Of a DNA stretch of 64,000 nt, positions 1 through 64,000 are shown piece by piece. Each line of letters starts with the position of its first letter. Within the stretch, counting starts at the first letter, position 1. The position numbers were made by a program, and so were the translations under genes. The stretch covers positions 29,138-93,137 of the forward strand of contig CANQPP010000003.1 of the NCBI GenBank assembly GCA_947625765.1, written 5' to 3'. The stretch is from an uncultured Clostridia bacterium (GTDB lineage: Bacteria; Bacillota; Clostridia; Christensenellales; UBA1750). Under the pieces are notes generated by a model, which did no database searches, was not told the origin of the DNA, and saw nothing but the letters and a program-made list of their open reading frames with translations.

Positions 1-689
1 AGGACAGCGTTAAGCTGATCGAGCAGAGCAACTACGATCCCGAGGCCGCCATCGAGCTGGCCTTAAAGACCGCCAAGGCCAAGTTCGACGAGACACTGGA
101 AGTCTCCGTCCGCTTGGGCGTCGATCCCCGCCATGCGGACCAGCAGGTCCGCGGCACCGTGGTGCTGCCCAACGGCACCGGCCGCACCGTGCGCGTGCTG
201 GTCTTCGCCAAGGGCGACAACGCCAAGGCCGCCGAGGCCGCCGGCGCGGACTACGTGGGCGCCGAGGAAATGGTCGCCAAGATCCAGCAGGAGAACTGGT
301 TCGAGTTCGATGTCTGCGTCGCCACCCCCGACATGATGGGCGTCGTCGGCCGTCTGGGCCGCGTTTTGGGCCCCAAGGGCCTCATGCCCAACCCCAAGTC
401 CGGCACCGTGACCACCGACGTGGCCCGCGCCATCGCCGAGATCAAAGCCGGTAAGGTCGAGTACCGCGTGGACCGCACCGCCATCGTGCACGTTCCCTTC
501 GGCAAGGCTTCCTTCGGCCAGGAGAAGCTCGCCGAGAACTTCCGCGTGCTGATGGACGCCATCGTCAAGGCCCGTCCTGCGGCCGCCAAGGGCACCTACG
601 TGCGCTCCGTGGTCGTTTCCACCACCATGGGCCCCGGCATCAAGCTGAACCCCGCCCGCTTCGTCTCCGCTGCCCCCAGCGCCAACTAA
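1..689 (+). CDS. rplA: 50S ribosomal protein L1 (5' end outside window)
   Basis: Open frame from position 3: [26 protein letters not shown]...[14 protein letters not shown]...STTMGPG, hallmark L1 motifs. Confidence 0.98.
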
Positions 690-713
690 GGCAGGGCGAA
701 ATACAGACCAACG

Positions 714-749
714 CGCTCCCGTCCGTTTTTCAGGCGGGAGCGTTTTTTT
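714..749 (+). terminator. Rho-independent terminator after rplA
   Basis: CGCTCCCGTC...GGCGGGAGCG stem followed by T7. Confidence 0.8.
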
Positions 750-1270
750 GTGGGGGAATATAGAAATACCCGGCAAGAAGGCCCTCCCTTTCTGGAAACC
801 TCCGGCCCGCGCAGGGGTTTCATCGAAAATTTTGTGGGGGTATATGGAAATACCCAGCCTGCAACCCTTCCCGCAGCGGCCCTCGCTCCTTCTATGGAGG
901 CCTTTTCTTCCGGCGGAAAGCCCCTTCCCTTTCTGGAAATCCTCAGCCAGCGTGGGGTTTTCATCGAAAATTTTCTGTGTGAGAAGTCTTTTTGGTAGGG
1001 AAGCTCCGGCCGCGGCGGCTTCTTCCCTTCTATAACAGCCTTTTCTTCAAGGAAAACGCCCCTTCCCTTTCTGGAAATATCCGGGCCAGCACGGGGTTTT
1101 CGACTAAAATTTTCTGTGTGAAAGGGCCTCTTGACAAGGAAGCTCCAGCTGCGGTGGGCTTTTCCCTTTCTAGGAAAGCCTTCCTTTCCGGGAGAACGCC
1201 CTTTCCTTTTCTGAAAACCCCCGGCCAGCGCGGGGTTCCTTCCGGCGATTTTCCGCACAGGGGAAAAGCC
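750..1270. repeat. Degenerate ~140-bp tandem repeat, 4 units, non-coding
   Basis: TTTCTGGAAA-like anchor (CTGGAAA/CTGAAAA) at 792, 933, 1071 and 1211; the first three are followed by GGGGTTT...AAAATTTT, the fourth is more degenerate; spacing 141/138/140. Confidence 0.85.
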
Positions 1271-1308
1271 CTCGCCCGTGCGAAGGCTTCTTCCCTTAAA
1301 CAAAACCG

Positions 1309-2751
1309 TCAGCGGCGGCCCTGCAGCCACTCCAGCGCCCGCTGGCAGCCCTGCGCGCCCAGCGACTGCAGCAGCTCCTCGGGCTCGGCGATCCTGCCCG
1401 CGCACTTCCTGTGATAGCCCCGCAGAGCGCGCAGGAAGCCGTCGTTGCCCAGCAGCGCCCGCAGGTCGTGCCACATCGCCGCCCCCTTCTTGTAGACCAG
1501 GGCGTCGTAGAGCGCGTTGGTCGAAAAGGAGCTGATCGGCGCGTCCATGTTGACGCCCTGCAGTTCCTCGTCCTCGCAGGCGGGCCGCAGCAGCGTCTGG
1601 TACAGCGATTCCAGCGACTGCCTGCCATAGCGGGCCTCGTAATAGAGCAGCGTGGAATATTCGGCCAGGGACTCGTCCTGCCAGGGATGGCGCGCCTGGT
1701 CGCTGCCCACCTCCGCGTACCACCACTGGTGGGCGGTCTCGTGGGCCGTAACGAACTCCAGCAGCCCGCTGTCGTCCCGCAGGAGCGCGTCGTCCAGCAG
1801 CAGGAGGGAGGGATACTCCATGCCCCCGAAGGCGAAATCGCCCAGGCAGAGCAGCAGCTCCCGGCTCCTGAGCTCCCCGAACAGCTCCGCATAGGTGCCC
1901 GCCGCGCGGGCGCCCAGCTCGGCCAGGCGGCGGGCGTCCTCCTCCGAAAACGCGAAGGCCTTGACCTGCATATCCCCCTCTTTGCACGCAAAGACGCAGT
2001 AGTCCCGGCTCAATACCAGCGGGAACTCCCGCAGGTCCTTGGCCCTAAACGTCCAAACGCCGTCCTCCCCGTCCGAGCACAGCCCCGGCCCGGCCGCCAC
2101 GTAGGCCGTGGGCGCGCGCAGCGTCACCGTGTAGTCTGCCGTCTCGCTCACGAAGGGGTCGCCCACGGGCGTGTACTCCTCCAAACGCCAGGCGGAGCCG
2201 TCGTGGTAGGCCGGCACGGCGAAGGCGTTGAGCAGGCGCACGTCCCTGTCCGAGTAGCCAAAGCGCAGGCGGCTGCGGGGCAGCGTCAGCGTGTAGCGGA
2301 GGCCGATCTCCGCCCGCTGCCCGTCCTTGAGGGGCTGCTCCAGACGCACGCGCAGGAGCGTCTGCGTCTCCCCCTCCAGCGTCCAGTCGGCGGGTTTTCC
2401 CTCGCTTGTGACCTCCTCCACCGCCGCGCCGCCCGGGGAGAAGCCCTCCGGGTAGGCCTTGTCGAAGTCCGCATCCAGCACGGGCGCGCGCTCCTCTGTG
2501 GAAAAGGCGTTCGGGTAGAGGTGCAGGTACACGCAGTCCAGCTCCAGCCCGCTGCGGTTCACCCAGCGGATGGTCTGGCTGACGTGTAACATGTGGGCGT
2601 CCTCGTCGTACTCCGCCTCCAGCGCGATCTCGTTGGGCACGCGGGCGTGCAGGACCAAAAACAGCGCGAGCCCCAGAAAGAGTCCTAAACAGATCAGGGC
2701 CTTGCGGTGCGCCTTCGCCCAGCACAGGCAGCGATCCATGTGTGCCTTCAT
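1309..2751 (-). CDS. M1 family zinc aminopeptidase with N-terminal membrane anchor
   Basis: GGMEY exopeptidase motif, AHETAHQWW (HEXXH), downstream E in WQDES, VYKKGA. Confidence 0.9.
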   Translation of the reverse strand: MKAHMDRCLCWAKAHRKALICLGLFLGLALFLVLHARVPNEIALEAEYDEDAHMLHVSQTIRWVNRSGLELDCVYLHLYPNAFSTEERAPVLDADFDKAYPEGFSPGGAAVEEVTSEGKPADWTLEGETQTLLRVRLEQPLKDGQRAEIGLRYTLTLPRSRLRFGYSDRDVRLLNAFAVPAYHDGSAWRLEEYTPVGDPFVSETADYTVTLRAPTAYVAAGPGLCSDGEDGVWTFRAKDLREFPLVLSRDYCVFACKEGDMQVKAFAFSEEDARRLAELGARAAGTYAELFGELRSRELLLCLGDFAFGGMEYPSLLLLDDALLRDDSGLLEFVTAHETAHQWWYAEVGSDQARHPWQDESLAEYSTLLYYEARYGRQSLESLYQTLLRPACEDEELQGVNMDAPISSFSTNALYDALVYKKGAAMWHDLRALLGNDGFLRALRGYHRKCAGRIAEPEELLQSLGAQGCQRALEWLQGRR

Positions 2752-2941
2752 CCCCCGCTCCCCCTTTGTTCCGCTTCTTTGTCTGATGGGATCATTGTAT
2801 GCGCGTCGCTTCGCGCTTTATGCCCCCGCGCCTCCCGGCGCGATACGCCGGAACGCGTCTGTCCACGGGCCCCGGTTTGTGGTATGATAAGGGAGCAGGC
2901 CGGGCCGCCCACGCGGCCGGGCGGGAAAGGAGGGCGAGCGG

Positions 2942-4441
2942 ATGCCCCTTTGCGTGTTCGACGACAGCAACGCCATGTTCGGCTCCACGCCGGTGGACAA
3001 CCTGTTCTTAGAGGAGTTCATGCCCCTGGCGCCGGGGGACTGCGTCAAGGTGTACCTCTACGGGCTCAAGCTCTGCCAGAGCGCCGGCCGGGAGATGACG
3101 CTCTCCGCCGTGGCCCGGGCGCTGGCGCTGGAGGAGGAGCAGGTGCTCAAGGCCTTCGGCTACTGGGAGCGCAAGGGGCTGCTGCGCCGCCTGTCGGACA
3201 GGCCGCCTTCCTATGCCTACGTGAACCTGCAGAGGGCCGTGATGGAGGGGAAGCTGGGCGGCCGCGACCAGGCGCTGCCCTACCAGGAGTTCAACGGCGC
3301 CCTGCAGGACCTCTTCGGCGACCGGCTGCTGCACGCCGAGGAATACCAGCGGCTCTACGCCATCGTGGAGGATCTGGGCATCCCCCAGGACGTGCTGCTG
3401 CTGCTGGTGGACTACATGATCCGTTCTTCCCCCCGCAAGCGGAACGTGACACTCAAGCAGATCGAGCGCGAGGCCCAGTTCTGGGTGAGCAAGGGCTACA
3501 CCACCCGCGAGTCGGCCCAGGACTACATCCACTCCAAGGAAGCGGTCTACGAGGGCGCGCGGCAGGTGCTGCGCCAGATGGGCCAGCGCCGCGCCCCTTC
3601 TTTGGACGAGGAAGCCCTCTACCAGCGCTGGACGGAGGAGATGGGCTTCTCCCTGGAGGCGATCCTGCTGGCCTGCAAGGAGACCACCAAGATCAGCGCC
3701 CCCAACTTCGCCTACGTGGACTCGGTGCTCACCAGCCGCTATAAGCGCGGCGCGATCCGGCCCGACCAGGCCGCGGAGGCCGAGAGGCAGCGGGCCGAAC
3801 GGGTGCAGGGCCTGCGGCAGGTGCTGGAGAGCTTAGGCCTGCCCGCCTCCGCCGCAACACAGGACAACCAGAAGCTCTATTCCTCCTGGCTGCAGATGGG
3901 CTTTGACCAGGAGGCGCTGGTGTTCATCGCCCGCTACATGCTGCGCCGGGGGGACAGGCACGACCTGGACGCCTTCTCGGCCATGCTGGAGCGCTTCCGC
4001 TCCAAGGGGCTTTTCAAGGGAGAAGAGCTCCAAGAGAAGCTGCAGGCGCAGGGAAGGAGCGAAAGAGAGCTGGACGCCCTGTTCCACGCCGCGGACATCC
4101 GCAGGCGGCCCACGGACGCGGACATCCAGCAGCTGGAAAGCTGGAAGAAGCAAGGCGCGAGCATGGAGCTCATGCTGCTGGCCGCGGAATACTCCCGCCA
4201 CGCGGAGAACCCCTTCGCCATGATGCAGAAGATCTTAAGCGGCTGGCTGGAGGCGAGCCTGCGCGACGTGGAGAGCGCGCGCAGGGACCACGAGCAGCGC
4301 AGGCAGGCGGCAAAGCCCGCAGCGGGCGGGACGAAGGCCAATACGTGGAACAATTATCCCCAGCATAGCTACACCAAGGAAGAATACGAAGCGATGTACG
4401 ACGATCTGGACGAGCTGTTGGGGGAGGAGCCGAAGACATGA
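2942..4441 (+). CDS. DnaD/DnaB-like replication initiation protein
   Basis: VDNLFLEEFMPLAPGDCVKVYLY N-terminus, repeated DnaD-like segments (NFAYVDSVL, KILSGW); coupled to the downstream ATPase. Confidence 0.85.
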   Translation: MPLCVFDDSNAMFGSTPVDNLFLEEFMPLAPGDCVKVYLYGLKLCQSAGREMTLSAVARALALEEEQVLKAFGYWERKGLLRRLSDRPPSYAYVNLQRAVMEGKLGGRDQALPYQEFNGALQDLFGDRLLHAEEYQRLYAIVEDLGIPQDVLLLLVDYMIRSSPRKRNVTLKQIEREAQFWVSKGYTTRESAQDYIHSKEAVYEGARQVLRQMGQRRAPSLDEEALYQRWTEEMGFSLEAILLACKETTKISAPNFAYVDSVLTSRYKRGAIRPDQAAEAERQRAERVQGLRQVLESLGLPASAATQDNQKLYSSWLQMGFDQEALVFIARYMLRRGDRHDLDAFSAMLERFRSKGLFKGEELQEKLQAQGRSERELDALFHAADIRRRPTDADIQQLESWKKQGASMELMLLAAEYSRHAENPFAMMQKILSGWLEASLRDVESARRDHEQRRQAAKPAAGGTKANTWNNYPQHSYTKEEYEAMYDDLDELLGEEPKT

Positions 4442-5418
4442 TCCTTTGGGACAAAAAACAGATATTGCGCGATATATTGGAAGAAAAGAAGGCGAGCAAG
4501 CAGCGGGCGGAGGCCGAGGCGCTGGCGCGGCGGGACGAGATCGCGCAGCGCGCGCCCATCTACGCCCGGCTGGACCAGGAGCTGGCCCGCATCCGGGCGC
4601 ATCTGGCCCAGGACGCGCTCAGCCACCCCGGCGAGCAGGAGCGCATCAACGAGGAGGGGCGGCGGCAGGTGCTGGCCCTGCGGGACCGCGCCCGCGAGGA
4701 GTTAAAGAGCGCAGGCTTTTCCCCGGAGGACCTAAAGCCCCATTATGACTGCCCCCTCTGCCAGGACACGGGCTTCGTGGGCCCCGCGCCGCAGCGGCGC
4801 TGTACGTGCGTGGAGCGGGAGCTGCAGAGGCGGCTCTACGCCCTGGGCGGCGGGAGCGGGCAGAGCTTCCAGACGTTCGACCTGTCCCGCTTCCCGGACG
4901 AGCCGGGTCCGGACGGCGGTCTCTCCCAGCGCAAGCGCATGGAGAAGATGCGGGAGCTGGCCCTGCGCTACGTGGACGCCTTCCCGAACTATCCCAAGCG
5001 GGACATACTGCTCAGCGGCACGACGGGGCAGGGCAAGACGTTCCTGCTCAACTGCATCTCTCTGGCCGTGCTGGAGAGGGGCTTTACGGTGCTGCGGATC
5101 TCTGCCTTCGATATGTTCGAGCTGATGCGCCAGTACCACAGGGACGGAGAGATAAGCGGCATGGAGACCATGCTGAACGCCCAGCTGCTGGCCATCGACG
5201 ACCTGGGCTCCGAGCCCATGATGCAGAACATCACGAAGGAGTACCTGTTCACCCTGCTTACCGAGCGCAAGGAGAAGCGGCTGAACACGCTGATCGCCAC
5301 CAATTTGGATACGGCGGCGCTGATGGAGCGGTACAGCGACAGGATCTTCTCCCGCTTGACGGACAGGGACAGTACGATGCTCCTGACCTTTCAGGGAAAG
5401 GACCTGCGCAGGCTCTGA
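4438..5418 (+). CDS. DnaC/DnaI-like helicase loader ATPase
   Basis: CPLCQDTG...C-x-C zinc motif, Walker A GTTGQGKT, Walker B LAIDDLG, IATNL, RIFSRL, GKDLR. Confidence 0.9.
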   Translation: MILWDKKQILRDILEEKKASKQRAEAEALARRDEIAQRAPIYARLDQELARIRAHLAQDALSHPGEQERINEEGRRQVLALRDRAREELKSAGFSPEDLKPHYDCPLCQDTGFVGPAPQRRCTCVERELQRRLYALGGGSGQSFQTFDLSRFPDEPGPDGGLSQRKRMEKMRELALRYVDAFPNYPKRDILLSGTTGQGKTFLLNCISLAVLERGFTVLRISAFDMFELMRQYHRDGEISGMETMLNAQLLAIDDLGSEPMMQNITKEYLFTLLTERKEKRLNTLIATNLDTAALMERYSDRIFSRLTDRDSTMLLTFQGKDLRRL

Positions 5419-5431
5419 CGAACGCACAGCC

Positions 5432-5471
5432 AAAAGGACGATGCGGTTTGACCGCACCGTCCTTTTCTTTT
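5432..5471. terminator. Bidirectional terminator between the loader ATPase and sigK
   Basis: AAAAGGACGATGCGGT / ACCGCACCGTCCTTTT hairpin with A and T tails. Confidence 0.75.
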
Positions 5472-6164
5472 TCAGCTGCCTTTTCCGAAGCAGCTGCGCA
5501 GCTTCTCCACCGCGCGCTTCTCGATCCTCGAGACGTAGGAGCGGGAGATGCCCAGCCGCTTGGCCACCTCCCGCTGGGGCAGGGGCGGAAGGCCAGAGAG
5601 GCCGTATCTAAGCTCCACCACCAGCCGCTCCTTTTCGGAGAGCTGCCCCCGCACGATCTCCTTGACCCGGCGCAGGCTCACCCGCTGCTCCACCTCCGCC
5701 TCCACGAGCTCCGGCTCGGTGCCCAAAATGTCGGTGAGCGAGATCTCGTTCCCCTCCTTGTCCACGCCCACGGGCTCGCTTAAGGACACCTCGCCCCGGA
5801 ACTTCTTGCGAGAGCGGATGGCCATGCGGATCTCGTTCTCTACGCAGCGGGCCGCGTAGGTGGCCAGCGCCACGCCCACCCCCCGCTTGTAGGTGTTCAC
5901 CGCCTTGATGAGGCCGATGGCGCCGATGGAGATGAGGTCGTCCTGGTCGATGCCGCAGCCCTGGTACTTCTTGGCCACGTGGGCCACCAGGCGCAGGTTG
6001 TGCTCCACCAGCTCCGTGCGGGCCGCCTCGGACCCCTCCGCCAGCTCCCGCAGGGCGCGCTCCTCCTCCGCGGGGCTCAGCGGCGTGGGAAAGGATTCCC
6101 GGCCGGACACGTAGGACAGCAGGAACATGAGCTCCCCAAGGCCGGACAACAGCCACTCCAGCAT
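5472..6164 (-). CDS. sigK: Sporulation sigma factor (pro-SigK), uninterrupted
   Basis: Hydrophobic pro-sequence then SFPTPLS, HNLRLVAHVAKKY, DLISIGAIGLIKAV, DKEGNEISL, QREVAKRLGISRSYVSRIEK; ATG at 6164. Confidence 0.9.
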   Translation of the reverse strand: MLEWLLSGLGELMFLLSYVSGRESFPTPLSPAEEERALRELAEGSEAARTELVEHNLRLVAHVAKKYQGCGIDQDDLISIGAIGLIKAVNTYKRGVGVALATYAARCVENEIRMAIRSRKKFRGEVSLSEPVGVDKEGNEISLTDILGTEPELVEAEVEQRVSLRRVKEIVRGQLSEKERLVVELRYGLSGLPPLPQREVAKRLGISRSYVSRIEKRAVEKLRSCFGKGS

Positions 6165-6363
6165 CTTCTCTTTCCTTCTTCCCCGTTTCTTTTTAAGCCC
6201 TGCTATCTTTAAAGCGGGCCGTCTCCCTATCACTCTATGCCGCCCGGCCTGACCACAGGGCCTGTTTCCCTTAAGGGGAACGGAAGGAAGGGACAAAAAA
6301 AGGAAGGGCCGCGGAAGCTCGCCTCCGCGGCCCTCTTTGGGTCAAATATCGATCGGGTCTGTT

Positions 6364-7008
6364 TTATTCCTGCAGGCTCCCGTTTGGGGAGACCACGACC
6401 ACCCGACAGGGGATGTCCCGGCCGCTGAACTCGACGGCCCTCTTAACGGCGCTCGCCAGGCCCCCGCAGCAGGGCACCGTCATGCGCAGGACGGTCACGT
6501 CCCGCACGCGGTTCATGAGCAGGATCTGCCCCAGCTTTTCGGCGTAGTCCACGGGATCCAGCTTCGGGCAGCCGATGAGCGTGACGCGGCCCTTTAAGAA
6601 GCGCTCGTGGGCGCAGCCGCAGGCAAAGGCGGTGCAGTCCGCGGCCACCAGCAGGCTCGCGTCCTCGTAATAGGGCGCTTGCAGCGGCGCTAAGCGCAGC
6701 TGCACCGGCCAGTTGGTGAGGCGGCTCGCCTGCTCGGACGGCGCTTCTTCCCCATCCGCCGGGCGGCTCACGCCCTCCTTATGGGCCCGCACGGCCCCCT
6801 CGTTGTAGGGCGCGGCCTCGCGCTCCTCAAAGGAGATGGCGTCCGCCGGGCAGGCGGGCAGGCAGTCGCCCAGGCCGTCGCAGTAGTCCTCGCGCATAAG
6901 ATGCGCCTTGCCGTTCACCATGGCGATGGCGCCCTCGTGGCAGGCCCGGGCGCAGGCGCCGCAGCCGTTGCACTTTTCCTCGTCGATCCGAACGATCCTG
7001 CGCAGCAT
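6364..7008 (-). CDS. 4Fe-4S dicluster ferredoxin-domain protein
   Basis: CNGCGACARAC and CDGLGDCLPACP, plus NWPVQL, GCPKLD, VPCCGG. Confidence 0.9.
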   Translation of the reverse strand: MLRRIVRIDEEKCNGCGACARACHEGAIAMVNGKAHLMREDYCDGLGDCLPACPADAISFEEREAAPYNEGAVRAHKEGVSRPADGEEAPSEQASRLTNWPVQLRLAPLQAPYYEDASLLVAADCTAFACGCAHERFLKGRVTLIGCPKLDPVDYAEKLGQILLMNRVRDVTVLRMTVPCCGGLASAVKRAVEFSGRDIPCRVVVVSPNGSLQE

Positions 7009-7036
7009 GGCGCGTCCCTCCCTCGTGTCGTTTATC

Positions 7037-10165
<3,129 letters not shown>

Positions 10166-10336
10166 CTAAACGCGCGCGGCGAATCAATGAAAACAGCAAA
10201 TCTTTTTTGAAAGAAAATGCGCCTGCCCGGGAAAACGGCCGGGCTAGGCGCATTCGGACCAAAATTTTTGTGCATACGGGCCTTTACGGCACGAGGCTCC
10301 AGATTCAGGCGCTCAAAAACGGCTTGATAAAGAACA

Positions 10337-10873
10337 TCACAAGGGCGGCCAGGCCGCAGAGCCACAGCGCTTCTTGGGCCTGTCTCCCTGCACTTTCAGC
10401 GGCCGCAGGCGGAGCAGGCCCTTTGCGATGAGCCAGCCCAGGCACGTTCCCGCAAGGTTGGTGAGCAGGTCGTCGACGTCCGTGGTACGGTAGGTGAACA
10501 GCTGCATGAGCTCTATGCACGCAGAGAGCGAAAGCCCATAGAGCAGCGTGTACCTCGCCTTCTGGAAGCGCTCCCAGATAAGGGGCAGCAGGAGGCCCAA
10601 AGGCAGGAAGAGCAGCACGTTGAGCAGGGCGTTGGGCAGGTCGTCCACAAGGCCGACGAAGGGAACGAGGTTCAGCGTCCAGTCGAGATGGAAGTCCTTG
10701 ACGGAGGGAAAGCCCACCGCTTCAAACACCGCGCAGAGGTACAGCGCAAAGTGCGCGGAAAGGACCGTCCGCCGAAGATCACGGAAGTACGTAAAGTGCA
10801 AGAGCACAAAGAGCACAAGCAGCGGGATAGCCGCGGCGAAAGTCCCCACGACGATGTAGACTATCAGATGCAC
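10337..10873 (-). CDS. VanZ family membrane protein
   Basis: NLVPF, NVLLFLPLG, IELMQLF, TDVDDLLTNLAG. Confidence 0.85.
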   Translation of the reverse strand: MHLIVYIVVGTFAAAIPLLVLFVLLHFTYFRDLRRTVLSAHFALYLCAVFEAVGFPSVKDFHLDWTLNLVPFVGLVDDLPNALLNVLLFLPLGLLLPLIWERFQKARYTLLYGLSLSACIELMQLFTYRTTDVDDLLTNLAGTCLGWLIAKGLLRLRPLKVQGDRPKKRCGSAAWPPL

Positions 10874-10887
10874 GATGGTTTCTCCAT

Positions 10888-12186
10888 TTATATTTCTTCT
10901 TTAGCGTCTTTTCCCATCTTCAGCTTGCCGGCGCCGCAGAAGCGCGACCAGGCGGGCAGCGCCGCCAGGCAGAGCGCCAGCGTCAGCAGGGCGATGACGA
11001 GCCAGCTGATCACCGTGACGGACCAGCCGAAGCGGTCCGCCAGCGCGCCGAAGCCGTAGCTGGACAGGGCGCAGCCGATGTAGATGGTGGAGTTGAGAAG
11101 CCCGGTGACCGTGGAGGCGCGGCCGTAGGGGCCGAAGCGCACGGGCACGAGGGTGATGATCATGTGGTTATAGCCCAGCAGTATGGAGGTGCAAATGGCC
11201 AGCAGCAGCACGCTCAAGTAGATGGGCAGCCGCATCAGGAAGCAGAGGGCGGCCAACGGCGGCAGGATCAGGACCATGCAGCCGGCGGATGTCAGGATCT
11301 CGTTGTCGCGGCACCACCTGTGCCAGGCCCAGGTGGCCGCGAAGGCCCCGCAGAGGTTCACGATGGGCAGCGCCAGGGACAGCCCCAGGGAGAAGGAGGG
11401 CGAGACGCCGTAGCTTTCCGTGATGAGCGTGGGCACCCAGGTGGTGACGCCGTCCTTGAGCATGCCGTGCAGCATCGTGGGCAGTATAAGGAGCACGATG
11501 CCGGAGCGGAGCAGCAGGGAGGCAAGGCCGCCCTGCTTGGGGGCCGCGGGGCTTTCGGGGTTTATGACCTCGGATACGGGCGGGGCGGCGGGCCGCTTGT
11601 CCGCCTTCACATACATGCGCCAGACGCAGGCCCAGAGCAGGATCGCGGGCAGCATGCACAGCCCCGCCGCGCCGAATACGGCCCGCCAGGTGAAGAAACG
11701 CAGCATCCCCATGGACACCGCGTAGGCCAAACAGGTGCCCATGGGGACGGTGGAAGCGATGTGCAGGCAGGCCCGGTCCCTTTGCTCGGGCACGAGCACG
11801 GTGGAGAGTATGCGCACGATGGGCGACCAGATCATGGACTGGGCCAGGCCGTTGACGCCCCAGACGATGGAGAGCCACAGCGGCGTGGGCATAAGGCTCA
11901 TCAGAGCGTTCATGCAGGCGGAGACGGACAGGCCGATAAACACCATGGGGAAGGGCGAGAGCTTATCGCCCAGGAAGCCGTTCACCAGCTGGCCGGAGCC
12001 GTAGCAGAAGAAGAACACCGTGCCGATCACGCCGGCCTCGGCCTTGGTGAACAGCTGGGAGGCGACCATGCCTGCCAGCGCCGCGGAGTAGTTGACGCGG
12101 CCTATGTAGGTGAAGGCGTAGGCGATCCAGGCCGCCGCGAAAACCAGGGAGGACGCGCGCGCGTCCTTCAGCGTTCCGTGTTTCAT
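10888..12186 (-). CDS. MFS transporter (OPA/GlpT-like)
   Basis: About 12 hydrophobic segments, YIGRVNYS, YGSGQLVNGFLGDK. Confidence 0.88.
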   Translation of the reverse strand: MKHGTLKDARASSLVFAAAWIAYAFTYIGRVNYSAALAGMVASQLFTKAEAGVIGTVFFFCYGSGQLVNGFLGDKLSPFPMVFIGLSVSACMNALMSLMPTPLWLSIVWGVNGLAQSMIWSPIVRILSTVLVPEQRDRACLHIASTVPMGTCLAYAVSMGMLRFFTWRAVFGAAGLCMLPAILLWACVWRMYVKADKRPAAPPVSEVINPESPAAPKQGGLASLLLRSGIVLLILPTMLHGMLKDGVTTWVPTLITESYGVSPSFSLGLSLALPIVNLCGAFAATWAWHRWCRDNEILTSAGCMVLILPPLAALCFLMRLPIYLSVLLLAICTSILLGYNHMIITLVPVRFGPYGRASTVTGLLNSTIYIGCALSSYGFGALADRFGWSVTVISWLVIALLTLALCLAALPAWSRFCGAGKLKMGKDAKEEI

Positions 12187-12217
12187 AAGGGAAAGATGCT
12201 CGTTTCCTTGTATTTTT

Positions 12218-13384
12218 TTAGCGCAGGTGGTAGCGGGCGCGCAGGGCGGCCGTGGCGCGGCCGGCCTCCTCGCCGGTAAAGAGCAGGCTCACCTGGATCT
12301 CGGAGCTGGTGACCAGCAGCGGGTGCACGTCCGCCTCGTCCAGCGTCTCGAAGATGCCCGCGGCGATGCCGCGCTGCTTCTCCATCCCCTGCCCCAGGAT
12401 CGTGAGCTTGGTCAGGCCGAAGGTGAGCGTGGCGCACTCCAATTCCTTCGCGGCCCTGCGGGCGTGCTCCTCGGTGATGGTGAAGGAGAAGCTCTCCCGG
12501 GCGGTGGAGCGGGCCAGCATGTCGATGTTCACGTCCTGCTCGGCCAGGGAGCGCAGGAGCTTGCCCGGGTCGATGCCCGCGGGGATGGTGACCAGGGTCT
12601 GGCCGTCCTCCATGCGCAGGTGGGTGACGCCCGCGTCCTGCAGGAGCAGGTCGCGCATGTCGTAGAGGCCGGGGTTCTTCTGCGTCACGAAGGCGGCGGC
12701 CTGCAGGGCGCCTAAAGCGAAGATGCGGCGGCTGGAGGCGGAATGGGCCAGCGTCACGGTCTCGTCCTCCCCTAGGAAGAACAGCTCGTGCTCGCCGGTC
12801 ACGCTGCCGCCGCGCACCGCGTGGATGCCGATCTCGCCGCTGTCGCGGGGGGCGACGCCCTGGCGGCCGAACACGTAGCTGCGGGGCTCGGCCAGCGCCT
12901 CCCGCACGCCGTCTGCCAGCAGCAGGGCCGTGCCGGAGGGGGCGTCCACCTTGGTCTTGTGGTGCTTCTCCACGATCTCCACGTCGAAGCCGGCAAGCTC
13001 GGAGGCGGCCTTCTTGGCCAGCTCCAGCAGCACGTTCACGCCCACGGACATGTTGGCGGTGCGGAAAACGGGCAGCTCCTTGGCCGCGGCCACGATGGCG
13101 GCGGACTGCTCCGGGGAATAGCCGGTGGTGGCCAGCACCAGGGGCATGGAATGAGCCCTGGCGTAGCGCAGTATATCGTCCAGTGCGTCGGGGCGGGAAA
13201 AGTCCACCAGCACGTCCGCCTGCACGGCGCAGTCGTCCAGGGACTCGTACAGGGGGAAGCTGGCCTTGGCGCCGGCGGCGTAGCGGTCCACGCCCGCGGC
13301 CACGTAGTAGCCCTGCTCCACGGCGCAGGCGGCCAGCAGGCGGCCCATCTTGCCCAAGGCGCCGTTGATGAGGATCGAGATCAT
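12218..13384 (-). CDS. dapB: 4-hydroxy-tetrahydrodipicolinate reductase with C-terminal aspartokinase-like ACT domains
   Basis: GALGKMG, DFSRP, ATTG, EKHHKTKVDAPSGTA, HAVRGG; extra ~130 aa with NIDML, GQGM, TSSEIQVS. Confidence 0.92.
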   Translation of the reverse strand: MISILINGALGKMGRLLAACAVEQGYYVAAGVDRYAAGAKASFPLYESLDDCAVQADVLVDFSRPDALDDILRYARAHSMPLVLATTGYSPEQSAAIVAAAKELPVFRTANMSVGVNVLLELAKKAASELAGFDVEIVEKHHKTKVDAPSGTALLLADGVREALAEPRSYVFGRQGVAPRDSGEIGIHAVRGGSVTGEHELFFLGEDETVTLAHSASSRRIFALGALQAAAFVTQKNPGLYDMRDLLLQDAGVTHLRMEDGQTLVTIPAGIDPGKLLRSLAEQDVNIDMLARSTARESFSFTITEEHARRAAKELECATLTFGLTKLTILGQGMEKQRGIAAGIFETLDEADVHPLLVTSSEIQVSLLFTGEEAGRATAALRARYHLR

Positions 13385-13429
13385 GGGAACACTCCTTCCG
13401 CCGGGCCGGGGTCTTCCGGCCTTCTCGGC

Positions 13430-14326
13430 CTAGTCGATCAGGGAAAAGTCGCGCAGGCAGGCAAGCAGCTTCTGAAGATGTGCCTCCTGCATATCCACAA
13501 GGGGCAGGCGCAGCGGCCCGCAGGCAAAGCCCATCTGGCGCAGCGCGGTCTTTACGGGGATCGGGTTCACCTCGCAGAACAGCGCCTCTGCCATGGGCAG
13601 CATGCGCAGCTGGGCCTGCCGGGCCTCCTCGGTGCGGCCTGCCAAATAGTCCGCGACCATGTCGTGCATGAGGCGCGGCAGCACGTTGGCCACCACGGAG
13701 ATGACACCCTTGCCCCCCAAGGACAGGATGGGCACCACGCTGTCGTCGTTGCCGGAATAGATGGCAAGCTCCGGGCAGAGCCGCGCGATGCGGGCTGCCT
13801 GCACGATGTCGCCGGAGGCCTCCTTGACGGCCACGATGTTGGGATGTTCATCGCTCAAGGTCTTCAGCGTCTCCGGGGCCATGTTCAGCCCCGTGCGGGA
13901 GGGGACGTTGTAGAGGATCAGGGGTTTATCCACCGCGTCCGCCACGGCCCCGAAGTGGCGGATGAGCCCCGCCTGCGTGGTCTTGTTGTAGTAGGGCGTC
14001 ACCAGCAGGAGCGCGTCCGCGCCCAAGTCCGCGGCCTGTTTGGCGGAGCGGATGGCGAAGGCGGTGTCGTTGGAGCCCGCGCCCGCGATCACGGGCACGC
14101 GGCCGTGCACGCGCTCCACAGCCCGGGCGATCACCTGGGCCTCCTCGCTCAAGTCCATGGTGGAAGGCTCGCCGGTGGTGCCGCAGACGATCAGCGCGTC
14201 CGTGCCGCCGGAGAGCTGGAACTCGATCAGCTGGTCCAGAACGGGAAGGTTCGGGCCTCCGTCCTCTGTGAAGGGGGTGACCATGGCCGTGCCGCTGCCC
14301 TGAAACACGAGGGTCTTTTTAAGCAT
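13430..14326 (-). CDS. dapA: 4-hydroxy-tetrahydrodipicolinate synthase
   Basis: GTTGE, PYYNK, LYNVPSRTG, VKEASG, YSGND, NPIPVK; ATG at 14326. Confidence 0.96.
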   Translation of the reverse strand: MLKKTLVFQGSGTAMVTPFTEDGGPNLPVLDQLIEFQLSGGTDALIVCGTTGEPSTMDLSEEAQVIARAVERVHGRVPVIAGAGSNDTAFAIRSAKQAADLGADALLLVTPYYNKTTQAGLIRHFGAVADAVDKPLILYNVPSRTGLNMAPETLKTLSDEHPNIVAVKEASGDIVQAARIARLCPELAIYSGNDDSVVPILSLGGKGVISVVANVLPRLMHDMVADYLAGRTEEARQAQLRMLPMAEALFCEVNPIPVKTALRQMGFACGPLRLPLVDMQEAHLQKLLACLRDFSLID

Positions 14327-14522
14327 ACCTGCATCCTCCTTGGCGGTCGAATCGGAATACGTTTTGTAAAAGGAAGGCGGCATCTTTTTGCCGACCGTGG
14401 GCAGAAGAAAAGCGCCCGTTTCCTGCCCGAAAAACGGAGGGGCCAAGGCCGGAACGCTGTGCTTGCTGCCTGCGGACGGCGTCTCCACTTAAAAATACGG
14501 GGAAAAGCCGCGCGTTTTCCTT

Positions 14523-14686
14523 TCCAACAGCGCTCCGCCCGAAGGGACCTTCCGGGCGACAGTCGCACGGCCCTGTGCCGTGCGCCCAGGCGCGGGGCCT
14601 CTTAAGTTGCCCTTTTGAAGCGCCTTCGGCGGGCAGGCCCTTCTCCGTTTTTGTTTCGGATACCGCGATGCCCGCGCCTCTGTCAT
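14523..14686 (-). ncRNA. Lysine riboswitch (L-box)
   Basis: Minus strand reads ACAGAGGCGC...GAAGGG...GCCGAAG...CTGGG...GACTGTC...GGAGCGCTGT, the L-box landmarks, directly upstream of dapA. Confidence 0.88.
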
Positions 14687-14697
14687 AAGGTACCTTG

Positions 14698-14727
14698 ATT
14701 ATACCCTTGCCGCCCCGCCCTTGTCAA
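14698..14727 (-). promoter_or_regulatory. SigA promoter of the lysine riboswitch/dap operon
   Basis: TTGACA-18-TATAAT on minus strand just upstream of the riboswitch. Confidence 0.75.
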
Positions 14728-14797
14728 CTTGAAAACCCGGCGCGGCGGGCAGACGGAAACAAGCCCCTGCCGCACACGCAAAAGGGGCGCGCCGTTC

Positions 14798-14827
14798 TTG
14801 ACAAAGGCGGCCGCCCCTGCGTACAAT
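14798..14827 (+). promoter_or_regulatory. SigA-like promoter pointing rightward
   Basis: TTGACA-18-TACAAT. Confidence 0.6.
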
Positions 14828-14869
14828 GAAAGAGCGTAAACGGATACGCTTAAAGCCCGTTTTGGCGGA

Positions 14870-15070
14870 TCACTTCTCGTTGTGGTCCACCCAGTCCTTG
14901 GCCTCCCGTATGTCCGTGGGGTTCGGGAGCGGCACGCCGCTCTGCTCCTCCCTGTTCTGCCCGTCGGTCAGGGCTAACGTGGCGTACTGGGACGCGCCCG
15001 CGTAATGCACGCTGACCCCGCTGTCCAGCGGCCGGGTCCTAACGGACATCTTCTTTCGCTTTTTCGCCAT
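14870..15070 (-). CDS. DUF3787-like small spore-associated protein (66 aa)
   Basis: C-terminal VPLPNPTDIREAKDWVDHNEK typical of the family; GGAGG RBS before ATG at 15070. Confidence 0.7.
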   Translation of the reverse strand: MAKKRKKMSVRTRPLDSGVSVHYAGASQYATLALTDGQNREEQSGVPLPNPTDIREAKDWVDHNEK

Positions 15071-15197
15071 GGTGGGAACGCTGCCTCCTTTCCGGGCCGG
15101 AAAACTCCTTATCCAGCCGTTTTTGATAAGGGTAGTTTGGCCGGAGGCAGGCGCGATTATGATGAGGACCCGCATTTTCAGGAAGGGAGAGAACGAT

Positions 15198-15731
15198 ATG
15201 CTCCTTCGCCAGGCTCGGCCGGAGGACGCCGCGCGCATCGCCGAGATCTACCGCCCCTATGTGGAATACACCTGCTACACCTTCGAGTACGACGCGCCGG
15301 ACGCCGAGGAGTTCAAGCGCCGTATGCGGGACATACAGTCCTTCTTCCCCTTCTTCGTCCTGGAGCAGGAGGGAAATGTGCTGGGCTATGCCTACGCCCA
15401 TGCCTTCCGCGAGCGCGCCGCCTTCGACTGGTGCTGCGAGACCAGCGTGTATGTGGACTGCCGCTGCCGCATGAAGGGCGTGGGGCGCGCGGTGTATTCC
15501 GCCCTGCTGGAGGCGCTTCAAAAACAGGGCTTCACCAAGGCCTATGCGGTGCTGGGCTGCCCCAACGAGCCCTCCGAGGCCTTCCACGCGGCCTTAGGCT
15601 TTACGCTGGAAGGGGAGCTGCCGGACGTGGGCTACAAGCACGACGGCTGGCACGCGACCAAGTACATGGCAAGGATACTCAACGAGCCAAAGCGGAACAT
15701 GGCGCCGCCCAGGCCCTTTCAAAGCCTTTGA
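15198..15731 (+). CDS. GNAT N-acetyltransferase (phosphinothricin/YncA-like)
   Basis: GYAYAHAFRERAAFDW, ETSVYV, KGVGRAVY, NEPSEAFH, GYKHDGWH. Confidence 0.9.
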   Translation: MLLRQARPEDAARIAEIYRPYVEYTCYTFEYDAPDAEEFKRRMRDIQSFFPFFVLEQEGNVLGYAYAHAFRERAAFDWCCETSVYVDCRCRMKGVGRAVYSALLEALQKQGFTKAYAVLGCPNEPSEAFHAALGFTLEGELPDVGYKHDGWHATKYMARILNEPKRNMAPPRPFQSL

Positions 15732-15774
15732 AAATCTCACATAAAGACCCGTTCACGAAAGGAGACAAACACAC

Positions 15775-16569
15775 ATGAAAGCGCGGGAACTGATGGAAAA
15801 GCTGCTCGATCTATCGCCCAGAAGGATCGAGGACACCGTGGACACCTTGAAGGCGGGCGACCCGGACAAGGAGGTCCACAAGGTCGCCACCTGCTTCATC
15901 GCCTCCGTGGAGCTCATCCGCGAGGCGGCCGCGTGGGGCGCGGACCTCATCATCGCCCACGAGCCCACGTTCTACGCCCACAGGGACGACGTGGAGGATC
16001 AGCTGGACGATCCCGTGATCGCCGCCAAGAAGGCCCTCCTGCGGGAGACGGGCCTCACCGTGTACCGCTACCACGACCACGCCCACAGCAAGCAGCCGGA
16101 CGTGATCATCGACGGCGTGTTCCGCAAGCTGGGCTGGGAGGTCGAGTTCACCGGCTACGACAAGCCCGCGTACCTGAAAGTTCCCATGACGGCCCGGCAG
16201 ATGGCCGCGGACTTTGAGCAGAAGCTGGGCGTCCGCCACGTGCGCGTCGCCGGCGAGCTGGACAAGCCCGCCACGGGCATCGCGCCCATGTTCGGCTCCC
16301 CCGGCGAGGATACGCTGGAAAAGGCCCTGCGCGACCCGCGCATCCAGGTGGTGCTGGCCGGCGAGGTGAGCGAGTGGCGCGTGTGCGAGTACGCCCGCGA
16401 CGCGGCCGCCCTGGGCATGAACAAGGCTGTGCTGGCCCTGGGCCACGCGGGCAGCGAGCGCGACGGCATGGACGACTTCCGCCGCATCCTGCTGGAGCTG
16501 GACCCCGGTCTCACCGTCCGCTACTTCGACAGCGGCGAGGTGTACCGCTATCCCGGGGACAAGGCCTGA
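15775..16569 (+). CDS. Nif3-like dinuclear metal center protein
   Basis: DTLKAGD, DLIIAHEPTFY, RYHDHAH, LGHAGSE. Confidence 0.85.
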   Translation: MKARELMEKLLDLSPRRIEDTVDTLKAGDPDKEVHKVATCFIASVELIREAAAWGADLIIAHEPTFYAHRDDVEDQLDDPVIAAKKALLRETGLTVYRYHDHAHSKQPDVIIDGVFRKLGWEVEFTGYDKPAYLKVPMTARQMAADFEQKLGVRHVRVAGELDKPATGIAPMFGSPGEDTLEKALRDPRIQVVLAGEVSEWRVCEYARDAAALGMNKAVLALGHAGSERDGMDDFRRILLELDPGLTVRYFDSGEVYRYPGDKA

Positions 16570-17045
16570 TGGAAGCGCGTTACGCCTCTGCGCTCGAAAG
16601 CCCCATCGGTCCCCTGCTCGTGCTGGCGGACGAGGACGCCTTGCTGGGCATCCACATGGCACAAACGAGCGAAGCGGAAGCTGCCCTGCCGGGGAGTGGG
16701 CTCACGCGCCGGGCAGCCTTGGAGCTTGAACAGTATTTCTTAGGGAAACGCACTTCCTTCGACCTGCCCCTGCACCTTTGCGGCACGCCCTTTCAGGAGA
16801 AGGTCTGGCGCGCCCTAGCCGAGCTGCCCTACGGGGAAGCGACGAGCTACGCCGCCATCGCCCGCCGGATCGGCAGCCCGAAGGCCGTGCGGGCCGTGGG
16901 CGGCGCGGTGGGAAGGAACCCCTTCCTGGTGGTGCTGCCCTGCCACCGGGTGCTGGCCTCGGACGGCCGCCTGGGCGGCTTCGCCCTGGGACTGAAAGCC
17001 AAGCGGACGCTGCTGCGGCTGGAAAACATCTCCTGGCGGGAATGA
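16569..17045 (+). CDS. ogt: Methylated-DNA--protein-cysteine methyltransferase
   Basis: GTPFQEKVW, RAVGGA, PCHRV active site; ATG overlaps the upstream stop (TGATG). Confidence 0.92.
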   Translation: MEARYASALESPIGPLLVLADEDALLGIHMAQTSEAEAALPGSGLTRRAALELEQYFLGKRTSFDLPLHLCGTPFQEKVWRALAELPYGEATSYAAIARRIGSPKAVRAVGGAVGRNPFLVVLPCHRVLASDGRLGGFALGLKAKRTLLRLENISWRE

Positions 17046-17188
17046 GGCCGGCTCATACTTAAAACCCCCAAGGCCCGCGCGTCCAACGCGCGGGCCTTCT
17101 TCTTCCCCTTCTTTCGCGGCCTTGACGGAAGGCGCGCCGCCGTGCTATGCTTCCCTTTGCTAAATATGGAAAAAAGGGGGGCTTTGCC

Positions 17189-17569
17189 ATGCCAGACCTG
17201 TGGCAGAGCGGCATAGAAGAAGAAAGCGAGTACGCCCGGCGCATCCGGGTGACCACCACGCCTGCGCTGGAGGGGTACCGCGTCACCGCGTACTTGGGCG
17301 TCGTCTCGGCGGAAACCGTCCTTGGGACCGGCTTTTTCAGCGAGCTTGCCAGCTGGATGGCCGACCTGTTCGGCGCAGAGAGCCGCACGCTTGCCTGGAA
17401 GATCGACCAGGCCCGGGACTCGGCCCTCAGGAAGCTGCGCGCAAAGGCGCTGGACTTAGGCGCGGACGCCGTCATCGGCACCTCCTTCGCCTATTCCTCC
17501 AACTCCCGCAGCATGGTCAGCGTGATCGTCACCGGCACCGCCGTCAACGCCGCGCCCATCCCCCGCTGA
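17189..17569 (+). CDS. YbjQ/UPF0145 family protein
   Basis: TTTPALEGYRVTAYLGVV, LGADAVIG, VTGTAV. Confidence 0.85.
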   Translation: MPDLWQSGIEEESEYARRIRVTTTPALEGYRVTAYLGVVSAETVLGTGFFSELASWMADLFGAESRTLAWKIDQARDSALRKLRAKALDLGADAVIGTSFAYSSNSRSMVSVIVTGTAVNAAPIPR

Positions 17570-17697
17570 CCCCCGCCCCACCTATCCTCCGGCCCCGGGC
17601 CTCGACCCCGGGGCCGTTCTCTATTTCTCTCCCCCCGCAACGCACTTTCCTGAAGGTCCCCCCCCGAGCGGCAACACTATGCGAGCCCTCCCGCATC

Positions 17698-19072
17698 AAC
17701 GCAGCGAGCAAGCGGGTAGGCGTTTGAAAAACGCCCCGCAAGCGAGCAGGATTCGCGACGAACGCCCCACTTTCCCTCATATCCGCCTTTTCCCAAAAAT
17801 ACCAACCTTTTGACAAAATCCGACATAACACAACCACGTAGCGAGCGAGCTGGCGTTTGCAAAAACGCCCCGCAAGCGAGCGGGATATACCGCGTCGCCT
17901 CTCTTTCCCCTCCTGTTCGTTCCCATTCTCTCAAGAACCGCGCTAACATCATGCCAAACCCCCGAGCCAACGCAGCGAGTGAGCGGCTGGCGTTTGCAAA
18001 ACGCCCCGCAAGCGAGTGGGATTCACAACAGCCGCTCCGTTTTTCCCCAAAAATGCCATATTTTCGACATATTCCGATATTGTGCAACCGCGTAGTGAGC
18101 TATTGGCGTGTTGAAACACGCCACAAGCGAACGGAACTTGCGCTGATCATTCCCCTTTTCCCTCCTGCCCCTTCCCGCCCCACAAAGAACCGCGCCGAAC
18201 TTCTACCAAACCTCAACGCCAACGCAGCGAGCAAGCGGGTAGGCGTTTGAAAAACGCCCCGCAAGCGAGCGGGATTCATGGCTAACCTCCGCTTTCCCTC
18301 ATATCCGACTTCCCCAAAAATGCCGAACTTTTGACAAAATCCGACATTGCGCAGTCACGTAGTGAGCGAGTGGTGCGTTTATAAACGCGCCACAAGCGAA
18401 TGGGATTTACAGCGTCCCTTTTTTCTCCTACCCGTTCCCCTCCTCCCAAGAACCGCGCCAAGACTCTACTCCCCCTCCTGCAACGCAGTGAGCAAGCGGG
18501 CAGGCGTTTTGAAAAAACGCCCCGCAAGCGAGCGGGATTTCAGATGAAAGCCCCCGTTTTCCCCATATCCGTCTTTTTCCAAAAACGCCGAGTTTTCGAC
18601 ATAATCCGATATTGCGCAACCGCGCAGTGAGCGAGTGGCGTGTTTCCAAACGCGCCACAAGTGAACGGGGCTTACGACGAATGCCTCGCTTTCCCTCATA
18701 TCTGTCCTTCCCTAAAAACACCAATCTTTTGACAAAATCCGACATCGCGCAGCCGTGTAGTGAGCGGGTAGGCGTTTGAAAAACGCCCCGCAAGCGAGCG
18801 GGATTCACGACGCCCCCCACTTTCCCTCATATCCGTCTTTCCCCAAAAACACCGGCCTTTTGACAAAATCCGACATTGCGCAGCCGCGTAGTGAGCGAGT
18901 GGCGCGTTTACAAACGCGCCACAAGCGAACGGAACTTACAGCGGCGCCTCTCTTTTTCTTCCTGCCTGTTCCCATTCTCCCACGAACTGCGCTGAGATCA
19001 TGCCGAACCTCCGCACCAACGCAGCGAGCAAGCGGGCAGGCGTTTGAAAAACGCCCCGCAAGCGAGCGGGAC
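17698..19072. repeat. Non-coding tandem hairpin array, 11 cores at ~130-bp period with two linker types (REP/BIME-like)
   Basis: GGCGTTT-loop-AAACGCC type hairpins at 17719, 17852, 17989, 18105, 18242, 18372, 18503, 18637, 18771, 18901 and 19039, each followed by a CAAGCGA-like tail. Confidence 0.92.
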
Positions 19073-19144
19073 TAGCAAAGGAGCCAAACAGGAGGAAAAG
19101 CCTCCGCTCATTTTTCAGCGGCAGCTCGTTTCCCCGACGACGAG

Positions 19145-19216
19145 AAGGGGGGATCGCCAAGGGGGGCGGCGCTCCGCCGCCCCCCTTGGCGGAGCCTCGG
19201 CGCAGCCGAGGAGTCT
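19145..19216. repeat. GC-rich palindromic REP-like element
   Basis: CGCCAAGGGGGGCGGCG-CTC-CGCCGCCCCCCTTGGCG long stem plus CCTCGGC-GCA-GCCGAGG hairpin. Confidence 0.55.
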
Positions 19217-19324
19217 CCCGTACGGGGCACAAAGGCAAGCGAACCGCTCCCCCCGTCCGTGCATCTCACGTCCCCCGTTTTCCGTCGTATCCCTTTTCCC
19301 GCGCCCGCAGGCGCGCGTCCCCGC

Positions 19325-19488
19325 CAAAAGTCGGAAAGCGCAGCGGAGGCGTCGTGAGCGCGCTTGCAAGCGAACAGCCGCAGCAAGCGGGACTTTTTGC
19401 GGAAGAGGAGTCGCGACTGAGTGAGCGAGAGGTGGCGTTTTTTTACAAAAAAACGCCGCCGCGAACGATACGTAGTCCGCGACGACGT
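19325..19488 (-). repeat. Structured element immediately downstream of tRNA-Arg
   Basis: CGTCGTCGCGGAC...GTTCGCGGCGGCG + T-run, then GGCGTTTTTTT/AAAAAAACGCC and further stems. Confidence 0.5.
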
Positions 19489-19490
19489 GG

Positions 19491-19567
19491 TGGCGTGCCT
19501 TGAGGGATTCGAACCCCCGGCCTTTTGGTCCGTAGCCAAACGCTCTATCCAGCTGAGCTAAAGGCAC
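19491..19567 (-). tRNA. tRNA-Arg(ACG)
   Basis: GTGCCTT acceptor, TAGCTCAGCTGGATAGAGC D-arm, TTTGG-CT-ACG-GA-CCAAA anticodon arm, GGTTCGAATCC, encoded CCA. Confidence 0.97.
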
Positions 19568-19602
19568 ATACCATCTGCGCTTGATTTTCAAGCGCAGAAT
19601 CG

Positions 19603-19631
19603 ATTATAACGCCGGGGGATAAAAATGTCAA
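19603..19631 (-). promoter_or_regulatory. SigA promoter of tRNA-Arg
   Basis: Consensus TTGACA-17-TATAAT on minus strand. Confidence 0.85.
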
Positions 19632-19663
19632 GGGGTTTTATGGGTCTCAAACAAGATTCTTTT

Positions 19664-21981
19664 TTACAGGAGCAGCGACGTTTCCGGCAGGCCTTCCGTG
19701 CGGACGGTCAGGAGCGGGTGGCTCGACTCGCGGCGCAGCACGGCCAGGGCGCGACCCCGCCAGAGCGCGCAGTCGGCGGCGGCGTAGCTGTCCGTTGTGC
19801 AGGGGTCCGCGGAGCCCAGTCCCAGCAGGCGGCAGCCCTGCGTGGAGACGAACACGCGCCTTTCTCCGGGACAGAGCACGCCCTTCTCGTCGCGCAGCTC
19901 GATGTGCACATAGCGCAGCTTGGTGCCGGGCATGTTCTTGTCCTCCGCCCGCAGGACAAGGCGCGCGGGCGTGCCCGCGGTCCGAAGTGTGCAGCGGCCC
20001 AGTTCCCTGCCCTGTTCGTCCAGGGAGACCGCCTCCAGGACGCCGGGGGCATAGCTGACCGTAAAGGCGGCGCGGTGCTCCCGCACAGGCTGCTCGTCCA
20101 GCGTTTCTCCGTTTAAGACAAGGCGCACGACGCCCTCCCTTGCGTACACGGTCACAGCGGCGGGCTTTCCCTCGAAGCCGGGATAGTTCCAGCACTCCAG
20201 CAGATCCGGCCAGCCCCAGCGGGTCGTATACTCCTTCTGGCCGAAGCGGGACGGGTGCTGCACGCCCAGGAAGGGCCGGGTGCGGTCCGTCCAGAGGAAG
20301 TCGCGGTAATGGGACTGGGGCGCTTGCGGCCGGTCAGGTCCAGGTCGCCGCAGTAGGCCAGCCGCCAGGGATAGCCGCAGGGGCTCTCCTCGCTGCCGTA
20401 CCAGCTGCGGCCGATGCCCGCCTCGCCGATGTAGTCCCAAGCGGTCCAGACGAAGTCGCCGATCAGGTAGGGATGTTTCTCGACCGCGCGCCAGTTCTCC
20501 GCGGCCTCCATGGGGAAGGACTCAGTGCCCACGAACACGCGGGACGGGAACAGGCCGTGGTCCTTCTCGTAGCGGTCCAGCAGGTAGTTGTAGCCGCAGA
20601 CGTCCAGCGGGGCCAGGTAGTCCTCGGACTTCATCGCCCAGTAGTCCTTGCCCTCGCCCTCCTCCAGCGTGGACATGGTGTTGAGCGCCATCTCCTGCAG
20701 CTCGGTCTCCTCGAAGAAGCCGCAGATGGCGTTGGTCACGGGGCGGGTCCTGTCCAGCGAGCGGACCTTCTCCGCCAGCCGGGCAGACCACGCGGCCCCG
20801 TCGGACATGCCACTGCGCTCCTGCACCTCGTTGCCCGTGGACCAGAGGATCACGCAGGCGTGGCGGCGGTCGCGGCGGACCATGGCCTCCAGCTGCTGCT
20901 CCCAGGTCTCCTCGAAGTAGAGGTGCTCGTCCGCGGCGCGCTTGCCCTCGCGCCAGGCGTCGAAGGCCTCGTCCACCACGTACAGCCCCAGGGCGTCGCA
21001 GGCGCGCAGGAAGCTGGCCGAGTGCGGGTCGTGGGCGCAGCGCACGGCGTTGAAGCCGTTCTCCTTCATCAGCCGGGCCTTGCGGTATTCTGCGCCGCGA
21101 TGGCTGGCCGTGCCCAGAAGGCCATTGTCGTGGTGGATGCAGCCGCCCTTGAGCTTGACCGGCTGCCCGTTGATGAGCAGGCCCTGCTCGGCGTTCACGG
21201 CCACGGTGCGCACGCCGCAGGGGACCTCCTCGGTATCCAGGACCTCGCCCTTCGGCCCCAAAACCTCGGCGCGCAGGCGGTAGAGGTGCGGGTCTTCCGC
21301 GCTCCAGAGGCGGCAGGGGGAAAGCTGCGCCTCCGCGCAGGCCTGACCGTCTTGGGCTTCGGCTTCCATATCCAGCAGCGTCTCGTCCCCGTCTATCAGA
21401 GAAAAGCGGACGCGGCCGGCCTCGGGAGAGACCTCTGCGTTCAGCCGCAGGGAGGCGCCTTCCTCCGTCAGGGAGATCGTGTCCAGCCAGAGCCCGTCGG
21501 GCAGTATGTAGGCAGGCGCGGCGGCGGAGAGCAGCTCCACGCCCCTGTACACGCCCGCGCCCGGGTACCAGCGGGAGGCGGGCAGGGGCCCTGCGTTCAC
21601 GCGCAGCTGCACGGTGTTCTCGCCCTCGTGCAGCCTTCCCGTGAGCCAGACCACAAAGGGAGAATAGCCGCTCTTGTGCAGCGTCAACAGCTGGTTGTTG
21701 ACCCGCACCTCACACAGGCGGTAAACGCCGTCGAAGTACAGGCAGCAGGGGGACGCCGCGGCCTGCGCATCCACATGGAAGCGCTTCTCGTAATAGCCCA
21801 TGCCGTCGGGATAGAACGCCTCGTTGGTCCCACCGGGCGAGGCCGGGTCGGGCTCCAAGGCGATGCGGAAATCGTGGGGCAGGTCCACGGGGCGGCCCTG
21901 CCCGCGGACGGCGCGGCGGACCCAGTCCTCGTGCCGGGCATATTCAAACAGCCAGTTCGCGTTGAAATCCTGGTGGCGCAT
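19664..21981 (-). pseudogene. GH2 glycoside hydrolase with a one-base frameshift near 20317-20320 (pseudogene or sequencing error)
   Basis: RWYPGAGVYR, KGGCIHHDNG, WSTGNE, GDFVWTAWDYIGE in one frame; after GDLDLTGRKRP the expected QSHYRDFLW continues in another frame. Confidence 0.85.
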
Positions 21982-22243
21982 AAAGAATGACCTCCTTGCA
22001 GTCGAGACCGGGCCGCGCCCGGCGCTACCCGTATGATACCGCAGAACAGGGCGGCCCGTCAATTGAAGGGGAAACAAAAACCCGCCCAGGCATCGGAAAA
22101 ACGCCGGAGCGGGTGGGGGTTCAGGCACGCTTATGCAAGGGAACACCCTTGTACAGAAGCGCATCCTTTGTTCATTGAGTCAATCGACACCAAAACCTTC
22201 TGTTAATGCTTCCAGTTTACCCTTTGGAGATACATGCTCAAAA

Positions 22244-22423
22244 TTAGCCCTCTCTCCAATAGTTGCATCCATTCCTGTCGCTCGGACGGTTATATCCACC
22301 ATATCCGCCATCGCAATAAACTCTGCCATTAGAATCAGTGTTGTTCCAATCTGCGTACCGACAATCACGACAATTCCCATAGAACGTGCCCTCTGGTAGC
22401 CTGATTTCAACCATGCAAGACAT
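22244..22423 (-). CDS. Small Cys-rich protein (~59 aa), CxxCxY...C...CxxW
   Basis: GAGGTG RBS before ATG at 22423; CRDCRY...VYC...GCNYW; last gene of the AT-rich operon. Confidence 0.7.
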   Translation of the reverse strand: MSCMVEIRLPEGTFYGNCRDCRYADWNNTDSNGRVYCDGGYGGYNRPSDRNGCNYWREG

Positions 22424-22438
22424 TATTTTCACCTCTTT

Positions 22439-22864
22439 TCATACGACATTTAGTGTGTCGCTCTTTATTTTTATTGCATCCCCATTCTGCATTGCCAAAT
22501 AAGATACGATCTTTTTCTCAGGCAGCACAACAATAGGGAAATACAATTTACCAATACTCGACGGCATCGCTTGCATAATTGTTGTAATGTAAGCGATGTC
22601 TCCATCCGATAAAGTATCCACCCCCCAAAAGTGCGTATGAAAAATGCCCTGGAATGTGATTCCTTTCTGTTGCCATTTTTCAATAATCCCGTTCAAAAAA
22701 GTAACATTTGGCGTATAAAAACAGCCCTTATGCACAGAACGACTTTTATCAAACACACACTCGCAAATTGTATTGTCAACACTGCCCAAAATTCCCCCAG
22801 TTTCAGGAGGTGCAGAAGGTACAGTATTTAAAATATAATCACGAGTATTTCTCAAAATATTCAT
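22439..22864 (-). CDS. JAB/MPN (JAMM) metalloprotease domain protein
   Basis: ETGGILG plus exact JAMM motif H-x-H-x7-S-x2-D (HTHFWGVDTLSDGD). Confidence 0.88.
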   Translation of the reverse strand: MNILRNTRDYILNTVPSAPPETGGILGSVDNTICECVFDKSRSVHKGCFYTPNVTFLNGIIEKWQQKGITFQGIFHTHFWGVDTLSDGDIAYITTIMQAMPSSIGKLYFPIVVLPEKKIVSYLAMQNGDAIKIKSDTLNVV

Positions 22865-22877
22865 TGCATTGTCCGTC

Positions 22878-23147
22878 TTAATTCTTCCAAAAATTCACAG
22901 CAAAAGTCCAAATTTTCACAATGGCCAAGAAGAAAAGGCGCATAAGCTCTATTACTCCGAGGAAAAACGCTGAAACTATAATTAAGGTATACCGTAGCCA
23001 GCGCTTTTGAGGTGTTTGCAGTGATATATGGAACTTGTTTTCAAGATAGGCTACGAAGTTTTTTCCCGCTTTGATCCCATATATAAGGAATGAATAGATG
23101 TATGCTGCTATCAATAGAATTAATAGAACTATGTCAAATGTACTCAT
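22878..23147 (-). CDS. Small two-TM membrane protein
   Basis: GAGGT RBS, ATG at 23147; two hydrophobic stretches. Confidence 0.7.
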   Translation of the reverse strand: MSTFDIVLLILLIAAYIYSFLIYGIKAGKNFVAYLENKFHISLQTPQKRWLRYTLIIVSAFFLGVIELMRLFFLAIVKIWTFAVNFWKN

Positions 23148-23197
23148 CGATGTAAACCTCACATTTCTTTTTTTCGTTCAAGCCTGCATTTTATCCG

Positions 23198-23422
23198 TTA
23201 ATAACGCCATTCACCAGAATGATCCATATATTGCTCCCCCGGTTTGCGCCATCCACCGGCTTCGTCAACATACTCGTCATTCGGGCCTCTCCATGCTCCA
23301 GTAATATCGACATAGTCGTCATCTGGAGTCCTCCACCCGCCCGCAGAATCTACATAATCCTCATCAGGCATGCGCCACGCGCCTGAAGCGTCCATGTACT
23401 GTTGCTTTTTCCATCTTGGCAT
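23198..23422 (-). CDS. 74-aa protein of five 14-aa repeats (Y-[MV]-D-x-x-G-x-W-R-x-P)
   Basis: AGGAGG RBS; YMDASGAWRMP / YVDSAGGWRTP / YVDITGAWRGP / YVDEAGGWRKP / YMDHSGEWRY. Confidence 0.85.
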   Translation of the reverse strand: MPRWKKQQYMDASGAWRMPDEDYVDSAGGWRTPDDDYVDITGAWRGPNDEYVDEAGGWRKPGEQYMDHSGEWRY

Positions 23423-23437
23423 TATGCATGTTCCTCC

Positions 23438-23824
23438 TTACTTTGTCTTGTTTTGGTCAACAACTAATTCTGCCAATCGGGAAATCAAGACTTCCATTCC
23501 TCCATCCTTAAAATTGTCACAGATATATCCCATCGTAGAAAACCATGGTCCAAACCTTACATCGTTTCTTTTGCAGACATACGTCCTCCCTGCCTCCCCT
23601 TGAAAACTCTCACAGTAAGTACAAGTATGGCAAGAATCTGGACCAGCTTGAGATCGGAACCCTGCAATCAGCAAGGCCCTATCCCCATCCCGAACAAATT
23701 TTGTACATACATCTGACCCTCTAACTTCACAACGCCGCAGTGTACAAACAAATCTTCTTCTGCCAAAGAATTTTCTTTTTGAAATATAGTACTTACATAA
23801 TCTACACTTTTTCTCAATAGTCAT
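23438..23824 (-). CDS. Protein with two tandem Cys4 motifs
   Basis: AGGAG RBS; CRLCKY...FVC...VCTKF and CHTCTY...YVC...ICDNF. Confidence 0.75.
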   Translation of the reverse strand: MTIEKKCRLCKYYISKRKFFGRRRFVCTLRRCEVRGSDVCTKFVRDGDRALLIAGFRSQAGPDSCHTCTYCESFQGEAGRTYVCKRNDVRFGPWFSTMGYICDNFKDGGMEVLISRLAELVVDQNKTK

Positions 23825-23851
23825 ATCGTCTTCTCCTCTTGCTCGGCTTTC

Positions 23852-24039
23852 TTTGACATATAAGTGTACTTTTTTGTAAGATAACTACGTAGGCTCAATT
23901 CCCTACTAATAAGCAAAAAAATAAGTATAACACTAGAAAAAGTATTGCAATTATCCTCTATCTATGCAATAATATAGAGGTCACAACGTGTATGGCGTTT
24001 GTGTGAGGCTCTTACAAAAAAGTACACTTTTCTGTAAGA
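23852..24039. promoter_or_regulatory. Promoter region flanked by a perfect 20-bp inverted repeat (candidate invertible switch or operator pair)
   Basis: AAGTGTACTTTTTTGTAAGA (23862-23881) is the exact reverse complement of TCTTACAAAAAAGTACACTT (24010-24029). Confidence 0.65.
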
Positions 24040-24085
24040 CTTTCCAAGAAAGCGCCGCATCGCAAAAAATTCCTTTCATAAAGCC

Positions 24086-24131
24086 AAAAGCATGGCCTGT
24101 CCCTCGTAAGTCAGACAGGCCATGCTTTTTT
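24086..24131. terminator. Bidirectional terminator
   Basis: AAAAGCATGGCCTGTC / GACAGGCCATGCTTTT. Confidence 0.8.
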
Positions 24132-24148
24132 GCATGTTTTTGTCAGTT

Positions 24149-25318
24149 TCAGCCCCAGCGCTGCCCGAGGGCCTGCAGGAGGGCCTCCAGCGTGGTATCG
24201 TCGGGCGGACCTCCTATGCAGGTGAGGGAGGCGGCGAATCTTCCCTTGACGGCCACGGCTTCCATGCCGTTTTTGGCCAGATACACTCGATCCAGGCCGG
24301 GAACGGCCGCCGTGCTCCAGCCATCGCCGCCCGCTTGTCCCGCCAGTGCCTTCCCCTGCAGGGCGCGCGCGATGTCCTCGCCGGAGCCAAAGCGCAGGGC
24401 ATAAACGCGCTCAAAGAGGGCGTAGCCCGCGCCGCCGTCGGTGCGCAGGGGCTGATACAGGTCGTACGTCTCGGCGAGCAGGGAGGCGGAGCGCTCGATC
24501 TTCCCCTCCCTGTCCGGCAGGAACACGGGCACGCGCTCGCCCGCAAGGCCCGCTTCCTCCAGCAGGACGTAAGGCCCGTCGGCTTCTTTGGGCAGGGGCG
24601 ACGTCCGGCCCGTACCGACCTGGGCAAGGCAGAGCGCAAGGCTTAAAACACAGAGCAGCAGGAGCGCGCCGGCCGTGATTTTGTGCGCCTTTTGCCCGCG
24701 GCCGCTGCGGTCGATGGGCAGCCCCTTGGACAGCCGACGCCGAAGCAGGGCTAAACTTACGGCGGCGTGGATGGAAAAATACAGGTTCGCCGCCAGGAAG
24801 CAGAGGAAGAACAGCATAAGGCCCGTGGATGTGACGAAGCTCATGCGCCACTCGTCCGCAAAGTTCATGAGGGCGGCCGAAAAGCTGTCCGACGCGGCGG
24901 CGGTGAGCAGCAGGTACAGCGCGACCAGCAGGGGCACCTGCAGGAGCGTCAGCCAGGCGTTCGTCCGCAGGGCGCGCAGCGTTTCCGCCTGCTGGGCCGG
25001 GTCGCTGTACAGCTCCTGCACGGGCGCATCCGCCGGGGCGCGGAACACGTGGATAAGCCCGCGGCCGGTCACGTACTCCCAGCCGCAGTCCTCATAGAGC
25101 GCCACCTGTTCCTCCGGCAGGCCCGTCTCTTCCCCAAGCCCTGCGCGCGGGGCCAGCTCCACGCGGTACAGCGCCTTTACGGGCTCTCCTTTGCGGAAGC
25201 GGCTCAAAAACGCGCCCCGCTTTTCCAGCAGCCAGCCCTTCTCCGCCATGCGGGTGTAAAAACGCTCCGTTTCGCCTATGGCGTGGTCGCCGGGCTGCGG
25301 CAGATAGCACCGCTTCAT
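24149..25318 (-). CDS. DUF2812 family membrane protein
   Basis: MAEKGWLL...YEDCGWEYV N-terminal signature; directly downstream of PadR. Confidence 0.8.
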   Translation of the reverse strand: MKRCYLPQPGDHAIGETERFYTRMAEKGWLLEKRGAFLSRFRKGEPVKALYRVELAPRAGLGEETGLPEEQVALYEDCGWEYVTGRGLIHVFRAPADAPVQELYSDPAQQAETLRALRTNAWLTLLQVPLLVALYLLLTAAASDSFSAALMNFADEWRMSFVTSTGLMLFFLCFLAANLYFSIHAAVSLALLRRRLSKGLPIDRSGRGQKAHKITAGALLLLCVLSLALCLAQVGTGRTSPLPKEADGPYVLLEEAGLAGERVPVFLPDREGKIERSASLLAETYDLYQPLRTDGGAGYALFERVYALRFGSGEDIARALQGKALAGQAGGDGWSTAAVPGLDRVYLAKNGMEAVAVKGRFAASLTCIGGPPDDTTLEALLQALGQRWG

Positions 25319-25626
25319 GCCTCATCTTCCCCCTTTTCCAGCATCGCGCCGTCGCGCACCATCCGCTTTAGGCGCTCATATTCCGCCTGCAGTGCCTCTT
25401 TCCCTTGATCGGTGAGCAGGTAGATCTTGCGCCGCTCGTCCAGCGCCTCCAAGCGGATGAGGCCGTCCTTGCGCAGGCGCGTCAGGATCCCGTACAGCGT
25501 CCCCGGCCCCAGCAGCACCCGCCCGCCGGACAGCTCGCGGATGCGCTGCATCAGCCCGTAGCCGTGCCCGGGCGAAAGCAGGGCCAGGAAGATGTAATAC
25601 ATGGCCTCGCTCATGGGCTGGTCCAT
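25315..25626 (-). CDS. PadR family transcriptional regulator
   Basis: MSEAMYYI, HGYGLMQ, LGPGTLYG, RRKIYLLT. Confidence 0.92.
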   Translation of the reverse strand: MDQPMSEAMYYIFLALLSPGHGYGLMQRIRELSGGRVLLGPGTLYGILTRLRKDGLIRLEALDERRKIYLLTDQGKEALQAEYERLKRMVRDGAMLEKGEDEA

Positions 25627-25737
25627 CGCGCCCGCCTCCTTGCCGTCTAACTATTATGCGATACGATATATCGCGTGACACAATAGTACCACGGCGGCGC
25701 GGGCCCGTCAAGGGCCAAACGCGCCCGCACAAACATC

Positions 25738-25769
25738 TTGACAAATCGGCAAGTATATATATATATATA
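25738..25769 (+). promoter_or_regulatory. Promoter with (TA)8 tract upstream of the ABC operon
   Basis: TTGACA at 25738 followed by TATATATATATATATA (25754-25769) covering the -10 position. Confidence 0.5.
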
Positions 25770-25833
25770 GAGAAAGCCTTTTTTGTGTGTCTTTCAAATC
25801 CTTTTGTCCGACCCCCAAGGAGGTTTGCCCCAC

Positions 25834-26613
25834 ATGTCCTGCCCATTTTTGCGCTGCGTTCGCTTTGAGATGCGCCGAGCGTTCCGCTCTCCCCTGTATT
25901 ACCTGATGCAGCTCCTGATCCTCGCCGTCTTCTGCGCGAGTCTGCTCATGAACCGGGGAAGGATACAGCCGGAGGCCGTCGACTGGACGTTCTGGTTCAC
26001 CGCGGGCGTGACCGGCTCCTCCACGCTCCTTCCCCTGGTCGTGAGCCTTCTGTGCGTCGTACCGCACGCCGCCTGGCACAGGGCTGACCTAAGCTCCAAT
26101 TTCCTGCCCTTTTATGTGTTTAGGACGGGCAAGCGAAACTACATCGCGGCCAAATGCGTTTCCATGTTCTGCTTGGGCGCCCTGGTTGTCCTCTGCTCGC
26201 TGCTTGTCTGCCTGCTCCTCTGCCGGGTCCTGTTCCCGTCCCAGCCGACCGCGGAGGGCTGGCTGCCCACCTTCCTGTTTTCGGGCCTGTACCGCCGCTC
26301 GCCGCTGACTTACTGCCTGTTGCTGATCGGCAACGCGGGCCTGCACGCCGGGATCTTTTCCCTCGTCGGTCTGGCGCTTTCCGGGCTTTCGGCCAAGACG
26401 TACACCGCCCTCATCGGGCCCTTCGTCGTCTCCATGGTGCTGCACGTGGTCTTTAGCCTGGCGGGGCTTCCCGGGCTCTCTCCCCTGTCCCTGCTCATGC
26501 CGGAGTTCAACGCCAACACCACGGCCGCGCAGGTATACGGGGAGGCGTTTACCCTGATGGCGGTCAGCGTCCTGGCCTTCTCCTTCCTCGGGAGAAAGAA
26601 CCTAACAAAATAA
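25834..26613 (+). CDS. ABC-2 type permease-like membrane protein
   Basis: AGGAGG RBS, about 6 TM segments, RTGKRNYIAAK; in an operon with an ABC ATPase. Confidence 0.75.
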   Translation: MSCPFLRCVRFEMRRAFRSPLYYLMQLLILAVFCASLLMNRGRIQPEAVDWTFWFTAGVTGSSTLLPLVVSLLCVVPHAAWHRADLSSNFLPFYVFRTGKRNYIAAKCVSMFCLGALVVLCSLLVCLLLCRVLFPSQPTAEGWLPTFLFSGLYRRSPLTYCLLLIGNAGLHAGIFSLVGLALSGLSAKTYTALIGPFVVSMVLHVVFSLAGLPGLSPLSLLMPEFNANTTAAQVYGEAFTLMAVSVLAFSFLGRKNLTK

Positions 26614-26629
26614 AAGTGTGGGGGAAGCC

Positions 26630-27433
26630 ATGAAAACGATCCTCAAGCAGGCGGCGGCCGGGTTCCGCCGCACGCTGCACGACCCAGCCCTCCTCATCAC
26701 CGTCCTCGTGCTTTTCTTCTTCCTGAGGTTCTTAAACGGCTCCGAAATCGCCCTCATCCGCGCGCGGGGCATCTCCCTGGCCGAGGTCGTGTTTCAGGGC
26801 CTGCAGTCCATGAACGTCGTGGCCCTGCTCTACGTCCCGCTGTTCCTGCTTTTGTGCAGGGAGCTTGCGCCCGCGCCCTTCGACCTGTTCGTCCTGCCAA
26901 GGAGCGGCGTGTGCGGATGGAGCGGGTCCCGGGTCGTCCTTGTGCTCCTGCAGGCCCTCGCGTTCGCCTCTCTTTTGGCCCTTCTCGTTTCCTTGAGCGT
27001 GTTCCCCGCCTGGCTCTGGCGGAACGAATGGGCCCTGGACGGCTTTCTGCTCGGTGGGCAGGGCTCGACCCTTTCCGACAGCTTGATCTATTCCATGACG
27101 CCGCTTTCCTGCGCGTTGGTCCAGTGGGCACAGCTTGCCTGCCTGTTTGTCCTGCTCGGGCTTTTAGCCGACCTGCTCACGCTGCTGTTCGGCCAAAGGC
27201 TCGGCATGGTCACAACGTTCCTCGTGCAGTTTCTCCTTTACGGCGCTTACTGGCTCCCCCTTCCGGGGCCTCTCCGCTGGCTTTCCTATCGTTGCTTCTT
27301 CTTGAGCGAGTACGGCAGCTTCCTAGAGCTTTTGGCCGCGGGAGGCGCGGCGCTCGCCTTCCTGACCGCGCTTACGTTTCTTTGCCAAGCGGCGGCGCGG
27401 AGATACAAATGGTACGCGGTGAAACGAACATGA
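26630..27433 (+). CDS. ABC permease-like membrane protein
   Basis: Multi-TM ORF, translationally coupled to the next gene. Confidence 0.7.
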   Translation: MKTILKQAAAGFRRTLHDPALLITVLVLFFFLRFLNGSEIALIRARGISLAEVVFQGLQSMNVVALLYVPLFLLLCRELAPAPFDLFVLPRSGVCGWSGSRVVLVLLQALAFASLLALLVSLSVFPAWLWRNEWALDGFLLGGQGSTLSDSLIYSMTPLSCALVQWAQLACLFVLLGLLADLLTLLFGQRLGMVTTFLVQFLLYGAYWLPLPGPLRWLSYRCFFLSEYGSFLELLAAGGAALAFLTALTFLCQAAARRYKWYAVKRT

Positions 27434-28194
27434 TCGGAAGAGCGCTGCGCTGGAACCTGGCGATCCAGTTCCGCCAAAGGGAGCTGCTGTGGGCCCCCCT
27501 GGCCGGGCTGTTTTACCTTGCGGTCTCGTATGTCCAGCTCCTGCCCGCCCGCGAGGGGCTCACGCCGCAGGCCGTTCAGTTGGTGGTCTACGGCGGCATG
27601 GCCGCGGGGGAGTTCACGCTGCTGCCGCCCGCGAAAATGGGCGTGTATCTGGCCCTGTTCGTGCGCGTTCTGGCCAATACCGCGCAGCAAAGGGACAGTG
27701 TCCTGCCCTACTGCGTGAGCCGCTGCGCCTCCTGCCGGGCCTGGGTCGCTGGGGAGCTGAACGCCTCCCTCCTGCTGGCCTGCCTCTGGGCGCTGCAGCT
27801 GCTGTGCTGCGAATTTCTGTTGTGCGCCGTGTTTCATGAAACTCCTTTTACAGGCGCGCGGGCCCTTGTGAGCGTTCAGCTTTTCTTGCTGGATACCGCC
27901 GCCTTTTTCTCGGTCGCGGCGCTGTTTGCCGCGCTCAACACGGCCGCGGGCAGGGCCTTGAGCGCCTCCCTCTGCGTCCTGTTGGGCGTTATGTCGCTTG
28001 TCTTTTATCCCCTCTGCTTCGTCCTGCCCTATGGCTTTTGCTTTGCGTTGAGGACCCGGCTGTTGGGCGGCGAGGGCTGCGCCGGGCCTCTGGCGCTTTT
28101 CGGTCTATTCGGCGTTCATTATTTGCTGCTGTTTGCATTTCTTTTTCACAAAAGGGAAGCGGGATCAAAAGGAGGATGTTTCGATGAACGGTAA
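27430..28194 (+). CDS. ABC permease-like membrane protein
   Basis: ATGA overlap with the upstream gene; multi-TM. Confidence 0.7.
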   Translation: MIGRALRWNLAIQFRQRELLWAPLAGLFYLAVSYVQLLPAREGLTPQAVQLVVYGGMAAGEFTLLPPAKMGVYLALFVRVLANTAQQRDSVLPYCVSRCASCRAWVAGELNASLLLACLWALQLLCCEFLLCAVFHETPFTGARALVSVQLFLLDTAAFFSVAALFAALNTAAGRALSASLCVLLGVMSLVFYPLCFVLPYGFCFALRTRLLGGEGCAGPLALFGLFGVHYLLLFAFLFHKREAGSKGGCFDER

Positions 28195-28834
28195 ACCCAT
28201 GGCGATCTGCGTGGAAAACGCCTGCAAGACGCTGGGCGGCCAGCGGATCCTTAACGACATCACCGTAAACTTTGAAAAGGGGAAGGCCTACGGGATCGTG
28301 GGCAGGAACGGCTCGGGCAAGAGCATGCTGTTCCAGGCCATCTGCGGTTTCCTGACGCTGGACCGGGGCCGCGTGACGGTGGGCGGCAGGGTCGTGGGCC
28401 GGGACGTGGACTTTCCGCAGGAGGTGGGCTTCATCATCAACGCGCCCGGCTTCATCGAGAGCTTTTCCGGCCTTGCCAATCTGGAGATGCTGGCCTCCCT
28501 TCGCGGCAGGATCGGCCGGGAGGACATCCAAAGGACGATGCTGCGCGTGGGGCTGGACCCGAAGGAGCCCAAGGCCGTGCGCAAATATTCCACGGGCATG
28601 CGGCAGAGGCTGGCCCTGGCGCAGGCGCTGATGGAGGAGCCGGACATTTTAATCCTGGACGAGCCCATGAACGGGATCGACCGGGAGGGCGTGGAGGATG
28701 TGCTCGCGGTCCTGACCGAGGAAAAGGCGAAAAAGACGACGATCCTACTCTCCAGCCACATACCGGGCGACGTCGAGTCCGTCGCGGACGAGGTATTTTT
28801 GATGGAAAAAGGGTGTTTGAGCCGGATGCGGTAG
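28184..28834 (+). CDS. ABC transporter ATP-binding protein
   Basis: GRNGSGKS, YSTGMRQRL, ILDEP, SSH. Confidence 0.95.
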   Translation: MNGKPMAICVENACKTLGGQRILNDITVNFEKGKAYGIVGRNGSGKSMLFQAICGFLTLDRGRVTVGGRVVGRDVDFPQEVGFIINAPGFIESFSGLANLEMLASLRGRIGREDIQRTMLRVGLDPKEPKAVRKYSTGMRQRLALAQALMEEPDILILDEPMNGIDREGVEDVLAVLTEEKAKKTTILLSSHIPGDVESVADEVFLMEKGCLSRMR

Positions 28835-28962
28835 GGCCGGGGGCGGCAGGAAAGGGAGGAATGCGCGTCGAAATTGTATATGATGCGGGGAAAGAGAGGA
28901 GCGGCAAGGGCCGCCTTCCTCCCGTATCGGCGATGAAGACGGAAAGGTGGAGATAAGAAAAG

Positions 28963-29355
28963 ATGCAGGAAGTGTATGAGTTCCTCAAGGCCTGCGGCGT
29001 GTACTATCTGGCCACGGTGGAGAATGGCCAGCCCCGCGTGCGCCCCTTCGGCACCGTGGACCTGTTCGAGGGCAGGCTGTACATCCAGACCGGCAAGTCC
29101 AAGGCCGTGGCCCGGCAGCTGAAGGCCGACCCGCGCATCGAGATCAGCGGCATGGCCGGGGAAAAATGGATACGCTTGAGCGCCGAGGCTGTGCTGGACG
29201 AGAGGATCGAAGCCCAGGCACACATGCTGGAGGCCTATCCTTCCCTGCAGGACCGCTACCAGCCCGGCGACGGCAACACGGAGGTCTACTACCTGAAGAA
29301 CGCCGTGACGAGCATCTGCTCCTTCACCGAGCCGACCAAGGAGATCCGCTTCTGA
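28963..29355 (+). CDS. Pyridoxamine 5'-phosphate oxidase-like FMN-binding protein
   Basis: YYLATVENGQPRVRPFG, YIQTGKSK. Confidence 0.85.
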   Translation: MQEVYEFLKACGVYYLATVENGQPRVRPFGTVDLFEGRLYIQTGKSKAVARQLKADPRIEISGMAGEKWIRLSAEAVLDERIEAQAHMLEAYPSLQDRYQPGDGNTEVYYLKNAVTSICSFTEPTKEIRF

Positions 29356-29380
29356 AACTTGAGACCTGGAGGCCAAACGC

Positions 29381-29839
29381 ATGGACGACCGCCGATACGA
29401 CAGCCTGAAGCTGGACAACCAGCTGTGTTTTCCGCTGTATGCCTGCTCCAAGGAGGTCGTTCGCCGCTACCGCCCCTATCTGGACGCGCTGGACCTGACC
29501 TACACGCAGTACATCGCCATGATGGTGCTCTGGGAACAGGGCGAGCTGAACGTCAAATCCCTGGGGCAGCGGCTCTACCTGGACTCCGGCACGCTGACGC
29601 CGCTGCTCAAGAGCCTGGAGCAGAAGGGCTATGTGCGCAGGAAGCGCAGCGCGGAGGACGAGCGCGTGCTGCTGGTGCAGCTCACCGAGAAGGGCGCCGC
29701 GCTCCGGGAAAAGGCCCTCTCCGTCCCCGGCCAGCTGGCCCGCTGCGTGCACCTGGAAGGCGAGGAGGCAAGGGAGCTCTACCGCCTGCTGTACAAGCTC
29801 CTGCTCTCTTTGGACGAGGAAAGCCCCGCAAAGAAGTGA
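29381..29839 (+). CDS. MarR family regulator (OhrR-like)
   Basis: LDNQLCFPLYA, LTYTQY, LDSGTLTPLLK, DERV. Confidence 0.9.
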   Translation: MDDRRYDSLKLDNQLCFPLYACSKEVVRRYRPYLDALDLTYTQYIAMMVLWEQGELNVKSLGQRLYLDSGTLTPLLKSLEQKGYVRRKRSAEDERVLLVQLTEKGAALREKALSVPGQLARCVHLEGEEARELYRLLYKLLLSLDEESPAKK

Positions 29840-29891
29840 CCTTTCAAATCAAAGGTATACATTTTAAACACATGAAGGAGGAAACCCACAC

Positions 29892-30146
29892 ATGAAGACC
29901 GTTTATATGACCAAGGGCGTCTGTTCCACCGCCATCGAGCTGGAGGTGGAGGACGGCATCGTCAAGCACGTGAACTTCGTCGGCGGCTGCCGCGGCAACA
30001 CCCAGGGCGTGGCGCGCCTGGCCGAGAACCGCCCCATCGAGGAAGTCATCCGCTTAACGCAGGGCATCCAGTGCCGCGGCGGCACCTCCTGCCCCGACCA
30101 GCTGAGCCAGGCCCTCCGCCAGATCGCGGAGAGCGCGAACGCTTGA
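29892..30146 (+). CDS. TSCPD domain protein (TIGR03905-like)
   Basis: KGVCS, FVGGCRGN, GIQC..TSCPDQL. Confidence 0.9.
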   Translation: MKTVYMTKGVCSTAIELEVEDGIVKHVNFVGGCRGNTQGVARLAENRPIEEVIRLTQGIQCRGGTSCPDQLSQALRQIAESANA

Positions 30147-30165
30147 ACCAAGACGCAAACAACAC

Positions 30166-30210
30166 CAAAAGCCCCCTGCCGCAGGCACTTCCCGCGGCGG
30201 GGGGCTTTTG
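30166..30210. terminator. Bidirectional terminator
   Basis: CAAAAGCCCCCTGCCGC / GCGGCGGGGGGCTTTTG. Confidence 0.75.
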
Positions 30211-30228
30211 CTTTGCCTCTTTATTTGT

Positions 30229-30942
30229 CTATTCTTGTCCGCTTGCAGTCAAGTCCAGGCTGTTGGCCCAGTCCATCACGTCCTCGGCGGAGGCTCCGGC
30301 GGGGAAGCGCCTGCCGTCCAGCCAGACAGCGCCGCCCGCGGCCTTGCGCAGCGCCGCATCGCTGCTGCCAAAGCCGCTGCTGCCGGAGGTGCAGAAGGGA
30401 ATGAGCGTCTTGCCGGTGAAGTCATAGCTCTCGATGAAGGTGCTCAGGATCCGCGGTGCTTCTCCCCACCAGATCGGGTAGCCGATGAACACCACGTCGT
30501 ATTGCTCCATGTTCTCCACCGAGCCGGAGATGGCCGGGCGGGCGTCCGGGTCATCCATCTCCGCGGAAGTGCGGCTGCCCGAATCGCCATAGTTGAGGTC
30601 AGCCTCGGTATAGGGTTCCTCCGGCACGATCTGGTAGAGCTCTGCCTTCAGCCCCTCGGCCAGCTTCTGCGCCACGCCTTCCGTGTTGTGGGTGGCGGAA
30701 AAATACGCAACGAGTATCTTGCCGCCCTTCGGCTGTTCTATCTCCTGTTCCGGCTCGGCGGAGGAGGGCTCCGGCATTTCTTCCGGCTCCGGGCTTCTTT
30801 CTGCAGGCGCAGCGGGCGTTTCGGGGGTCTCCGTTGCGCTCATGGGCGTTTCGACGCTTTTCGATGCCTCGTTCCCGGCGGCGCAGGCCGCGAGGGTCAG
30901 GGCCAGCAGCGCCGCCAGCAGGGCAGCCGTGAACTTCCTCAT
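30229..30942 (-). CDS. Flavodoxin with lipoprotein signal and Pro/Glu linker
   Basis: MRKFTAALL...LAAC lipobox; VAYFSATHNT, GYPIWWG, FCTSGSSG. Confidence 0.88.
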   Translation of the reverse strand: MRKFTAALLAALLALTLAACAAGNEASKSVETPMSATETPETPAAPAERSPEPEEMPEPSSAEPEQEIEQPKGGKILVAYFSATHNTEGVAQKLAEGLKAELYQIVPEEPYTEADLNYGDSGSRTSAEMDDPDARPAISGSVENMEQYDVVFIGYPIWWGEAPRILSTFIESYDFTGKTLIPFCTSGSSGFGSSDAALRKAAGGAVWLDGRRFPAGASAEDVMDWANSLDLTASGQE

Positions 30943-31694
30943 TTCAGGCCTCCGTACTGCTTCTCGTCCACGGGCTCCAGCCATTCGTTGGAGGCGTTCT
31001 CCCCCGGAACTTCAATAGCGAGATGACTAAACCAGCTGTCCGGCGCGGCCCCGTGCCAGTGCTTGACGCCCGCGGGGATGTTCACGCAGTCGCCGGGCTT
31101 CATCTCCACGGCCTCTTTGCCCCATTTCTGGTAGTAGCCGCGGCCGCCCACGCAGATGAGGATCTGCCCGCCGCCCTTGTCGGCGTTGTGGATATGCCAG
31201 TTGTTCCGGCAGCCCGGCTCGAATGTCACGTTGAAGATGCCGACCTGCTCCTTCGATACCGGCGCCAGGTAGCTCTGCCCGCTGAAATACTGCTTGAAGC
31301 CGTCGTTCGGCGCGCCGATGGGGAAAAGGATGGTGTTCTGATACCTGTCCTTTTCGGTCAGCGCGGGCTCCTTCTCGTCCCACACGTTCTTGGCCAGGCG
31401 GAACACCGCCCAGGCCTTGGGCCAGCCCACGTAGAAGCCGACGTGCGTCACTATGGCGGCGATCTCGGCGCGGGTGACGCCGTGGGCCTTGGCGTTTTCC
31501 AGATGATAGGTGAGAGACGAATCGGTGATGCCCGAACTCATCAGCGCCACCACGGTGACGATGCAGCGGGTCTTTAGGTCTATATCGTGGTTGTTCCAGT
31601 TCTCGCCAAAGAGAACGTCGTCGTTATAGTGAGCAAAGTCCGGGGCAAATGTGCTCAGCTGGTCCCTGCCCGCGGTCTGCGTGATCTTTTCCAT
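30939..31694 (-). CDS. Carboxymuconolactone decarboxylase-like / cupin fusion
   Basis: QTAGRDQL..FAP..NDDVLFGE, FYVGWPKAW; cupin FEPGCRNNWHIH...KHWHGA. Confidence 0.88.
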   Translation of the reverse strand: MEKITQTAGRDQLSTFAPDFAHYNDDVLFGENWNNHDIDLKTRCIVTVVALMSSGITDSSLTYHLENAKAHGVTRAEIAAIVTHVGFYVGWPKAWAVFRLAKNVWDEKEPALTEKDRYQNTILFPIGAPNDGFKQYFSGQSYLAPVSKEQVGIFNVTFEPGCRNNWHIHNADKGGGQILICVGGRGYYQKWGKEAVEMKPGDCVNIPAGVKHWHGAAPDSWFSHLAIEVPGENASNEWLEPVDEKQYGGLK

Positions 31695-31708
31695 GTCTCT
31701 TTTCTCCT

Positions 31709-32719
31709 TTACACTACGTTTCCGGCCTTCTGCTTGCCGTTCTGGGCCATCACGCCCACCAGCGCGTGGGGCACGTACAGCTCCTCCAGATAGTCGATCT
31801 CGTCCTGCGTGAGCTCCAGCTCCACCGCTTTCGCCGCGCCTTCCACGTGGGTTCCCTTCGTCGCTCCCACCACCGGCGAGGCCACCTTCGTCAGCAGCCA
31901 AGCAAGGGACACCTCCGTCATGGACACGCCGCGCTTCTCGGCCAGCTCCGCCACGCGGGCGATGATCTTCCCGTCCGCCTCGGCGGTGGCGTCGTATTTG
32001 AATTTGGCGTAGGAATCCTCTTGGAGGCGCTTGCTCGTCTCGCCGGGCCGCTTGGAGAGCCGCCCTCCGGCCAGCGCGCTGTACGGCGTCATGGCGATGT
32101 TCTGGTCCCTGCAGAAGGGGGCCATCTCGCGCTCCTCCTCCCGGGCGATGAGGTTGTAATGCCCCTGCACGGAGATGAACTCCGTGAGGCCGTGTTCGCG
32201 GGCGTAGAAGTTGGCCTTGGCCAGCTGCCAGGCGAAGCAGTTGGAGATGCCGATGTATCGCGCCTTGCCCGCCTTGACGACGGCGTCCAGCCCCTCCATG
32301 ATCTCCTCCATGGGCGTGTGGTAGTCCCACATGTGGTAGATGTAAAGGTCCACATGGTCCAGCCCGAGGTTCTGAAGGCTCTGGTCCAGATAATTCTCAA
32401 TGTGCTTCTGCCCGCTGACGCGTGCGTCGATCTCCGCCTGCGTGCGGGGCGTGAACTTGGTGGCGAGCACGACCTCATCCCGCTTGGCAAAATCCCGCAG
32501 CGCCTTGCCCACATAGCGCTCGCTGCTGCCGTTTTGGTAGACGATGGCGGTGTCGAAGAAGTTGATCCCGAGCTCAAGGCCACGCCGGATGATCCGCCTT
32601 GTCTGTTCCTCGTCCACCGTCCAGCTGTGCTGGCCCGTGGCGGCGTCGCCAAAGCCCATACAGCCCATGCAGATGCGGGAGACGGTGAGCTCGCTTTTCC
32701 CGAGCCGAACATACTTCAT
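31709..32719 (-). CDS. Aldo/keto reductase
   Basis: VSRICMGCM, FDTAIVY, LATK, DLYIYH, RYIGISN. Confidence 0.93.
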   Translation of the reverse strand: MKYVRLGKSELTVSRICMGCMGFGDAATGQHSWTVDEEQTRRIIRRGLELGINFFDTAIVYQNGSSERYVGKALRDFAKRDEVVLATKFTPRTQAEIDARVSGQKHIENYLDQSLQNLGLDHVDLYIYHMWDYHTPMEEIMEGLDAVVKAGKARYIGISNCFAWQLAKANFYAREHGLTEFISVQGHYNLIAREEEREMAPFCRDQNIAMTPYSALAGGRLSKRPGETSKRLQEDSYAKFKYDATAEADGKIIARVAELAEKRGVSMTEVSLAWLLTKVASPVVGATKGTHVEGAAKAVELELTQDEIDYLEELYVPHALVGVMAQNGKQKAGNVV

Positions 32720-32733
32720 GCCCTTGTATCTCC

Positions 32734-33213
32734 TTACAGGACGGACTCGGCCCAGGCCTTTAAGTCCTTCTCCGTCTGGCGGCCGTTCAGGAGCCTGCCC
32801 TCTACGATCTCAGCATCCGCCGCAACGGAGGGTTTCAGTCCCGCCACGGTCCTGCCGAAGCCGCTGCCGCCGGAGGTCGCAAACAGCACGATCTTCTTGC
32901 CGGAGAAGTTATAGCTCTCCAAAAAGCTGTTGATGATGGTCGGGGCCACGTACCACCAGATGGGGAAGCCCAGCAGGATGGTGTCGTAGGCCTCGATGTT
33001 CGCATCCTTGTCGGCCAGCGCGGGGCGGCTGGACTTATCGTTCATCTCGATAGAGCTGCGGGACTTTTTGTCCATCCAGTTAAGGTCCGCCTTTGTGTAG
33101 GGCACCTGGGGCCTGATCTCATAGAGCTCCGCACCCGCGGCCTTTGCCAGTTCCTTTGCGACCTGCGCCGTGGTCCCGCTGGCGCTGAAATACGCGACCA
33201 ATGTCTTGCTCAT
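32734..33213 (-). CDS. Flavodoxin
   Basis: VAYFSASGTT, GFPIWW, FATSGGSG. Confidence 0.92.
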   Translation of the reverse strand: MSKTLVAYFSASGTTAQVAKELAKAAGAELYEIRPQVPYTKADLNWMDKKSRSSIEMNDKSSRPALADKDANIEAYDTILLGFPIWWYVAPTIINSFLESYNFSGKKIVLFATSGGSGFGRTVAGLKPSVAADAEIVEGRLLNGRQTEKDLKAWAESVL

Positions 33214-33235
33214 AGGTTTTCTCTCCTTTTTCGTT

Positions 33236-33859
33236 TTAGTCTCCCAGCAGTTTTCTTATGCAGTGGAAGCTGATCTCGTAGATGGACATGAACACGTAGT
33301 TGACGCCCGCCTCCTCCATCGCCGCCCGCTGCTTTGGGGTCACGTAGGTATAGGGGTAAATGCCGAACAGGAAGGGGAAAAAGGTGTAGATGAAGTCCTG
33401 CTTCTGCCGGATGCTCATCTCAGGGAAATACTGCGTCAGGCAGTCCATCACCGCGCGGATGGAGGCGCCGTAGGCGACCTTGAACGCCTCCAAATGCTCC
33501 GGCCGGCTGCCAGTCTCCATGTCGTAGTGGTTCATGGAGAGGATCTTCAGCAGCTGCGCCCGCTCCTCCAGGGAATGGGCCAGCATGGAGGCGAACTCGT
33601 CCTTCGTCATGGCCGGGACCTCCGCCATGGTTTTCTTGAGCGAGGCGATCCAAAGCTCGTACTCGCGCTTTAGGAGCGCTAAGAAGATTTCTTCCTTCGT
33701 CTGGAAGTAGTTGTAGATGGAGGTGCGCGTAAAGCTGGTGGCCCTGCCGATCTGGCCCATGGTGATCTCCTTAAAGCTCATCGTCTGGTAGAGCTTTTCG
33801 CAGGCGTTCACGATCTCCTCCCGCCGCGCCTCCGTCAGCTCCGGCGATCCCTTCGGCAT
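33236..33859 (-). CDS. TetR family transcriptional regulator
   Basis: RREEIVNAC...TRTSIYNYFQTKEEIF; ATG at 33859. Confidence 0.9.
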   Translation of the reverse strand: MPKGSPELTEARREEIVNACEKLYQTMSFKEITMGQIGRATSFTRTSIYNYFQTKEEIFLALLKREYELWIASLKKTMAEVPAMTKDEFASMLAHSLEERAQLLKILSMNHYDMETGSRPEHLEAFKVAYGASIRAVMDCLTQYFPEMSIRQKQDFIYTFFPFLFGIYPYTYVTPKQRAAMEEAGVNYVFMSIYEISFHCIRKLLGD

Positions 33860-33897
33860 CTGTTTTTCTCCCTTTCCGCGATGACGGGTCACATATT

Positions 33898-33949
33898 CTG
33901 ACGACCTGTCAGCGTCTCTAAGCATAGCATCCTTCTGACAGCGTGTCAA
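33898..33949 (-). promoter_or_regulatory. Promoter with two TGAC-N5-GTCA palindromes (likely TetR operators)
   Basis: TTGACA-17-TATGCT on minus strand; CTGACgacctGTCAG and TGACAgcgTGTCA, the latter over the -35. Confidence 0.6.
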
Positions 33950-34031
33950 CACCTTTTGCAAAAAATTTTTCGCCGCATAAAAATTCCCCCGGCCGCGGGG
34001 AACGCGGCGCAGGGGAAAATTTGTCCGTTTT

Positions 34032-35189
34032 TCAGGGAACGCGGGCGAATATGCGCACCAGCGGGCCTTTGGGCCTGTTTTCTACGACCGTCTCCGGCTG
34101 CGCGTCCGCCAGGAAGGAGAGCGCGCCGCCGCCAGCCCGCACGCTCGGCCGCCAGCCCTGCCCCTTGTCCTCGTTGACCACGTGCAGGCGGCAAGGCGCG
34201 CCGGTATAGTCCTCGCCCGTAAGGTAATAGTCCGCGCGGCAGTGCCAGGGCCAGCCCGGCCGCTTTTCCTGCCTGTCGCAGGCGCCGGGCTCCACCGCGC
34301 CGCGGAACCAGGGCGTCTGACTTTCCCCGGTGAAGGGCAGGTATTGCACGGTCTCACGCGGGCGGCAAAGGCGCTCAAAGCCCGTCAGCTCCACGTCCAC
34401 ACTCAAGAGCAGGTGCTTGCCCTGCAAAAAGGGGCGCAGCGCGTCCAGAAAGACGCGGTCCTCCCGGGCGTCGAAGCCATGCCCGGCTCCTTCCAGACGC
34501 ACGAAGTCGCAGCGCCTCGGGGCCGCCTGCTCGTAGGCCTCAGCAGCCAAGACGGAATAGCGGATGTCCACGCAGTCGTCGGCGTCGCCGTGCACGAGCA
34601 GCACCGGCCCCCGGTAGCGCCCGATGACCGCGTAGGGGTCGAAGCCCTGCATGCAGGCGGGGTATTCCCTGCCGATCGTGCAGCGGCCGTCGGAGATGGT
34701 CTCCGGGATGTGTTCAGGGTCGAAGCGGAAGGCGAGCATCTTCCCCGCCCGCGCGTCGTCGGGTATGCAGAAGGCGGGGTAGAGTAGCACCAGCCCCTCG
34801 ACCGCCTTGCCCAGTTCCGCGGCAGCCAGCGCGCTCACGAAGCCGCCCTGGCTCATCCCCAGCAGCAGCACCCGCTCCGGGTCGTTGCCGGGCAGGGAGC
34901 GGGCGTAGGCGACCACGGCCTTTAAGTCCTCCACCTCGGTGAGCACGGTCATCTCCGTGGTCGGCCCGTCGCTGGTGCCCTGCGTGCAGCCGCCGCAGAA
35001 GTCGAAGATGTAGGCCGCGTAGCCCAGCGCGGCCAGCTGTACGGCGTAGGCCCGCGCCGAGCGCATGTTGGACATAAAGCCGTGGGACAGTATGGCGATG
35101 GGCAGCCTCTCGCCCTCGCCCCGCAGCTCCCGGCCGCGGATAGTGAGGCCGTCCCGCTCACAGGAAAAGCGCCGCGTTTCGATCCGCAT
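34032..35189 (-). CDS. Alpha/beta hydrolase with an extra C-terminal domain
   Basis: SHGF, GMSQGG nucleophile elbow, HGDAD, AGHGF; ~125-aa C-terminal extension. Confidence 0.85.
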   Translation of the reverse strand: MRIETRRFSCERDGLTIRGRELRGEGERLPIAILSHGFMSNMRSARAYAVQLAALGYAAYIFDFCGGCTQGTSDGPTTEMTVLTEVEDLKAVVAYARSLPGNDPERVLLLGMSQGGFVSALAAAELGKAVEGLVLLYPAFCIPDDARAGKMLAFRFDPEHIPETISDGRCTIGREYPACMQGFDPYAVIGRYRGPVLLVHGDADDCVDIRYSVLAAEAYEQAAPRRCDFVRLEGAGHGFDAREDRVFLDALRPFLQGKHLLLSVDVELTGFERLCRPRETVQYLPFTGESQTPWFRGAVEPGACDRQEKRPGWPWHCRADYYLTGEDYTGAPCRLHVVNEDKGQGWRPSVRAGGGALSFLADAQPETVVENRPKGPLVRIFARVP

Positions 35190-35276
35190 GCGATGACCTC
35201 CTTGTATCGGGTATCCTGACGGAAGTATACCGCATAGGCACGGCGCGGCGCAAGGGAGAAAGCCCGCGTTTGCCCC

Positions 35277-35531
35277 TCAGCGGCGGAACAGAGAGAAACC
35301 CTTCTTCTCGTAGGGCTCGGTGTGGGCGGAGAGCACCTGATAGCCGGTGGCGTTGATCGCATCCATCACCGCCCGCTCGTCCAGCTTCTCGTCGCTCACG
35401 ATCTGCGTGCACTTCTTTACCCGGGAGGAGCTGACCTTGCGCACCGCGAAGGCGCGGCGCACCGCGTCGTTGATGTGGCTCTCGCACATGGGGCAGGCCA
35501 TGCCCTCCACCTGCAGCGTCATCCTGTACAT
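35277..35531 (-). CDS. Heavy-metal-associated (CopZ-like) protein
   Basis: VEGMACPMCESHI. Confidence 0.88.
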   Translation of the reverse strand: MYRMTLQVEGMACPMCESHINDAVRRAFAVRKVSSSRVKKCTQIVSDEKLDERAVMDAINATGYQVLSAHTEPYEKKGFSLFRR

Positions 35532-35593
35532 GGGAACATCTCCTTTAAGTTAGATTATGCTAACCATAAGTATACCACCCGCACCCTTCCCCG

Positions 35594-36496
35594 TCAAGCT
35601 AAAGCCTTTTTGAGCCACTCCACCCTTCTCTCCACACAAGTCTTCAGCAGTTCGCTCTTTATGGCCGTTTCAAACCCGTGACAGGCGCCCTTGACCTCGT
35701 GCAGTTCGGCGGGTATCCCCTGCGCCCGCAGCTTTTCACACAGCAGCGCTCCCTCGTCGCGGAGCGCGTCGAACTGCGCGACCTCTATGTACGTGGGCGG
35801 AAAGCCCGCAAAGGACGCCGCTTCCAGAGGTGAGGCGTACTCGATCCTCTCCGGCAGCCCTCTCCTAAGATACGCTTTCCACATCATTTTGGACAGCTCC
35901 GCGTCAAAGACCGGGGCGTCCGCATATTTCCTCACGGAATCGGTCACCATCCGCCTGTCCGTGACCGGGTAGATGAGCAGCGCGGCATCCGGCATGCGCA
36001 TTTTCCGATCCCTTGCCATCAGCATCACGGCCAGGGCGAGGGCGCCGCCCGCGCTGTCCCCCGCGACGACGACGGGCGCGCCGCCGGCCTGCTCAAGCGC
36101 CCATTGATATGTGCAGTAGCAGTCCTCCGCCGGGACGGGGAACGGGTATTTCGGCGCCAGGCGGTAGTCGGTATAGACGACCCTGCACGGCAGGTCCAAG
36201 GCATATCTTTTCGCCATGCTGTGGTGGGCAAAGGAGGCCTTCAACACAAAGCCCCCGCCGTGAAACAGCACCATGCAGGGCAGCTTCCCCGCGTAACGGG
36301 CGGGCTCGATCACCAATGTATCAAGGAGCGCGCCGCCATAGCCTGGCGTCCTGTGCCGGGTGACAGTTACGTCGCCGTCCGAGCGGCATTTGGAAAGGCC
36401 GATGATCCCGTTCATCAGGGGCAGAAGCGCCGGGGCGTTCGGCATCTTGATCCTGGCGATCCTTCCCAATTCCCGGTCCAGGTCGTATTTGTTCAC
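35594..36496 (-). CDS. HSL-family alpha/beta hydrolase (esterase)
   Basis: HGGGF, YRLAP, GDSAGG, D-x-LRDEG, HGF; GTG start after GGAGGG. Confidence 0.9.
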   Translation of the reverse strand: MNKYDLDRELGRIARIKMPNAPALLPLMNGIIGLSKCRSDGDVTVTRHRTPGYGGALLDTLVIEPARYAGKLPCMVLFHGGGFVLKASFAHHSMAKRYALDLPCRVVYTDYRLAPKYPFPVPAEDCYCTYQWALEQAGGAPVVVAGDSAGGALALAVMLMARDRKMRMPDAALLIYPVTDRRMVTDSVRKYADAPVFDAELSKMMWKAYLRRGLPERIEYASPLEAASFAGFPPTYIEVAQFDALRDEGALLCEKLRAQGIPAELHEVKGACHGFETAIKSELLKTCVERRVEWLKKALA

Positions 36497-36523
36497 GGCA
36501 TTCCCTCCCACAAAAACATCGCT

Positions 36524-36850
36524 CTATCGCAGCTTTTCGATCAAGCGCGTTTGCGCTCCGTGCAGTCGTTTTCGCGTGCCTCCCGTTTCCTCCAGCCAGT
36601 CCGCCACAAATTTGAGTTTCTCTTTTGCGGACTTGTATTCCGAAAGCAGCTTGATCGCCGCGAGATAAGGGCTGGCCTTCCTGCTTTCAAGATCGTGCGG
36701 CAAAACGGAGAGCTTCCCGCTGTAAATGTAGCAGATCCCGTCCTCTTTGTCGATCACATAGTCCATGACCGCTTTTTGGATGCAGGTATCCTCCAAGGTG
36801 TATTCCGATCGCTCTAAGCGCCGAACGGCCGGCCGTTCCCTCTCCCCCAT
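36524..36850 (-). CDS. Hypothetical protein
   Basis: Open frame co-oriented with neighbours; no motif recognised. Confidence 0.5.
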   Translation of the reverse strand: MGERERPAVRRLERSEYTLEDTCIQKAVMDYVIDKEDGICYIYSGKLSVLPHDLESRKASPYLAAIKLLSEYKSAKEKLKFVADWLEETGGTRKRLHGAQTRLIEKLR

Positions 36851-36908
36851 TGTACCACCCAAACGCAGGGAGGTCCACCTCTCCGCTTCGGTCGGTCGAG
36901 CGGGGCAC

Positions 36909-36944
36909 AAAAGACGCTCCGGCGAATATCGCCGGAGCGTCTTT
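36909..36944 (-). terminator. Terminator after the hyd maturation operon
   Basis: AAAGACGCTCCGGCGA / TCGCCGGAGCGTCTTT perfect stem. Confidence 0.75.
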
Positions 36945-36956
36945 GCATAGGGGGCC

Positions 36957-37208
36957 TTACAGGCTTGCGTAGGCGGTCTTGGTGTTGACGCCCGGCAGCC
37001 TGCCGATGCGACCTGTCAGGGCGGAGATCACATCCTGTGGCGCGTCCAGCGCGATGCTGATGATGGAGATGCCCTTCTGCCGGTAGGGCAGGCCCATGCG
37101 GCCGATGATGTAGGGGCCGTACTCGTGCAGTATGGCGTTGAGCTGGGCCACGGAATCCATGTTGGAGACAATGATGGCGCTCACGGCCACGCGGCTGTTT
37201 TCTTCCAT
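36957..37208 (-). CDS. TM1266 family iron-only hydrogenase system regulator
   Basis: LNAILHEY..YIIGRMGLPY, ALTGRIGRLPGV; follows hydF. Confidence 0.88.
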   Translation of the reverse strand: MEENSRVAVSAIIVSNMDSVAQLNAILHEYGPYIIGRMGLPYRQKGISIISIALDAPQDVISALTGRIGRLPGVNTKTAYASL

Positions 37209-37242
37209 GGGCTTTAGCTTCTCCTTCCCTTTGATGGGTCTT

Positions 37243-38454
37243 TCAGTCCTCCCGCTCGTCCAGGCGGGCGGCCAGATGGGGGAACACGGACAGGCTGCGC
37301 CGCAGTATGCCGTGCATATGGGCGATGGCGGTGCCGTAATTGGTGATGGGCACGCCCTGGTCGACGGCGCGCTCCATGCGGGAGAGTACCTCCCGCTCGT
37401 TGAGCATGCAACCGCCGCAGTGCAGCACCAGCTTGTAGGGCGACAAATCCTCCGGGAACTCCGTGCCGGAGACGGTCTCGAAGATGGGTTCTGCGCCGCA
37501 GTGCTGCCGGATCCAGCGGGGGAGCTTCACGGTGCCTATGTCGTTGCACTGCCTGTGGTGGGTGCAGCCCTCGGCGATCAGCACCCTGTCGCCGTCCCGC
37601 AGGCGGTCCAAGGCGCGCACGCCCTCCACCGCGGTGTCCAGCAGGCCCTTAAAGCGGGCCATGAGGATGGAGAAGGAGGTCAGCGGCACCTCCGGCGGGG
37701 TCTCGCGGGCGGCCACGGCGAAGGCCTGGCTGTCGGTGACGACCAGCGCCGGCGGCCTGCCCAGGGCGGCCAGCGCTTCCTTTAACTCCAACTCCCGGGT
37801 GACCACGGCCACCGCGCCGTAGTCCAGCGCGTCGCGCAGCACCTGCTGCTGGGGCAGGATCATGCGGCCCTTGGGCGCGGCCTCGTCGATGGGCGTGACC
37901 AGCACCACCAGGTCCTTGGGCTTTACAAGCCCCGCCAGCAGGCGCTTTTCCTCCGTCGTGGGCCGCAGGGCGGCCAGCCGCTCCTTGAGTTCACGGATGT
38001 TAAGGCCCTCTTTGGCGCTCACGTACAGCTCCCGCTCGCCGGCCTGCGGGATGTCCTTCAAAAGGTCCGCCTTGGTGCGGGCGATGAGATAGGGCAGCTT
38101 CCTCTGCTCAAACAGCTCGAGCAGGGCCCGTTCGGGCTCCCCCAGCGGTCTGTCCGCGGGCGCGGCCAGCACGGCCAGGTCGGCTTTGGCCAGGACCTGC
38201 CGGGTCTTTTCCACGCGCAGGCTGCCCAGCTCGCCCTCGTCGTCGAAGCCGGGGGTGTCGATCACGACCACCGGCCCCAAGGGCAGCAGCTCCATGGCCT
38301 TCTGCACCGGGTCGGTGGTGGTGCCGGGCACGTCGGAGACCACCGCCAGCCTCTGGCCCGTGACGGCGTTGAGCAGGCTGGACTTGCCCGCGTTGCGGCG
38401 GCCGAAGAAGGCGATGTGCACGCGCACGGCGCTGGGACTCTGATTCATGCTCAT
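37243..38454 (-). CDS. hydF: [FeFe] hydrogenase maturation GTPase
   Basis: GRRNAGKSS, GTTTD, DTPG, APKGR, CTHH, HCGGC, TNYG. Confidence 0.95.
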   Translation of the reverse strand: MSMNQSPSAVRVHIAFFGRRNAGKSSLLNAVTGQRLAVVSDVPGTTTDPVQKAMELLPLGPVVVIDTPGFDDEGELGSLRVEKTRQVLAKADLAVLAAPADRPLGEPERALLELFEQRKLPYLIARTKADLLKDIPQAGERELYVSAKEGLNIRELKERLAALRPTTEEKRLLAGLVKPKDLVVLVTPIDEAAPKGRMILPQQQVLRDALDYGAVAVVTRELELKEALAALGRPPALVVTDSQAFAVAARETPPEVPLTSFSILMARFKGLLDTAVEGVRALDRLRDGDRVLIAEGCTHHRQCNDIGTVKLPRWIRQHCGAEPIFETVSGTEFPEDLSPYKLVLHCGGCMLNEREVLSRMERAVDQGVPITNYGTAIAHMHGILRRSLSVFPHLAARLDERED

Positions 38455-38470
38455 CGGGCGCTCCCTCCTT

Positions 38471-39892
38471 CTAGAAGCGGAAGTCGCGCAGGCCCTGGGC
38501 GATCTTGTCCAGGTGGTCCTTGCAAACCTCACGCACCTTGTCCTTGGGGATGTTGTAAAGCTCCGCCTCGATCAGCTTTTCGCCGATGGCTTTCGTTTCC
38601 TCGCTCGCGTAGTCCATCAGGAACTCCTTTAAGGTCAGCAGGGCGTTGGGGTGGCAGCAGTTCTGGATCTGCCCGGCCTTGCACAGGGACATGAAGCGGT
38701 CGCCGGTGCGGCCCTCGCGGTAGCAGGCGGTGCAGAAGGAGGGGATGTAGCCCAGCTCCATCAGCCAGCGGACCACCTCGTCCAGGCTGCGCTGGTCGGA
38801 GACGTCGAACTGCTCGGTGTCGTGGGGCCGCTCGTCCTCGGCGTAGCCGCCCACGGAGGTGCGGGACGCGCCGCTGATCTGGGAAACGCCCAAGGGGATC
38901 ACCATCTCGCGCACCGCCTGGCTCTCGCGGGTGGAGATGATCATGCCGGTGTAGGGCACGGCGATGCGCACCAAGGCGCAGAGCTTGGCGAAAATTTCAT
39001 CGGAGATGGAGTTGTCGAAGGCGCTGGGGTCGATGTCGTCGGCGTGCTTGATGCGCGGCATGCTGATGGTGTGCGGGCCCACGCCGTGCACGGCCTCCAA
39101 ATGTTCGGCGTGCATGAGCAGCCCGGCGAACTCGTAGCGGTACATCTCCAGCCCGAAGAGCACGCCCAGGCCCACGTCGTCGATGCCGCCCTGCATGGCG
39201 CGGTCCATGGCCTCGGTGTGGTAGTTGTAGTCGTGCTTGGGGCCGGTGGGGTGTAGCTGCAGGTAGCTCTCCTTGTGGTAGGTCTCCTGGAAGAGTATGT
39301 AGGTGCCGATGCCGGCTTCCTTGAGCTTGCGATAGTTCTCCACCGTGGTGGCGGCGATGTTCACGTTGACGCGGCGGATGGCGCCATTCTTATGCTTGAT
39401 GGAGTAGATGGTGTTAATGCACTCCAAAATGTACTCGATGGGGTTCATCTTCGGGTCCTCGCCCGCCTCGATGGCCAGGCGCTTGTGCCCCATGTCCTGC
39501 AAGGCGATCACCTCGCGCTCGACCTCCTCCTGGGTGAGCTTCTTGCGCGGGATGTGCTTGTTCTTCATGTGGTAGGGGCAGTAGACGCAGCCGTTGACGC
39601 AGTAGTTGGACAGGTACAGGGGCGCGAAGATCACGATGCGGTTGCCGTAGAAATCCTTCTTGATCTGCTTGGCCAGCGCGTACATCCGCTGGACCCGCTC
39701 CGGGTCCTCGCAGGCCAGCAGGACGGAGGCGTCCCGGTGGGACAGGCCCTTGCGCTCCTCGGCCTTGTTAAGAATCTCGTCCACCAGCTTCAAATCGTCC
39801 TTGTGGGCGTCCGCATAGGCCAGCGTCTCCACGATCTCCTCGTGGTTGATGAACTCGTCCGCGATCAGGGATTTGGGGTCGTAACGGTACAT
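38471..39892 (-). CDS. hydG: [FeFe] hydrogenase maturation radical SAM protein
   Basis: NYCVNGCVYC, FQETYH, GPHTIS, SFCTACYR, CHPNA, RDFRF. Confidence 0.95.
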   Translation of the reverse strand: MYRYDPKSLIADEFINHEEIVETLAYADAHKDDLKLVDEILNKAEERKGLSHRDASVLLACEDPERVQRMYALAKQIKKDFYGNRIVIFAPLYLSNYCVNGCVYCPYHMKNKHIPRKKLTQEEVEREVIALQDMGHKRLAIEAGEDPKMNPIEYILECINTIYSIKHKNGAIRRVNVNIAATTVENYRKLKEAGIGTYILFQETYHKESYLQLHPTGPKHDYNYHTEAMDRAMQGGIDDVGLGVLFGLEMYRYEFAGLLMHAEHLEAVHGVGPHTISMPRIKHADDIDPSAFDNSISDEIFAKLCALVRIAVPYTGMIISTRESQAVREMVIPLGVSQISGASRTSVGGYAEDERPHDTEQFDVSDQRSLDEVVRWLMELGYIPSFCTACYREGRTGDRFMSLCKAGQIQNCCHPNALLTLKEFLMDYASEETKAIGEKLIEAELYNIPKDKVREVCKDHLDKIAQGLRDFRF

Positions 39893-40254
39893 GTCTCTTC
39901 TCATCCTTTCTTTCGGGTCAGGCATGGCTTCCCCGTCAGCTTGGGTTTTTTTAAGATCGGGCAGAGAAAAGCCGCCTTCCCTCTTTTCGCCTTTTCATAA
40001 GCGGCAAAACAGGGAAAGCGGCTTTACTTATCACGTCATTTTTGGGGCGCAAAAAAACAGGCGCCCGCATATCGGCATCCAGACCCTGTGACTTATGGTT
40101 CAGCCGCGCTTTGCCGTCAGAAAAGGGCGAAAGGGGGAGCGGGTCGCCCGCCCTCTCTGCCTACCATCATACAGCAAGCGGCCTTCCCGCGCAAGTTAAA
40201 AGATGAAGGGCAAAGAAACAGAGGCGGCTCCCTGCCGCCCCTGTCGTTGTTGAT

Positions 40255-40908
40255 TTATAGATCCAGCGCCTTTTCCAGCTTGCGCTTGACGCGCTGCAGG
40301 GCGTTGTCGATGGACTTTACGTGCCGCCCTAGGTCCTTGGCGATCTCCTGGTAGCTCTTGCCGTCCAGGTAGGCGCGCAGCACCTGCTGTTCCAGGTCGG
40401 AGAGCACCTGGCCGATGCGGTCCTCGATGCTGGAATAGTCCTCGCGGCTGATGAGCAGCTCCTCGGGGCTGACCACGCGGCCCTCGGCCAGCACGTCCAA
40501 CAGGGTGCGGTCGGACTCCTCGTCGTAGATGGGCCGGTTCAGGGAGACGTAGGAGTTAAGGGGGATGTGCTTCTGCCGGGTGGCGGTCTTGATGGCGGTG
40601 ATGATCTGGCGGGTGATGCACAGCTCCGCGAAGGCGCGGAAGGAGCTTAGCTTATCCTCGCGGAAGTCGCGGATGGCCTTGAACAGGCCGATCATCCCCT
40701 CCTGCACGATGTCCTCGTGGTCCGCGCCGATGAGGAAATAGCTGCGGGCTTTGGAGCGGACGAAGTTCTTGTACTTGTTCAGCAGGAACTCCAGCGCCTG
40801 CTCGTCCCCGTCGCCCGCCATTTCCACGATCTGCTCGTCCTCCAGCCCGGCGAAGCGGCCCTCCTGTTCGGGGGGCATCTCCGGCTCGTCCCAATCATTG
40901 ATCGTCAT
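40255..40908 (-). CDS. sigH: RNA polymerase sigma factor SigH
   Basis: KARSYFLIGAD, QEGMIGL, ATRQKHIPLNSYVSL, KSIDNALQRVKRK. Confidence 0.96.
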   Translation of the reverse strand: MTINDWDEPEMPPEQEGRFAGLEDEQIVEMAGDGDEQALEFLLNKYKNFVRSKARSYFLIGADHEDIVQEGMIGLFKAIRDFREDKLSSFRAFAELCITRQIITAIKTATRQKHIPLNSYVSLNRPIYDEESDRTLLDVLAEGRVVSPEELLISREDYSSIEDRIGQVLSDLEQQVLRAYLDGKSYQEIAKDLGRHVKSIDNALQRVKRKLEKALDL

Positions 40909-41422
40909 GTCCACGCCTGATCCTTTCCAAATACTCTCGCTGCGCCTGGGTCAGCCTGTCCTCGAAGGTGGCCGCCTTCACCTTTTTCTGTTCGCTCTGC
41001 TCGCGGTTGCGCTTCCTGCGGGCGTTCTGCATCTCGCGCCTGAGCTCCGCGGCGGACATGCGCACCGCCCCGCGGGAGAGGATCACCGACTGCTCCAGGG
41101 CGTCATTGGTGGCCACGCGCACGTCCGCGTGGGCGTAGCGGGGAACGCCGTCCAGAAACACGTCCACGGCCCGCTCGATGTAGTGGTCGGCCGTCTCGTG
41201 CTGGCGGGTGTAGACCACGGTGATGCCGAAGACCTGCTCCACGGTGGGCGCGAGCCTGCTGCCCGCGTAGCCGTCGAACACCAGCGTCACCTGGTGGCCG
41301 GTGTAGCCCGCGTAGTCCGCCAGGGAATGGATCAGCTTGTCCCTGGAAAGGGACAGGTCCTCGATCCCCTGGAACTCCGGCCACGCGCCTATGATGTTGT
41401 AGCCGTCCACGATCAGGAACAC
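40895..41422 (-). CDS. yacP: NYN domain ribonuclease (YacP/Rae1)
   Basis: LIVDGYNII, VFDG, ETADHYIE, VATND; conserved position between rlmB and sigH. Confidence 0.9.
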   Translation of the reverse strand: MFLIVDGYNIIGAWPEFQGIEDLSLSRDKLIHSLADYAGYTGHQVTLVFDGYAGSRLAPTVEQVFGITVVYTRQHETADHYIERAVDVFLDGVPRYAHADVRVATNDALEQSVILSRGAVRMSAAELRREMQNARRKRNREQSEQKKVKAATFEDRLTQAQREYLERIRRGHDDQ

Positions 41423-42171
41423 CGCTGCTTCGCCGCCTCGTACAGCAGGATGCCCGCGGCCACGGAGGCGTTGAGCGAGGAGATGCGGCCCTTTAGGGGA
41501 ATGGAGACCGCGCCGTCGCAGCGCTCGCGCACCAGGTGGGAAACGCCCTCGCCCTCGGCCCCGATCACAAGGCCCAAGGGCCCCTTCAGGTCCGCCCGCT
41601 CCACGGGCGTGCCGTCCATGTCCGCGGCGTAGAGCCAGAGACCCTTCTCCTTCAGCTCCTCCATGGCCCTGACCAGGTTTTTCACCTTGGCCAGCTTCAC
41701 CCACTCCGCGGCCCCGGCGGAGGCCTTCACCGCGGCGGGGGTCAGCGTGGCGGCGCGGCGCTCGGGGATCACCACGCCGTGGGCGCCCAGGCACTCGCAG
41801 GAGCGCAGGATGGCTCCCAAGTTGTGGGGATCGGTGATGGAATCCAGCAGCACCACGAAGGGCGGCTCGTTTTTCTCCGCCGCCACGGCCAGTATGTCGT
41901 CCAGCGTCGCGTAGGGGAAGGGCGGCGTCACGGCGGCTATGCCCTGATGGGCGGCGGCCAGCTCGTCCAGGCGGCGGCGGTCCACCTCCTGCACGGGGAT
42001 CTTTCTCTCCCTGGCCATGGCGAGCAGCTCCCGCATGGAGCCGGAGTTCTCGCCCTTTGCCACCAGCAGCTTGTCGATGGCCCTGCCGGAGCGCAGCGCC
42101 TCGCGGATGGGGTTGCGGCCCACCAGCAGGTTCTCCGGCGTTTCGGGAATCGGCCTCCTATTCTTCTCCAT
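41413..42171 (-). CDS. rlmB: 23S rRNA G2251 2'-O-methyltransferase
   Basis: GRNPIREAL, HQGI, DPHNLGAILRS, IGAEGEG, SLNASVA. Confidence 0.93.
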   Translation of the reverse strand: MEKNRRPIPETPENLLVGRNPIREALRSGRAIDKLLVAKGENSGSMRELLAMARERKIPVQEVDRRRLDELAAAHQGIAAVTPPFPYATLDDILAVAAEKNEPPFVVLLDSITDPHNLGAILRSCECLGAHGVVIPERRAATLTPAAVKASAGAAEWVKLAKVKNLVRAMEELKEKGLWLYAADMDGTPVERADLKGPLGLVIGAEGEGVSHLVRERCDGAVSIPLKGRISSLNASVAAGILLYEAAKQRCS

Positions 42172-42895
42172 GGGAACGCCTCCTCTCGTGGCGCTGCCGC
42201 ACCTCGGCCGCCCGGCCGCAGCTGCGCTTGCCCTCGGGGCAGGGACCCCGCAGGCAGGAAGGCCCCGCGTTCTCGAAGATGGTGGGGGCCAGGGGGTAGA
42301 CCAGGTCCAGCATGCGGTTGGCCAGCTCGCAGATCTCCCACTGGGCGCGGTTGCAGCAGCGCAGGGAGAAGAAGTGCAAAAGCTCCCGGGCGTTCATGGT
42401 CATCACGATGCGGGTGGCCGCCGCGCCAGGCAGCACGAAGCGGGCGTCCTCGGCGCTGTTTTCGCCCAAAAGATGGGACCACTCGTCGTACCAGTCCTGT
42501 ATGGTCTGCATCTGCTCCCGGAAGCGCTCGACCGCCTCCGGCCCAAGGGCGCGGATGCGCGGGGGCAGGCAGTAGTCGAACAGGGCCTGTCCCTCTTGGG
42601 AGACGTACCTCTGGGACTGCACGGAGAAGCTGGCCAGCCTGTGCCGGGTGATCTGGGCCAGCAGCGTGCGGGAGACGCCCTCGATGCCAAAGGTGAAGCT
42701 GGCGTGCTCGATCACGGAAGTGTGGCCGCTGCCCAGCACCCCGCGGATGTAGGGGCCGTTGTCGCGCTTTTCTGCCATCTCGCGCAGGGCGTCCAGATCC
42801 TTGGCGGAATAGCAGGTGCGCGAGGCCGTGGAGATGAGCTTCTCCGGGTCCGGCGTGTAGGCGAGCAGTTCCACATGCAGCTGTACTTCGGGCAT
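42158..42895 (-). CDS. thyX: FAD-dependent thymidylate synthase
   Basis: GHTSVIEH, RHRLASFSVQSQRY, EDARFVLP, MNAREL, AQWEI. Confidence 0.95.
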   Translation of the reverse strand: MPEVQLHVELLAYTPDPEKLISTASRTCYSAKDLDALREMAEKRDNGPYIRGVLGSGHTSVIEHASFTFGIEGVSRTLLAQITRHRLASFSVQSQRYVSQEGQALFDYCLPPRIRALGPEAVERFREQMQTIQDWYDEWSHLLGENSAEDARFVLPGAAATRIVMTMNARELLHFFSLRCCNRAQWEICELANRMLDLVYPLAPTIFENAGPSCLRGPCPEGKRSCGRAAEVRQRHERRRSHGEE

Positions 42896-42934
42896 GGAGC
42901 GGGTCCTCCTTATATTTATTGGCGGGGATTAAGA

Positions 42935-43342
42935 TCAGAGGGAGCTTAGGGCGCGGTCCAGCAGGAAGGCGAGCCTCTCCTCCTGGCCGCTCAGATACAG
43001 AAAGCCCAGCAGGGCCTCCAGGCCGGTGGCGTGGGCGTAATCGGCGGGGTCGGCGTTGCGGGGCGGGCGGGAGTGGGCGTTGCGGCCGCGGCGGCAGACG
43101 TCCGCTTCCTCCTCGGTGAGCAGGGGCTCCAGCGCCAGCAGGGCCCGCGCCTGGGCCGCGCAGTTGACCTGCGCCACGGCGGCGCGGTGCATCTGCTTGG
43201 GGGCCGTGGGAGAAACGAGCAGCAGGCGGGTGCGCACGTACAGATCGAACACCGTGTCGCCCGCAAAGGCCAGCTGCACGGGGTTCAAAAGGCGCGCCCT
43301 CTGCGGGGACAGGGGAGCGTCCGTCGGGAAGAAGCCCAGCAA
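42935..43342 (-). CDS. mrnC: Mini-ribonuclease III (start uncertain)
   Basis: LAFAGDTVF, RRGRNA, YAHATGLEALLGFLYL. Confidence 0.88.
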   Translation of the reverse strand: MLGFFPTDAPLSPQRARLLNPVQLAFAGDTVFDLYVRTRLLLVSPTAPKQMHRAAVAQVNCAAQARALLALEPLLTEEEADVCRRGRNAHSRPPRNADPADYAHATGLEALLGFLYLSGQEERLAFLLDRALSSL

Positions 43343-43635
43343 GGAAACACCTTCTTCACGGCCCTTTTTTAAAGAGAAGGGCCCCATTCGATCGTCACCA
43401 ATCAGTATAACAGTTCCCGTTCCGTATTGCAATGCGGCGGGGCGAAAAAAAGAGGGATACCCTTTTTTACCGCCCCGTATTTGAACGAGCCCCTCCGCGT
43501 TTGCGTTGCAGCAAGGCCCGAAAGATGTCTGGAGGTACGTTGAAGTAAAAAGAAGTCTGTGGTATGATGGAAGGGAGGTCAAAACGATTTTTTGGATAAC
43601 CGCGTTTCTTTTAAGAAAGGAGCTGCCGACACAAG

Positions 43636-44346
43636 ATGTTTTTCCCCTATGGGTATTACGGTTACGGGATGAATGGATCCCTGCTTCTCGTGCTGCTGGC
43701 CGCCGTGCTGGGCGTGCTCGCCCAGTCCGCCGTGCAGAAGCAGTATAAAAAGTATTCCGCCGTGCACGCCATGAGCGGCGTCACGGCCGCGCAGGCGGCG
43801 CAGGCGCTGCTTTCCCAGGCGGGCATCTACGACGTGCGCATAGAGCGCAGCGGCCGGGCGGGCCTGTCCGACCACTACGACCCCAAGACAAAGACGCTGC
43901 GTTTGTCCGACGGGGTGATGAACTCCGCCTCCATCGCGGCGCTGGGCGTCGCGGCCCACGAGTGCGGCCACGCCATGCAGCACGACCAGGAATACCTGCC
44001 CCTGCGGATGCGCAATTCCCTGGTGCCCATGGTGAACCTGGCCTCCAACCTGTCCATGCCCCTGTTCATCATCGGGCTGCTCATGAGCTTTTCCCAGCTG
44101 GCGATGATCGGGGCGGCCCTGTACTTCTTCGGCGTGGTGTTCCAGCTGATCACGCTGCCCGTGGAGCTGAACGCCTCCTCCCGGGCCCTGAACGCGCTGG
44201 AGAGCACGGGCCTGCTCACCCGGGACGAGCTGCCCGGCGCGCGGAAGGTGCTCACCGCGGCGGCCTCCACCTACATCGCGGCGGCGCTCATGTCCATCGC
44301 CCAGTTCCTGCGGCTCTACGGCATCGCCAGCCGCGACCGCCGCTGA
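43636..44346 (+). CDS. YugP-like membrane zinc metallopeptidase
   Basis: LSDHYDP, AAHECGHA, TLPVELNAS, AASTY. Confidence 0.9.
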   Translation: MFFPYGYYGYGMNGSLLLVLLAAVLGVLAQSAVQKQYKKYSAVHAMSGVTAAQAAQALLSQAGIYDVRIERSGRAGLSDHYDPKTKTLRLSDGVMNSASIAALGVAAHECGHAMQHDQEYLPLRMRNSLVPMVNLASNLSMPLFIIGLLMSFSQLAMIGAALYFFGVVFQLITLPVELNASSRALNALESTGLLTRDELPGARKVLTAAASTYIAAALMSIAQFLRLYGIASRDRR

Positions 44347-44365
44347 CCTTCAAGGAGTATCACAC

Positions 44366-44887
44366 ATGGACGCAAGGACGAGAAGGCGGCAGCTCCTAAA
44401 GGCCTTAGAGGACGCCGGCGGCCCCATCACCGGCGGCGAGCTGGCCCAAAGGCTCAAGGTGAGCCGGCAGGTGATCGTGGGCGACGTGGCCCTGCTGCGC
44501 GCAGAGGGCGCGGCCATCTACGCAACGCCCGCGGGCTACCTCCTGCCGCCTAAGGCCCATTCGGGCGCGCGGCGGGTGATCGCGGCCTGCCATCTGGGCG
44601 AGGACGCCCTGCTGGACGAGCTGATGACCGTGGTGCGCTTAGGGGGCACGGTGGAGGATGTTTCCATCGAGCACAAGCTGTACGGCGAGTTCCGCTCGCC
44701 CCTGCTGATCGGCACCGAGGCCCGGGCCCTGCGCTTTGCCCAGAGCCTGCGGGAGAGCGGAATGGAGCCCCTTTCCCGGCTGACCGGCGGCGTGCACCTG
44801 CACACTCTGCTGGCCCCGGACGAGGAAACGCTGGACAGGATCGAGCGGGCGCTGGATGAAAAGGGCTATCTTTTGAAAGACCTATAA
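44366..44887 (+). CDS. NiaR-type (HTH + 3H domain) transcription repressor
   Basis: VSRQVIVGDVALLRA, ATPAGY, EHKLYGE, LTGGVHLH. Confidence 0.9.
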   Translation: MDARTRRRQLLKALEDAGGPITGGELAQRLKVSRQVIVGDVALLRAEGAAIYATPAGYLLPPKAHSGARRVIAACHLGEDALLDELMTVVRLGGTVEDVSIEHKLYGEFRSPLLIGTEARALRFAQSLRESGMEPLSRLTGGVHLHTLLAPDEETLDRIERALDEKGYLLKDL

Positions 44888-44988
44888 AATAAGGGAACCG
44901 GCGGCGGGCTTTCGCCGTCTAAGGGGAACGGAAAAACAAAAGGGGAGAAAAGTCCCCCTGAATGACAAAATAGGACGGTGCATTTCCC

Positions 44989-45513
44989 ATGAAGACGATC
45001 AAGAGGATCTCTGCCCTGCTCTACGCGCTTTTGTTCCTGCTGCTCACCGCCTGCGCGGGCGCTCCCACCCCCGACTACACGCCGGAGGAGATCTTGGACG
45101 CGGTGCGTGAGGCCTACGGCGACAACTACCTGCCCGACAGCGCCATGGACGAAACGTACATCACCGACGTGCTGGGGATCGACCTTACACAGGTGGACGC
45201 CTTCGCGGGCGAGATGCCCATGATCAGCCTGCAGGCCGACCGCGTGCTGATCTTAAAGGCCAAGGAGGGCAAGGGCGCGGACGTGGAGACGGACGTGCTG
45301 GACGCTCTGGACGAGATCAAGGCCCAGGTGAGCTTCTACCCCATGAGCATGGCCAAGGCCAATGCCGCCAAGGTGGTGCGCCACGGCGATTACGTGTGCC
45401 TGCTGATGGTGGGCGCGCCGGACGATACCTCCGAGACGGATGAGGAGGCCGCCGCCTTCGCCGAGGAGCAGGTGCTCCTGGCCGTGGACGCGGTGGACGC
45501 CCTGTTCAAGTAA
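44989..45513 (+). CDS. DUF4358-like lipoprotein
   Basis: LTAC lipobox; precedes MBOAT-DHHW as is usual for this family. Confidence 0.7.
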   Translation: MKTIKRISALLYALLFLLLTACAGAPTPDYTPEEILDAVREAYGDNYLPDSAMDETYITDVLGIDLTQVDAFAGEMPMISLQADRVLILKAKEGKGADVETDVLDALDEIKAQVSFYPMSMAKANAAKVVRHGDYVCLLMVGAPDDTSETDEEAAAFAEEQVLLAVDAVDALFK

Positions 45514-45598
45514 GCGGCGATCAAATAAGGCCGAGGCGCACGCCCCGGCCTTCTCTTGACACAGCACTACTTAAAATTTGGAAAGGAGGCGCTCCCGT

Positions 45599-46999
45599 AT
45601 GGTGTTCAGCGGCGCCGCCTTTTTGTTTTACTTCCTGCCCCTGGCCTTAGCCCTCAACGCCCTTGCGCCGGGCCGCTGGAAGAACGCCGCGCTGTTTTTG
45701 TGCAGCCTCGTCTTTTACGCCTGGGGCGAGCCGGTGTACGTGCTGCTCCTGCTCTTTTCCTCCGTGGCCGACTACCTCTGCGGCCTGCTGGCGGAAAGTC
45801 AGCGCGGGCGGACCGGGGCCAAATGGGCCTTGGGGTTATCTCTCTTTGTGAACCTCTCCCTGCTCGGGGCGTTCAAGTACGCGGGCCTGTTCGTTTCCTC
45901 CTTCAATACGCTTACGGGCCTGCAGCTCCCCGTGCCGCAGCTGCGGCTGCCCATCGGCATCTCCTTTTATACCTTCCAGACCATGAGCTACACCATCGAC
46001 GTGTACCGCGGCCGCGTCCGCGCCCAGAGGGACTTCATCGCCTTCGCGGCCTTCGTGTCCATGTTCCCCCAGCTGGTAGCCGGGCCCATCGTGCGCTATT
46101 CGGACATCGAGAACTCCCTGCTCGACCGCCGCGCCACGCTGCGGGACTATTCGGACGGCGCCTGGCGCTTTACCGTCGGGCTCTCCAAGAAGCTGCTCCT
46201 TGCCAACGCGGCGGGGCAGGCCTTCGAGAACATCCGGCAGACCGCCTTTTCTGATCTGGGCGCGGCGGCGGCGTGGCTCGGGATCGTCTGCTTCTTCTTC
46301 CAAATCTACTTCGACTTTTCCGGCTATTCGGACATGGCCGTGGGACTGGGCCGCATGCTGGGCTTCACCTTCCCGGAGAACTTCGACCACCCCTACGCCT
46401 CCACCAGCGTCACCGAGTTTTGGCGCAGGTGGCACATGAGCCTGTCCGCCTGGTTCCGCGATTACGTCTACATCCCCTTGGGCGGCAACCGCAAAGGCCT
46501 CAAGCGGCAAATATTGAACCTGCTCATCACCTGGCTGCTCACGGGCCTTTGGCACGGGGCGGGCTGGAACTTCGCGCTGTGGGGGCTGTATTATTTCGCC
46601 TTCCTTGCCCTGGAGAAGCTCTGGCTGGGAAAGCGGCTGCAAAGGGCCCCCAGGGCCGTCGGCTGGGCCTACACGCTGCTGGTCACGCTGGTGGGCTGGA
46701 CGCTGTTCGCCTTCGACAGCGCTCGGGAGGGCGGGCAGTACCTCCTGCGCATGTTCGCGGGCGCGCCGCTGCTTTCCGGCGGCTTCCTCTACCGCTTCCG
46801 CAGCCTGTGGCCGCTGCTGCCGCTCATGGCCCTGGCCGCCTCGCCCCTGCCCGCGCGGCTGTGGGGAATGTGTGCAAAACGCATGGGCGAGAAGGCCGCG
46901 GGCGCGCTGCGGCTGCTGGCCATGGCGGCGCTGCTGCTTTTGTCCATCGCGTCGGTGGCCTCGGGCGGCTATGATCCCTTCCTGTATTTCCGCTTCTGA
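45599..46999 (+). CDS. MBOAT O-acyltransferase (AlgI/PatA-like)
   Basis: PIGISFYTFQ, FPQLVAGPI, DFSGYSD, FWRRWHMSLS, GLWHG, FLYFRF. Confidence 0.95.
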   Translation: MVFSGAAFLFYFLPLALALNALAPGRWKNAALFLCSLVFYAWGEPVYVLLLLFSSVADYLCGLLAESQRGRTGAKWALGLSLFVNLSLLGAFKYAGLFVSSFNTLTGLQLPVPQLRLPIGISFYTFQTMSYTIDVYRGRVRAQRDFIAFAAFVSMFPQLVAGPIVRYSDIENSLLDRRATLRDYSDGAWRFTVGLSKKLLLANAAGQAFENIRQTAFSDLGAAAAWLGIVCFFFQIYFDFSGYSDMAVGLGRMLGFTFPENFDHPYASTSVTEFWRRWHMSLSAWFRDYVYIPLGGNRKGLKRQILNLLITWLLTGLWHGAGWNFALWGLYYFAFLALEKLWLGKRLQRAPRAVGWAYTLLVTLVGWTLFAFDSAREGGQYLLRMFAGAPLLSGGFLYRFRSLWPLLPLMALAASPLPARLWGMCAKRMGEKAAGALRLLAMAALLLLSIASVASGGYDPFLYFRF

Positions 47000-47036
47000 C
47001 CTTTGAACAACTCCCCTTATGAGAGGAGGCTCCCCA

Positions 47037-48155
47037 ATGCGAAAGGTAAGCCTTGCAGGGGCCGCGGCCGTGCTGTTCACGGCGCTGCTGGTCCTGCCCT
47101 CGTTTCTTTCCCTCCTGCTGCCGGACCGCTACGTCTCCGAGCGGGAGCGGCGCGGCCTGCAGCAAAGGCCCACATTCAGCGCCGCCGGCCTGCTTTCGGG
47201 CCGGTACATGCAGGAGCTGGAGACCTACTTTTCCGACCAGCTCCCCCTGCGGGACGGCCTGGCGAGCCTGAACGCGGGCCTCTCCTTCTGCCTTGGGCAG
47301 CGGGAGTTCGCGTCATTTTACGTGGGGGACGGCCGCCTTTTGCAGGCGCAGCGGGGTCTAAACCAGGAGGACATGGAGAAGAACCTTTCCTATGTGGAGG
47401 CGCTGGCCGCCTCCCTGGACGTGCCCGTGACGCTGGCCCTTGCGCCGGGCAGTGCGGAGATCTACCCCGAGGCCCTGCCCTACGGCGGCATGGAGGACGA
47501 TCTCTCCCCCCTCTACGACAGCGCGAAGGGCCGCGCCTTCTCCTTATTGGACCTGCGGCCCGCCCTGCTGGCCCATAAGAACGAGGATATCTACTTTAAG
47601 ACCGACCACCACTGGACGAGCCTGGGGGCCGCATACGCCTGGGCCGCCTATGCGGAACAAAACGGCATCGACGCCCTGCCCCTGGGGGAATACGAAGAAA
47701 GGCCCTTGAGCGATACGTTCTACGGCACGGGCTGGGCGGCGGTCGGCCTGCCGGGCCTGCCTGCGGACACGCTGTTTTCCTACGACGGCGGGCAGCCGCT
47801 GAAACTCACCCAGAACGGGGATGAAAAGGAGAGGGACGGCCTGCTGTTCGAGGAGCATCTAAACAGCGCCGACCCCTATGCCGTGTATTTGAACGGCAAC
47901 CAGCCGCTCATCACCATCCAAGGCGGCGCGGCGAACGGCAGGCGGCTGCTGATCGTCAAGGATTCCTTCGCCAACTGCCTGGCCCAGTTCGCCGCCACGG
48001 ATGTGGAGCGGGTGGACCTCATCGACCTGCGCGCCTTCCGGGGCGACGTGGCATCTTACGCCCGGGAAATGGGCGCCACGGAGCTGCTGGTGCTCTACAA
48101 CATCAAAAACTTCTGCGAGGATAAAAACCTGTACCTGTTAAAGAAGGGAAGCTGA
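47037..48155 (+). CDS. DHHW family O-acetyltransferase partner
   Basis: YFKTDHHW, KDSFAN, DLR. Confidence 0.9.
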   Translation: MRKVSLAGAAAVLFTALLVLPSFLSLLLPDRYVSERERRGLQQRPTFSAAGLLSGRYMQELETYFSDQLPLRDGLASLNAGLSFCLGQREFASFYVGDGRLLQAQRGLNQEDMEKNLSYVEALAASLDVPVTLALAPGSAEIYPEALPYGGMEDDLSPLYDSAKGRAFSLLDLRPALLAHKNEDIYFKTDHHWTSLGAAYAWAAYAEQNGIDALPLGEYEERPLSDTFYGTGWAAVGLPGLPADTLFSYDGGQPLKLTQNGDEKERDGLLFEEHLNSADPYAVYLNGNQPLITIQGGAANGRRLLIVKDSFANCLAQFAATDVERVDLIDLRAFRGDVASYAREMGATELLVLYNIKNFCEDKNLYLLKKGS

Positions 48156-48212
48156 GGGGACTTACCGATATGACACCCTGCGTGATAAATCGGAGTTGAT
48201 CGAGGTAACTAT

Positions 48213-49061
48213 ATGGAAGGAAGAATAAAATACGGTCCCAATAACTTGTGTATTGCGATATTCTCGCTTTGTTTATCGGCAAGGTTTGTAGAATATTTTC
48301 TGATCGAAACAGATAAAACGGCTATTGGTGAAAATGTGCTTCATAAAGCAGCCGGAATCATCATGCTGGCGTTGGCATTGAAAAGGATAGGGCTTTCATG
48401 GAGCGATATTGGATTTCAAAGAAACAGTTTCGGAAGAAGTATTTTGAAAGGGCTGCTATTAGGAAGCATTTGCTTTTCTGTTTCGTTTAGTTTAGAATTG
48501 GCAATTTTAGCTTTGCAAGGCGATCCGGCACATTTAGAAATATATATCAGCAGTTTTTCTTTAACCGGCTCTCAAATAAAAAATACCGGTTTCGTTTTCT
48601 TTTTACTATGTGTACTATTCAATATCGTCAATGTATTGATGGAGGAAGGTGTTTTTCGTGGTCTGTTTATTAAAACGCTTTCCGATACAAAACCATTTAT
48701 GCAAGCGAATTTTATTGCAGCATTTTTATTTGGTATTTGGCACGTAGTGATGCCGATCAGAAGCTATGTGAATGGAGAGATGTCATTTGCGGCAATGGTC
48801 ATGATGGGCATCGGTTATAGTATCCTTGCCGGAATTATGGGAATCAAATGGGGACTTCTTTATCGAATAACAGGAAATATATGGGCTGGACTTGGAGAAC
48901 ACCTGTTTAATAATACTGTTGCTACAAACATGCTACATGTCGTTTCACTAAATGGTACAGACGAATTACAAATCGTCCGAATTATGGTTGCACAAATTAT
49001 TTCCTTTGCTTTTGTTTTGGTAATTTATCATTATCACGGAAACAGACGGGGAAATAGATAA
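48213..49061 (+). CDS. CPBP (CAAX/Abi) intramembrane metalloprotease, AT-rich
   Basis: EEGVFRG, FGIWH, EHLFNN; base composition visibly AT-richer than flanks. Confidence 0.88.
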   Translation: MEGRIKYGPNNLCIAIFSLCLSARFVEYFLIETDKTAIGENVLHKAAGIIMLALALKRIGLSWSDIGFQRNSFGRSILKGLLLGSICFSVSFSLELAILALQGDPAHLEIYISSFSLTGSQIKNTGFVFFLLCVLFNIVNVLMEEGVFRGLFIKTLSDTKPFMQANFIAAFLFGIWHVVMPIRSYVNGEMSFAAMVMMGIGYSILAGIMGIKWGLLYRITGNIWAGLGEHLFNNTVATNMLHVVSLNGTDELQIVRIMVAQIISFAFVLVIYHYHGNRRGNR

Positions 49062-49087
49062 ATTTTAATATGCGCACTTCTATACAT

Positions 49088-49115
49088 AAAAGCAGACGTT
49101 TCTTCGTCTGCTTTT
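49088..49115. terminator. Bidirectional terminator
   Basis: AAAAGCAGACG / CGTCTGCTTTT. Confidence 0.7.
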
Positions 49116-49153
49116 GCTGTTTTATGCGGGGCTGCCTGACGCTTCCCCTTTTT

Positions 49154-50347
49154 TCACGCTTCCTTTTCCCCGGAAAAGTAGCTCTCCCCGCTCCCTGGGA
49201 TGCGCAGGCACAGGCTTAGGATCAGCAGCGCCAGCGCCGTCCAGAAGAAGCAGACGAACATGCCGTGAAGGTCGATGTGCTCGGCCAGCTGCCCGGCCAG
49301 GTTGGTCAGCAGCACGCCGCCCAAGGACTTGACCGTGGCGATGGCGCTTAAGGCCGTGGTGGCGTACTTGCCGCCCGTCAGTGTGAGGACGACCTTGAGC
49401 GTTGCCATGATGAACAGCATGGTCGTGACCGACTTGGTGAGTATGAGCAGCGCGCAGACGAGGGCCGTGTTTTCCAAAAAGGCATAGGCCACGGTCTGCA
49501 CGACCAAAAGAAGGGTGTTGAAGAACAAGATCTGCCGCCCGCTCAGGCGGTCCATGAAGCGGTCGGAGAGGAAGATGAGCGGTATCTCCATCAGCGTGCC
49601 CAGGAACAGGATCGTCCCCGCCAGGGACGTGCCGATCCTTTCGTTTAAGAGCAGGGGAACGTAGGTGCCGCTGGCGGAGGTCAGGCCCGAAAAGAAGAAG
49701 CAGAACGCGGCAAAGCCGAGCAGCGGCAGGGGGAAGGCGGCCCTCTGCCCCGCCCGCTTCTCCTTGGAGGGCTTATCGGCCGGGCGTTCGTCCTTTAGGC
49801 CCGTCCAGTGGAAGCCTAAACAGGTCGCCCCGGCGGCCAGGGCGAACAGGACGAACAGCCATAAGGCATACCCTGCGTCCAGCACCATGCCCGCGACCTG
49901 CGTGCCCGCCGCGTACCCGACGGCGCCCCACAGCCGCAAAACGCCGTAGCGGTAGGGACTGGCGAAGGCCGGCTGCTCGCACACCGGGTTCACGCTGTTT
50001 AGGAACGCCATGGAAAGGCCGTTCAAGGCGAACAAAGCCGCCGTGTTCTTGGTGCAGCCAAAGAGGATGCCGAAAAGGGCGGATAGGGCCAGCAGCAGCA
50101 CGCTCAGCCTTTTGCGCCAGCCCGTGCGGTCGTAGAGCAACCCCAGGATGGGCTGGGCGATCATGGTGAACAGCCCCGACGCGGAGACGATGAAGGAGAT
50201 CTCCCCCGTGGTCTTGCCGTTGCCGGACAGATAGACCGACAGCATGGAGCCGAACACGGCCATGGAAAAGAAGTAGAAGAAATAGATGGAGGAGTAACTC
50301 AGGTACCCCCGGACCCTTTTGCCTGTGCCGGCCATCTTTAGCGCCAC
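49154..50347 (-). CDS. MFS transporter (LacY/MFS_1-like)
   Basis: QPILGLLYDR, YGVLRLWGAVGY, EIPLI; multi-TM. Confidence 0.85.
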   Translation of the reverse strand: MALKMAGTGKRVRGYLSYSSIYFFYFFSMAVFGSMLSVYLSGNGKTTGEISFIVSASGLFTMIAQPILGLLYDRTGWRKRLSVLLLALSALFGILFGCTKNTAALFALNGLSMAFLNSVNPVCEQPAFASPYRYGVLRLWGAVGYAAGTQVAGMVLDAGYALWLFVLFALAAGATCLGFHWTGLKDERPADKPSKEKRAGQRAAFPLPLLGFAAFCFFFSGLTSASGTYVPLLLNERIGTSLAGTILFLGTLMEIPLIFLSDRFMDRLSGRQILFFNTLLLVVQTVAYAFLENTALVCALLILTKSVTTMLFIMATLKVVLTLTGGKYATTALSAIATVKSLGGVLLTNLAGQLAEHIDLHGMFVCFFWTALALLILSLCLRIPGSGESYFSGEKEA

Positions 50348-50406
50348 ATCCTTTCAAAAGCGGCCCTTGAAGAAAAGGGCCGCTTTTTCTATCCCGCCCA
50401 AGCGCC

Positions 50407-51570
50407 CTACTTGTAGGCGTTTTGGAAAATGGTGAGGTAATCCTCGTCGGACAGCGGCAGCGGATCGGCGGAGATGTCGCCGCCCAGCACCTTATGGACC
50501 TTCGCGGGGTAGAGCTTCAGCTCCTCTTCCGTGATGCCTTCCGCACTCATCTTGAGCTCCCCGCAGCCGATGGAGGAAATGAGGGCGTCCAGCGCCTTCA
50601 CGAAGTCCTGGCCGGAGGCGGGCCTCTCCACGCCCATCGCCCTTGCCATCTTGAGCATCGGCTCCTCGGCGGCCCTGCGGTCGGCGAAGAAGCCGTAGTA
50701 GGCGTGGGCGATCTCGATCAGCCCGGCGCCGTGGATCAGCTCGTCGTGGAAGCTGCCCATGACGTGCTCCATGGTGTGGGCGGAGGTGCACAGCATGTAG
50801 TAGCCCGCAAACGTGTTGGCGTAGGCCATCATCTCCCGGGCCTCTTTATCGTTCCCGTCCGCGACGGCGCGGGGCAGGTACTTGGCCACAAGCTCTATGG
50901 TCTTTAGGGCGAACATCTCCGCCATGGGGTGCGCGTTCCGGTTGACCATCGTCTCGGAGGCGTGGAAGAAGGCGTCCATGCCCTGGTACGCGGTGAGCTT
51001 CGCAGGGACGCTTGCCATCAGCTCGCTGTCGACCACGGAGAGCGTGGGGAACATGGAGGGGAAGAAGATGCCCGTCTTTTCCTGCGTGCTGTCGTTGGTG
51101 ATCACGGAGGCCATGTCGACCTCGCTGGCCGTCCCGGCGGAGGTGGTGATGCAGACGATGGGAAGGGCCGGCTTCGGCGCCTCTTTCTTCCCACCCGCCG
51201 CGCTCAGGGAATAATCCCAGATGTCGCCGGGGTTTGCTGCCATCAGCGCGATGCACTTGGCGCAGTCCATGACCGAGCCGCCGCCCAGGGCGAGCACGAA
51301 GTCGCAGCCGTTTTCCTTCACCGCCCGCGCGCCGTCCATGACGTTTTTGTCCGTGGGGTTGGGGCGGATCTCATCAAACAGCGTGTGGGCAACGCCCGCC
51401 GCCTCCAGCTCCTTCTCCGTGCGGGCAAGGTAGCCGTATTTCTTGACCGAGCTGCCGTTGGAGGTGACGATCAGGGCCTTCTTCCCGGGAAGGGCTTCCT
51501 TATGCAGGTCGTTCAGCCTGCCGGGGCCAAAGAGCACCCGAACGGCGTTTTCGTGCGTCCAGTTGTACAT
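50407..51570 (-). CDS. Iron-containing alcohol dehydrogenase
   Basis: PNPT, GGGSVMD, TSAGTASE, GMDAFFH, HTMEH, HGAGL. Confidence 0.93.
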   Translation of the reverse strand: MYNWTHENAVRVLFGPGRLNDLHKEALPGKKALIVTSNGSSVKKYGYLARTEKELEAAGVAHTLFDEIRPNPTDKNVMDGARAVKENGCDFVLALGGGSVMDCAKCIALMAANPGDIWDYSLSAAGGKKEAPKPALPIVCITTSAGTASEVDMASVITNDSTQEKTGIFFPSMFPTLSVVDSELMASVPAKLTAYQGMDAFFHASETMVNRNAHPMAEMFALKTIELVAKYLPRAVADGNDKEAREMMAYANTFAGYYMLCTSAHTMEHVMGSFHDELIHGAGLIEIAHAYYGFFADRRAAEEPMLKMARAMGVERPASGQDFVKALDALISSIGCGELKMSAEGITEEELKLYPAKVHKVLGGDISADPLPLSDEDYLTIFQNAYK

Positions 51571-51713
51571 GGGGTTTTCTCCTCCTTGCGTTTGTCTTGA
51601 TGGAAAAAAGCATACTCCCTTTCCCCAAGCAAAACAGCGGCGTATCTTAAGAAATATACTGACTTTTTCTCATATCTGTGTTAGGATAGGGAGCGGGGAG
51701 GGGATAAAACGCC

Positions 51714-52655
51714 ATGACGATCGAGGACGCGATCCAAAAGCTGGGGGACGAGTTCCCACGCCTCAACTGGGCCTTTCTGCCGGAGAACATACGGCAGAGG
51801 GACGAGGTCATGTCCTACTGGCCGGGCGGCAAGGACGAGGACGTGATGGTCTGCGTGCTCAAGGCCCGGCACGCGCACGAGGTCTTTCACCGCCAGGACT
51901 TCTTCTTTCTGAACTTCGCCTACCGCCGGGATTACCAGGCTTTGAGCCTGCGCTCGGACAACCTGATGACCATCAGGGAAAACGACTGCTACATCGGCCA
52001 GCCCTTCAGCGGGTACGCGATCCGGGGCGACAGCGACAAAGAGGACATCGTGATCGTCGGCGTGCTCATCCGGCGGGAGGCCTTCTTCCGCGAGTATCTC
52101 TCCACGCTCAGCGTGGACGATTCCCTGTTCCACTTCTTTTTGGGGCCGCAGACGGACTTCTTCTCCGAGGACAGGCTCCATCTCTCCTTCCCTTCCGGCC
52201 ACCCCTTCCGCAGGCTGCTGGAGCTGATGGTGCTGGAATATGCGGACAAGAAGGAGGACAGCCAGGCGATCCTAAAGCCCATGACGCTGGCGCTGCTCAT
52301 GCACGTGGCCAGGGAATACCGAAGGAGGGCTCCCGGGACCGAGGGGCTCTCCCTCGCCGACCGCATCCTGCGCTACATCGCCGAGCACGCCGCCGACGCG
52401 ACGCTGGGCGGCGTCGCCGCCCGCTTTTCCTATCACCCCAATTACATCTCCACTTTGCTCAAACAGAAAACGGGCCGCACGTTTTCCCGGCTGCTCCTGG
52501 AGCAGCGGATGGACAGGGCGCTGGCGCTCTTAAAGAGCACCGGCCTTTCCGTGGAGGAGGTCGCCGCCATGGTGGGCTACAACGACGCCAGCAACTTTTA
52601 CCGGGCGTTCCGGGGCTATTACCACGTCTCGCCCCGGGAATACTTCCGCGTATAA
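51714..52655 (+). CDS. AraC family transcriptional regulator
   Basis: FHRQDFF cupin, YHPNYIS, VGYNDASNFYRAF; divergent from the ADH-MFS operon. Confidence 0.92.
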   Translation: MTIEDAIQKLGDEFPRLNWAFLPENIRQRDEVMSYWPGGKDEDVMVCVLKARHAHEVFHRQDFFFLNFAYRRDYQALSLRSDNLMTIRENDCYIGQPFSGYAIRGDSDKEDIVIVGVLIRREAFFREYLSTLSVDDSLFHFFLGPQTDFFSEDRLHLSFPSGHPFRRLLELMVLEYADKKEDSQAILKPMTLALLMHVAREYRRRAPGTEGLSLADRILRYIAEHAADATLGGVAARFSYHPNYISTLLKQKTGRTFSRLLLEQRMDRALALLKSTGLSVEEVAAMVGYNDASNFYRAFRGYYHVSPREYFRV

Positions 52656-52691
52656 CGGCGCTTCTGCTTCCAGTTTTCCATAAAGAGAAGC

Positions 52692-52731
52692 AAAAGAGGA
52701 CCGCCCCGGCGATGCCGGAGCGGTCCCTTTT
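52692..52731. terminator. Bidirectional terminator
   Basis: GGACCGCCCCGGC / GCCGGAGCGGTCC with A and T tails. Confidence 0.7.
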
Positions 52732-52756
52732 AAGTTTGGAAGGGAAAGTGAGCCTT

Positions 52757-53785
52757 TTACCTCTGGACGCGGCCGGAGGCGTTGCCCTTCATCAGGTTCT
52801 TGACCTCGTCCAGGGAGACCATGTTGTAGTCGCCCTCGATGGTGTGCTTGAGCGCGGAGGCCGCGGCCGCGAACTCCACGGCGCCCTGGTTGTCGTAGCC
52901 GTTGCGCAGGGCGTAGATGAGGCCGGAGCCGAAGCTGTCGCCGCCGCCCACGCGGTCCACGATGTGGATGGCGTACTTCTTGGAGACGGAGATCTCGCCG
53001 GTCTCCGCGTCGTAGAGCATGCCGGACCAGTTGTTGTCGGAGGCGGAGATGCTCTCGCGCAGGGTGATGGCGATCTTCTTGCAGCCGAAGCGGTCCACCA
53101 GCTGCTTAGCCACGGACTTATAGCCCTCAACGCTCAGCTTGCCGCTGTTGATGTCGGTGGCGTCGGCATGGATGCCGAACACGTCCGCGGAGTCCTCCTC
53201 GTTGGCGATCAGCACGTCCACGTAGGGCACCAGCTCGCTCATCACCTGGCCGGCCTTCTCGCGGGACCAGAGGTTCTTGCGGTAGTTGAGGTCGCAGGAG
53301 ATGGTGATGCCGCGGGCCTTGGCGGCCTTGCAGGCCTCCAGCGTCACGGCCGCAGCGCCGTCGGAGATAGCGGGGGTGATGCCGGTCCAGTGCAGCCAGG
53401 TGGCGTCGGCCAGGATCTTGTCCCAGTCGAAATCGCCGGGCTTCACGGCGGACATGGCGGAATACTTGCGGTCATAGACCACCTTGGAGGGACGCATGGA
53501 CGCGCCCTTCTCGCAGTAGTAGATGCCCAGGCGCTCGCCCTGGCGGGGAGACATGGAGGTGTCCACGCCGAACCAGCGCAGGGAGTTGAGGCACGCATCG
53601 CCTATGGGATTCTTGGGGATGGCGCAGACGAAGGCCGCATCCTCGCCGTAGTTGGCCAGGGAAACGGAGACGTTCGCCTCCGCGCCGCCGAACACCACGT
53701 CGAAGGTGTGGGTCTGGTGCAGACGATAGTAGCCCGGAGGGGACAGGCGAAGCATGACCTCGCCGAAGCATACGACCTTACCCAT
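52757..53785 (-). CDS. kdgK: 2-keto-3-deoxygluconate kinase (PfkB family)
   Basis: FGEVMLRL, GGAEANV, DLNYRKNLW, DRVGGGDSF, LKHTIEGD, GRVQR. Confidence 0.88.
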   Translation of the reverse strand: MGKVVCFGEVMLRLSPPGYYRLHQTHTFDVVFGGAEANVSVSLANYGEDAAFVCAIPKNPIGDACLNSLRWFGVDTSMSPRQGERLGIYYCEKGASMRPSKVVYDRKYSAMSAVKPGDFDWDKILADATWLHWTGITPAISDGAAAVTLEACKAAKARGITISCDLNYRKNLWSREKAGQVMSELVPYVDVLIANEEDSADVFGIHADATDINSGKLSVEGYKSVAKQLVDRFGCKKIAITLRESISASDNNWSGMLYDAETGEISVSKKYAIHIVDRVGGGDSFGSGLIYALRNGYDNQGAVEFAAAASALKHTIEGDYNMVSLDEVKNLMKGNASGRVQR

Positions 53786-54063
53786 GGTTGAAGTTCCTCC
53801 TTTTATCGCTTGTCGTTTTTTCTGTGAAAGGTCATCCGGCCCTTCTTTTCCCTTTAATACTAATCCACAAAAACCCGGCTGTCAATCGTTTTTAAGCAAG
53901 GCTCCCGCATGGCGGAACATGGTCGGTCAAAGGTGGATCCTGCCAGCGGAACGGGTATGGATCTCCCCGCATAAGGCGCCCCGGACGGGGGCACAGTAAG
54001 TGCGGCCGGCCCCGTCATAAGGGCAGGCCGGATATCACCAACTGAAACGGGAGGTCATTTGCC

Positions 54064-54246
54064 ATGGACGAGAGCCGTGTCTACGGGCAGCAGCACATCT
54101 GCTGCAAGGTGGAAAGCTGCGTTTACAACGATCTGCGCAACGGCCGCTGCACGCTGGAAAGCATCACCGTGCAGCCCAACTGCGACTGCCACAGCGGCGA
54201 GGCCGCCGACGAATGCTGGTGCGGCGACTACAAGTGCAAGGACTAA
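54064..54246 (+). CDS. DUF1540-like small Cys-rich protein
   Basis: C-x-V-x-x-C-x-Y-N...C...I-T-V...C pattern; GGAGG RBS; downstream terminator. Confidence 0.75.
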   Translation: MDESRVYGQQHICCKVESCVYNDLRNGRCTLESITVQPNCDCHSGEAADECWCGDYKCKD

Positions 54247-54256
54247 AAGGACCTTA

Positions 54257-54292
54257 AGCAAAAGGCTCCGCTCATCCGGAGCCTTTTGCTTT
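54257..54292 (+). terminator. Terminator
   Basis: AGCAAAAGGCTCCG / CGGAGCCTTTTGCT. Confidence 0.7.
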
Positions 54293-54367
54293 GCCCATCT
54301 TTCCTCCCCTTTTCGGGCGAAAGAGCGGCCGCAGACAAACTTTTCCGCGATTTCGCAAAAATTCTCC

Positions 54368-54396
54368 TTGCATTTTGCCTCAACTGCTGTTATACT
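54368..54396 (+). promoter_or_regulatory. SigA promoter of tRNA-Thr
   Basis: TTGCAT-17-TATACT with extended TG. Confidence 0.75.
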
Positions 54397-54424
54397 ATCC
54401 CTTGTTCCGACGGTCGTCGGGCGT

Positions 54425-54500
54425 GCTGATGTAGCTCAGTCGGTAGAGCACCTCATTGGTAATGAGGAGGTAGGCAGTTCGAATCTGCTCATCAGCTCCA
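54425..54500 (+). tRNA. tRNA-Thr(GGT)
   Basis: GCTGATG acceptor, CCTCA-TT-GGT-AA-TGAGG anticodon arm, GTTCGAATC, encoded CCA. Confidence 0.97.
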
Positions 54501-54582
54501 TTTTTTTATGAAGGACCTGCCGCGGCGAAAAACGCGGCAGGCCCTTTTCGCTTCCCTTTCGCTAAAAAGGAGGCCCGCTCAA

Positions 54583-55425
54583 ATGCCCTTATCCTCTGTT
54601 CCGCCCCTGGGCGCACACCTGTCCAGCGCCAGGGGCCTGACCGCCATGGGCCGGGACGCCCTGTCCATCGGGGCAAACACCTTCCAGTTCTTCGCCCGCA
54701 ACCCCCGCGGCGCCCGCGCCAAGACCCGCTCGGAGGAGGATGTTTCCGGCCTGCGCGTTGTTTTGCAGGAGCACGGCTTTGCGCCCATACTGGCCCACGC
54801 GCCCTACACGCTGAACCCCTGCGCCGCGGACGAGGAGAAGCGCTCCCTGGCCGTGCGCATGCTGCGGGAGGACTTAGAGCTCATGGAACAGCTGCCCGGC
54901 AACTATTACAACCTGCACCCCGGCAGCCGCCTGACGCAGACGCGGGAGGAGGCCGTCCGCCGCGCGGCCCGGACGCTGGACGAGGCCATGTTCCCGGGGC
55001 AGAAGAGCCTCGTGCTGTTGGAGACGATGGCCGGCAAGGGCAGCGAGCTGGGCGCGTCCTTCGAGGAGCTGCGCATGATCCTCGATCTCTGCCGCCAGCC
55101 GGAGGACTTGGGCATCTGCCTGGATACCTGCCACCTCTGGGACGCGGGCTACGACGTGCGGGATAGGCTGGACGAGGTGCTGGAGGCGCTGGACCGGGCC
55201 GTCGGCCTGTCCCTTGTCAAGGCCGTGCACCTCAACGACAGCCTGAACCCCCTGGGCAGCCACAAGGACCGCCACGCGAACATCGGCAGGGGCGCTTTGG
55301 GGTTGGAAGGGGCGCTGACCGTCCTGCGCCACCCGGCGCTGCGGGGCCTGCCCTTCATTTTGGAAACGCCCGCGGACTTAAAGGGCCACGGCGCGGAGCT
55401 GCGCCTGCTCAAAACAAGCCTGTAA
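54583..55425 (+). CDS. nfo: Endonuclease IV
   Basis: LGAHLS, AHAPY, LHPG, LETMAGKG, DTCH, HLNDS, DRHANIG, ILETP. Confidence 0.93.
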   Translation: MPLSSVPPLGAHLSSARGLTAMGRDALSIGANTFQFFARNPRGARAKTRSEEDVSGLRVVLQEHGFAPILAHAPYTLNPCAADEEKRSLAVRMLREDLELMEQLPGNYYNLHPGSRLTQTREEAVRRAARTLDEAMFPGQKSLVLLETMAGKGSELGASFEELRMILDLCRQPEDLGICLDTCHLWDAGYDVRDRLDEVLEALDRAVGLSLVKAVHLNDSLNPLGSHKDRHANIGRGALGLEGALTVLRHPALRGLPFILETPADLKGHGAELRLLKTSL

Positions 55426-55515
55426 ACAGGGCGGAAGCTGGACAAGCGGCCGGCGGCGCGCTATACTGGATATGGCCTTTTTCCACAAAGATAGACAAAA
55501 GGAGCGTTCGATCCC

Positions 55516-56115
55516 ATGCGGCTGCATTTTGAAGGCAAGTACAACGGCGACCCGGAGAGCCTGCCCCACGGCGAGCACCGCCCAAACGCCGTCCCCTTCC
55601 GCGAGGCGAAGGACACGCGCCAGCTCTCCCTGCTGGCCAACGGGCTGGCGGTGGTGCTGGTGGTGCTGCTGGCCGTGCCGCTTATCCTCCGCTTCCGCAT
55701 GGAGCTGCTGGACGGATATGGAACGCTGCTGGGCTGCATCCTGTCCCTGCTGGCCTTCTACCCCCACGAGATCCTGCACGCCGTCTGCATGAAGGAGGAC
55801 GCCTACATCTACTCTAATCTTAAGCAGGGCATGTTCTTCGTGGTGGGGCCGGAGGAGATGAGCCGGGCGCGCTTCGTGTTCATGTCGCTGCTTCCGAACC
55901 TGGTGTTCGGCCTGCTGCCCTACGCGCTGGGCTTCCTTCTCGGCAGCGCGGGCCTTGGCGCCTTCGGGGCGCTGTGCCTGGCCTCCGGCGCGGGCGATTA
56001 CTACAACGTGTTCAACGCCCTGACGCAGATGCCAAAAGGCGCCAAGACCTACCTGTACGGCTTCAATTCCTACTGGTTCCTGCCGGAGGAACAGGAGGAA
56101 GGCAAAAAGGCGTAA
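55516..56115 (+). CDS. DUF3267 family putative metalloprotease
   Basis: HEILH, SRARFVFMSLLP, GDYYN; TM segments. Confidence 0.75.
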   Translation: MRLHFEGKYNGDPESLPHGEHRPNAVPFREAKDTRQLSLLANGLAVVLVVLLAVPLILRFRMELLDGYGTLLGCILSLLAFYPHEILHAVCMKEDAYIYSNLKQGMFFVVGPEEMSRARFVFMSLLPNLVFGLLPYALGFLLGSAGLGAFGALCLASGAGDYYNVFNALTQMPKGAKTYLYGFNSYWFLPEEQEEGKKA

Positions 56116-56264
56116 GGCCAACACCGTTTTTGATGCCAAAATTTGATAAAGGGACGCTTCTGCGGAGAATAGAAGTCCCTCCCCACAAACTTCCATGAAA
56201 CGCCCGCGCAGAAAAGCGGGCAGACTATGGGAGCATCCATTTTCAACAGGGAGGGACATTTTTC

Positions 56265-56942
56265 ATGTTCAAGCACGAAAAGCAGATGCTGCACCCCGTC
56301 CGCGTGGACGGGCCCAACCCCAACTACGCCGTCCTTCTTCAGGAGCAGCTGGGCGGCCCCCAGGGCGAGCTGAAGGCCGCCATGCAGTACCTGGCCCAGA
56401 GCATGCGCGTGCGCGATGCCGAGATCCACGACCTGTTCCTGGACGTGGCCGCCGAGGAACTCTGCCATTTGGAGATGGTGGCGGAGCTGGTCAACCAGCT
56501 CAACGGCTTCGAGCCGGACGCCATGGGCCAGACCATCGGCTCGGTGGAGGCGCATGTGCTCACGGGCCTGACGCCCATGCTGGCCAACGCCAGCGGCTAC
56601 CTGTGGACCGCGGCCTACGTCAACGAGACCGGCGATCCCGCCGCGGACATACTCTCCGACATCGCCGCCGAGCAGCGCGCCAAGGTGGTCTATGAGAACC
56701 TCTACCGCCAGATCGACGACAGCGGCGTCAGGGAGACCATCGACTTCCTGCTCAACCGCGAGGAGGCCCACAACACCATGTTCCGCGAGGCCTTCAACCG
56801 CATCCAGGACCGGGGTTCCCAGCGGGACTGGGGCGTGAGCCGGGATTCCCGCATCTATTTCGACCTCTCCACGCCCATGGGCCAGAGCTTCGACCCCGCC
56901 AGGGACAAGGCCCCCGCCTTCGACCTGGGGAAGAAGAAATAA
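56265..56942 (+). CDS. Manganese catalase family protein
   Basis: EQLGGPQGEL, EELCHLEM, DIAAEQRA, REEAH. Confidence 0.92.
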   Translation: MFKHEKQMLHPVRVDGPNPNYAVLLQEQLGGPQGELKAAMQYLAQSMRVRDAEIHDLFLDVAAEELCHLEMVAELVNQLNGFEPDAMGQTIGSVEAHVLTGLTPMLANASGYLWTAAYVNETGDPAADILSDIAAEQRAKVVYENLYRQIDDSGVRETIDFLLNREEAHNTMFREAFNRIQDRGSQRDWGVSRDSRIYFDLSTPMGQSFDPARDKAPAFDLGKKK

Positions 56943-57148
56943 GCAGGCCCGCATAAACACGCACATTCAAAAGGGAAGGACGCCCCACGCGCCCTTCCCT
57001 TTTCCATTGGAAAGGCTTCTGTTTCGGCTCAAGGAAAACCTCCAGCGCGCTTTTCCTCTTTTTCTTTGGAAACGACCCTCTTTCCCTATGGGCATGACAC
57101 CTTTTTATTGAAAGGGCTTTCCTTAAGAACCCCGGCGGCCCGCTGGCT

Positions 57149-59218
57149 TCACAGCCCGAACGGCTTTAGACACAGGTTCACGAGGAAGCAGAGCCCCAGT
57201 CCTACCCCTGTGGGCAGGGCGAAGCCCAGCGCCGTCCACTTGAGGCTGCCCGTCTCCCTGTACATGCTCCACAGCGTGGTCGAGCAGGGCCAGTGAAAGA
57301 GGGAAAAGAGCAGCGTGCACAGCGCGGTGGAGAGCGTCCAGCCGTGGGCGGTGAGCAGCGCCTTCAAGGCCGCCAGCTCGCCCATCTCCACCAGCGTGCC
57401 GGAGGACAGGTAGCCCATCAGGATCAGCGGCACCACGATCTCGTTGGCGGGGAAGCCCAAAGCGAAGGCCAGCAGGATGACGCCGTCCATGCCGAAGAGC
57501 CGGGCCGCGGGGTCCAGGAAGCCCGTCAAATGGGCGTAAAGGCTCATCTCCCCTATATGCAGGTTGGCCAGCAGCCAGATCAGCAGGCCCGCGGGCGCGG
57601 CCACCGCCGCCGCGCGGCCCAGGACGAACAGCGTGCGGTCCAGAATGGAGCGCAGCAGCACCTTGCCGATCTGCGGCCTGCGGAAGGGCGGCAGCTCCAG
57701 GGCGAAGGAGGAGGGCAGGCCTTTAAGGAGCGTGCCGGAGAGCAGCCGCGTGACGGCAAACGTGACGAAAACCCCCAGCAGGATGAGCCCGGTCAGGAGC
57801 AGCGCCGAGAGCGCCGTGGCCGCGCCGCCCGAGGCCGCCCCCACGAAGAACATGGACAGAATGGCGATGAGCGTGGGGAAGCGGCCGTTGCAGGGCACGA
57901 AGTTGTTGGTCAGGACCGCCACCAGCCGCTCCCTGGGCGAGTCGATGATGCGGCAGCCCACCACGCCCGCCGCGTTGCAGCCAAAGCCCATGAGCATGGT
58001 CAGGCACTGCTTGCCGCAGGCCCGGCAGCGCTGAAAGGCGTGGTCCAGGTTGAAGGCCACCCGGGGCAGGTAGCCCACGTCCTCCAAAAGGGTGAACAGG
58101 GGAAAGAAGATGGCCATGGGCGGCAGCATCACCGACACCACCCAGAACAGCACCCGCAGCCCGCCGTCCGCGATCAGGGACACAAGCCCCTCCGGCAGGC
58201 GTAAGAACACGAGAAGCGCCCGCACGCGGCTGAGCAGATAAAACAGCCCCCGCGACAGCAGCGCCGAGGGCAGATTCGCCCCGGAGATGGTTATGTAGAA
58301 CACCAGCGCCAGGAGCAGCAGCATCGCCAGCGTGCCCGTGAACCTGCCCGTCAGCAGCCGGTCGATCCGCAGCCGGCGCTCGTCCGGCCCCGCCGGCCCC
58401 TGCACGCAGCGCCGGCAGATCACCTCGGACCGGGCGAAGATGCTCTCCACCAGCCCATCCCGCAGGGCCTCCTCCGGCAGGGCGGCGCGCTCCTTTTCCA
58501 ATAGGGAGGACAGCTCCTCCCGCAGCGGCCGCCCCTCGTAGGCCTCCAGCTTGTCAAGGAGCGGTTCGTCTCCCTCCAGCAGGCGCAGGGCCGCCCAGCG
58601 GGCAGGCGCGCGCGTTTCCCCGAGCGCCGCCCGCACCCGCTCGATGGCCGCTTCCAGCTTTTCTCCATAAAACACCTGCGCGGGCCGGGCTTCCTCCTGC
58701 CCCTCGCACAGGGCGGACAGGCGTTGGATGCACTCGTCCAGCCCCTTCCCTTCCCGGGCCCGGGCGGCCACCACGGGCACGCCCAGCTCCTTTTCCAGGC
58801 GGGGGACGTCCACGCGGATGCCCTTCTTTTCCGCCTCGTCCATGAGGTTAATGAGCACCACCGCCCGGCCCTTGAGCTCCAGCGTCTGCAACACCAGGTT
58901 CAGATTGCGCTCCAGACAGGTGGCGTCGCAGACCACGACCGCCGCGTCCGCGCCCCCAAAGCAGAGGAAGTCGCGGGCCACTTCCTCCTCCGCCGAGTGG
59001 GCCAGCAGGGAGTAAGCGCCTGGCAGGTCCACCAGCATCGCCTCCCGCCCGCCGCAGCGGAAGCGGCCGTACGCGCTGCCCACGGTCTTGCCCGGCCAGT
59101 TGCCCGTGTGCTGCTTGCCGCCGGTCAGGGCGTTGAACACGGTGCTCTTGCCCACGTTGGGGTTCCCGGCCAGCGCCACCAGCAGCTCCTTTTGCGCCTT
59201 ATTTCCCGCCTCCGTCAT
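57149..59218 (-). CDS. feoB: Ferrous iron transport protein B
   Basis: GNPNVGKS, GNWPGKTV, DLPG, LEDVGYLPR, MGFGCN, PCNGR; ATG at 59218. Confidence 0.95.
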   Translation of the reverse strand: MTEAGNKAQKELLVALAGNPNVGKSTVFNALTGGKQHTGNWPGKTVGSAYGRFRCGGREAMLVDLPGAYSLLAHSAEEEVARDFLCFGGADAAVVVCDATCLERNLNLVLQTLELKGRAVVLINLMDEAEKKGIRVDVPRLEKELGVPVVAARAREGKGLDECIQRLSALCEGQEEARPAQVFYGEKLEAAIERVRAALGETRAPARWAALRLLEGDEPLLDKLEAYEGRPLREELSSLLEKERAALPEEALRDGLVESIFARSEVICRRCVQGPAGPDERRLRIDRLLTGRFTGTLAMLLLLALVFYITISGANLPSALLSRGLFYLLSRVRALLVFLRLPEGLVSLIADGGLRVLFWVVSVMLPPMAIFFPLFTLLEDVGYLPRVAFNLDHAFQRCRACGKQCLTMLMGFGCNAAGVVGCRIIDSPRERLVAVLTNNFVPCNGRFPTLIAILSMFFVGAASGGAATALSALLLTGLILLGVFVTFAVTRLLSGTLLKGLPSSFALELPPFRRPQIGKVLLRSILDRTLFVLGRAAAVAAPAGLLIWLLANLHIGEMSLYAHLTGFLDPAARLFGMDGVILLAFALGFPANEIVVPLILMGYLSSGTLVEMGELAALKALLTAHGWTLSTALCTLLFSLFHWPCSTTLWSMYRETGSLKWTALGFALPTGVGLGLCFLVNLCLKPFGL

Positions 59219-59478
59219 TTCCCGCTCCCCCTTCGCTTTGTTTGCGTTTCCGTTTCCTCCGCCAGGGACACCTGCGCGGCGTCCGCGGCCCGTAACGCCA
59301 CCACCGCGCCGCGGACGAGGTAGGCCCGCGGGTCCCCGGCGGGGCTTGCGAACAGGCAGCGGAGGTATGCGCCCCGGGTGAGCCCTAAGTCCAGCAGCCG
59401 CCTGCGGATGCCCTCGTTCCCGCCCAGCCCCAAAACCATACCCCCGCCGCCGACGGGCAAGCGATCCAAGCGCGTCAT
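59215..59478 (-). CDS. feoA: Ferrous iron transport protein A
   Basis: RRRLLDLGL, SPAGDP, VRGAVVALR. Confidence 0.9.
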   Translation of the reverse strand: MTRLDRLPVGGGGMVLGLGGNEGIRRRLLDLGLTRGAYLRCLFASPAGDPRAYLVRGAVVALRAADAAQVSLAEETETQTKRRGSGK

Positions 59479-59724
59479 GTTTGAAGGAACGCCTCCGTTT
59501 CCCTTTTCTCCCGGCCGGGCCGCTGATGGGACTTCTCTTCTGCAAAGTCCCATTGGCTACGATATGCCGCGCGCTCCTCTTTCGTGCGAAGGCGCCTTGG
59601 GTGTTCCTTTCAACATAGTCAAAAATTCACAGCTTTTTCGCGGCCGTGCGATTGCGCGTTTTCTTCCCTTCCTGTATACTTAAAGGCCATCAAGGGAAAT
59701 TCATACCACAAAGGGGGACCCGAT

Positions 59725-60498
59725 ATGGATAAGCTACGCGCCAAGGAAGGCTTCATCTGCGATATGGACGGCGTGATCTACCACGGCAACCAGCTGCTGC
59801 CCGGCGTGCGGGAGTTCATCGACTGGCTGTACCGCAACAACAAGCGCTTCCTGTTCCTGACCAACTCCTCCGAGCGCTCGCCCAGGGAGCTGCAGCAGAA
59901 GCTGGGCCGCCTGGGGCTGGACGTGCCCGAGGAGCACTTCTACACCTCCGCCCTGGCCACGGCCATGTTCCTGGATTCCCAGCGGCCCGGCTGCAGCGCC
60001 TACGTCATCGGCGAGCCGGGGCTCATCAACGCGCTGTACAACGTGGGCATCACCATGAACGAGGTGAACCCCGACTACGTGGTGCTGGGCGATACCCACA
60101 GCTACTCCTACGACAAGCTGGAGCGGGCCATCCAGCTGGTGCGCAAGGGCGCGCGGCTCATCGGGGCCAACCCGGACCTGACCGGCCCCATCGAGGGCGG
60201 CATCGCCCCGGCCACCAAGGCGCTGATCGCGCCCATCGAGCTTGCCACCGGCCGCACGGCCTACTTCGTGGGCAAGCCCAACCCCCTGATGATGCGCCAC
60301 GCGCTGAAGATCCTGGGCACCAGCCGCGAGCAGACCGCCATCATCGGCGACCGCATGGACACCGACATCGTGGCCGGCATCGAGTCCGAGATCGAGACGG
60401 TGCTGGTGCTCTCCGGCGTCACCGAGCGGGAGACGGTGGACCTGTTCCCCTACCGGCCCCGCTACATACTCTCCGGCGTGGGCGACATCCCCGGCTGA
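59725..60498 (+). CDS. HAD-IIA (NagD-like) phosphatase
   Basis: DMDGVIY, LTNSS, GKP, GDRMDTDI. Confidence 0.92.
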   Translation: MDKLRAKEGFICDMDGVIYHGNQLLPGVREFIDWLYRNNKRFLFLTNSSERSPRELQQKLGRLGLDVPEEHFYTSALATAMFLDSQRPGCSAYVIGEPGLINALYNVGITMNEVNPDYVVLGDTHSYSYDKLERAIQLVRKGARLIGANPDLTGPIEGGIAPATKALIAPIELATGRTAYFVGKPNPLMMRHALKILGTSREQTAIIGDRMDTDIVAGIESEIETVLVLSGVTERETVDLFPYRPRYILSGVGDIPG

Positions 60499-60501
60499 AG
60501 C

Positions 60502-60612
60502 AAAACTTAAAACCTGAACTCCAAAAACTTCATACCTTAAAATCCTTGCCTTAAAATTTTTAAATACTATTTTTAAAAATACTATTGACAAGTTTAAAAA
60601 TGATGCTATACT
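60502..60612 (+). promoter_or_regulatory. AT-rich direct-repeat array plus SigA promoter upstream of the DUF2089 operon
   Basis: Repeated AAACTT, CCTTAAAAT and TTTAAA(AA)TACTATT; TTGACA(60585)-16-TATACT with extended TG. Confidence 0.6.
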
Positions 60613-60672
60613 GGCTACATCCGCTGCAGTCGGTACCCCCGCCTTTTTCATGAAAAGGAGCAAAAGGAATTT

Positions 60673-61053
60673 ATGGCACACAAACTGATCCACAACTGCC
60701 CCGTATGCGGCAGCGGCCTGCACGTCGTGCGGCTGTGCTGTCCCTCCTGCGGCACGCAGATCGAGGGCGACTTTGAAACGGAACAGCTCCTGCGCCTGAG
60801 CGAGCAGCAGCGCAGCTTCGTGCTGAGCTTTGTCCGCAGCCGCGGCAACATCCGCGAGATGGAAAAGGAGCTGGGGCTCTCCTACCCCACGGTGCGCGCC
60901 CGTCTGGATGACATCATCCGCGCACTGGACGACGGGAAGCCCGCCCCGCGGACGAGGCAGGCCCCCACCCGCAAGCAGGTCCTGGAAATGCTCTCCGCGG
61001 GGGAGATCAGCCAGGACGAGGCGATGGAGATGATCTCCGAGCTGCAAAAGTAG
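60673..61053 (+). CDS. DUF2089 family regulator (Zn ribbon + HTH + SHOCT-like tail)
   Basis: CPVCG, CPSCGTQIEGDF, GNIREMEKELGLSYPTVRARL, RKQVLEMLSAGEISQDEA. Confidence 0.9.
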   Translation: MAHKLIHNCPVCGSGLHVVRLCCPSCGTQIEGDFETEQLLRLSEQQRSFVLSFVRSRGNIREMEKELGLSYPTVRARLDDIIRALDDGKPAPRTRQAPTRKQVLEMLSAGEISQDEAMEMISELQK

Positions 61054-61090
61054 GGAGAAGGGGCGAAACACAGAGCGAGGAGCAAAACAG

Positions 61091-62077
61091 ATGAGGTATG
61101 AAAGCATAGAGGAAGTCCTGGCCGCGGTGGCGGCGGGGAACTTGAGCGCCGAGGAAGGCGACGAAGCGATCGAGGAAATTTTGAAGGCGCAGGAAGGGCC
61201 CGGGGACAGGGATTTTGAAGGCTTTTCCGACGCGGCGGAGGAAAGAGGCCGCACGCGGCGCGGCGCCTTCGGGCATAAGGTGCCCGGCGACCTGGACGGC
61301 GTGCTGGAGCGCTTTTCCGGCGTGATCGGCGGCAGCCTCAAGGCCGAGGTGCTCAGCAGCGTGTCCGGTCCCATCGGGCATGACCTGGAAGGCCATGTGC
61401 ACGGCGATCTGAAGGGGCCCGTGGGCAGGGACTTAAAAGGCCGGGTGGACGGCAGCGTCCACGGCGCCGCCGGGGGCGACCTCTCCGGCAGCGTGGGCGG
61501 CAGCTTCCTGGGCGGCATCGGGGCGGACCTGTCCGGCAACGTCTGCGGGGACGTGCGCGGCGGCATCGGCGGGGACCTCTCCGGCAGCGTCGGCGGCAAT
61601 ATGTGCGGCGGCATCGGCGGCGATCTCTCCGGCACCGTCGGCGGAGACCTGACCGGCGGCGTCCGCGGGGACCTGTCCGGCTCCGTGGGCGGCAACATGC
61701 ACGGCGGCATCGGCGGCGACCTGTCCGGCAAGGTCCGCGGCAGCATAGACGGAGGCAGGAACGCCGAGATCCACGGCGACCTCTCCGGCGAGGTGGGCGG
61801 GGACGTGCGCATCCCCGTGCACGGAGACCTTTCCGGCGTGGTCGGCGGCAGCGTCACGCAGATCGGCGGCGACCTCTCCGGCAAGGTGGGCGGCAACGTG
61901 GACACGGTGGACGGCGATGTCTCCGGCGTGGTCGGCTCGCCCGACAAGCCCGGCAGCGGCAACATCCGCGTGGTGCGCGGGGACATCTGCCCCGGCGCCA
62001 TCGTCTACGGCCACATCGACCGCCTGCACGGCGAGAACCACGGCCAGGTGCTGGGCGGCATCGGCGAACAGTGCTGA
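61091..62077 (+). CDS. SHOCT-like N-terminus plus Gly-rich 8-aa repeat (GDLSG) domain, putative beta-solenoid
   Basis: EVLAAVAAGNLSAEEG; more than 20 periodic units such as GDLSGSVG/GNMCGGIG. Confidence 0.8.
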   Translation: MRYESIEEVLAAVAAGNLSAEEGDEAIEEILKAQEGPGDRDFEGFSDAAEERGRTRRGAFGHKVPGDLDGVLERFSGVIGGSLKAEVLSSVSGPIGHDLEGHVHGDLKGPVGRDLKGRVDGSVHGAAGGDLSGSVGGSFLGGIGADLSGNVCGDVRGGIGGDLSGSVGGNMCGGIGGDLSGTVGGDLTGGVRGDLSGSVGGNMHGGIGGDLSGKVRGSIDGGRNAEIHGDLSGEVGGDVRIPVHGDLSGVVGGSVTQIGGDLSGKVGGNVDTVDGDVSGVVGSPDKPGSGNIRVVRGDICPGAIVYGHIDRLHGENHGQVLGGIGEQC

Positions 62078-62239
62078 ATATAGGTAGACCTACCAAAGGG
62101 GTCCTTGAACGGGGCTCCTTCTTTTTGTCTTTAGCGCCAACAATAAAATTTTCTGTATTTTGCGACGAAGAGCGGGGAAAAGCGTACTTGTATGGATGAA
62201 CGGGCCTTGTTCGAGTTTTCTGCAAAAAGAGGCGGAGGG

Positions 62240-62792
62240 ATGGAGGATCGGGAGATCATCGAGCTGTATTTTCGGCGGGACGAGCGCGATCCGGGAGACC
62301 GACCGCAAGTACGGCCGCCTGTGCCTCTCCCTTTCGCGCAACATACTGGCAAGCGGCGAGGACGCCAGGGAGTGCGTGAGCGACGCCTACCTCGCTCTGT
62401 GGCGCCGCATCCCGCCGGAAAAGCCGGAGGACCTCATGGCCTATCTGGCCAAGATCGTGCGGGACCTGTCTCTTAAGCGGCTCGACCACGACCGGGCGAA
62501 GAAGCGCTGCCCGGAACTGCTCCTCTCCTTCGAGGAGCTGGAGGCCGTCCTGCCGGACGAGCGCTTTGCGGCGCAGGCGGACGGCGCAGCCCTTGCCTCT
62601 CTGCTGGGCGCGTTCCTGCGGCAGGAGACGCCCACCGCCCGCAGCGTGTTCCTGCGCAGGTACTGGTTCTTCGACAGCGTCCGGGGCATCGCGGCGCGCT
62701 TCGGCTTCAGCGAGAGCAAGGTCAAATCCCTGTTGTTCCGCACGCGCCGCCGCTTGCGGGCGTTCCTCAAGAAAGAAGGGATCGATGTATGA
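62240..62792 (+). pseudogene. ECF sigma factor with a 2-bp frameshift near 62285
   Basis: MEDREIIELYFRRDER in one frame; AIRETDRKYG...EDARECVSD...SESKVKSLLFRTR continues in another. Confidence 0.85.
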
Positions 62793-63403
62793 ACATGCCA
62801 AAACTCATAGAAGCGATGAACGAACTGGACGATGAGCTGATCTTGGCCGCGGCCGCGGACCCGCAGACAAAGGCGAAAGCGCCCCTTTTCCGCAGGCCTC
62901 TGCCCGCCGCCTGCGCGTGCCTGCTGGTCCTCGTTCTGGCACTTGCCGCCGGGCTCGCCTGGCAGGGGCAGAGAGGCGCCGCTCCCTTCGTCCTGACCGC
63001 CTACGCCGCGCAGGATGCAGGCGGTCCCCTCGCGAGCCAACTACGGCCCGGACAGGCTGTCCCGGTGAGCGCCTTCACCGCGGAAAACGGCCTGAAGGGG
63101 GCCGTTTTCTCCCACGCCGCCCAAGACCCCAAGGCGCCCGCCTCGGTCCTGATCCTCGCGGACGGCGCGGACGCGGAGGGAACGATCCGGGCGATCGCCG
63201 GGCTGGAGCTAGAGAGGGGCACGGTCTACCTGTTCTGCGTCCTGCCGGAGGACGGAAAGGCCGGGCACAGCTTCCCCTATCTCCTGCGAAACGAGGCCCA
63301 AAACACGGTCACGGCGCTGAGCATCTCCATCGAGCGGGACGGAGACGGCTATTCGGCCAAAATCGAGAACGTGGTAACAACGGAACAGAGGGCCGCGTCT
63401 TGA
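62789..63403 (+). CDS. Probable anti-sigma factor (single TM)
   Basis: LIEAMNELDDELILAA N-terminus, AACACLLVLV TM; ATGA overlap with the ECF sigma. Confidence 0.7.
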   Translation: MNMPKLIEAMNELDDELILAAAADPQTKAKAPLFRRPLPAACACLLVLVLALAAGLAWQGQRGAAPFVLTAYAAQDAGGPLASQLRPGQAVPVSAFTAENGLKGAVFSHAAQDPKAPASVLILADGADAEGTIRAIAGLELERGTVYLFCVLPEDGKAGHSFPYLLRNEAQNTVTALSISIERDGDGYSAKIENVVTTEQRAAS

Positions 63404-63413
63404 CACACAAAAA

Positions 63414-63447
63414 CAGGGCCCTCCGCGTTATTTTGCGGAAGGCCCTG
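63414..63447. terminator. Hairpin terminator between convergent genes
   Basis: CAGGGCC-CTCCGC / GCGGAA-GGCCCTG. Confidence 0.55.
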
Positions 63448-63463
63448 CTGTGTGTATTGGGGT

Positions 63464-64000
63464 TTATCCCTCGATGGCTGCCCGCCGGGTGTTGGCCCGG
63501 TAGATCCGCTCGTAGATCGCGGGCGCGAACTTGGGGCTGCGGTCGTAGTTGACCAGGCCGTTCTGCTCCTGCTCGATGTTGGTCAGCTGCGTGTAGCAGT
63601 AGGCGCAGACCGCGGGGCTGTCCAGAAGGGCGGCGGTCAGCCCCTCGAAGCGCTGGGCGAACTCCTCCTCGCTCTTGGGCGCCTGCCCGTAGCCCCAGCC
63701 GTCGCTGCGGCCGGGGGCCCACCACGCGCCGCCGAACTCGCTGACGAAGAAGGGCTGCCCCTCGTGCTTCTGCCGCTTGGGGAAGGTCTCGTGGACCTGC
63801 CCCGGCTCCAGCGCGCCGTAGCGCGCCTGGTAGAGCTCCACGTCCTGCTCGTAGTCGTGCACGTCGTACACGTCTGTCTGCACGTGGAAGTTGCCGGAGG
63901 TGTCGATCACCGGCCGCGTGGGGTCCATGGCCTTGGTGGCCAGGTACACGCTGCGCAGCACCTCGTCGTCCTGCTTGCGGCCGTCCACGTCCCAGGTCTC
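63464..64000 (-). CDS. GH2 glycoside hydrolase, C-terminal part (5' end outside window)
   Basis: DPTRPVIDTSG, DVHDY, VSEFGG, YCYTQLTNIEQEQNGL. Confidence 0.88.
   Translation of the reverse strand, partial: ETWDVDGRKQDDEVLRSVYLATKAMDPTRPVIDTSGNFHVQTDVYDVHDYEQDVELYQARYGALEPGQVHETFPKRQKHEGQPFFVSEFGGAWWAPGRSDGWGYGQAPKSEEEFAQRFEGLTAALLDSPAVCAYCYTQLTNIEQEQNGLVNYDRSPKFAPAIYERIYRANTRRAAIEG

Follow-up and report, generated by a model that had tools for sequence, protein, structure and literature searches.

An array of eleven diverged hairpin modules repeated head to tail has been found between a tRNA-Arg gene and the gene that converges on it, at positions 17695-19083 of the window (the whole stretch of 64,000 nucleotides that was analysed). 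The array is not coding and is not a CRISPR array, and it fails the defining features both of the REP/BIME elements and of the tRNA-linked repeats (TLRs) of the E. coli type. With a probability of about one half, it is a tRNA-linked repeat array of its own: an old and still rearranging local tandem amplification of the hairpin module (hereafter H), kept only between the terminators of the tRNA gene and of its convergent neighbour. The hairpin of H and its flank are better conserved than the linkers, which have drifted further, the H family is lineage-restricted and tied to tRNA trailers, and similar arrays exist outside this one assembly, with a differing arrangement.

Location and organization of the array

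The window belongs to contig C3 of the 2.54-Mb genome, in 99 contigs, of a bacterium from the rabbit gut. The array, to which no strand has been assigned, consists of 11 H modules and 10 linkers and has a G+C content of 55%, the genome value being 62%. The H cores start at positions 17719, 17852, 17989, 18105, 18242, 18372, 18503, 18637, 18771, 18901 and 19039, with periods of 133, 137, 116, 137, 130, 131, 134, 134, 130 and 138 bp, and the recurrence of hairpin cores every 116-138 bp that the first-pass annotation had described was found at all eleven of them. Tandem Repeats Finder described the array with a period of 131 (5.3 copies, 65% matches) or of 264 (3.4 copies, 74% matches). The linkers, with a length of 56-78 bp in the alignments, form two families in the order A-B-A-B-A-B-A-A-A-B, an order already given in that annotation and borne out by the alignments, and the higher-order period of the array is about 264 bp. 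Mean linker identity was 72.5% within family A, 67.9% within family B and 54% between A and B.

Most periods had been described as not being multiples of three and no ORF as spanning the array, and both statements held: one of the ten periods (138) is divisible by three, no ORF covers the whole array, and the longest ORFs overlapping it encode 146 aa on the plus strand and 136 and 130 aa on the minus strand. A candidate minus-strand ORF of the A linkers (MSDFVKR...) has been rejected, with the ATG missing in 2 of the 6 A linkers, no Shine-Dalgarno sequence seen, reading frames not kept and no other copy of the linker in the genome. The exclusion of a CRISPR array was also confirmed, because the linkers share homology and belong to two families instead of being unique spacers.

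The array lies between convergent transcription units, as previously annotated, and both neighbours were confirmed, each with its own terminator. On the left, a gene encoding a YbjQ_1 protein (17147-17569, plus strand, Pfam E-value 5e-26) is followed by an intrinsic terminator at 17590-17616 (plus strand), with 10 G-C pairs and a T-rich tail, which forms the left border of a quiet zone. On the right, the tRNA-Arg (acg) gene is located on the minus strand at 19491-19567. It is preceded by a promoter-like site at 19603-19631 (minus strand) that agrees with the sigma-70 consensus at 12 of 12 positions and is followed by an intrinsic terminator at 19453-19488 (minus strand; 14 pairs, then T7), the right border of the quiet zone. 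Three further elements, none of them assigned to a strand, are located between the array and the tRNA-Arg gene: a G+C-rich double hairpin repeat termed the P element (19100-19245), a covarying element of about 129 nt with a closing stem of 12 bp termed the T-module (19298-19427, modelled on the plus strand), and a T7/A7 palindrome (19434-19457) that adjoins the tRNA-Arg terminator. The ORFs scanned near the array correspond to NIF3-like, Ogt, YbjQ-like and GH2 genes and, with the NIF3-like, Ogt and GH2 genes located further out, the setting of the array is ordinary chromosome.

Hairpin types and conservation of the module

Two types of hairpin are present in the array and go with the alternating linkers. 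Type 1 has an inner stem of 7 bp and an outer stem of 4-5 bp, and type 2 has a perfect stem of 10-11 bp. Type 1 includes unit 1 (17695-17763, 77.4 bits with the H covariance model), unit 3 (17966-18033, 71.9 bits), unit 5 (18218-18286, 73.1 bits), unit 7 (18479-18549, 72.9 bits, with one additional stem pair) and unit 11 (19015-19083, 76.5 bits), which is directly followed by the P element, as at other loci. Unit 2 (17832-17897, 65.9 bits) combines a type 1 core with a left flank similar to that of type 2, and unit 9 (18751-18815, 65.7 bits) has a type 1 core after an A linker. Type 2 includes unit 4 (18086-18148, 55.9 bits), unit 6 (18353-18417, 72.3 bits), unit 8 (18618-18682, 67.5 bits) and unit 10 (18882-18946, 74.9 bits), the last one with the perfect stem of 10-11 bp. 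Units 6 and 8, with one T:G pair each, are G:T intermediates, and unit 4 differs from unit 10 by a double change from C:G to T:A.

The left flank common to both types resembles GTGAGCGAG, and the right flank contains CAAGCGA, whose letters are invariant in an alignment of 18 rows (A1). The flanks had been proposed to extend the stem, and they do so by 2-5 extra pairs only; the likeness of the GAGC and CAAGCGA flanks is mostly that of a direct repeat and exceeds their mutual pairing. The stems quoted in the first-pass annotation, including GGCGTTT/AAACGCC, are present in the sequence. The compensatory changes inferred from them stood in part: pairing is kept and double changes were found in 6 of 11 pairs, but the differences between stems largely separate the two alternating subtypes.

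The pairing tests have been carried out with a second alignment of 22 rows fitted to the covariance model (A2). In this alignment 97.2% of 217 stem cells were paired, both sides had changed in 18 cells, and pairing fell to 34-52% when the partners were slid by 1-3 columns. In 0 of 500 shuffles did the pairing, the number of pairs, the number of cells or the covariation score attain the value observed, a count that overstates the support because A2 comprises related rows and leans towards the structure to which it was fitted. Within subtypes, identity of the hairpin and right flank was 90% for type 1 and 80% for type 2, above the values of the A and B linkers. As the linkers have drifted to 68-73% identity, the units are old, and fewer changes have accumulated in the hairpin region than in the sequence around it. 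The selection on structure proposed earlier is thus borne out as a constraint seen on the hairpin, both in the pairing and in an identity higher than that of the linkers.

H is variable in its arm length, in its loop size and in the distance between its half-sites. A folded single strand, as a target of either recognition or repair, fits this variation better than a binding site in duplex DNA would. Since the stems remain paired despite differences in arm length, loop size and stem letters, the hairpin and the invariant CAAGCGA flank may be kept by a constraint that acts on the single-stranded form. Almost all paired cells of A2 are Watson-Crick (208 of 217), with three G:T cells on the plus strand and two on the minus strand, so that the stems give no strand signal.

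Such almost purely Watson-Crick stems would also be expected if the array were a neutral minisatellite, with junk units whose arms are kept paired by intrastrand template switching or by gene conversion between units, in the absence of selection. Intrastrand template switching could act in palindromes without selection, and this has been counted against the preferred reading. However, the invariant CAAGCGA flank is unpaired and cannot be maintained by arm-to-arm repair, and hairpins more conserved than linkers across units that have diverged by about 30% also argue against neutrality. This explanation is considered improbable, and the evidence from other loci and other samples that bears on it is given below.

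Copies of H in the genome and their link to tRNA genes

Further copies of H on five other contigs were first found by BLAST and nhmmer, and the covariance model R1 recovered 21 strong copies in the genome, 11 in the array and 10 at five other loci, with two copies each on contigs C93, C17, C82, C1 and C2. The genome-wide check of the core suggested by the first-pass annotation was in this way positive within the genome, and 0 of 40 relatives gave a match by BLAST. All 21 copies are in one orientation. A tRNA gene is visible at four of the six H loci (Arg-acg, Pro-cgg, Val-cac and Glu-ctc), with H always 3' of the tRNA and in the same relative orientation, and at the C93 and C17 loci the contig stops within the same composite spacer. 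The order of this composite spacer is terminator of the neighbouring gene, H, P element, H, T-module, tRNA terminator and tRNA, and each composite spacer is flanked by convergent terminators. No neighbour gene conserved across the six H loci was found in the ORF listing, which is noisy in this G+C-rich DNA. Three points go beyond the earlier annotation, namely the tie to tRNA trailers, the kinship with a terminator palindrome and the adjacent structured element that occurs class-wide.

At the five other loci the plan of hairpin plus flank is the same and the stem letters are different, which speaks against a neutral minisatellite. No copy of the A or B linkers was found elsewhere in the genome. 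As the linkers are unique to the array locus, the array is read as an amplification in place; this uniqueness also favours the neutral explanation, as does the quiet gap between convergent genes, a site where repeats can pile up.

REP sequences of enterobacteria and pseudomonads are extragenic imperfect palindromes with conserved short flanks, which occur in BIMEs as two types alternating with few linkers, often between convergent genes. In BIMEs neighbouring copies are in alternating orientation, REP copies number in the hundreds, and the cognate RAYT gene (a Y1 transposase) is flanked by the repeat. H shares with them the extragenic imperfect palindrome, the short conserved flanks, the clustering, the alternation of two types with a small set of linkers and the location between convergent genes. 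The BIME/REP-like mosaic put forward in the first-pass annotation is appropriate as a description of two hairpin types with two linkers, but not as a membership: unlike BIMEs, H is present in one orientation, in tens of copies and at six loci restricted to tRNA trailers, and no RAYT or other Y1 gene flanked by H was found.

The same annotation had also considered H as a single-stranded DNA hairpin that a trans-acting Y1 (HUH) transposase would use as its substrate, spreading and amplifying it. The hairpin with short conserved flanks, the extragenic clusters and the BIME-like alternation of linkers would be compatible with this origin, and the genome contains four Y1_Tnp genes. These genes, however, are two pairs of IS200-type genes (identity of the partners 99.9% and 97.9%) with unrelated end hairpins of their own, no match of the H model was located near any of the four, and the search for a RAYT/TnpA(Y1) gene flanked by the hairpin was negative for all of them. 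No Rep_trans gene was found in the genome, and a Y2_Tnp search gave no match in the genome, its control being silent everywhere as well. With only 21 copies at six loci, in one orientation and all in tRNA trailers, an origin of this kind is regarded as very improbable.

Origin and amplification of H

Besides the strong copies, model R1 gave four weak matches (E-values of 0.02-0.4; 20-27 bits), and all of them are T-run/A-run palindromes located directly at a tRNA 3' end. One of them is the T7/A7 palindrome at 19434-19457 (21.7 bits), a related twelfth palindrome that is part of the tRNA-Arg terminator region and that appears to be the closest paralogue of H. Read on the tRNA strand and aligned by eye, H corresponds to the 3' half of the terminator, the T run and the sequence behind it. 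In addition, the 5' part of the A linker resembles the spacer before the T-module, with a local alignment score of 31 compared with 18.1 ± 2.1 (maximum 24) in 300 shuffles. H would accordingly be a paralogue of a palindrome built into the terminator/trailer region of tRNA genes.

A derivation of the array from degenerate T-modules has been rejected, since the T-module model R2 gave a best match of 7.3 bits. As R2 is blind to the array, the units are not T-modules and the relation consists of shared sub-motifs; for the same reason, the descent from the trailer rests on local similarity, that is, on the weak R1 matches and on the local score of 31. Copies of the tRNA 3' end were not found in the array units by local alignment with tRNA-Arg on both strands, the scores being 22 compared with 17.4 ± 2.2 (maximum 28) in shuffles on one strand and 17 compared with 17.2 ± 2.4 on the other.

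From such a paralogue, the array would most likely have grown and shrunk through unequal recombination or slippage between modules, and such a process would explain both the higher-order A/B period and the different unit orders in other samples.

Occurrence in other genomes and samples

Searches outside the genome of origin gave no second host of H among the assemblies covered. In addition to the 40 relatives searched by BLAST, 0 of 19 other genomes of the family had H when the best 150 candidates per genome were scored with the model. H was not found in two genomes of the same genus, both fragmented (190 and 160 contigs), so that this old array, with a linker divergence of 30%, is hard to date. 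A pattern scan of species-representative genomes gave a single match in a Chlorobiota record, which was taken as chance, and so were 10 loci of 12.5-22.6 bits in a scan of JGI metagenome contigs; the phage and plasmid collections gave no match. Rfam 15, searched over 17500-19600 at the gathering score or at E-values up to 5, returned only the tRNA, plus chance matches of microRNA type on the hairpin of the P element, and the Rfam search suggested earlier for this locus thus gave no match for the array. A literature search for a tRNA-trailer motif in Clostridia gave nothing relevant in the portions of the sources that were accessible.

The array locus was found in public sequencing runs of four studies, none of them RNA, which correspond to rabbit-gut or gut metagenomes and to one coded organism. 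Logan contigs of one run (X1), possibly the source sample, matched segments 17758-17962, 17962-18241, 18305-18701 and 18777-18968 without difference, and these contigs break at identical units. The runs of the three other studies contained pieces of the array with 0-18 differences, and their joints skip 263, 265 or 410 bases or step back 785. The contigs of these three studies have a depth of 2.7-4.8 and a likeness of 90-95%, and with such depth and likeness the pieces may stem from relatives and not from strains.

The array resembles the VNTRs or minisatellites of bacteria in that units of about 130 bp follow one another head to tail within an intergenic gap, and in an arrangement that differs between the samples, be they strains or relatives. 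The differing arrangement counts in favour of the neutral explanation. What sets the H units apart from VNTRs is that they are old, that hairpin and flank are conserved in them, and that further members of their family exist at other loci.

The neighbouring T-module and P element

The T-module is itself a structured element. RNAalifold predicted 21 pairs from 15 copies of 9 genomes, 14 of them with compensatory changes, and in a set of 49 copies 93% of 990 cells were paired, with double changes in 17 of the 21 pairs. The observed values were reached in 0 of 500 shuffles, and slid partners paired at 33-44%. The counts of G:U pairs differ between strands (64 and 28), with 36 of the 64 coming from one column. 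No match to the T-module was found in Rfam 15.

With model R2, the T-module was detected at E-values up to 1e-4 in 26 of 121 sampled genomes of the order, where some weak matches of about 73 nt may be unrelated hairpins, and at E-values up to 1e-10 in 24 of 151 sampled genomes of the class, the own genome included (about a sixth). Up to 13 copies per genome were found, and tandem pairs about 200 bp apart are present in several genomes. Such tandem copies of the neighbouring trailer element in other genomes were counted in favour of the preferred reading. A tRNA gene was located within 500 bp of the T-module in 17 of 20 loci from three genomes, always convergent with the element as modelled, and another T-module of the same genome, on contig C5, is located about 120 bp behind the tmRNA gene. 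The P element occurs 15 times in the genome, in many cases in gaps that have no relation to tRNAs, and BLAST detected no copy in the 40 relatives.

Transcription and possible roles of the array

In six type 1 units (6 of the 11 units), an alternative stem of 5-6 bp followed by T5-6 can be formed on the tRNA strand, and the main H hairpin has no T run after it on either strand. Terminator-like sites in the region amount to 19, compared with 5.9 ± 2.8 in shuffles, and these observations, like the full consensus match of the tRNA-Arg promoter-like site, count in favour of the preferred reading. The terminator-like form is limited to type 1 units and is lacking in type 2 units and in the dispersed copies, which counts against that reading.

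On the plus strand the linkers are C-rich (34-46%) and G-poor (12-13%), and between about 17450 and 19050 nearly all 100-bp windows have a negative GC skew, with one of them at 0.000. A Rho gene is present in the genome, and a reading of the C-rich linkers as Rho sites would be a hint only.

The closest known kind to the array is that of the tRNA-linked repeats of E. coli. According to the accessible part of one source (PMC8144298), repeats behind E. coli tRNA genes have been known since 1978, most of them without a known function; TLRs enclosed by two terminators owe their transcription to read-through and bind both Hfq and CsrA; and the hallmark of a TLR is a repeat 3' end in which 18-19 bp from the 3' end of the preceding tRNA or rRNA are duplicated. 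As in the E. coli cases described there (tyrT/tyrV and rrA/rrB/rrF), the H modules are repeated non-coding units behind tRNA genes that form a family over several loci, with a function that is largely unknown also for TLRs, some of which are made by terminator read-through. Unlike TLRs, the array lacks a copied tRNA 3' end and is built around a covarying hairpin, and it contains 11 units, beyond a strong terminator, instead of one to five units per locus. The array is not a member of REP/BIME or of the TLRs because no RAYT flanked by H and no copy of the tRNA 3' end were found.

By analogy with the RrA/B/F RNAs of E. coli, which are made by read-through, the array might be transcribed by read-through from the tRNA-Arg gene or from weak promoters in the A linkers. 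The transcript might act as a multi-unit structured RNA or, in line with the processed RNA suggested in the first-pass annotation, be divided into separate hairpin RNAs, and these might bind a protein for which the hairpin together with CAAGCGA is the recognition signal. The conservation of hairpin and flank above the linkers, a location behind a tRNA gene whose promoter-like site fits the consensus, the read-through and the Hfq and CsrA binding described for TLRs in the accessible part of PMC8144298, and a neighbouring T-module that covaries like RNA are all in favour of it. So is the number of GGA words on the tRNA (minus) strand, 43 compared with 26.6 ± 3.5, a value inflated by the homologous units. 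However, G:T or mirror cells amount to only 5 of 217 (3 and 2), without the strand signal of an RNA, strong terminators are present on both sides, a single weak promoter-like site (9 of 12 positions) was found inside the array, and Rfam gave no match. Because both neighbours have good terminators before the array, the read-through that reaches it may be little, a point that counts against the preferred reading as well. Such a structured RNA is therefore held to be rather unlikely. A CsrA sponge, for which the enrichment in GGA had made the array a candidate, is not supported, since a CsrA gene was not found in the genome, which is 94% complete; this counts against the structured RNA as well.

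Under the preferred reading, that of a local amplification tied to the tRNA trailer, H, if it has a role at all, would act either as extruded DNA or within transcripts that read through from the tRNA gene and its strong promoter. The array could then serve as a stack of hairpins of the 3'-end or terminator type that insulates the convergent gene. H modules would be neither dedicated RNA genes nor a mobile element with its own enzyme.

Biological significance

A wider possibility, which is speculative and judged improbable, is that H, the P element and the T-module together belong to a single undescribed system of structured RNAs, or of DNA in single-stranded form, at the ends of tRNA and tmRNA genes in this bacterial class. 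These forms would be produced by terminator read-through, with the array as a high-copy decoy or landing pad for a protein that reads the hairpin and CAAGCGA. If true, such a system would link the rate of tRNA transcription to another process, as has been proposed for RrA/B/F of E. coli.

The locus presents a theme known from E. coli in a distant lineage of gut bacteria, where the hallmark is not a copied tRNA end but a covarying hairpin, and the array is unusually long. About one in six of the genomes sampled from the class has the T-module behind tRNA genes, and the element is absent from Rfam. Expression of these trailer elements, if it occurs, would make them a large unexplored class of RNAs linked to stable RNA genes; if they are not expressed, they would provide a clean example of hairpin repeats that accumulate in quiet zones bounded by terminators.

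Composition of the hairpin array and neighboring features

The forward strand of the region 17450-19050, which spans most of the 11-unit array of hairpin modules (17695-19083), showed a sustained excess of C over G, with a GC skew reaching -0.5 and a G content of only 12-13% in the linkers. This asymmetry far exceeds that of the neighboring genes. Judged from base composition, the tract resembles either the Rho-utilisation tracts, on the forward strand, or a purine-rich transcript of the tRNA strand.

Upstream of tRNA-Arg, a glycoside hydrolase family 2 gene (19664-22164, reverse strand) appears as two overlapping ORFs, 20152-22164, encoding the N-terminal, middle and TIM-barrel domains, and 19664-20440, encoding DUF4982 and the C-terminal domain 5. 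This split may be due to a frameshift or to an assembly error. A lysine riboswitch aptamer (58.8 bits) was located at 14520-14690 on the reverse strand.

IS200-type transposase genes

Four IS200-type Y1 transposase genes are present in the genome of the bacterium (C5:41546-41902, C52:2052-2408, C2:34573-34929 and C92:3743-3979), forming two pairs that are near-identical within each pair, and all of them have a lower G+C content than the genome. Two of the genes follow a tRNA gene: on contig C52 the distance from tRNA-Ala(cgc) to the start of the transposase gene is about 280 bp, and on C92 the transposase gene lies 1.2 kb behind tRNA-Leu(caa).

The P element

The P element (19100-19245), located between the array and the T-module, is a repeat rich in G+C that contains two hairpins, a perfect one of about 15 bp and a small one with a stem sequence that varies from copy to copy. 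Fifteen copies were found in the genome (other contigs C1, C2, C4, C7, C13, C17, C39, C41, C68, C71, C82, C93 and C94), many of them in gaps adjoining the terminators of ordinary genes, and none was found by BLAST in 40 relatives. The main stem was weakly aligned (8.2 bits) by the covariance model of the T-module.

The T-module and the growth of tRNA trailers

The T-module (19298-19427; also loci L030-L036 and L073-L128) is a covarying element of about 129 nt with a closing stem of 12 bp, found 3' of tRNA and tmRNA genes and without any match in Rfam 15. It was matched in 26 of the 121 genomes of the order-level sample (E<=1e-4) and in 24 of the 151 genomes of the class-level sample (E<=1e-10, own genome counted), and a single genome can carry as many as 13 copies, often arranged in tandem at a spacing of about 200 bp. 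When read antisense to the tRNA, the T-module is followed by an AAGGAG-like word, often with an ATG or GTG about 10 nt further on.

Two contigs of G019, another genome of the same family, break off within tandem copies of a whole trailer unit (L030 on G019:C27 and L031 on G019:C55). The unit, made up of a T-module and a terminator palindrome, recurs roughly every 190-320 bp, and one of the two loci adjoins tRNA-Leu(caa). Therefore, the tandem growth of tRNA trailers is not confined to the genome that carries the array.

Follow-up and report, generated by a model that had tools for sequence, protein, structure and literature searches.

A conserved four-cysteine microprotein adjoins a minimal JAB/JAMM protease in a low-GC islet of a Clostridia chromosome

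To our knowledge, bacterial JAB proteins of known function either act alongside E1/E2 enzymes and ubiquitin-like proteins or take part in phage tail assembly. What, then, might such a protease do in a compact gene island that encodes none of these partners? The question is raised by an AT-rich segment in the window, by which we mean the whole 64,000-nt stretch of DNA analysed here, from an uncultured Clostridia bacterium. A sequence-only reading of the segment had described five small, packed and co-oriented ORFs around an orphan JAB protein, and had suggested a horizontally acquired protease module in which the JAB enzyme processes its small neighbours. The features discussed below are the following.

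About 22170-24085 (boundaries approximate), minus strand: low-GC islet of about 1.9 kb, a five-gene cassette
23825..24085, minus strand: AT-rich leader upstream of O1
23438-23824, minus strand: O1, 128 aa, with two Cys4 units, a Gly-Gly (G108, G109) and a C-terminal tail
23198-23422, minus strand: O2, 74 aa, acidic, with four full 14-aa units and a partial fifth
22878-23162, minus strand: O3, 94 aa (89 aa from the likely start ATG at 23147), with two hydrophobic segments
22439-22864, minus strand: O4 (JAB), 141 aa, a predicted minimal Prok-JAB/JAMM metalloprotease
22244-22432, minus strand: O5, 62 aa (59 aa from the likely start ATG at 22423), with one Cys4 unit

The GC profile and the ORF calls confirm the AT-rich five-ORF segment. 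GC content drops from 0.66-0.71 to 0.33-0.49 at about 22170-24100 and is back to 0.70 beyond, so that an islet of 33-47% GC stands in a host chromosome of about 68% GC. Its content is five co-oriented, tightly packed minus-strand ORFs, all of them intact. Shine-Dalgarno-like sequences precede O1, O2, O3 and O5, in agreement with the four originally claimed, and a weak one precedes the JAB gene. Run X2, from a different sample, contains one contig corresponding to 20500-22849 and another corresponding to 23241-25700; since these bridge both junctions, an assembly chimera is ruled out. Inside the island, contig pieces of other strains show 0-1 differing positions, and the X3 and X7 flank pieces show 2-4% differences. 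No contig joining across the island, representing an empty site, was present among the four sequencing runs compared.

The island had no match in 30 relatives, two of the same genus included, and looks horizontally acquired, as had been proposed. The same-genus relatives have high-GC DNA past the GH2 gene, and synteny beyond this gene is not kept in the relatives. ORF inspection and a domain scan revealed no mobility gene within the window islet. Compared with related loci, the window shows saturation at synonymous sites (pS 0.81-0.93), against pN values of 0.10-0.17 for O5, 0.16 for O2 (where pS is 0.81) and 0.31 for JAB. By this measure, the island ORFs are real genes under purifying selection.

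Judged by its conserved motif, O4 is a genuine JAB. The motif, E21 ... H76-x-H78-x7-S86-x2-D89, is intact, as first noted, and none of E21, H76, H78, S86 and D89 varies among the 27 JAB relatives. PF14464 matches 14 of these 27 (best E 7.3e-6), and window O4 itself has no Pfam match at E<=1; RadC (PF04002) is absent from the Pfam matches of O4 and the 27 relatives. A PDB profile match was obtained to JAMM1 (5ld9/5lda, E 2e-4). The top defence-library matches are CBASS JAB models, aligned over nearly their full length; PADLOC JAB model PDLC00890, for instance, matches at E 6.9e-5, with residues 16-134 of O4 aligned to 28-155 of 157. The description of O4 as an orphan also stands. That is, neither the island nor its flanks contain an E1, E2, ubiquitin-like or CD-NTase gene, the genome (94% complete) has no SMODS match, and its single above-cutoff ThiF match lies on contig C23, which is not the contig of the island. 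Adjacency or fusion to tail genes or NlpC/P60 domains was likewise absent from the island and the related loci scanned.

Which neighbours does the JAB gene keep elsewhere? Of the 22 stand-alone JAB lineages, 20 have an O5 homologue beside it; the lineages were counted as clusters, which are not fully independent because the loci are mostly metagenomic and belong to a few lineages of gut Firmicutes. The remaining two clusters (L034 and L088) end at contig edges. In the pairing count, for which JAB clusters were defined at 80% identity, an O5-like gene lies on the same strand at a distance of <=350 nt for 85/94 JAB ORFs and in 20/24 clusters. The four clusters without O5 are the two at contig ends and L008 and L106, which are long JAB fusions of another type. 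The metagenome scan was queried with a 14-sequence subset of the 27-sequence alignment; remote JABs from a genome sample (E 1e-18 to 1e-30) also keep O5. The microprotein gene is downstream of JAB in 17 clusters and upstream in three, and in the loci read the two ORFs overlap or are a few bases apart. Two fragments in which JAB and O5 seem to be fused (P0062 and P0116) were set aside, as the genes are separate in L107, seemingly the same lineage.

The usual further companions of the pair are other Cys-rich proteins and small membrane proteins, with small 2-TM or multi-TM proteins flanking it in lineages A, B, C, D, L067, L083, L086 and L107. JAB homologues thus do adjoin ORFs of this island elsewhere, which removes an objection raised along with the sequence-only reading, namely that the genes might not co-occur outside this genome. 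Recurrence of the complete five-gene order was borne out in one prophage-like lineage only; what the lineages share is JAB and O5, usually with a small membrane protein. From these neighbourhoods we conclude that the conserved unit is JAB plus O5, not the five-gene order. Literature listings and abstracts, together with passages of PMC1779556, contained no account of such a pair.

The constant companion of this JAB lineage belongs to an uncatalogued family of four-cysteine microproteins of about 60 aa, comprising about 124 clusters at 50% identity. Conservation is higher in O5 than in the protease beside it, with 65-86% identity over most lineages against 44-59% for JAB, in line with its lower pN. 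In 81 family members the four cysteines are invariant or nearly so, and O5 presumably binds zinc. A highly conserved core follows a variable N-terminus, and the protein ends 3-6 residues past the last cysteine, leaving no flexible tail; several relatives carry a C-terminal hydrophobic anchor. Neither Pfam, NCBIfam, PHROGs annotation, PADLOC nor the PDB includes the family, the cluster members looked up are all nameless, and the 81-member profile matched no consistent Pfam family and no PDB sequence below E 0.1. The AF2 model of O5 (pLDDT 71.6) is all-beta, with five strands and no helix; in the fold search suggested with the first reading it matched nothing in the PDB with Foldseek (E<=0.001) and none of 48,161 chains with VIA (Z>=2). 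The AF2 model of O1 (pLDDT 33.6) was unusable. The two Cys4 proteins are not detectably related to each other (hhalign probability 0.2), nor does the O5 HMM retrieve O1-like proteins. DUF6472 (PF20076), a protein-atlas lead for O5, was rejected: it matches 0/81 family members, its cysteine spacing differs, and in the four genomes having both it lies on a different contig from JAB.

The remaining genes travel less widely. O1 is lineage-specific, fast-evolving and absent from most lineages that keep JAB and O5. Its eight cysteines are invariant among its paralogues; a word-based search found no further relatives, and Pfam, PADLOC, PHROG and NCBIfam gave no match. O2, built on a repeat unit of the type G-x-W-R-x-P-x-D-x-Y-V-D, is specific to lineage A, with only five related clusters in a word-based search; its identity to the prophage-lineage protein is 73-74%, and it weakly matches phrog_25859 (E 0.001). 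O3 has a homologue in the prophage lineage (tblastn E 1.8e-9), and its PADLOC match, over 23 residues, is at chance level. Small 2-TM proteins of O3-like architecture adjoin the pair in four further lineages, with weak sequence similarity across lineages (E 0.007-0.06). An inverted repeat of 26 nt lies in the leader preceding O1 (arms at 23856-23881 and 24010-24035, with 92% complementarity and a spacing of 128 nt), and promoter-like hexamers occur there on the plus strand only; the prophage lineage does not conserve this leader.

The genomic settings of the pair are those of mobile DNA. In the prophage lineage the cassette lies with a Mu-F-type head-protein gene and an integrase, and other JAB-O5 loci have integrases, a resolvase or a group II intron nearby. 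Six IMG/VR contigs carry the cassette; among 50,697 GenBank phage records there was a single carrier, and among 72,556 plasmids none. A second compact low-GC islet of five genes, L021, lies in a 62% GC background; both it and the window islet are in chromosomes without surrounding phage genes. Occurrence is patchy, with 7 carriers among 400 genomes of the class. Association of the cassette with known defence genes is weak: PADLOC matched two of 59 neighbouring proteins, both generic (a kinase and an SNF2 helicase).

How might these observations be explained? The reading we favour, tentatively and with somewhat less than even confidence, is a membrane-linked proteolytic module that is independent of E1 and E2, is carried as cargo by mobile elements and probably serves in phage or mobile-element conflict. 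Its core would be the minimal JAB/JAMM zinc protease and the roughly 60-aa all-beta Cys4 microprotein O5, the latter acting as an obligate partner of the protease, that is, as a regulatory or substrate-recognition subunit. The pair may act on the inner side of the membrane, with small membrane proteins (O3 in this island) as co-workers and O1 and O2 as possible lineage-specific adaptors or substrates. No E1, E2 or ubiquitin-like partner would be needed. Such a module could provide a proteolytic switch when phages or mobile elements come into conflict with their hosts, as in exclusion or abortive infection. A conflict role seems the most likely one because the genes occur in prophage-like elements, in integrase or resolvase islands and in low-GC islets, with a patchy distribution.

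A more specific version, which we consider rather doubtful, holds that JAB, O5 and a small membrane partner form an undescribed, self-contained immune or exclusion system, in which the microprotein would sense the invader and unleash or restrain the protease at the membrane, with no conjugation of ubiquitin-like proteins. If true, the JAMM fold would serve prokaryotic conflict in a new way, and the microprotein family would be new as well. Even the simpler proposition that the pair is a functional unit would widen the range of JAMM enzymes and give the mobile genes of gut Firmicutes one more candidate conflict module. With a two- or three-gene core of <1 kb, the module is small and therefore easily tested.

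Adjacency of JAB and O5 alone would also be expected of a toxin-antitoxin or a substrate-enzyme pair, and several other readings must be weighed. The first reading, spelled out, would have the JAB enzyme cut its small neighbours after Gly-Gly; a C-terminus would be released or exposed on the Cys4 proteins, much as JAB enzymes treat ubiquitin-like carriers. QbsD, Mec+ and Cap3 are JAB enzymes that cleave at a C-terminal Gly-Gly and so offer a precedent, and O1 has a Gly-Gly after its second Cys4 unit, followed by a tail of roughly 20 aa. This dipeptide is invariant in the window protein and in two prophage paralogue groups only 24-30% identical, three groups of one lineage. It is missing, however, from the O1-like proteins in lineages B and E, most JAB-O5 lineages have no O1 at all, and some O1 paralogues are truncated or split beside intact JAB, O2 and O5. 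The Gly-Gly inside O5 is no constant of the wider family: it is replaced in remote members, and O5 has no flexible tail. The Gly-Gly processing idea is weakly supported, and we regard it as unlikely; the first interpretation as a whole is partly supported. Alternatively, the protease might be a counter-defence factor, a stand-alone deconjugating isopeptidase that strips ubiquitin-like conjugates made by the host (through type II CBASS Cap2 or Bil-type systems), with O5 as a targeting zinc finger. Its resemblance to CBASS JAB models, the carriage on prophage-like contigs and the lack of a cognate E1/E2 in cis would all fit. Yet the window and L021 islets are chromosomal, the GenBank phage and plasmid counts are close to nil, the consistent membrane-protein neighbours are left unexplained, and at the level of listings and abstracts the literature has no report of such a phage enzyme; we consider this reading improbable.

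The tight spacing and variable order of the two genes, and their mobile, patchy locations in tiny islets, also recall an addiction pair in which JAB, O5 or the 2-TM protein is toxic, another component neutralises it and the carrier element is stabilised. The lack of similarity to known toxin or antitoxin families, and the presence of a conserved catalytic protease with extra conserved genes, which exceeds a simple pair, make this quite unlikely. Could the small Cys-rich proteins instead be precursors that the JAB peptidase matures into a secreted or membrane-active peptide? A Pfam-confirmed radical SAM/SPASM gene lies beside the pair in L083 and L086, the latter also with a 52-aa Cys-rich peptide, and a probable one, judged from sequence alone, in L074; in the prophage lineage, genes for a LytTR regulator and a histidine kinase come directly before it. 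Against this, radical SAM genes were Pfam-confirmed in these two loci only, with none in the window, no exporter or leader-type motif was seen, and the conserved folded core and variable N-terminus of O5 are the opposite of what leader and core peptides would show. Peptide maturation is, in our estimate, very unlikely. Finally, the absence of mobility genes from the window islet and the presence of JAB-ThiF fusion types (L008, L106) among remote relatives might suggest that the islet is a functionless leftover, in decay, from a phage or E1-E2-JAB locus. Five intact ORFs under strong purifying selection, a pair kept in about 20 lineages, and the near identity of island pieces across strains where the X3/X7 flanks diverge all argue against decay, which we think extremely unlikely.

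How, then, does the favoured E1/E2-independent module compare with known systems? For a toxin-antitoxin module, only the arrangement of the genes would fit. Set against phage tail assembly proteins of the K type, the island and the related loci scanned lack an NlpC/P60 domain. O4 shares its motif and minimal single-domain size with Prok-JAB/JAMM metalloproteases (PF14464) such as Pyrococcus furiosus JAMM1, whose substrates are the SAMP ubiquitin-like proteins; near O4 there is no beta-grasp protein. Sulfur-carrier JABs (Mec+/CysO, QbsD/QbsE) offer a parallel in layout, a small JAB being encoded beside its small target protein. The CysO/QbsE-type partners are beta-grasp proteins with a Gly-Gly end, in contrast to O5, which is modelled as all-beta, has four cysteines and lacks a Gly-Gly terminus; nor are there sulfur-transfer enzymes near the island.

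Among conjugation systems, the remote relatives L008, a JAB-ThiF fusion beside an AAA_2 ATPase, and L106, a 536-aa JAB-containing protein beside an ATPase-like ORF with a P-loop motif read from its sequence, belong to or resemble the Bil-type Ubl-E1-E2-JAB operons and JAB-ThiF fusions. The window family differs in being stand-alone, with no E1, E2 or Ubl adjacent in the loci examined, and the fusion types in turn lack the O5 that stand-alone JABs keep. The adjacent Ubl, ThiF and E2 genes of 6E-type and Bil-type systems are likewise not present in the island. Screening against PADLOC v2, a check proposed at the outset, matched no known defence system; only the JAB protein gave matches, to CBASS JAB models, and O1, O2 and O5 gave none. 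Type II CBASS has a JAB isopeptidase, Cap3, that is similar in size to O4 and is its top defence-library match. Where that system has a CD-NTase, Cap2 (E1/E2) and an effector, the island has none of these and, instead, a Cys4 microprotein as the partner of its protease.

The island is set off sharply from its surroundings, with a sliding GC profile of 0.33-0.49 at ~22170-24100 versus 0.66-0.71 on either side. It is filled by five minus-strand ORFs separated by gaps of 6 to ~35 nt, bearing out the AT-rich five-ORF island described in the sequence-only reading. The five ORFs are:

23438-23824, minus strand: O1, double-Cys4 protein, 128 aa, with two units of four cysteines
23198-23422, minus strand: O2, repeat protein, 74 aa, built of 14-aa repeats, four complete and one partial
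22878-23162, minus strand: O3, 2-TM protein, 94 aa, with an in-frame ATG at 23147, 9 nt past GTGAGG
22439-22864, minus strand: O4, JAB protein, 141 aa
22244-22432, minus strand: O5, microprotein, 62 aa, with one four-cysteine unit and an in-frame ATG at 22423, 6 nt past AGAGGTG

The island is flanked by a family-2 glycoside hydrolase gene and, at its opposite end, by a DUF2812 gene accompanied by a PadR regulator; a tRNA-Arg gene is found at a distance of 2.6 kb. The DUF2812 gene is terminated by a perfect 16-bp hairpin (24086-24129), after which the AT-rich leader of the island starts. Within this leader is a 26-nt inverted repeat (23856-23881/24010-24035) whose arms are 92% complementary and separated by 128 nt; it might represent an operator pair or mark the two termini of a small insertion, and the prophage lineage described below does not conserve it. 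The hydrolase gene itself (19664-22164, minus strand) falls into two reading frames that overlap (20152-22164 and 19664-20440), and its relatives align unbroken across ~2.3 kb (19671-21955); a frameshift, a pseudogene or a sequencing error is possible. Adjoining the tRNA-Arg (19491-19567) is a tandem array at 18036-18941 (units of ~131 or 264 nt, 3.4-5.3 copies, 65-74% matches), which has no Rfam match at gathering score and sits in a 1.7-kb stretch free of long ORFs, with a GC of ~0.55 and strong negative GC skew. Further away, the minus strand carries a lysine riboswitch at 14520-14690 (Rfam RF00168, 58.8 bits).

Both island junctions are crossed by contigs of metagenome run X2, from another sample (20500-22849 and 23241-25700). 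Among the contig pieces listed, those wholly within the island show 0-1 differences from the window; flank pieces in runs X3 and X7 are ~2-4% different. The samples containing the island are rabbit gut metagenomes from two studies. When a 5.5-kb query was compared with 30 related genomes, its island part was matched in none, and two genomes of the same genus matched the hydrolase gene only, beyond which they carry high-GC DNA. The island is real DNA at its present location, and it is foreign.

Searches of Pfam, NCBIfam and PHROGs were uninformative for all five proteins. Among 5.8 billion proteins, a word-indexed search returned 27 relatives of the JAB, in whose alignment E21, H76, H78, S86 and D89 are invariant (E21 ... 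H76-T-H78, seven residues, S86, two residues, D89), so the claim of an intact JAMM motif holds. PF14464 matches 14 of these relatives, the JAB profile matches solved JAMM1 (E 2e-4), and CBASS JAB models of PADLOC match O4 over nearly its full length (best E 6.9e-5). Because of this motif invariance and these matches, O4 is, as judged from its sequence, a divergent yet bona fide minimal JAMM protease.

Related loci were gathered from scans of viral contigs (7), metagenomes (80) and genomes (1) and from a 400-genome sample of the class (6), and were compared with the five window proteins by tblastn. The whole cassette was found in only one prophage-like lineage (L002-L007, L009-L019, L030-L033), which has two O1 paralogues; identities to the window proteins are 24-30% for O1, 73-74% for O2, 25% for O3, 55-59% for the JAB and 78% for O5. 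There, the cassette is bordered by a LytTR regulator with a histidine kinase and by a Mu-F-type head-protein gene. Downstream of it in L005 (7925-9974), a Mu-F-like head-morphogenesis gene precedes a phage minor-capsid-2/ADP-ribosyltransferase domain fusion, and in L004 a DUF2513 gene and an integrase also follow. The cassette here occupies the cargo end of an integrated element.

In the other lineages, the JAB and O5 alone were recognisable by tblastn. HMM searches of all ORFs of the gathered loci placed an O5-like ORF within 350 nt of the JAB, on the same strand, for 85 of 94 JAB ORFs. After clustering at 80% identity, such a neighbour is seen in 20 of 24 JAB clusters (downstream in 17, upstream in 3), and even remote JABs (E 1e-18 to 1e-30) retain it. 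Two of the four remaining clusters lie at contig ends (L034, where a cut O5 is still visible by tblastn, and L088); the other two are of a different type, namely long JAB-containing fusion proteins beside ATPase genes (L008, L106). Recurrence of the five-gene order is thus confined to one lineage, and it is the JAB-O5 pair that is widespread. JAB matches occur in 7 of the 400 genomes, including one fusion type and the window's own genome. We regard it as firm, on sequence comparison, that a minimal JAB with an intact catalytic motif and a four-cysteine microprotein form a conserved gene pair. Equally firm is that this pair travels on mobile DNA of gut Firmicutes, in most cases together with small membrane proteins and further Cys-rich ones.

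In most lineages, identity to the window protein is 65-86% for O5 and 44-59% for the JAB; in the remotest lineages, O5 retains 40-57%. A profile search of 1.84 billion representatives returned 124 O5 clusters at E<=1e-3, nearly all of 45-90 aa, of which 47 reach E<=1e-10; none of the members checked is named. Among 81 members, one Cys is invariant, and three further Cys and one Pro are nearly so. A C-terminal hydrophobic anchor is present in some members; one member consists of two tandem units, and another runs on into repeats resembling O2. Members have no consistent Pfam match, and the profile matched no PDB sequence. The AF2 model (pLDDT 71.6) has five strands and no structural match.

A two-segment small membrane protein immediately precedes the JAB in lineages A (which includes the window) and B and in L083; in L067 its distance upstream is ~300 nt, in L086 it is greater, and in L107 the protein comes directly after O5. 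Given how weakly the groups resemble one another in sequence (E 0.007-0.06), we consider them a common architecture rather than a proven family. Lineage B (L020-L029) offers a second five-gene islet, with 40-52% GC in a ~62% background, encoding a lipoprotein, a membrane-anchored Cys7 protein, a 2-TM protein, the JAB and O5; in L021 (4700-6700) it is flanked by genes for a ClpC-type ATPase and an XRE-family protein, with no mobility gene. Neighbours in lineage C are a multi-TM protein, TerY_C zinc-binding proteins, a transglutaminase-like protein, a protein kinase, vWA proteins and a metallo-beta-lactamase; those in lineage D are a PP2C phosphatase, kinase-like proteins and TM proteins. L001 has vWA and tubulin-like genes, the latter (PF13809) standing in tandem on either side of the pair (3412-5972 and 6769-10271). 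Each is divided at an identical point into a pair of overlapping ORFs, which could reflect a shared frameshift or recoding. PADLOC models match 2 of 59 neighbouring proteins, both generically.

We infer that O5 may be a partner subunit of the JAB protease, for regulation or substrate recognition, and that the module would act at the membrane and serve in conflicts between mobile elements and their hosts, a joint reading to which we give slightly less than an even chance. Processing of the neighbours at Gly-Gly, a possibility raised by the sequence-only reading, is one alternative; the internal Gly-Gly of the window O5 is not conserved across the 81 members. Peptide maturation is an alternative to be read alongside L083 and L086, where an integrase accompanies a radical SAM or SPASM enzyme (L086 4009-5796; L083 6657-8018). 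L086 additionally encodes a 52-aa Cys-rich peptide of precursor-like appearance, and L074 has a resolvase together with what is probably, from its sequence, a broken radical SAM gene.

The pair might also be toxin and antitoxin, or the island a dead remnant; comparison of the window with two lineages gives pN/pS values of 0.10-0.17/0.92 for O5 and 0.31/0.84 for the JAB. As a further alternative, the JAB could be a counter-defence deconjugase. Of 50,697 GenBank phage records, one carries it, an unannotated fragment of 4 kb that likewise has O5 and a 2-TM gene; of 72,556 plasmids, none does. The window's genome (94% complete) holds one JAB of the O4 family and one above-cutoff ThiF match, on another contig.

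Compared with CBASS, the island JAB resembles the JAB models of that system, whereas SMODS has no match in the window's genome. A full-text literature search found no description of the JAB-O5 pair, the missing ubiquitin-like machinery or the cassette architecture. The JAB fold and chemistry are already known; its constant O5 partner, its lack of ubiquitin-like machinery and the architecture of the cassette are recorded in none of Pfam, NCBIfam, PADLOC and PDB.

Follow-up and report, generated by a model that had tools for sequence, protein, structure and literature searches.

A probable trans-flipped, possibly locked inverton at a foreign five-gene JAB island in an uncultured Clostridia bacterium

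Two short dyad-symmetric sequences in opposite orientation lie directly upstream of a small operon encoding a JAB metalloprotease in an uncultured Clostridia bacterium, and they raise the question of whether the DNA between them is a promoter that can be turned around and, if so, by which enzyme. The stretch of 64,000 nucleotides that was analysed is referred to here as the window. A sequence-only reading of it had taken the paired sequences for tyrosine recombinase sites bounding an invertible promoter, possibly flipped in trans, with the operators of a dimeric repressor as the alternative. Our analysis makes it somewhat more likely than not that the locus is an inverton flipped in trans and possibly locked, and that it forms a switch at a foreign five-gene JAB island.

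The site pair and the island that it precedes

The features of the pair are as follows.
23852..23881, no strand assigned: candidate proximal recombination site, TTTGACATATAA-GTGTAC-TTTTTTGTAAGA, with a degenerate outer arm.
23882..24009, no strand assigned: inter-site segment of 128 bp, the candidate invertible promoter cassette.
24010..24039, no strand assigned: candidate distal recombination site, TCTTACAAAAAA-GTACAC-TTTTCTGTAAGA, a near-perfect 14-2-14 dyad with GT at its centre on the operon strand.

A perfect 20-nt inverted repeat (23862-23881 and 24010-24029, which are 52999-53018 and 53147-53166 of contig C3) encloses 128 bp, exactly as had been described, and it sits within two 30-nt dyads whose centres are 158 bp apart, a distance that ranges from 105 to 164 bp in related units. 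The inverted arms can be followed over 26 nt (23856-23881 and 24010-24035, 92% complementary, 128 nt between them). The right site consists of arms of 14 nt each (24010-24023 and 24026-24039, 93%) around 2 nt at the centre; the dyad of the left site is weaker, its outer arm agreeing at 8 of 12 positions, and degenerate proximal outer arms are also seen in the related loci L004, L006 and L077. The inner half and core of the proximal site are those of the distal site in inverted order. Two dyads with 12-nt arms around an asymmetric 6-bp core had been proposed, and of this description the dyads hold but the 6-bp asymmetry does not, as GTGTAC is asymmetric in its central 2 nt only. The two sites thus face in opposite directions and have one asymmetric central dinucleotide in common (GT and AC in GTGTAC and GTACAC), and each offers the half-site dyad that a recombinase dimer would occupy, with distal arms agreeing at 93% and with scores of 37-47 bits for the two sites against the site matrix introduced below. 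Judged from its sequence, this 14-2-14 geometry is that of serine recombinase sites of the hix type, rather than that of tyrosine recombinase sites.

Perfect inverted repeats of at least 16 nt at a spacing of 30-500 nt number 13 in the 2.54-Mb genome, and those of at least 20 nt number 7. A scan for further TCTTACA-N16-TGTAAGA sites had also been suggested; with the spacer relaxed to N14-18 the pattern occurs once genome-wide, and its reversed control not at all. Because both long perfect inverted repeats and this pattern are so rare in the genome, the inverted repeat of the window exceeds chance.

The pair is located at the right-hand border of an island with low GC content (36-48% across the 400-nt windows between 22400 and 24000, versus 62% for the genome), which carries five small genes on the minus strand.
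23438..23824, minus strand: 128-aa Cys-rich protein, first gene of the island, of no Pfam family.
23198..23422, minus strand: 74-aa protein of GAWRxPDxxYVD-like repeats, with homologues in 6 of 29 JAB loci.
22878..23162, minus strand: 94-aa hydrophobic (membrane) protein, with homologues in L004 and L005.
22439..22864, minus strand: 141-aa JAB/JAMM metalloprotease (PADLOC JAB, 6.9e-5; Prok-JAB clusters, score 0.97).
22244..22432, minus strand: 62-aa Cys-rich protein, a conserved partner just downstream of JAB, compared with L004:2737-2934 and L006:4423-4620.

Residues E21, H76, H78, S86 and D89 of the JAB protein, the JAMM motif, are invariant among 27 sequences. The 128-aa protein has homologues in L004 and L005 (42-48% identity); a collection of 5.8 billion proteins returned only the protein itself, and the Atlas search gave no confident relative (score 0.87). 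In most JAB loci small ORFs follow the JAB gene, apparently including a Cys-rich protein of about 60-65 aa in most of the 15 that were examined, and the genes upstream of JAB vary, with Sel1 repeats, a zinc ribbon plus YARHG, DUF4234, a tubulin-like protein and a protein kinase among them (L004-L032).

The island is flanked on the left by a GH2 gene and on the right by a bidirectional hairpin, beyond which lies the DUF2812/PadR operon of the host; there is no regulator gene within the island, and the proximal site falls between the promoters described below and the ribosome-binding site. Searches of 60 relatives and of phage and plasmid records returned no match to the island DNA. In the same-genus genomes G001 and G002 the GH2 orthologue adjoins other DNA and the DUF2812/PadR pair is not syntenic, and since this comparison gives no empty insertion site, the exact ends of the island are undefined. 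Three further observations concern its surroundings. The GH2 glycosidase gene (19664-22164) is split over two frames (20152-22164 and 19664-20440) by a frameshift or an assembly error. Positions 17690-19100 hold an intergenic array of at least six diverged units that recur about every 131-133 or 265 nt and have GC-rich hairpin-like cores, and similar repeats adjoin the GH2 orthologue in G002. The contig from run X1 differs from the window at a single position (23825) over 22008-24334 and at 27 positions over the next 466 nt (24335-24800), which suggests a recent exchange of the island, together with about 290 nt of right flank, between diverged strains.

Serine recombinases linked to homologous sites

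A scan of reference genomes for the JAB protein, with an alignment of 11 sequences as the query, returned 29 loci, two of which (L004 and L006) carry dyads like those of the window upstream of the operon. In both, an ORF with a Resolvase domain (Pfam, 3.5e-31) ends about 10-25 nt before the distal dyad; the distal core reads GTGTAC, and 137-138 bp further along, immediately ahead of the first gene, is a weaker dyad with GTACAC as its core. This arrangement is the layout of the window with a recombinase added. A further locus, L005, has the same genes as the island and neither the sites nor the recombinase.

In the window's own genome an intact recombinase ORF is found at C29 (G000:C29:14570-15166), 81% identical to the enzyme of L004, with a Pfam Resolvase match of 3e-27, a conserved catalytic motif (YGYVRVS) and a C-terminal helix-turn-helix that is almost identical to that of the enzymes linked to the most similar sites. 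Downstream of it, within G000:C29:15179-15345, lie GTTTACAAGAAC-GTGTAC-TTTTTCGCAAAC and, 137 bp on, TCTTGCAGAAAA-GTACAC-CTTTTGGCAAAC, and beyond this pair is the gene for a 685-aa secreted repeat protein. All six sites of L004, L006 and C29, which were found via their proteins, keep GTGTAC or GTACAC while their arms vary; this is the opposite of conserved arms around a variable core, the pattern that had been named as favouring operators.

With a site matrix built from 22 sites of 11 other loci, window and C29 left out, the four best matches in the genome are the distal (47.2 bits) and proximal (37.4 bits) sites of the window and the two C29 sites (34.2 and 30.4 bits). The fifth-best match scores 16.3 bits, and nothing above this value lies elsewhere in the genome, the DNA ahead of the PadR gene included. 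The genome thus encodes a cognate serine recombinase, although not adjacent to the window copy: contig C3 has no recombinase gene, tyrosine recombinases included, and a search for recombinase remnants gave nothing better than E = 0.2 anywhere in the window. Two other small serine recombinases of the genome differ from it, that on C50 being 55% identical with a different helix and that on C67 frameshifted. An intact cognate enzyme on C29 and none at the window fit the earlier suggestion of a distant recombinase acting in trans. As to enzyme class, the 14-2-14 dyads and the linked Pfam Resolvase enzyme point away from the tyrosine recombinase that had been proposed and towards a serine recombinase.

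Among relatives of known structure the recombinase matches Sin / Bin3 at 3.5e-30, gamma-delta resolvase at 9e-20 and Gin at 1e-16, and by these comparisons it is nearer to the Sin / Bin3 / gamma-delta resolvases than to the Gin invertase. Taken together, we regard it as very probable that the window sites are targets of this family of resolvase-type serine recombinases of about 200 aa. We also considered a res site of a Tn3/Sin-type resolvase. Such a site is a cluster of subsites lying ahead of its resolvase gene, with crossover at just one of them; here the sites are downstream of the gene, 105-164 bp apart, with the same core inverted, and this candidate was rejected.

The association between enzyme and site extends to metagenomes. 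A query of 18 nt, made up of the core and the inner half-site, recovered 107 metagenome loci, of which 43 have dyad arms (at least 7 of 12 positions), 63 have none and 1 at a contig edge was not scored; the flanks were searched with the serine recombinase as the query. Where dyad arms are present, a partner site in inverted orientation lies at a distance of 105-164 bp in 26 of the 43 loci, and a recombinase homologue (60-84% identical) is found in 28, versus 1 and 2, respectively, of the 63 loci without them. In 27 of these 28 loci the aligned 3' end of the recombinase is 22-74 nt from the nearer core. For each of the paralogous recombinases of L044, L038 and L041 the equivalent position is occupied by an inverted site pair of its own, different in sequence and located ahead of a lipoprotein or secreted-protein gene; distinct paralogues have distinct site pairs, and therefore enzyme and site vary together. 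Eight matches to the 18-mer in viral contigs include none with dyad arms or a recombinase, and when one related switch locus was compared with 401 genomes at the order level, only the 3' ends of recombinases matched, in 2 genomes.

The orphan pair of the window is not unique, since those of L065, L116, L074 and L075 are also without a recombinase within 2.5 kb. L065 and L116 share 97% identity as far as the outer edge of one site and 70% past that point, which hints that the site is a recombination boundary. In these two loci (positions 2490-2660) the orphan pair lies between two divergent paralogous genes, one of them in L116 glycosyltransferase-like by eye, and a single flipping promoter could choose between the two. 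The window's genome itself holds a third, more distant orphan pair (G000:C2:79385-79535), a 16-nt perfect inverted repeat with the core TATAC and 110 nt between its arms, which contains an extended -10 promoter and adjoins a lipoprotein gene on a contig with no recombinase. In L044 (G000:C67:7698-11136) the paralogous recombinase is apparently frameshifted after about residue 123 and the site pair encloses TTGAAG-17-TATAAT facing the lipoprotein gene, so that this locus may be a switch locked ON.

Promoters, orientation and the search for inversion

Promoter calls are matches to a sigma-70-like consensus, with positions scored by a simple function of our own. The signals in and beside the segment are as follows.
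23924..23950, minus strand: second, weaker promoter-like site, with the same TTGCAA, a 15-nt spacer and TGT-TATACT (extended -10), facing the operon.
23945..23973, plus strand: promoter-like TTGCAA-17-AATAAT with TG, matching the consensus at 9 of 12 positions, facing the distal site and the terminator, away from the operon.
24086..24129, no strand assigned: bidirectional hairpin terminator with perfect 16-nt arms, which ends the host DUF2812/PadR operon.

Both elements that the sequence-only reading had placed between the sites are indeed there, namely a rightward TTGCAA-17-AATAAT (23945-23973) that runs to a terminator at 24086 and a leftward extended -10 (TGTTATACT at 23932-23924, preceded at 15 nt by the same TTGCAA). 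A scan of 23700-24250 found four promoter-like sites versus 0.8 expected from shuffles, and one of them, TTGCAA-17-AATAAT, is within the segment. Our function scores the rightward promoter at 12 versus 10 for the leftward one, which resembles the TTGCAA-17-TGC-TATACT of L006; both use one palindromic TTGCAA as the -35 hexamer. The hairpin at 24086-24129 would halt the transcript of the rightward promoter.

Across the family the position of the promoter follows a pattern that lends inversion indirect support. Of 14 units oriented by the recombinase, 10 (the window included) have the best promoter directed towards the recombinase side, and the -10 of this promoter ends 34-36 nt from the distal core in 7 units and 45-48 nt in 3 (48 nt in the window, 45-46 nt in the other two). 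In L084 and L131 the best promoter faces the cargo instead, 37 and 47 nt from the proximal core, the mirror image that flipping of the cassette would produce, and neither pattern holds for L113 and L064. By the promoter rule of the family the sequenced orientation would be OFF, since the family-pattern promoter points from the operon into the terminator, but this reading is uncertain, given the second promoter and the possibility of read-through from the DUF2812 operon. The effect of flipping is likewise uncertain, because the promoter-like sites in both directions share one -35 hexamer.

Inversion itself was sought in assemblies. The window locus has the same orientation in all three in which it is represented (the MAG, X1 contig 23241-24800 and X2 contig 21800-24795), and no inversion joints were found in the contigs of four rabbit-gut runs, contigs being a form of data from which minority forms are dropped. 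Runs X3 and X6 leave 23909-24140 and 23893-24029 uncovered, and these gaps are uninformative because the depth is only 2-4 with gaps elsewhere too. For related switches, three sets of contigs of the same locus from different samples (14, 7 and 3) contain no flipped copy among 24. Since contigs drop minority forms, the uniformity at the window locus is compatible with flipping. Alignments of the inter-site segments of 13 units gave contradictory relative orientations, the window and L006 slightly favouring the opposite one (15 versus 13). Of the invertible promoter that had been proposed, then, the layout is borne out, being shared with recombinase-linked pairs in L004, L006, C29 and at least 28 metagenome contigs, whereas inversion was not observed in 3 of 3 assemblies and 24 of 24 contigs. 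One observation concerns the state of the sites: eight of 14 human-gut contigs of one related locus (L052, L071, L114, L119, L125, L140, L152 and L154) have a 1-2-nt insertion in the proximal core (GTTACAC), which should block exchange.

Competing explanations and relation to known systems

In the mechanism that we favour, the two dyads would be crossover sites of the small (about 200 aa) resolvase-type serine recombinases of gut Clostridia. A recombinase dimer would bind each site on two half-sites of 12-14 nt (consensus TTTTACAAAAAAGT), with cleavage and exchange at the central dinucleotide, GT at one site and AC at the other, and because these dinucleotides are opposed, recombination would invert the 128-bp segment. 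As the segment holds the only promoters ahead of the low-GC JAB island, flipping would swap which promoter faces the operon. The window copy would have lost, or never had, its own recombinase gene, and the enzyme on C29, the sole match in the genome in the DNA-binding domain, would act in trans. From the sequence relationships we infer that this enzyme would cut at the window sites, that the segment would invert and that flipping would continue here. We consider it likely that the module is an inverton, and put the chance that the orphan window copy still flips through the C29 enzyme at about even.

A closely related explanation keeps the sites as genuine and inherited and supposes that, lacking a recombinase in cis, they no longer invert, leaving a fixed promoter arrangement that expresses or silences the island. 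The absence of a recombinase beside the window sites, unlike in L004 and L006, the single orientation in three of three assemblies and the decay seen in the family (the core insertion in 8 of 14 contigs of a related locus and the frameshifted C67 enzyme) all agree with it. Such a relic would nevertheless have kept 20 nt of inner half-site and core identical between two sites that both outscore those of the C29 enzyme itself; moreover, that enzyme is intact and shares its DNA-binding helix with the enzymes that accompany near-identical sites, and orphan pairs occur elsewhere too (L065, L116, L074 and L075). We regard a locked relic as unlikely, though it is the most credible of the three rivals considered here.

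Repression without recombination is a less probable account still, and one to which we give little credence: a dimeric protein, either the helix-turn-helix of a recombinase or another repressor, would loop the 158 bp and repress the promoter without cutting. The sole gene that travels with the sites encodes a recombinase with a complete catalytic domain, and the conserved central dinucleotide is both asymmetric and, from one site to the other, always inverted, a feature that exchange needs and binding does not. Site spacings do cluster near whole helical turns (105, 116, 137 and 158 bp), as looping needs, the proximal site separates the promoters from the ribosome-binding site, and no inversion was seen; yet the island has no regulator gene and no site precedes the neighbouring PadR gene. 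The form in which this idea had been raised, as operators of a dimeric repressor encoded outside the window, is weakened further, as no regulator co-occurs with the sites and the genome has no sites besides the C29 pair. Least probable of all, to the point that we would be surprised to see it upheld, is an inverton with 12-nt arms and a 6-bp overlap flipped by one of the eight tyrosine recombinases that the genome does encode. Dyad symmetry enters the supposed core, leaving just 2 nt asymmetric where an overlap of 6-8 bp would be expected, and the enzyme linked in homologous loci is a serine recombinase. Two other inverted repeats of 24 nt adjoin tyrosine recombinase genes in this genome, on C20 and C15, but they are unrelated in sequence to the sites of the window. 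These repeats (G000:C20:8050-8390 and G000:C15:40521-40812) are perfect, about 245-295 nt apart and at most 100 nt from the recombinase genes, and are probably tyrosine-type invertons in their own right.

The favoured reading, an inverton flipped in trans and possibly locked, can be extended to a portable module, a tentative proposal that we hold to be possible but rather doubtful. A cassette of about 190 bp, made of two hix-like sites and a promoter at a fixed distance of 35 or 46 nt from the site that it faces, would have arrived on the low-GC island without an enzyme and would be flipped by the resident C29 recombinase, so that incoming genes plug into a phase-variation circuit of the host. 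Its cargo, which comprises a JAB protease and four very small proteins of Cys-rich, repeat and membrane types, would represent a conflict or stress module not yet described and OFF in most cells. If the switch works, only a fraction of the population would express a horizontally acquired operon, and an enzyme encoded at another place in the genome would govern it. A working switch would also define a site motif, TTACAAAAAAGT-GT-ACTTTTTTGTAA, for annotating switches in MAGs of gut Clostridia; this type of element is already known, and the value of the locus lies in annotation and in a pointer to the JAB island, with no new mechanism.

The hix sites of Hin have a 12-2-12 half-site layout in which the inner half-site is shared between the inverted sites. 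The sites described here are similar to those of Hin/hix, Gin/gix, Cin and Pin in that each comprises two half-sites flanking a 2-bp core at which exchange occurs, and the two inverted copies have this core and the inner half-site in common. In published descriptions of these invertases (PMC4513852, PMC11868660), hix sites are given as 26 bp with exchange at the core base pairs (PMC4513852). An A-tract beside the recognition block and a GRP arm before the helix-turn-helix domain are further likenesses to the Hin/Gin family. Unlike in that family, the segments are 105-164 bp rather than 1-4 kb, the enzyme matches Sin / Bin3 (3.5e-30) better in sequence than Gin (1e-16), and the recombinase gene is outside the segment and reads towards it. 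We know of no enhancer or Fis in these bacteria. RecV of Clostridioides difficile is a tyrosine recombinase, and the geometry of its sites differs from that in the window. It is nonetheless a Firmicute example of a recombinase that acts at a distance, one enzyme being described as inverting several short segments, promoters or leaders, that are remote from the gene encoding it (PMC7446863). Invertons of Firmicutes_A (Clostridia-like) bacteria are reported to include new repeat motifs (PMC11892184), and the site motif of the window may already be among them; a text search of the literature for the site strings gave nothing on recombination among the matches listed.

One of the closest parallels is that of the hin-like switches of Flavonifractor plautii, where, according to the published account, locus comparisons reveal inversions of about 120 bp in the promoter region immediately downstream of hin-like genes, which precede most csrA-tldR loci of such bacteria (PMC13418256). 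Both systems consist of a small serine recombinase gene followed by a promoter-bearing segment of about 120 bp, in the F. plautii case inverted between related loci, and both belong to gut Clostridia of the same broad group, the related locus L006 being from Candidatus Faecousia. They differ in that the F. plautii promoter is described as FliA-dependent and drives flagellar regulators, whereas the window has sigma-70-type sites and JAB cargo, and in that the recombinase of the window is not adjacent; the likeness is drawn from the published description rather than from site or enzyme sequences. For action in trans a parallel is Mpi of Bacteroides fragilis, a serine recombinase for which the flipping of 7-13 promoters is established (PMC10403206). 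As proposed for the window, a single serine recombinase there acts in trans on several short segments at other places in the genome, each carrying a promoter between inverted repeats, and many of these promoters are OFF at rest (PMC10403206). The phylum, site sequence and recombinase subfamily differ, the case made here is one of sequence comparison, and the 7-13 loci attributed to Mpi compare with only two matching loci in the present genome. If it works, the pair formed by the window and C29 would be a small Firmicute counterpart of the Bacteroides Mpi regulon.
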